From a candidate division FCPU426 bacterium (GTDB taxonomy: Bacteria; Oederibacteriota; JAAXVQ01; JAUVAV01), in contig DAOWGI010000079.1 of assembly GCA_030637655.1 (NCBI GenBank), positions 1 through 16,114 on the forward strand: a stretch of 16,114 bases of DNA. Direction: 5' to 3'. Shown piece by piece: positions 1 to 16,114 of this stretch. How positions within the stretch are numbered: the stretch's first letter is position 1; the number at the start of each line of letters is the position of its first letter. The position numbers and the translations under genes are program-made. The notes beneath the pieces are model-generated. The model ran no database searches, had not been told where the DNA came from, and saw only the letters and a list, made by a program, of their open reading frames with translations.

Positions 1-37
1 CAACATCCTTAACTGAAAGTACTTCTCTATTTAGATC

Positions 38-131
38 GTCATTCCTGCATGTTTTTAGCAGGAATCCAGTGGCTTTGATCTTTAAATGCTTTAAAGTCAC
101 TGGATCCCGGCTTAATGATTGCCGGGATGAC
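38..131. repeat. GTCATT...ATGAC three-hairpin palindromic (REP/RPE-like) element, copy 1
   Basis: Terminal GTCAT(38-42)/ATGAC(127-131). Hairpins: ATTCCTGC(41-48)/GCAGGAAT(58-65); CCAGTGGCTTT(66-76)/AAAGTCACTGG(93-103, one G:U); ATCCCGGC(104-111)/GCCGGGAT(121-128). Same architecture as 5828-5935 and 15948-16057. Confidence 0.85.
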
Positions 132-276
132 AACGCGTGGATCATCCTTTTAATAACAAGATATCTATTATCTTTTCGTCAACATGTTGCACTTGTGGTT
201 ACAATTCAGCTTTACTAGCTGTTTTCCTGAAATAAATCCGCAGTTCTGTGCGTCTTGATAATATATCTTCGCACAA

Positions 277-305
277 TTGACAAGCTGGTGGTTCTATGCC
301 AAAAT
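277..305 (+). promoter_or_regulatory. Putative sigma70 promoter of the SDR gene
   Basis: TTGACA (277-282), 17-bp spacer ending in TGc, CAAAAT (300-305), about 40 bp upstream of the ATG at 343. Confidence 0.55.
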
Positions 306-342
306 TCACGCAATTCAAGCCAATCCAGGGGGAGATGAACAA

Positions 343-1182
343 ATGAAAAAAGCAGTTCTTATAACAGGTGCTTCAGCAGGCATTGGTCTGGCCACAGCCA
401 AATATCTGGCAGACCAGGGATATCAGGTGTTTGGCACTACGCGCTCCATTACCAAACGCCAAGCTGTGGTGGATGAAGCCAAAGCTAAGTATGGAGATCA
501 GCTCCAATTCATCGAGCTGGATGTGACCAAAGATGAATCAGTCAAATCCGCCATTTCTGATGTCATGAACAAAGCCGGGCACCTGGATGCTGTGGTTTGC
601 AATGCCGGTTCCGGCATTTACGGCACTGTCGAAGAGATGCCCATGGCAATGGTCTACTCTCAATTCGAGACCAACTATTTTGGATATCTGCGTGTACTCC
701 AGGCTGTGATCCCCTCTATGCGGGAAAGAAAAGCCGGACATATTGTACTGCTCAGTTCACTCGGTGGTGTGGTTTGTGTTCCCTTTCAATCCCATTACTC
801 TGCCGGTAAATATGCCGTGGAAGGGCTTACCCAGGGATTGCGCCAGGAATTGTACGGCACAGGTGTAAAAGTAGCTGCAATCCGGCCAGGTGATATCCAG
901 ACTGAATTCAACGATACAACCTATCTGAATATTCCGGAAAATTCTCCGTATAAAAAACGCTGCCAGGCCTGCTGGGATGTGATTAATAAAAATATGAAGA
1001 TCGCACCCAAACCCATTCTAGTAGCTAAAAAAATTCATAAAGTGCTCAAAAGCAAAAATCCCAAGGCCTACTACACTGCCGCGGATTTTGTTTCCAGCCT
1101 GCTTCCCATATTATTTCCGCTCATGACTTCCAAACTTAAGGAAAAGATACTTCGGATTTTCTACGGAATTGATTTTAAATAA
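343..1182 (+). CDS. Short-chain dehydrogenase/reductase (SDR family oxidoreductase)
   Basis: TGASAGIG Rossmann motif, CNAG, catalytic S and YSAGK (YxxxK), IRPG. ATG at 343 follows GGGGAG; the TTG at 277 is more likely the -35 box than a start codon. Confidence 0.93.
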   Translation: MKKAVLITGASAGIGLATAKYLADQGYQVFGTTRSITKRQAVVDEAKAKYGDQLQFIELDVTKDESVKSAISDVMNKAGHLDAVVCNAGSGIYGTVEEMPMAMVYSQFETNYFGYLRVLQAVIPSMRERKAGHIVLLSSLGGVVCVPFQSHYSAGKYAVEGLTQGLRQELYGTGVKVAAIRPGDIQTEFNDTTYLNIPENSPYKKRCQACWDVINKNMKIAPKPILVAKKIHKVLKSKNPKAYYTAADFVSSLLPILFPLMTSKLKEKILRIFYGIDFK

Positions 1183-1236
1183 TAGATGAATATAAATTAT
1201 CAAATACTCTTTTATTTCATCAAGCCCAATCCCGGT

Positions 1237-2151
1237 TCATTTCGAAATCATTTGCACGCCTGGCAAGCGGGGTATTTTTATTATTCCGATTTTATTTTGT
1301 GTTTCGGAATTGACGTATAGAATTAATTTGCGTGGATATTCCACTGGTGGTCTCTTGCCTGGGCGCATAGCTTTCTGCGCTAATTCCGCCGTTTGCATAC
1401 CCATATCCCGATAATCGACCGAGAGTGCCGCAAAAGCGCCTGCTTTCACATGATATTGCGATAAAGCCATAAAAGGAATCTTTTCCCTTAATGAATGTTT
1501 GATTAAAATCTGAATAGCTTTTGGTTTGCCTACCGTTCGATCCACCACGGACCACAATACGCTGATTTCGTCCTTAGTAAGTTTTTGCAGGACTTCGGTA
1601 ATATCAGCTTGATTTTGGATCGCGATAGGAGTCAGGTTCATTCCCAATTCTTTAACAATCCGACGTGCTTGATTGATCGCCGCCCCGGAATAATGCAGAT
1701 TATAAATAACCCCGATCCTCTTGTTTTCAGGAAACAATTGTTTGATCACTTCCAATTGCTTCTTCATGTTCACCTGTATAAGCAGGCCACTAACAACGTT
1801 TTTTTTTGGGGGGGGCTGTTTCAGAACCATGCTGTAGATCATTGGAACCGAGGTCAAGTATTTCACAGCCATCATTGTTGCTTCAGACCCAATGGTCACG
1901 ACGAGCGAAGTTGCATCAGAAGAAATATTTTGCATAATCTGCCGGCCTTTGACCGCATCCCCCCGCATGTTCAGCTTTTGCACTTCCATGGCGGAAGCCT
2001 CGACAAACCCATCCCAGGCTTGCTCATAGGGAACCAACGACCGGCCGAGAACAACGGTGATTTTTTCCGCCCAAGTTGCTGAATGTATACTACTCAGAAC
2101 AGTACAGATTAACCAGCACTTCACCATGCGTTTCAAAATTTCTCCCAGCAT
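1237..2151 (-). CDS. ABC-transporter-type substrate-binding protein (ABC_sub_bind/COG2984-like); start uncertain (2187/2151/2127)
   Basis: N-terminal signal-like segment (CWLICTVLSSIHSATWA). Family-like motifs LVVTIGSEA, PMIYSMV, KRIGVIYN, VKAGAFAALSVDYRDMGMQTAELA, LYVN. Confidence 0.8.
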   Translation of the reverse strand: MLGEILKRMVKCWLICTVLSSIHSATWAEKITVVLGRSLVPYEQAWDGFVEASAMEVQKLNMRGDAVKGRQIMQNISSDATSLVVTIGSEATMMAVKYLTSVPMIYSMVLKQPPPKKNVVSGLLIQVNMKKQLEVIKQLFPENKRIGVIYNLHYSGAAINQARRIVKELGMNLTPIAIQNQADITEVLQKLTKDEISVLWSVVDRTVGKPKAIQILIKHSLREKIPFMALSQYHVKAGAFAALSVDYRDMGMQTAELAQKAMRPGKRPPVEYPRKLILYVNSETQNKIGIIKIPRLPGVQMISK

Positions 2152-2282
2152 GCCTTTATTTTCATTCCAAAGCGGCGTTTCAAACATTCTATACAAACCC
2201 TCTACCGATTACGCCGATATTTTTGTAAATCCAAGCAAACTAAATTTGCCGTGATACCCGCCTGGATAGTAATCATCCGGAC

Positions 2283-3575
2283 TCAGAATTCAAATACTAC
2301 TTCACCCGAAAAACCATTATTTGCTAATTCAGGCCCATAAGGCTCGGTGGTAACTTGATAGGATGTTTTAATAATCCAGCCTTTAAATGGAGAATACCGA
2401 AGACCTGCCGAAAACGACGTGCGGTATCCCTTGCGTGTCGGGTCTTCTTTCCATGAATCAAAGTGTTCATACCGGATAACCGGCTGCAAAAATTTAATGT
2501 AATTCCTGTTTTTTAAAATTGTATAACCGGCGGACACATATCCGGAAAATTGGGTGACAATACCGTTATTTGGAGTTCCGAACTTGATTTGACCATATTC
2601 GCCCACCAAGGTAATCCTTTCCCAATCCAACAATAAATGACCGAATATATATTGGGCAAAGTGCTGATCCTCCGGATCCCATTTGGCATTTAAATATGAC
2701 CCACCAACTATAAAATCATTCCAGGGCACAATAGAATATCGGACCGCAACCGGTTTGTCGTGATTGCCGTCATGTGCCTGGCGTGCCAGAGAGTGAAAGT
2801 TTTCATACATATAGCCATCCGCATTGGGGGTGATGGCTGAGGTACTGCTAATTCCCGGGCCGTCGGTTACGGAAACATCCAGCATCATTTTGCCGGATGA
2901 AGAAAGCAGGGTCATAGGAATCTCGCAATGCCCGAAGGCTCCGTTATCCCACCAACCGGTATAGCGGATTACGCTCCAATGAAGAAAAGGTGGAATGGTA
3001 AAGAGTTTGTATTTGGAAGTGGGGTAATATAATTCATCCTGCATCCCAACAATGCCGAAATCACGTCCCAACGACAACCGGAATATGTTTGTCGGCTGCC
3101 AGATACCCCGTAATCTGCAAATTTTTAATTTGCTTCCCTTGTACAGTTCAAATTCCGCTTCTACTTTCATATCTTTATGAATTTTTGAAGACAGGTCTAT
3201 GTAACCGCTGTAGGGAATAATGTCACTATGACCCGTTGAAGCATGACCTTGATTGGCATATTTGCCTAGCGCCTGATATTCATAGTTCCAGTATTGGATG
3301 GAAAGATAAATATGAACATCTATTGCACTGGAGGCAAAACCATAAGGCAGAGCAAACATATCCATTTCAGAATAAAACTCCTGCTCCTGTTTTGCAAATA
3401 CTGATGTTTCCTGAGTTTCCTGAGTTTCCTGAGTTTCCTGAGTTTCCTGAGTTTTTTGAGTTACCTGAGTTCCAGGCGTTTCCTGCGTTCCTGATGCTTG
3501 ATCACCGGGATTTTGTGCATATAACCGCGAAACTATAAATCCCATAATAAGAATTATACCTATAATTTTTTTCAT
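2283..3575 (-). CDS. Putative outer-membrane beta-barrel/porin-like protein with N-terminal QET repeat linker
   Basis: AAGGGGG RBS then MKKIIGIILIMGFIVSRLYA signal peptide. Aromatic-rich amphipathic strands (GYVSAGYT, PVIRYEHFD, FSAGLRYSP, IIKTSYQ); C-terminal VVFEF with terminal Phe. Confidence 0.72.
   Translation of the reverse strand: MKKIIGIILIMGFIVSRLYAQNPGDQASGTQETPGTQVTQKTQETQETQETQETQETSVFAKQEQEFYSEMDMFALPYGFASSAIDVHIYLSIQYWNYEYQALGKYANQGHASTGHSDIIPYSGYIDLSSKIHKDMKVEAEFELYKGSKLKICRLRGIWQPTNIFRLSLGRDFGIVGMQDELYYPTSKYKLFTIPPFLHWSVIRYTGWWDNGAFGHCEIPMTLLSSSGKMMLDVSVTDGPGISSTSAITPNADGYMYENFHSLARQAHDGNHDKPVAVRYSIVPWNDFIVGGSYLNAKWDPEDQHFAQYIFGHLLLDWERITLVGEYGQIKFGTPNNGIVTQFSGYVSAGYTILKNRNYIKFLQPVIRYEHFDSWKEDPTRKGYRTSFSAGLRYSPFKGWIIKTSYQVTTEPYGPELANNGFSGEVVFEF
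3406..3486. repeat. 9-bp tandem repeat (GTTTCCTGA)x5 plus 4 degenerate units, encoding (TQE)n
   Basis: Five exact units at 3406-3450, then GTTTTTTGA, GTTACCTGA, GTTCCAGGC, GTTTCCTGC. Confidence 0.95.
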
Positions 3576-3676
3576 ACATTTTCCCCCTTTTTTAATCCGG
3601 CATTTTAAAAAATCATACTCCCTTTTATTTTTAAATCTCAAACCTTTTTTTCAAAGAAAGGATCGGCCCTATATTA

Positions 3677-5698
<2,022 letters not shown>

Positions 5699-5766
5699 TT
5701 AAGGTGTTGTGTTAATTCCTAAATAGTTCCTGTTGCGGAAAGCGATTTTCAAGCAATTATGTCATT

Positions 5767-5810
5767 CCCCGACTGGAAAGGAATATTTAATACTGGGACG
5801 TTTTAGGCAG
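5767..5810. repeat. Micro-insert copy A (44 bp)
   Basis: CCCCGACTGGAAAGGAATATTTAATACTGGGACGTTTTAGGCAG lies between GTCATT and CCCGCATGCC. Confidence 0.7.
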
Positions 5811-5833
5811 CCCGCATGCCTTTTTTTGTCATT

Positions 5834-5870
5834 CCCCGACCGGAAAAAATATATAGGGACGCTGGCGCAG
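5834..5870. repeat. Micro-insert copy B (37 bp)
   Basis: CCCCGACCGGAAAAAATATATAGGGACGCTGGCGCAG lies between GTCATT and CCCGAGGG; removing it restores GTCATTCCCGAGGGTTTAATCGGGAATCC. Confidence 0.8.
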
Positions 5871-5997
5871 CCCGAGGGTTTAATCGGGAATCCGGTTTTT
5901 AAACCATATCCCCGATACAAGCGTTCGGGGATGACAAACTAAAAAAACGCTTCACTGACCTGTTACCACCTTTAAGGTATTGTGCTTTTGTTGACAT

Positions 5998-6023
5998 CCG
6001 GTGTATTATACCAGTGTATTATA
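5998..6023 (-). promoter_or_regulatory. Putative extended -10 promoter for ligA within a 13-bp tandem duplication
   Basis: The minus strand reads TATAATACACTGGTATAATACACCGG: two perfect TATAAT hexamers, the second preceded by TGG (TGnTATAAT, 6005-6013). Confidence 0.5.
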
Positions 6024-6103
6024 TATGAAAATTAGAATTGCAATATTAAAAAATTCAGTGTACATATACCTTGCATCTATTTTCTAAAAGGAGACCCGCC
6101 CTT

Positions 6104-6967
6104 ATGTTTAATACCTGCCAAAAATCACTGACTATTTCCTGTCTGCTATTGGCAATGCTTTTTAGCGGTTGTGCCATTACACCGAAAAAGCCGGAACTAA
6201 AAAAAGTGGCCCTGGTCTTAGGCGGAGGCGGCGCCCGGGGTTTTGCCCATGTAGGTGTGATCCGCGAATTGGAAAGCGCCGGCATTCCTATTGATATGAT
6301 CGTGGGTGTGAGCGTGGGCAGTTTAATCGGCGCGTTGTACGCGGATACCAAAGACTCTTTTAAACTGGAATGGAAATCTTTTAAAATCCAGAAAAAGGAG
6401 ATTTTCGACTTCAAAGTATTTAACATCGCCGAAGGACTGGCCAAAGGGGCTGCCATTAAAAAATATATTGATGAAAATATTGAAACCCGGTTTCTTGAGG
6501 ATTTGAAAATTCCTCTGGCTGTAGTAGCTGTGGATATCAATACCGGAGAACCGGTGATCTTCCAAACCGGTCGTATCCGGGACGCGGTCCGGGCCAGTAT
6601 CTCAGTACCCGGTGTATTTGCCCCTGTGATTCACGAAGACAAAATTCTGGTAGACGGCGGTGTGCTGGGTAATTTGGCTCCCCAGGTTGCCCGGGAAATG
6701 GGTGCGGATATTATCATTGGAGTGAATATTGCCAAACCGCGCAGGAGTTTCACCAGTACACCTAATGCCTTAACCGTTATTCTTGAATCCATTGATATTA
6801 TGGGAGGAGAGATCGTCCGTTTAAAAGAACAGGAATTCGATTTTCTGATCCGGCCCGATGTGGGTGATATAGGCATCACGGATTTCACCCGTAAAAAAGA
6901 GCTTATTGAGGCTGGCCGGCAGGCCACCAAGCAAATTCTCTCACAGATTAAACACGCCACCCAGTAA
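6104..6967 (+). CDS. Patatin-like phospholipase (RssA/NTE-like), predicted lipoprotein
   Basis: LVLGGGGARG oxyanion motif, GVSVG nucleophile elbow, AVRASISVPGVF, LVDGG. Lipobox LFSGC; AAAGGAGA RBS before ATG 6104. Confidence 0.93.
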   Translation: MFNTCQKSLTISCLLLAMLFSGCAITPKKPELKKVALVLGGGGARGFAHVGVIRELESAGIPIDMIVGVSVGSLIGALYADTKDSFKLEWKSFKIQKKEIFDFKVFNIAEGLAKGAAIKKYIDENIETRFLEDLKIPLAVVAVDINTGEPVIFQTGRIRDAVRASISVPGVFAPVIHEDKILVDGGVLGNLAPQVAREMGADIIIGVNIAKPRRSFTSTPNALTVILESIDIMGGEIVRLKEQEFDFLIRPDVGDIGITDFTRKKELIEAGRQATKQILSQIKHATQ

Positions 6968-6989
6968 CAGCGTTTTTACCCCTTAATTT

Positions 6990-7850
6990 CTACTTTTGAC
7001 ATTTCGGACACCAGTGCGTGCCCCGCTGCGCCACTACAGCTTTGCGTATTTTCGTGCTACACTTGAAACACCGTTCATCTTTCCTGCCATACACTTGCAA
7101 GTATTTTTGAAATCCTCCGCGTCTGCTCTCCGGATCATAATAATCCGAGAACGTGGTTCCCCGAAAACGGATGCCGGCTTTCAAAACTGCCTGGATCGCA
7201 GCATGCAAAGCGTTGATCTTTTTCTTCGAAACAGCACCGGCCATACGCTGCGGTGCCAAACCGGCTCGAAAGAGCGCCTCGTCAACATAAATATTCCCTA
7301 AGCCTGCGACAACCTTTTGATTCAACAAAGCCGCCTTGAGCCCGGCTTTTTTTCCGCGCAATCCCTGTTGCAAGACTTCAGGAGTAAAGGCTTTTCCCAA
7401 TGGTTCCGGCCCTAAGCGCTGAAAAAACACAGTCTCTTGTTCTGAGGCTAAATAACGCAACCGCCCAAATTTCCGAATATCCCGGAAAAACAATCGCTTT
7501 CCTTTGGACAAGTTCAGTATTAAATGAGTATGCTTATCCGGCAAAGAAGGCCATCCACTGCCAAGCCGTTCACCTTGGCGCGCCACAAACAATTGCCCGG
7601 TCATGCCCAAGTGAAAAACAAGACTTCCTTGGTCCAAGTCAGCGATCAAATACTTCGCACGGCGGCGCAGCCGAATAATAGTACGACCTTGTAGTTGCCG
7701 CACAAACTGTTTGGCTTGGGAGCGAGGATTTTGTGCCCATCGAGAGGCTGCCATTTTGGGAACCCGAAGATCAGCCCTGATAATTTTCAAACCTGTTATT
7801 TTTTTCTCCAGCACTTGCCGGATGGTTTCCACTTCAGGCAATTCAGGCAT
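6990..7850 (-). CDS. mutM: Formamidopyrimidine-DNA glycosylase/AP lyase
   Basis: N-terminal MPELPEVET, RRAKYL, HLGMTG, DIRKFG, GLGNIYVDE (H2TH), C-terminal CFKC...CPKCQ zinc finger. Confidence 0.98.
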   Translation of the reverse strand: MPELPEVETIRQVLEKKITGLKIIRADLRVPKMAASRWAQNPRSQAKQFVRQLQGRTIIRLRRRAKYLIADLDQGSLVFHLGMTGQLFVARQGERLGSGWPSLPDKHTHLILNLSKGKRLFFRDIRKFGRLRYLASEQETVFFQRLGPEPLGKAFTPEVLQQGLRGKKAGLKAALLNQKVVAGLGNIYVDEALFRAGLAPQRMAGAVSKKKINALHAAIQAVLKAGIRFRGTTFSDYYDPESRRGGFQKYLQVYGRKDERCFKCSTKIRKAVVAQRGTHWCPKCQK

Positions 7851-7872
7851 GTTTATTCACCCTTCAATTCCC

Positions 7873-7910
7873 CCGCTTCATCCCCGGCCTTTAGGCCGGG
7901 GAATTCGCGG
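7873..7910. mobile_element. IS200/IS605-end-like GC-rich hairpin (remnant)
   Basis: TCCCCGGCC-TTTA-GGCCGGGGA (7881-7902) preceded by CGCTTCA; resembles, from memory, subterminal hairpins of IS200/IS605 elements. Confidence 0.5.
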
Positions 7911-8447
7911 TGGCATATTAAGCGAGAAGCGGCAACCGCAGTAATTCTGACGGTACAGCTCCAAATCATTGGATATTTGCAAACTGCGTTTAAAACCACC
8001 CTGCTTTTTAAAATCAAGTTCCAGAAACTTCACGCCACAGGTCTGTGCTGCAGTTTGACCTGCCAACATAATCATAGCGGATACTTTGTGCGGCGAAATA
8101 GTTAAGGTAGTGGTAAAAAACGGAAAATCCAATTCTTTTGTCTTGGCTGCTGCGGCTTGGAGATTATAGGTAAAACAAGCAGCGCAGCGCAAGCCACGTT
8201 CCGGTTCGTTTTCCAATCCCTGGACAGCTTGCAGCCATTCTTTAGGCTCATATTCCGGAGCAATCAGAAGAAATCCCAGTGCAGCGGCTGCCTTTTCCGC
8301 TTCTGCCAGGCGTTTCCGATATTCCGAGACCGGATGAATATTGGGATTATGGAAAAAACCTACTACTTCATACTCCGGAGATAAGCGCTCAAAAACTGCA
8401 GTCGCGTCCGGAGCACAACATATGTGGAGCAAAACTCTCTCTTTCAT
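7878..8447 (-). CDS. queH: Epoxyqueuosine reductase QueH (DUF208)
   Basis: LLHICCAPD, NPNIHP, EPERGLRCAACF, FTTTLTISPHK, DFKKQGGF, LYRQNYCGC. Confidence 0.95.
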   Translation of the reverse strand: MKERVLLHICCAPDATAVFERLSPEYEVVGFFHNPNIHPVSEYRKRLAEAEKAAAALGFLLIAPEYEPKEWLQAVQGLENEPERGLRCAACFTYNLQAAAAKTKELDFPFFTTTLTISPHKVSAMIMLAGQTAAQTCGVKFLELDFKKQGGFKRSLQISNDLELYRQNYCGCRFSLNMPPRIPRPKGRG

Positions 8448-8555
8448 GGATACATCTTCCCTTTGTTACTCAAAAGTGTTACAAATTATAGCTGGACTGA
8501 GTAATCATAGGCAAGTAATAAAATAGGGAATGCCTCCCTAAAAAAGGATTCCACA

Positions 8556-10052
8556 GTGCTGATCAAAACCGATCCTGCCATCATTGCCGGATACTTGGAA
8601 GATGCCTCAGGCTATACTGAAGGCTGCGCGACACAGGTGGTCATTCCGGAAACTGAGGCGGAAATCGCCGAATATCTGAACGCTGCCTCCCAGCGCCGGG
8701 AAGCAATCACGATTTCCGGAGGCCGGACCGGCGTGACAGCCGGTTGTGTTCCGCAAAATGGCAGTATTCTTTCCTTGGAACGCTTTGATCAACTGGGTAA
8801 TATTGAAAAAACTCCTGACGGCGGTAGTATCCTGGCTCAATCCGCAGTTCGGTTGGATACCTTGAAAGCAACTGCCCTGGCTGCCCGGCTTTTATACGGA
8901 CCGGATCCCACTGAAAGAACCGGAACCCTGGGCGGCAATGTAGCTACCAATGCCAGCGGAGGACAGTGTTTTAAATACGGGACTACGCGCGAACATGTTT
9001 TAGGGCTCACTATGATCCTGAGCACCGGCGAAAAACTTCGATTGGAGAGAGGGCAATCCCTATGTAAAAATAACATTCTGCGTTTCCCGCTTGATTCCGG
9101 TCGAAATATAGAATGCCAACGGCCGCAGTTACCAACACTTAAGGTTGATAAAAATGCTGCCGGATACTATTCCACACCGGAAATGGATGCTTTGGATCTT
9201 CTTATTGGTATGGATGGCACTTTAGGTGTGATCACGGAAATCAAACTCAAATTGCTGCCGGCTCCTGCCGGAATATTTTCTTTGGTCATCTTTTTCCCCA
9301 CCCAAGCTGCTGCTTTGGAGTGTGCCGGCCAGATCCGCAATTCCAGCCAGGGGAACCAACCAATCGCGGGAATTGCACCCGCTTCCCTGGAATTTATGGA
9401 CATCCATTCCTTGAATTTACTCAAACCGAATTTTTCCACAATTCCAGCTGTTGGCCAGGCTGCCCTGCTCATTGAGCAAGAGCATACGCTAGAGAGTGAA
9501 GGACAGGCCTTAAGCCATTGGTTTGACTATTGTACGGATCTGAACGTCCCGGAAAACCTGATATGGTTTGCGCAGACCGAAAAAGACCGTGAGCGTATAC
9601 GCGCTTTTCGACACGCTCTACCGGAAGTTGTAAACACGATCGTTCGCCAACGAAAATTCAGAAAGGTCGGCACTGATATGGCAGTCCCGGAATCCGAATT
9701 TCCCGGCATGTTCGAAGTGTATGCGCAAGGATTAAATGCTTCCGGTCTGGAGTACTTAATCTTTGGTCATATTGGAGAATGCCATTTGCATGTCAATGTA
9801 CTTCCGAAAACACAAGCTGAATTTGACCAAGCCAAAGCCATGTATCTGAATTTCGCTCAACAAGCTGTCCAACGCGGAGGCACGGTAAGCGCTGAACATG
9901 GCATTGGTAAAATCAAGCATGATTTTTTCCAGCTTATGGTTGGCGCACATGGGTTTCAGGAAATTGCCCGGGTAAAACGCTGTTTTGATCCGGCCCTGAT
10001 CTTAAATCGAAATAATATTTTTCCAGAACACTTTCTAGGAGCCTTAATATGA
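8556..10052 (+). CDS. FAD-linked oxidase / D-2-hydroxyacid dehydrogenase-like (GlcD family)
   Basis: GGRTG, PDPT...TLGGNVATNASG...KYG, LLIGMDGTLGVIT, FGHIGECHLH, SAEHGIGKIK. GTG start after AAGGA. Confidence 0.92.
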   Translation: MLIKTDPAIIAGYLEDASGYTEGCATQVVIPETEAEIAEYLNAASQRREAITISGGRTGVTAGCVPQNGSILSLERFDQLGNIEKTPDGGSILAQSAVRLDTLKATALAARLLYGPDPTERTGTLGGNVATNASGGQCFKYGTTREHVLGLTMILSTGEKLRLERGQSLCKNNILRFPLDSGRNIECQRPQLPTLKVDKNAAGYYSTPEMDALDLLIGMDGTLGVITEIKLKLLPAPAGIFSLVIFFPTQAAALECAGQIRNSSQGNQPIAGIAPASLEFMDIHSLNLLKPNFSTIPAVGQAALLIEQEHTLESEGQALSHWFDYCTDLNVPENLIWFAQTEKDRERIRAFRHALPEVVNTIVRQRKFRKVGTDMAVPESEFPGMFEVYAQGLNASGLEYLIFGHIGECHLHVNVLPKTQAEFDQAKAMYLNFAQQAVQRGGTVSAEHGIGKIKHDFFQLMVGAHGFQEIARVKRCFDPALILNRNNIFPEHFLGALI

Positions 10053-10110
10053 TCCGCAGCTTGTTCCTGCTACAGGTAAAAAAATAATTTAAACATTTAT
10101 CCGGTTTTCT

Positions 10111-10139
10111 TTGACATTCCTTTTCTCATCCCCCACAAT
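10111..10139 (+). promoter_or_regulatory. Putative sigma70 promoter of pncA-pncB
   Basis: TTGACA (10111-10116), 17 bp, CACAAT (10134-10139); AGGAGG RBS at 10155-10160. Confidence 0.6.
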
Positions 10140-10168
10140 ATATGTATTCCCAACAGGAGGAATATTAC

Positions 10169-10753
10169 ATGCCTTTATCCATTACTCCCCATGATGCTCT
10201 GCTGGTGGTTGATATGCAGAATGATTTTATGCCTGGAGGCGCCCTGGGTGTTACCGGTGGTGATGAAATTGTCCCCCTGGTCAATCAACTGCTGGAGCTG
10301 TTTCAGATACGGGTCTTTTCCCGTGACTGGCACCCGGCAAATCACAGTAGTTTTTCCGACAATCCCACTTTCACAGATAATTCCTGGCCGGCCCACTGTG
10401 TGCAGGACACAGCCGGTGCGCAATTTCACCAAGACCTCAAAACCGATTTGGCGGATAAAATCGTGAGCAAAGCCACCACCGTTGAACAAGAAGCCTATTC
10501 TGCTTTCCAAAACACAGACTTGGAAAATTGGCTGCAGCAAAAAGGTATTCAGCGCGTCTTTATTGTCGGCTTAGCTACCGATTATTGTGTTAAATTTTCC
10601 GCCTTGGACGCGCAAGAGATTGGTTTTGATACTTATGTTATTCGCAATGCCACCCGGGGCGTGGATAATCCCCCTGGCAACGAAATCCAACAAGTGCAAA
10701 CCATGGAGAATGCCGGCATTCACATTATCTACAGCAAAAATATTTTCGAATAA
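10169..10753 (+). CDS. pncA: Nicotinamidase/pyrazinamidase
   Basis: VVDMQNDFMPGGAL, DWHP, WPAHCVQDT, YSAF, GLATDYCV. AGGAGG 8 nt before ATG 10169; adjacent to pncB. Confidence 0.95.
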   Translation: MPLSITPHDALLVVDMQNDFMPGGALGVTGGDEIVPLVNQLLELFQIRVFSRDWHPANHSSFSDNPTFTDNSWPAHCVQDTAGAQFHQDLKTDLADKIVSKATTVEQEAYSAFQNTDLENWLQQKGIQRVFIVGLATDYCVKFSALDAQEIGFDTYVIRNATRGVDNPPGNEIQQVQTMENAGIHIIYSKNIFE

Positions 10754-12211
10754 ATGAACCCGAATAATATAATCACCCATTGGATCCGTCGCGAGGGACT
10801 GGCTTTATTAACCGATTTTTATGAACTTACCATGCTATCCGGTTATTTAAAACACGGATTAGCAGAGCAAAATGTCGCTTTTGAATACTTCTTCAGGACT
10901 TTACCCAAGCACAATGGCTTTGTGCTTACTGCCGGACTGGAACAATTCCTTAATTATTTGGAAAACCTCCATTTCAACCAGGATGATATTGCCTACCTGG
11001 AGAGTTTAAAGGTTTTTAATCAAGAAACCCTGGACTATTTGCAAACCTTCCGGCCAAATATCAATGTCTGGGCCATTCCGGAAGGCACACCTGTTTTTCC
11101 ACACGAACCCATTATTCGTCTCACCGGCCCTCTGCCTCATCTACAACTGGTTGAGTCCTTTTTATTGAATGCACTCAACTACCAATCCTTGATTGCCACC
11201 AAAACTGCCCGTATTTGTCTGGCCGCCCAAGGCGACCCGGTCTTGGAATTCGGTCTACGGCGCGCTCAAGGACCGGACGGTAGTCTTATAGGAAGTCGTG
11301 GCGCGTATATTGGAGGAGCTATTGGCACCAGCAATGTACTGGCCGGCAGGATTTTCCAGATCCCTGTCCGTGGCACACATGCGCATTCCTGGGTTATGAG
11401 TTTTGATTCTGAAAAAGAGGCTTTTGAATCCTTTGCCGACACCTTTCCCAAAGGCTGCGTATTATTGGTGGATACCTACAACACACTCCATAGTGGCGTG
11501 CCCCATGCCATTGAGGTTTTTAAAGCCCGGCCGCATTTATCCCCAGCCATCCGTATTGATTCCGGTGATCTGTCCAAACTTTCCAAAGCCGCACACCGTC
11601 AATTTACGCAAGCCAATATGCCGGATGTCCGAATTGTTGGAACCAATGATTTGGACGAGGATCTGATTGCTGATTTAAAACGCCAGGGAGCAAAAATCAA
11701 CACCTGGGCTGTGGGCACCCATCTGATCACATCCAAAGATCATCCGGCTTTGGACGGTGTATACAAACTGGTGGCCCTCGAAAAGGACGGGACCTGGGCC
11801 CCTCGCATCAAGCTTTCTGCCAATCCGGAAAAAGCGACAGATCCGGGGCTCAAGCGGCCTATCCGTTGTTACAACCAGGATCATCAACCTTTAGCCGATA
11901 TTTTAATCACAGATCAGGAATCCCATGCTCAAGGCCCGGGTTCCATTGCCATTGACCGCTTATTTTTGCACCAGAAGCGCAAAGTAAGCAATATCGCGAG
12001 TACTGAAGAACTCCTGGTTCCTGTCTATCAAAATCATAAATACCTAGGCACACCGCCTACCTTGGAGCAAATTCGTCAGCATGCCCGGCAATGTCTGGCT
12101 TGCTTTCCTGAAGAATATTTACGTTTGCGGAATCCTGAAATTTACTGGCTGGGACTGTCGCCGGAACTGGCAAAAATAAAAAAAAGTGTTCTGCGTGATC
12201 TGAATGAATAA
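10754..12211 (+). CDS. pncB: Nicotinate phosphoribosyltransferase
   Basis: LLTDFYELTM, EFGLRRAQ, GTHAHSW, LLVDTY, IRIDSGD, GVYKLV. Starts immediately after the pncA stop (TAAATG). Confidence 0.97.
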   Translation: MNPNNIITHWIRREGLALLTDFYELTMLSGYLKHGLAEQNVAFEYFFRTLPKHNGFVLTAGLEQFLNYLENLHFNQDDIAYLESLKVFNQETLDYLQTFRPNINVWAIPEGTPVFPHEPIIRLTGPLPHLQLVESFLLNALNYQSLIATKTARICLAAQGDPVLEFGLRRAQGPDGSLIGSRGAYIGGAIGTSNVLAGRIFQIPVRGTHAHSWVMSFDSEKEAFESFADTFPKGCVLLVDTYNTLHSGVPHAIEVFKARPHLSPAIRIDSGDLSKLSKAAHRQFTQANMPDVRIVGTNDLDEDLIADLKRQGAKINTWAVGTHLITSKDHPALDGVYKLVALEKDGTWAPRIKLSANPEKATDPGLKRPIRCYNQDHQPLADILITDQESHAQGPGSIAIDRLFLHQKRKVSNIASTEELLVPVYQNHKYLGTPPTLEQIRQHARQCLACFPEEYLRLRNPEIYWLGLSPELAKIKKSVLRDLNE

Positions 12212-12219
12212 AAACTATC

Positions 12220-12320
12220 GCGGAGCTTTCAGGGGGGCCGCAGGTCCCCCTGACGCAAACGCCGATGCGTTTTGCTGGCCCCTCCTATCCGATTCAGGGG
12301 CCCCGCCCCCGAACCCCCGC
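12220..12320. repeat. GC-rich multi-hairpin REP-like inverted doublet
   Basis: TCAGGGGGGCC-GCA-GGTCCCCCTGA (12229-12253), GCAAACGC/GCGTTTTGC (12255-12275), GGCCCCT/AGGGGCC (12277-12302). Both ends read inward as GCGG..TTC.GGGGG...CCCCTGA. Confidence 0.6.
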
Positions 12321-12340
12321 TCTCTATTTTTATAGAGAGC
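12319..12340. terminator. Hairpin between convergent pncB and NYN genes (possible terminator)
   Basis: GCTCTCTAT-TTTT-ATAGAGAGC, a perfect 9-bp stem with no clear U-tract. Confidence 0.35.
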
Positions 12341-12360
12341 CACGGGATACGGGTTTAACC

Positions 12361-12891
12361 TTACCAAAGTCCTTGGGTCTTTCTGTGGTTTTTCGGCGCT
12401 TTACGGGGATTGCCCTTTTTCTTGGTATGCCCCACCCACCCTTTTTCTTCACGTTTTCCGTGCCAATAATCCGTGTTTTTCGGCGTCAGTTTTCCCGGCC
12501 GGCTCCTCCGCAAAAGCTCTTCCGGTGGAGCCACATTAACCCGATACATGCGGCAGGAAACAGCCAAATCACGATCTGCTGTTATGACTAAATATCCACA
12601 ACAATTGGCAGCATCCGAAGCAACCAGGTCCTTAATTACTTCATCGGCAGTTTCTCCTTGCGCCGAATAGATGATATGAATGCCCTCACGCTGAGAACGT
12701 TGACGAAAAGAATTGGGCCCATTGGCGCCATCATATACCACAGTAATACGATTGGTTGTGCCTCGCCTATACTGTGCCAACTTCTGAATTAAAATATTCT
12801 GCGCGCCATAGAAATTAATACTCTCAATCGCTGACAATTCTGAATCCCCGCGGATCACATTAAATCCATCCACAATAACGTGTTTTGGCAC
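12361..12891 (-). CDS. YacP/Rae1-like NYN-domain ribonuclease
   Basis: IVDGFNVI, VVYDG, ETADEVI, VITADRDL (PIN-like acidic residues) and basic tail KKGNPRKAPK. AAGGAG 7 nt before GTG 12891. Confidence 0.88.
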   Translation of the reverse strand: MPKHVIVDGFNVIRGDSELSAIESINFYGAQNILIQKLAQYRRGTTNRITVVYDGANGPNSFRQRSQREGIHIIYSAQGETADEVIKDLVASDAANCCGYLVITADRDLAVSCRMYRVNVAPPEELLRRSRPGKLTPKNTDYWHGKREEKGWVGHTKKKGNPRKAPKNHRKTQGLW

Positions 12892-12920
12892 CACTCCACT
12901 CCTTTAAGTACTTTTTTAAT

Positions 12921-12965
12921 AAAAAAGCCGGAGTCTTGAAAAACAAGAGCTCCGGCTTTCTTTTT
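12921..12965 (-). terminator. Rho-independent terminator, probably bidirectional, after the barrel gene
   Basis: AAAGCCGGAG-TCTTG-AAAAA-CAAGA-G-CTCCGGCTTT with an A-run on the left and a T-rich run on the right. Confidence 0.85.
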
Positions 12966-12974
12966 GGCATTTTT

Positions 12975-13862
12975 TCAAAAGGCAAAACACAAACTCGCGC
13001 CGCCTATGATGCGCCAATCATAACGCGGTGCAGCGGTTGGCCGGTCATCCTGAACTTCCAGCGGGATGGCATATCCGATTTTGGCTTTAAAAATACCTTT
13101 TTTCAGACTGATTCCCGGAATAAAGGTCATGGTATTTCCAGCGCTGTCCTCAAGCACCTGGCCGGCGCTTTTTACTTCTCCGTAGGTACTGCCCAGCAAT
13201 TCAGCGTGAATGGTAAAGATATCGCCGCCAGTGGGCACTTCCACACCCAGACGCCAATGCGTTCCATCTCCGGGTTTAATTTTAACCGGATCATAAATGA
13301 TCTCCCCGGTATTAATATCCACATCGACCGGCTCCTCTTTGTCATACTCTCCCCGGTACTCATATCCAACATTAGCATGCAATTTAGCAAACATAATATC
13401 CATATCCGCTGCCAAGAAAGGATAAAAATCCAGACCCTCGCCCAGGTATTTTTCCGGGTCACCGGTTGGCAAGGTAAAATTTACGCCCAATGCCAAATTA
13501 AAAACCGGCAGTCCCAGGAGACCGGTTTTGAGGCCAATGCCAATATCCCGTATACCACTATAATTTTCTTCCTGCGCAGCCTCAATATTGCTCTTTACTG
13601 AACCGTAGGGAATCGTAATCTTGGCTTCCAATACCGGAAATCCCAGGCGGACAAAGACCGGAATATCATTCACCGTGGATTCCACTGCGGATTGACCCTC
13701 TTCTTCAATTTTCTCATAGGAATAATCAAATTCAGCGCCAATCTCAATACCTGTCATACCGGTCACATTGGCAGCCTGATCAAAAGCAATCGGTTCTGCC
13801 TGCGCCAATAAAGGTGACCCTACCAACATTGCACATACCAGCAAGCTTAATTTCTTCAACAT
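12975..13862 (-). CDS. Outer-membrane beta-barrel transporter, COG4313/MetA-phenol-degradation-like
   Basis: GGAGG 7 nt before ATG 13862; signal peptide (..LLAQA). Motifs ITIPY, SGIRDIGIGLK, LGVNFTLPTGD, HANVGYEY, GYAIPL; terminal Phe. Confidence 0.72.
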   Translation of the reverse strand: MLKKLSLLVCAMLVGSPLLAQAEPIAFDQAANVTGMTGIEIGAEFDYSYEKIEEEGQSAVESTVNDIPVFVRLGFPVLEAKITIPYGSVKSNIEAAQEENYSGIRDIGIGLKTGLLGLPVFNLALGVNFTLPTGDPEKYLGEGLDFYPFLAADMDIMFAKLHANVGYEYRGEYDKEEPVDVDINTGEIIYDPVKIKPGDGTHWRLGVEVPTGGDIFTIHAELLGSTYGEVKSAGQVLEDSAGNTMTFIPGISLKKGIFKAKIGYAIPLEVQDDRPTAAPRYDWRIIGGASLCFAF

Positions 13863-13949
13863 ACTCACACCTCCCGTAGATATTGTATTGTCTTTCGTTC
13901 CAGAGGAGGTTTCTCTTGTCCTCCCCTGGTTTGCAAAGTGCCGGGTTAA

Positions 13950-13978
13950 AGTTTAGCGCGTAGCAGTTTACTAATCAA
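13950..13978 (-). promoter_or_regulatory. Putative sigma70 promoter of the barrel gene
   Basis: Minus strand TTGATT (13978-13973), 17 bp, TAAACT (13955-13950). Confidence 0.55.
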
Positions 13979-14005
13979 GCACAAAACGACTGTATTGAGT
14001 GAATC

Positions 14006-15862
14006 TCAAGACTCCAATGTCACTGTAAACCAGCCGCGCACAGAATTAGACAACCGAATTTCGTCCGCGGTTCCCAGCTCTGCTGAAAATAATGTTTTTT
14101 CTTGTATATTCAGCTTTTTCTGACGTAATAATTTTTGCCGCTCAATACCCGGCAACAATCCGGCAGTCACAGGTGGTGTATACCAGCAGCCTTTCTTTTT
14201 AAGGTACACATTCGTAACGCACCCTTCGGTCACGGCACCCTTTTCATTAGTGAATAACACATCAACAAATCCACGTTTTTGCGCTCTGGAATATTCCGCA
14301 TTGTACAATTCACGATTACTGGTTTTATGATACAAAAATATATTTCTCGATTGCGTCTGAAAACGGGAAAATTGTATTTTGCGTGTTTTGCCCGCCGCTT
14401 GCTTTATCACCGGAAAGACTTCAACACGGCAGGTTCCCGCGGCAAACAACAAAAGTCTAATTCGCATGGTTTGTTTGTTTTCCTTAAAAACCCGCTGCGC
14501 TTTTTCCAATTTCGTCAAAATGGATTTGCGCTTCCAGGGAATTTTAAAAAACTGGGCTGAGACACGTAGTCTATGCAAGTGTTGTTTAAGATCCGCATAT
14601 CCGGCTGCTGTATCCCAGCGCATGGTTTCAATCAAATGGTAATCACGCTCTAACAGGCGAACAAAACGCGCTTTGACATGACTCTCTTCCCACTCCGAAG
14701 ATGCTTCGGAATCAGCCACTATCCCACTACCAATACCCACACGCACATCACACGTGCGAGGATTGATTTCCAAGGTTCGGATAGGCACATTGAACACAGC
14801 TTTTTTTTGTGGTGTGATAAAACCAAAGGCGCCGGTATAAACACCACGATTGTGCTTTTCCAGTTCAGCTATGATTTGCATGGTTCGGATTTTCGGAGCT
14901 CCGGTTACTGAACCGCAAGGATAGATATTTTTAAATACCTCCAACCAGGTATTCCGCTTCTGCAATTTCCCGGTTACGGTGGAAGTCATTTGATAAACCG
15001 TGCTATAGTTTTCGATATGAAATAAGTCCGTGGTCAAAATAGAGCCGGTTTCACAGATGCGTCCCAGATCATTTCGCAAAAGATCAACAATCATCACATT
15101 TTCCGCGCGATTTTTCTTAGAATGCAGTAACTGCTCGCGAATTTTTACATCACGCGCTTCATTCCCTGTTCTGGCTGCAGTTCCCTTCATGGGCTTCGTC
15201 TGTAGTTGCCGGCCGTGGCGTTGAAAAAAAAGTTCCGGCGAAAGCGAAAGAATGGTTTTATTGCCGCCCCGCAGCATCCCGGCATAGCCCACCGGTTGGA
15301 TTTTATACAAATCCAGAAACAAGGCGCCGGCATTCCCGACCAGGCGACTGCGCAGTGGAAACGTATAATTGACCTGATACGTATCCCCGGCTGTGATATA
15401 TTTCTTTATTTTTTTAATTTGCGTTTGGTAGGCGGCAAATGTGATTTCAGATTCAGCCGGCGCCAACCAATATTCCGGCCGGCGTGACCTGACCGATTGG
15501 GCCAGCACGGTTTTTAGTTGGTTCTGAGTAATTTTTCGGCTGGGCGCAAAAACCCCAAGCCAGGCCAATGGTGGTTGAATGGCTTGCGGTGATTTGCCTA
15601 TATTTTCAAAAGCATAGCCTAATTCATAGGTGAAATAGCCGGCCAGCGAATATCCCTGATCCAGGGCTTTTTCCAGGGCTTTAAAAAAACGGGGAATATC
15701 AGCAGCCTGCAGGCATTCCAGTTCACCTTGCAGGTCTGAAAATAACAGACCTGCCTGATAGTGCGTACGCGAAGCATTGGGAGAAAACAAAAAGCAAGCA
15801 CCAGTATCAGTGCCATGCAAAAAGTGTTCCCAGGATGTAGCGGCTGCAAAAGAGGTGGGCAA
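14006..15862 (-). CDS. pabB: Aminodeoxychorismate synthase component I fused to a class-IV aminotransferase/ADC-lyase-like domain; start uncertain
   Basis: GDTYQVNYT, SPELFF, KPMKGT, AENVMIVDLLRNDL, PCGSVTGAPK, FNVPIRT, GSGIVADS; then LIETMR, HLHRL, YHKT, TEGCVTNV, GLLPGIER, NSVRG. TTG at 15862 follows AAGGGGG. Confidence 0.93.
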   Translation of the reverse strand: MPTSFAAATSWEHFLHGTDTGACFLFSPNASRTHYQAGLLFSDLQGELECLQAADIPRFFKALEKALDQGYSLAGYFTYELGYAFENIGKSPQAIQPPLAWLGVFAPSRKITQNQLKTVLAQSVRSRRPEYWLAPAESEITFAAYQTQIKKIKKYITAGDTYQVNYTFPLRSRLVGNAGALFLDLYKIQPVGYAGMLRGGNKTILSLSPELFFQRHGRQLQTKPMKGTAARTGNEARDVKIREQLLHSKKNRAENVMIVDLLRNDLGRICETGSILTTDLFHIENYSTVYQMTSTVTGKLQKRNTWLEVFKNIYPCGSVTGAPKIRTMQIIAELEKHNRGVYTGAFGFITPQKKAVFNVPIRTLEINPRTCDVRVGIGSGIVADSEASSEWEESHVKARFVRLLERDYHLIETMRWDTAAGYADLKQHLHRLRVSAQFFKIPWKRKSILTKLEKAQRVFKENKQTMRIRLLLFAAGTCRVEVFPVIKQAAGKTRKIQFSRFQTQSRNIFLYHKTSNRELYNAEYSRAQKRGFVDVLFTNEKGAVTEGCVTNVYLKKKGCWYTPPVTAGLLPGIERQKLLRQKKLNIQEKTLFSAELGTADEIRLSNSVRGWFTVTLES

Positions 15863-15916
15863 GCCAACCCCCTTAAAAATGATGAAACCTCCCAAAATAC
15901 GGGAGGAATAAACAGA

Positions 15917-16092
15917 GTAACATGTCAGTCATGCGATTTTTTTGTTTGTCATTCCCGAGGGTTTAATCGGCCCCGACCGGTAAAGATATATAGGGACGCC
16001 TTCGGCAGGAATCTGGTTTTTTAAACCGTATCCCCGATACAAGCATTCGGGGATGACAAGCTTTGTTTAACCGCAGTTCACTGACATGTTAC
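15917..16092. mobile_element. 176-bp MITE with 13-bp perfect TIRs and 8-bp target-site duplication (IS66-like ends)
   Basis: GTAACATGTCAGT (15917-15929) and ACTGACATGTTAC (16080-16092), flanked by TAAACAGA at 15909-15916 and 16093-16100. Contains palindrome 15948-16057. Confidence 0.9.
15971..16008. repeat. Micro-insert copy C (38 bp)
   Basis: CCCCGACCGGTAAAGATATATAGGGACGCCTTCGGCAG lies between AATCGG and GAATC; removing it restores GTCATTCCCGAGGGTTTAATCGGGAATC. Confidence 0.8.
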
Positions 16093-16114
16093 TAAACAGA
16101 ATATTTTTTACTTC

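Follow-up and report, generated by a model that had tools for sequence, protein, structure and literature searches.

Modules A, B, and C and their host hairpins

The window, i.e., the whole stretch of 16,114 nucleotides analyzed here, contains three related modules of the form CCCCGACYGG-(A/T-rich)-GGGACG-(n)-GCAG, designated as A, B, and C, all on the plus strand (Table 1). The pattern CCCCGACYGG-N8-30-GGGACG matches three times in the window, against a mean of 0.00 in 200 dinucleotide-preserving shuffles. A, B, and C have neither a target duplication nor terminal inverted repeats, and the window copies examined are all intergenic. Module B is flanked by GTCATT on the left and CCCGAGGG on the right, and module C by ...TTTAATCGG on the left and GAATC on the right. 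A module identical to B is present at the identical site on contig C85.

Table 1. Modules, host hairpins, and an insert-free element in the window.
Feature	Position	Strand	Description	Basis
Module A	5767..5810	+	44 bp, CCCCGACTGGAAAGGAATATTTAATACTGGGACGTTTTAGGCAG; class I, long A/T core, tail GTTTTAGGCAG	sequence and pattern match
Module B	5834..5870	+	37 bp, CCCCGACCGGAAAAAATATATAGGGACGCTGGCGCAG; class I, left-arm site GTCATT^CCCGAG	sequence and pattern match
Module C	15971..16008	+	38 bp, CCCCGACCGGTAAAGATATATAGGGACGCCTTCGGCAG; class I, right-arm site TCGG^GAATC	sequence and pattern match
GTCATT tag left of module A	5761..5766	+	start of truncated host hairpin	
Host element of B	5828..5935	+	hairpins H1 and H2; 1 of 93 complete hosts	
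H1 of B host	5828-5833 and 5871-5892	+	GTCATT + CCCGAGGGTTTAATCGGGAATC	
H2 of B host	5908-5935	+	ATCCCCGATACAAGCGTTCGGGGATGAC	
Host element of C	15948..16057	+	H1 15948-15970 and 16009-16013; H2 16030-16057	
Insert-free element, second host family	38..131	+	GTCATTCCTGCATGTTTTTAGCAGGAATCC ... CCGGGATGAC	

Deletion of either B or C yields the same sequence, GTCATTCCCGAGGGTTTAATCGGGAATC, which is the commonest insert-free hairpin of the genome (35 of the 66 regex matches). On its stem, ATTCCCGA/TCGGGAAT, the two sites ATT^CCCG and TCGG^GAAT are 1 nt off facing each other. For the right arm, a boundary 1 nt further left is also compatible with the sequence, because the base before the module and the last base of the module are both G. 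The insert-free copy of the second host family starts with GTCATTCCTGCATG, and this family also includes members filled at the right arm (C41, C62, C108, and C30). A preliminary description had reported the three modules with their positions, their shared orientation without target duplications or terminal inverted repeats, the insert-free copy with its start, the single hairpin regenerated by removing B or C, and the two sites within 1 nt of facing across the stem. All these observations were reproduced.

Module A argues less strongly than B and C for an independent insertion, because its host is truncated and an A-type composite recurs elsewhere. It is followed by just 10 host-hairpin bases (CCCGCATGCC, 5811-5820), a T-run, and then the next element. 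In the DNA fold, its 3' end AGGCA (5805-5809) pairs with TGCCT (5817-5821) ahead of the T-run to form a terminator-like hairpin. The composite of an A-type module and CCCRCAKGCC-T-run has 2 further full or partial copies on other contigs, and 2 A-type 3' parts without the 5' box were also found on other contigs.

The host hairpin agrees with the SRM/NTS pattern, in which an (H)GTC(W)(Y) tag precedes a stem of 8-9 bp with a short loop, as given by the consensus in the available part of PMC11893778. The module itself has neither the SRM tag nor the SRM stem. The host pattern GTCATYCCCG-N6-14-CGGGRATS has 59 matches in G000, compared with 18 for the reversed control.

The three modules are members of a gene-less repeat family with a unit of 36-50 bp. 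The unit consists of the 5' box CCCCGACCGG, an A/T-rich core of 12-24 bases, GGGAC/T, and a short G+C tail; the boxes CCCCGACCGG and GGGAC are conserved, and the core is variable. The class I tail is a mini-hairpin of 2-3 bp followed by CAG, while the class II tail is TYCCTTCGGTY. In class II, CCCC is followed by GACCGGA ... TTCGGTC, which pair over 7 bp with one G-T pair; in class I, the palindromic part is CCGA/TCGG only. The class I tail hairpin has a single doubly compensated stem type, GTC/GAC, and the common tail variant GCATTCGGC contains a mismatch. The folding of filled hairpins is not better than that of shuffled sequences (z from -0.06 to +1.5), and as far as these fold predictions go, the module is not strongly structured. 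The host hairpin is weakened by the insertion in the DNA fold. An Rfam search of the module gave no family above the threshold. A CRISPR array, in which unique spacers separate identical repeats, was rejected on this result and on the cores, which are identical or near-identical within an array.

Empty and filled sites in the genome

The genome contains about 90-100 modules in total. Among the 93 complete host elements, 52 are empty; the right-arm site is occupied in 30, and left-arm modules are present in 11. Filling of the right arm only (30/93) is the commonest filled configuration; 3 hosts have one left-arm module, 1 has two left-arm modules, 2 have a left-arm plus a right-arm module, and 1 has two left-arm modules plus a right-arm module. 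The hosts with a module in both arms are on C43, C72, and C45. The hairpin tip is replaced by a module in 4 of the 93 hosts (C83, C119, C1, and C11). Given these left-arm, right-arm, double, and tip-replacing placements, the positions of B versus C are not explained by one local duplication or deletion.

Each major tip variant is seen in both the empty and the filled state (empty/filled 33/16 for GAGGG, 5/7 for GAACGG, and 6/1 for GCATGG). On the host tree, the filled state requires 25 changes (mean of shuffles, 25.6), i.e., it is scattered; at least 10 changes are forced by well-supported branches, and both deep host clades include filled and empty copies. Single sites on C8, C45, C1, and C11 contain tandems of differing module variants, and this fits successive insertions, not slippage of a single unit. 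The order of module and hairpin is fixed within the G000 hosts. The preliminary description had named three observations that would speak against insertion: a lack of empty counterparts, boundaries varying between copies, and a single local duplication or deletion behind B and C. None of them was made for B and C, as the tabulation yielded many empty counterparts (52/93) and the modules have discrete ends, constant between copies.

The right-arm copies (n~35) are nearly identical, and this points to recent copying. The conserved boxes CCCCGACCGG and GGGAC around a variable core, and the intergenic position of the examined window copies, are compatible with a functional site kept by selection, such as a site or signal bound by a regulatory or nucleoid protein, or part of a promoter or terminator. 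Such a site is highly improbable as the explanation, considering the recent copying to which the right-arm copies point, the weakening of the host hairpin, the lack of an Rfam match, and the lack of an orientation preference of class I modules relative to flanking genes (+M+ 24 versus -M- 21).

GTAG REP palindromes of at least 4 stem types have class II modules in their apical loop. The filled REPs number 19 with the stem GGGAACGGTC, 2 with GGGGCACAGC, 4 with GGGCGGGTT, and 1 with GGGCGCACT. Their geometry is constant: the left arm extends to the first C, and the start of the right arm lies 13 nt past GGGAY. A perfect inverted repeat of at least 8 nt flanks 22 of the 49 non-SRM matches, compared with 18 of 2000 random positions. 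Modules were also found in terminator-like hairpins and in at least 2 apparently single-copy hairpins (C82:13023 and C84:3007). Triple nesting, a complete REP in a module in a REP, is seen at C64:43775 and on C30.

Relatives, tandem arrays, and tRNA-Pro genes

Modules number 60 in G000, 84 in G005, 49 in G008, and 19 in G003, while host hairpins number 59 in G000, 92 in G001, and 22 in G003. G005 and G008 have modules and 0 host hairpins, and G001 has no module. The range of the module is independent of the range of the host hairpin. On balance, the module family is probably an entity of its own, rather than a variant part of the host palindromes.

In the genus g6 (G005 and G008), the units form tandem arrays outside palindromes, with up to 21 units; G000 has head-to-tail doublets and triplets. 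Within arrays, the cores are identical or nearly so. In the arrays of G005, a partial 3' part comes first and a partial 5' part often comes last, and the 19 kb between two large arrays contains housekeeping genes. One module subfamily of G008 is a constant component of a longer repeat (6/6 filled, no empty form). In G003 and G009, modules lie within a repeat resembling the sequence found after many tRNA genes.

The 5' box CCCCGACCGG agrees with the tRNA-Pro gene 3' end (CCCCGACCA+G) in 9 of its 10 bases. Among 39 tRNAs, this match is found only in the three tRNA-Pro genes, and the next best tRNA matches at 7/10. In G005, all three tRNA-Pro genes run directly into arrays, in phase. The box match and these in-phase arrays are new here, and the arrays show that the insertion specifically into palindromes proposed in the preliminary description was too narrow. 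Downstream of tRNA-Pro(GGG) of G005, a 338-bp array lies between the gene and a second CCCCGACCAGT, and the sequence past the second CCCCGACCAGT equals the trailer directly after the orthologous G008 gene, where the array is absent. Arrays at tRNA-Pro genes were found only in G005, and not in G008 of the same genus, G000, or 8 other genomes of the family. The link to tRNA-Pro may therefore be a recent capture via the shared 10 bases, not the origin of the module.

In integrative elements targeting tRNA 3' ends, an identity block restores the gene and the original 3' end is displaced to the far side. The G005 array has the same arrangement, with CCCCGACCAGT on both flanks and an empty orthologous site in G008. 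It differs in that the inserted DNA consists of 42-45-bp units only, with no integrase or cargo between the tRNA-end copies, and most module copies are away from tRNA genes.

An alternative is a satellite derived from tRNA-Pro, whose unit would come from the 3' end and trailer of the gene or from a collapsed tRNA-Pro copy; the arrays would be primary and the copies in G000 palindromes secondary captures. In tandem, GGGACGC...GCAG+CCCCGACC forms an acceptor-stem-like helix. Besides the box match and the arrays at all three G005 genes, the repeat around the G003 and G009 modules argues for it. The tRNA trailers of the family include small G+C hairpins with TTC(G) loops like the module tail, e.g., after tRNA-Pro(CGG) of G000 (...CGCTTCGCA...) and after one tRNA-Pro of G009 (...CCTTCGGCAAG), but this likeness concerns short motifs judged by eye. 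The restriction of tRNA-Pro arrays to G005 speaks against this origin, which also would not account for how about 100 sites were reached. Both the derivation and the secondary capture are improbable.

Possible mechanism, candidate enzymes, and known systems

The best explanation, with a probability of roughly 0.55, is that the modules are a gene-less family that amplifies head-to-tail and is placed with exact ends into fold-back DNA. The module behaves like a very small mobile element, with an enzyme that is a candidate only. One route of multiplication would be head-to-tail amplification, giving doublets, triplets, and arrays. The other would be exact-ended placement without target duplication into DNA able to fold back, probably with the target as a folded single strand. 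Such placements are seen on either side of the tip in the SRM/NTS-like hairpin, in apical loops of GTAG REPs, in terminator-like hairpins, and, in G005, at the 3' end of tRNA-Pro genes, which the 5' box restores. The left- and right-arm insertions are co-polar despite their mirror-image half-sites, and thus their orientation is not dictated by the local sequence. A single-strand DNA nuclease/ligase encoded elsewhere would act in trans, and two groups of proteins in the genome are candidates, Y1 (HUH) proteins (C82 and C87) and small Ssn-like GIY-YIG proteins (C86, C82, and C11). Once in one host copy, the module may also have spread to sister copies by gene conversion, which within one host family could also give an exact, co-oriented pattern free of target duplications. 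Regarding the independent, structure-targeted insertion proposed in the preliminary description, the independence, the association with hairpins, and the absence of target duplications stand, but gene conversion between host copies is possible.

Y1_Tnp genes were found in 5 of the 5 genomes tested, in module-rich and module-free (G001 and G006) genomes alike, and GIY-YIG genes likewise in all 5, including G001 and G006. In the gene flanks inspected, none of these genes was regularly flanked by modules. The Y1 genes on C87 and C82 are not module-flanked, and a degenerate module-like stretch lies ~340 bp upstream of the C87 gene. The ends of the Y1 elements in G005 and the flanks of Y1 genes in G000 are not module ends, yet carry GGGGAC/GGGACG motifs. 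Relative to replication, the G-rich strand is distributed 36:33 in class I and 13:5 in class II (p=0.10), and filled and empty hosts do not differ (Fisher p=0.50); a replication-strand bias of the IS200/IS605 kind was not observed among the modules. The left flanks, which end with CATT, TCGG, GCGG, REP stem ends, GCAG, or GAAG, share no common target oligonucleotide. The HUH (RAYT/TnpA-Y1) mechanism suggested earlier is thus not supported: Y1 genes occur independently of modules, none is module-flanked, and strand bias is lacking. A retroelement product (tRNA-primed cDNA) was also considered and rejected, as neither G005 (98% complete) nor G008, whose arrays are the largest, yielded the reverse transcriptase RVT_1.

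Alternatively, the module could be a block of modular intergenic repeats of the BIME/NIME/BOX kind, without transposition and by general recombination only. Arrays would arise by slippage, and a few founding junctions by unequal or illegitimate recombination; the sister copies would be due to gene conversion. The host copies are homologous over ~50 bp on the left side of the sites and over ~80 bp on the right side, enough for conversion. The partial end units of G005 arrays, as in decaying tandem repeats, the G008 subfamily confined to a longer repeat, and the lack of strand bias and of a linked enzyme are in line with this explanation. The flanks at several junctions also resemble the opposite end of the module; the resembling sequence is CCCGA for the left-arm site, CCGG for C82, C93, and host X, and CCCCGACCA for the tRNA. 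However, the commonest junction, TCGG^CCCC...GCAG^GAATC, has a possible overlap of 1 nt only, and microhomology therefore does not explain it. The identical module variant occupies the identical site in the GAATCTGG... and GAATCCAG... host families, which have only the 28-bp hairpin in common. The modules in REP loops of at least 4 unrelated stems and in single-copy-looking hairpins, and the tandems of differing variants, also speak against recombination only. It is unlikely, although to be weighed seriously, that recombination and the steps above suffice.

More tentatively still, and rather doubtfully, the module family may be a gene-less single-strand micro-transposon of 36-50 nt, with a left end mimicking the 3' acceptor end of tRNA-Pro and an enzyme acting in trans. 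The enzyme would cut at CAG^CCCC and join the unit into extruded hairpins (SRM stems, REP loops, and terminators); joining into its own 5' box would produce arrays, and joining into tRNA-Pro genes would restore the gene. If so, this would be a new type of mobile DNA, smaller than any other transposable unit described from bacteria, and it would parasitize other selfish hairpin repeats.

IS200/IS605 elements have subterminal hairpins at both ends that are recognized by TnpA, insert 3' of a fixed tetra- or pentanucleotide, and show an orientation bias relative to replication (lagging-strand template). The module resembles them in the lack of target duplications and terminal inverted repeats, the fixed polarity, the tie to hairpin-forming DNA, and the presence of Y1 transposase genes in the genome. 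It differs in lacking the pair of subterminal hairpins, the conserved target tetra- or pentanucleotide, and the replication-strand bias. To our knowledge, it is ~10 times shorter than known gene-less derivatives of IS200/IS605. Single-strand transposition of the IS200/IS605 type is also named in the available part of PMC11893778.

BIME of E. coli, NIME of Neisseria, and BOX of pneumococcus combine short modules with palindromic units in a fixed order and orientation. The present module is similarly combined with palindromes in a fixed order and in variable tandem number. We know of no BIME, NIME, or BOX module that forms solitary long arrays, lies inside hairpin stems or loops, or mimics a tRNA end. 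Classification only as a BIME/NIME-like mosaic was rejected, as modules occur without host hairpins in G005 and G008. NIME-like mosaics are mentioned in the available part of PMC3733652 (Di Nocera, De Gregorio and Rocco 2013).

The same part of PMC3733652 describes REPs inside other palindromes and some families with large structured loops. Like these REPs, the module is small, gene-less, and inside palindromes, and hairpin families tagged with GTAG and with CGTC are both present in G000. Unlike the REPs described there, one module is shared by both superfamilies (CGTC/SRM stems and GTAG REP loops) and is also found palindrome-free in tandem arrays with a box of the tRNA-Pro 3' end. REPs of REP/RAYT systems are imperfect palindromes of 20-40 bp with a conserved tetranucleotide at their head; in the module, the corresponding pairing is the 7 bp after CCCC in class II and CCGA/TCGG in class I. 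REP/RAYT systems are also recognized by a RAYT gene flanked by the repeat, and this is not the case for the module; the RAYT gene on C60 is flanked by another GTAG REP.

The small GIY-YIG genes in the genome are a likeness to Ssn systems. According to the available part of PMC11893778, SsnA cuts ~3 nt upstream of the NTS. The module is outside the SRM pattern described there, and its sites are two stem positions, not the SsnA cut. The main host hairpin, GTCATTCCCG-N-CGGGAATC, which includes H1 of B, resembles the NTS CGTCATTCCCGCGMAVGCGGGAATCYRG published in that part of PMC11893778.

Modules of the window and their double-hairpin hosts

The module is a gene-less repeat of about 40 bp with a CCCCGACYGG 5' box, an A/T-rich core, GGGAC/T and a short G+C tail. 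Three modules (A, B, and C) were located in the window at the positions and in the single orientation given in the preliminary description. The pattern CCCCGACYGG-N8-30-GGGACG matches the window three times, compared with a mean of 0.00 in 200 dinucleotide-preserving shuffles. Removal of B or C had been claimed to regenerate one hairpin, and both excisions indeed yield GTCATTCCCGAGGGTTTAATCGGGAATC. The window contains housekeeping genes for NAD-dependent DNA ligase (LigA, confirmed by Protein Atlas), a patatin-like protein, Fpg, QueH, nicotinate phosphoribosyltransferase, and a chorismate-binding/aminotransferase fusion. A transposase gene is absent, in agreement with the earlier statement that the window holds no enzyme for the insertions. 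The search of positions 5690-6070 against Rfam gave no match near the gathering score.

Coordinates of modules, nested elements and other repeats
Feature	Location	Strand	Remarks
Module A	window 5767-5810	+	read from the sequence
Module B	window 5834-5870	+	read from the sequence; GTCATT on the left, CCCGAGGG on the right
Module C	window 15971-16008	+	read from the sequence; ...TTTAATCGG on the left, GAATC on the right
Triple-nested REP/module/REP	C64, near 43775	+	
Triple-nested REP/module/REP	C30, near 6198	-	
123-bp repeat	window 12219-12341		G+C-rich; 8 genome copies, 97-98% identity
123-bp repeat	C82 8658-8780		adjoins the 3' end of a Y1+DnaA_C transposase gene
Tandem repeat	C31:4467-4700 (L152)		downstream of tRNA-Pro(GGG); period of ~52 bp, ATTTTTCGYCCAACGCGAAGGATCTGCATCCCCACGCGCTTGACCAA; unrelated to the module
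RAYT-like Y1 gene	C60:1-1100		GTAG REP (GTAGAGACGCGAT..ATCGCGTCTCT) within the reading frame; tandem array of the same REP (period ~97 bp) upstream

The host of these modules is an element of about 108 bp composed of two hairpins, H1 (GTCATT-CCCGA...TCGG-GAATC) and H2 (ATCCCCGA...TCGGGGATGAC). Judging from the available text of Di Nocera et al. (PMC3733652), H1 belongs to their CGTC-tagged repeats. It also resembles the NTS/SRM hairpin CGTCATTCCCGCGMAVGCGGGAATCYRG, which is bound by Ssn single-strand nucleases according to the accessible part of PMC11893778.

The genome assembly of the organism (G000; 3.28 Mb, 45% G+C, 120 contigs, of which C9 is the window) contains 52 modules by the strict pattern and 71-89 by relaxed patterns. 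A broader scan gave 111 candidates: 72 of class I, the tail of which is a small hairpin and CAG, 18 of class II, with the tail TYCCTTCGGTY, and 21 unclassified, some of which are chance matches in coding DNA. The genome-wide search and tabulation proposed in the preliminary description give about 100 copies and, among 93 complete H1...H2 hosts, 52 empty ones. One module is present at the right-arm site TCGG^GAATC in 30 hosts and at the left-arm site GTCATT^CCC in three. Two modules occupy the left-arm site in one host, both sites are filled in two, one host has two left modules and one right, and one or two modules stand in place of the hairpin tip in the remaining four. A further host, CGTCATT^...^CCGGCATTTCG..., carries a 36-bp module variant in 6 copies.

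Every main tip variant of H1 is found with and without a module. The host sequences, with modules removed, gave a maximum-likelihood tree that is poorly resolved, the alignment having 112 columns only. The right-arm-filled state requires 25 changes on it, against a mean of 25.6 after shuffling. No fewer than 10 of these are demanded by the strongly supported branches alone, and filled and empty hosts occur together in both deep clades. Even so, the filled hosts cannot all go back to one insertion with later amplification of the composite.

Contigs of four public cold-seep metagenomes were compared with the window; they break at its repeats. One X2 contig lacks exactly 38 bases (15969 to 16008), but its shorter side has 24 bases only, and the contig may come from any of about 50 empty paralogues. 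One X4 contig (depth 3.2) joins 5741 to 5871. None of the contigs is assignable to the window locus, and they bear nothing on polymorphism. Public contigs also pile up on the 123-bp repeat of the window, which may represent one end of the Y1+DnaA_C element on C82 or a derivative of it without genes.

Hosts of other kinds and distribution among relatives

Class II modules fill the apical loop of GTAG "double-foot" REPs, where the module's first C marks the exact end of the left arm and the right arm starts 13 nt past GGGAY. The stem GGGAACGGTC has 19 filled loops and 96 empty matches (both strands counted, about 48 loci), GGGGCACAGC has 2 filled and 26 matches (about 13 loci), GGGCGGGTT has 4 filled, and GGGCGCACT has 1 filled and 60 matches (about 30 loci). 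Excision of CCCC...TTCGGTY restores a REP with a GC or AT loop for the stems GGGAACGGTC and GGGGCACAGC. A perfect inverted repeat of at least 8 nt flanks 22 of the 49 module matches outside SRM hosts, a set including some chance matches and a few misfiled SRM copies, versus 18 of 2000 random positions. Two hosts are apparently single-copy: a terminator-like stem 3' of a C82 gene (CCACGGGCA/TGCCCGTGG) and a hairpin on C84 (CCCCCTTC/GAAGGGGG). Nesting reaches three levels at two loci: an outer GTAG REP holds a module in its loop, and the A/T core of this module in turn encloses a complete REP of the same type (GTAGGGAACGGTCGCGACCGTTCCCTAC).

Among 99 species genomes of the phylum, the module was found only in the family of the window's organism, with 60 matches in G000, 84 in G005 and 49 in G008 (both genus g6), 19 in G003, 3 in G002, 4 in G006, and 3 in G009. 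Single matches were seen in four genomes of another family, and the one inspected (G056) is not a module. SRM-type host hairpins number 59 in G000, 92 in G001, 22 in G003, 10 in G007, 6 in G010, and 6 in G002, and none was found in G005, G008, G004, and G009. These ranges differ, and thus module and host hairpin are separate families meeting in G000. G002, like G000, has a class II module in the loop of a GGGAACGGTC REP. In genus g6 the unit is 42-45 bp long and forms intergenic head-to-tail arrays of up to 21 copies, the cores of which are uniform inside one array and different from array to array. The 19 kb between two big arrays of G005 was rejected as a genomic island; it encodes FtsK, LolA, RodZ, pyruvate kinase and similar proteins.

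A broad scan of genome contigs with an over-permissive pattern gave 116 stretches, nearly all from high-GC genomes, and true units were present only in two (L014 and L056). The search of metagenome contigs with ligA revealed no relative, the tandem-junction pattern gave no true A/T-core unit among the at least 120 matches listed from metagenome contigs, and the tandem pattern had 0 matches in viral contigs.

The module is a unit in its own right that was copied recently and put repeatedly and exactly into fold-back DNA; to this extent the preliminary interpretation holds. Enzyme-mediated, structure-directed placement, supplemented by conversion and slippage, is given a probability of about 0.55: an enzyme would place the module in fold-back DNA by its structure, and conversion and slippage would add copies. 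Recombination alone, without an enzyme, is rather unlikely. Gene conversion is able to explain the spread inside one host family, but the founding junctions in hosts with little or no shared homology, a right-arm junction overlapping by at most 1 nt, and the tandems of unlike module variants are hard to explain by it. Microhomology template-switching, worked by hand, fits the left-arm and tRNA junctions and was rejected because it misplaces CAG at the right-arm junction.

Link to tRNA-Pro genes

The 5' box CCCCGACCGG is identical at 9 of 10 positions to the last nine bases of tRNA-Pro and the next base (CCCCGACCA+G). This match is found in each of the three G000 tRNA-Pro genes, while the best among the other 36 tRNAs is 7/10, and tRNA-Pro genes ending in CCCCGACCA are present in 11 of 11 family genomes. 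In G005, all three tRNA-Pro genes run directly into arrays, the tRNA end being the first 5' box. At the tRNA-Pro(GGG) locus, collinearity of G005 with G008 (81% identity over 1493 bp) extends to the end of the tRNA, and past it G005 has a 338-bp array, a second CCCCGACCAGT, and then sequence matching the G008 trailer. This arrangement is the footprint of an insertion in the tRNA 3' end with the gene restored. Neither integrase nor cargo was found at this insertion, and outside G005 no family genome, including G008 and G000, has an array at tRNA-Pro. That the module is a tRNA-derived satellite, the arrays being primary and the G000 copies secondary captures, is improbable. An origin from tRNA-Pro-primed cDNA was dropped because RVT_1, the reverse transcriptase domain, is absent from G005 and G008.

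At the tRNA-Pro loci of G007, G001, G003, G009, and G006 (L154, L156, L157, L159, and L167), a second T-arm and acceptor 3' end (GGTTCAAxTCCTCTCGCCCCGACCA) is located ~150-190 bp downstream of tRNA-Pro. The sequence before it is rich in G+C and in hairpins, and a 5' half is not visible; an unusual gene resembling a tRNA, or a small element that has integrated, would be possible explanations. In G000, a small hairpin and a common stretch of ~70 nt (...CAGAGCAGGTGAGCAG..GAACAG..GCGAACCTGCGGTC...) come, in this order, after many tRNA genes. Modules of G003 and G009 (L331 and L333) are inserted between GACCG and CAG of a repeat resembling this stretch.

Polarity, structure and candidate enzymes

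The left-arm ATT^CCCGA (top strand) and the right-arm ATTC^CCGA (bottom strand) are mirror-image half-sites, and the absolute polarity of the module is identical at both. The orientation is therefore not set by local sequence but by the host, which is asymmetric, or by one strand of it. Such polarity would fit action on a folded single strand. IS608 prefers the lagging-strand template, whereas class I modules are split 36:33 between the G-rich and C-rich strands; class II modules are split 13:5 (p=0.10), and between filled hosts (17:21) and empty ones (16:29) there is no difference (p=0.50). The lack of strand bias argues against an IS608-like preference, and the HUH mechanism suggested earlier is not favored by the strand data and is not shown. 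Class I has no preference for gene orientation (24 co-directional versus 21 anti-directional).

Filled hairpins folded as DNA are no better than shuffles (z -0.06 to +1.5), and the module is predicted to weaken the host hairpin. As it disrupts host hairpins, it may modulate whatever these do, with or without an enzyme; that it is itself a selected functional site is very improbable. The class I tail has a G+C stem of 2-3 bp across variants, with TNC/TNNC loops (GNA/GNNA on the other strand). Double compensation is seen in one stem type only, GTC/GAC, and the common GCATTCGGC is mismatched; the tail hairpin is likely real, but not proven. The A/T core was rejected as a promoter, as no consistent -35/-10 geometry was recognized by eye.

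Small repeats of nested or mosaic build are known, and the available text of PMC3733652 describes REPs that lie within palindromes and others whose loops are complex. In the portions of the literature accessible, no description was found of a ~40-bp module common to CGTC/SRM stems and GTAG REP loops, of the module alone as long arrays, of its tRNA-Pro 3'-end box, or of in-phase arrays on tRNA-Pro genes; the text string CCCCGACCGG retrieved unrelated papers only. The origin and movement of small bacterial hairpin repeats (REPs, NTS/SRM, MITEs) are still largely unsolved. The module offers a natural experiment: a single genome has ~100 exact-ended copies and dozens of matched empty and filled sites, the hairpin hosts are of three unrelated kinds, sister genera have long arrays, and there is an unexpected tie to the tRNA-Pro 3' end. 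If a dedicated enzyme moves it, that enzyme recognizes single-stranded DNA in folded form, joins a piece of 40 nt with no duplication, and would be of interest for single-strand DNA tools, like Ssn nucleases. If there is no enzyme, the module shows the reach of recombination alone in building "Russian-doll" repeats.

Each of the five genomes tested, two of them module-free, has Y1_Tnp and GIY-YIG genes. In G000, the candidate enzymes are the Y1+DnaA_C protein of C82, a Y1 protein of 227 aa on C87, and small GIY-YIG proteins of C86, C82, and C11. The GIY-YIG gene near a G008 module was rejected as a partner, as it is separated from the module by ~380 bp and a further small ORF and the link is not regular. 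The Y1 protein of C82 has 340 aa and a DnaA_C-like helix-turn-helix, and its relatives are multicopy elements in G005. Direct repeats with GGGACG lie upstream of the C82 gene; the GGGGAC/GGGACG motif common to the module and C82-type Y1 elements is too short as evidence.

The Y1+helix-turn-helix elements of G005 (L188-L194) are ~1.1-2.0 kb long and 98-99.7% identical. Their inverted ends, unusual for IS200-like elements, contain GGGGAC (for example, CGATTAGGGGACATGTCTAAC...GTTAGACATGTCCCCTAATC). Another motif, AAAAAAGTGGCTGGCACC(A/T)GTTC, occurs at 9 sites of G000 (for example, C87:12353, C49, C80, C81, C109, and C11). Two copies are upstream of the C87 Y1 gene, and the copy on C11 is directly before a 5'-truncated A-type module.
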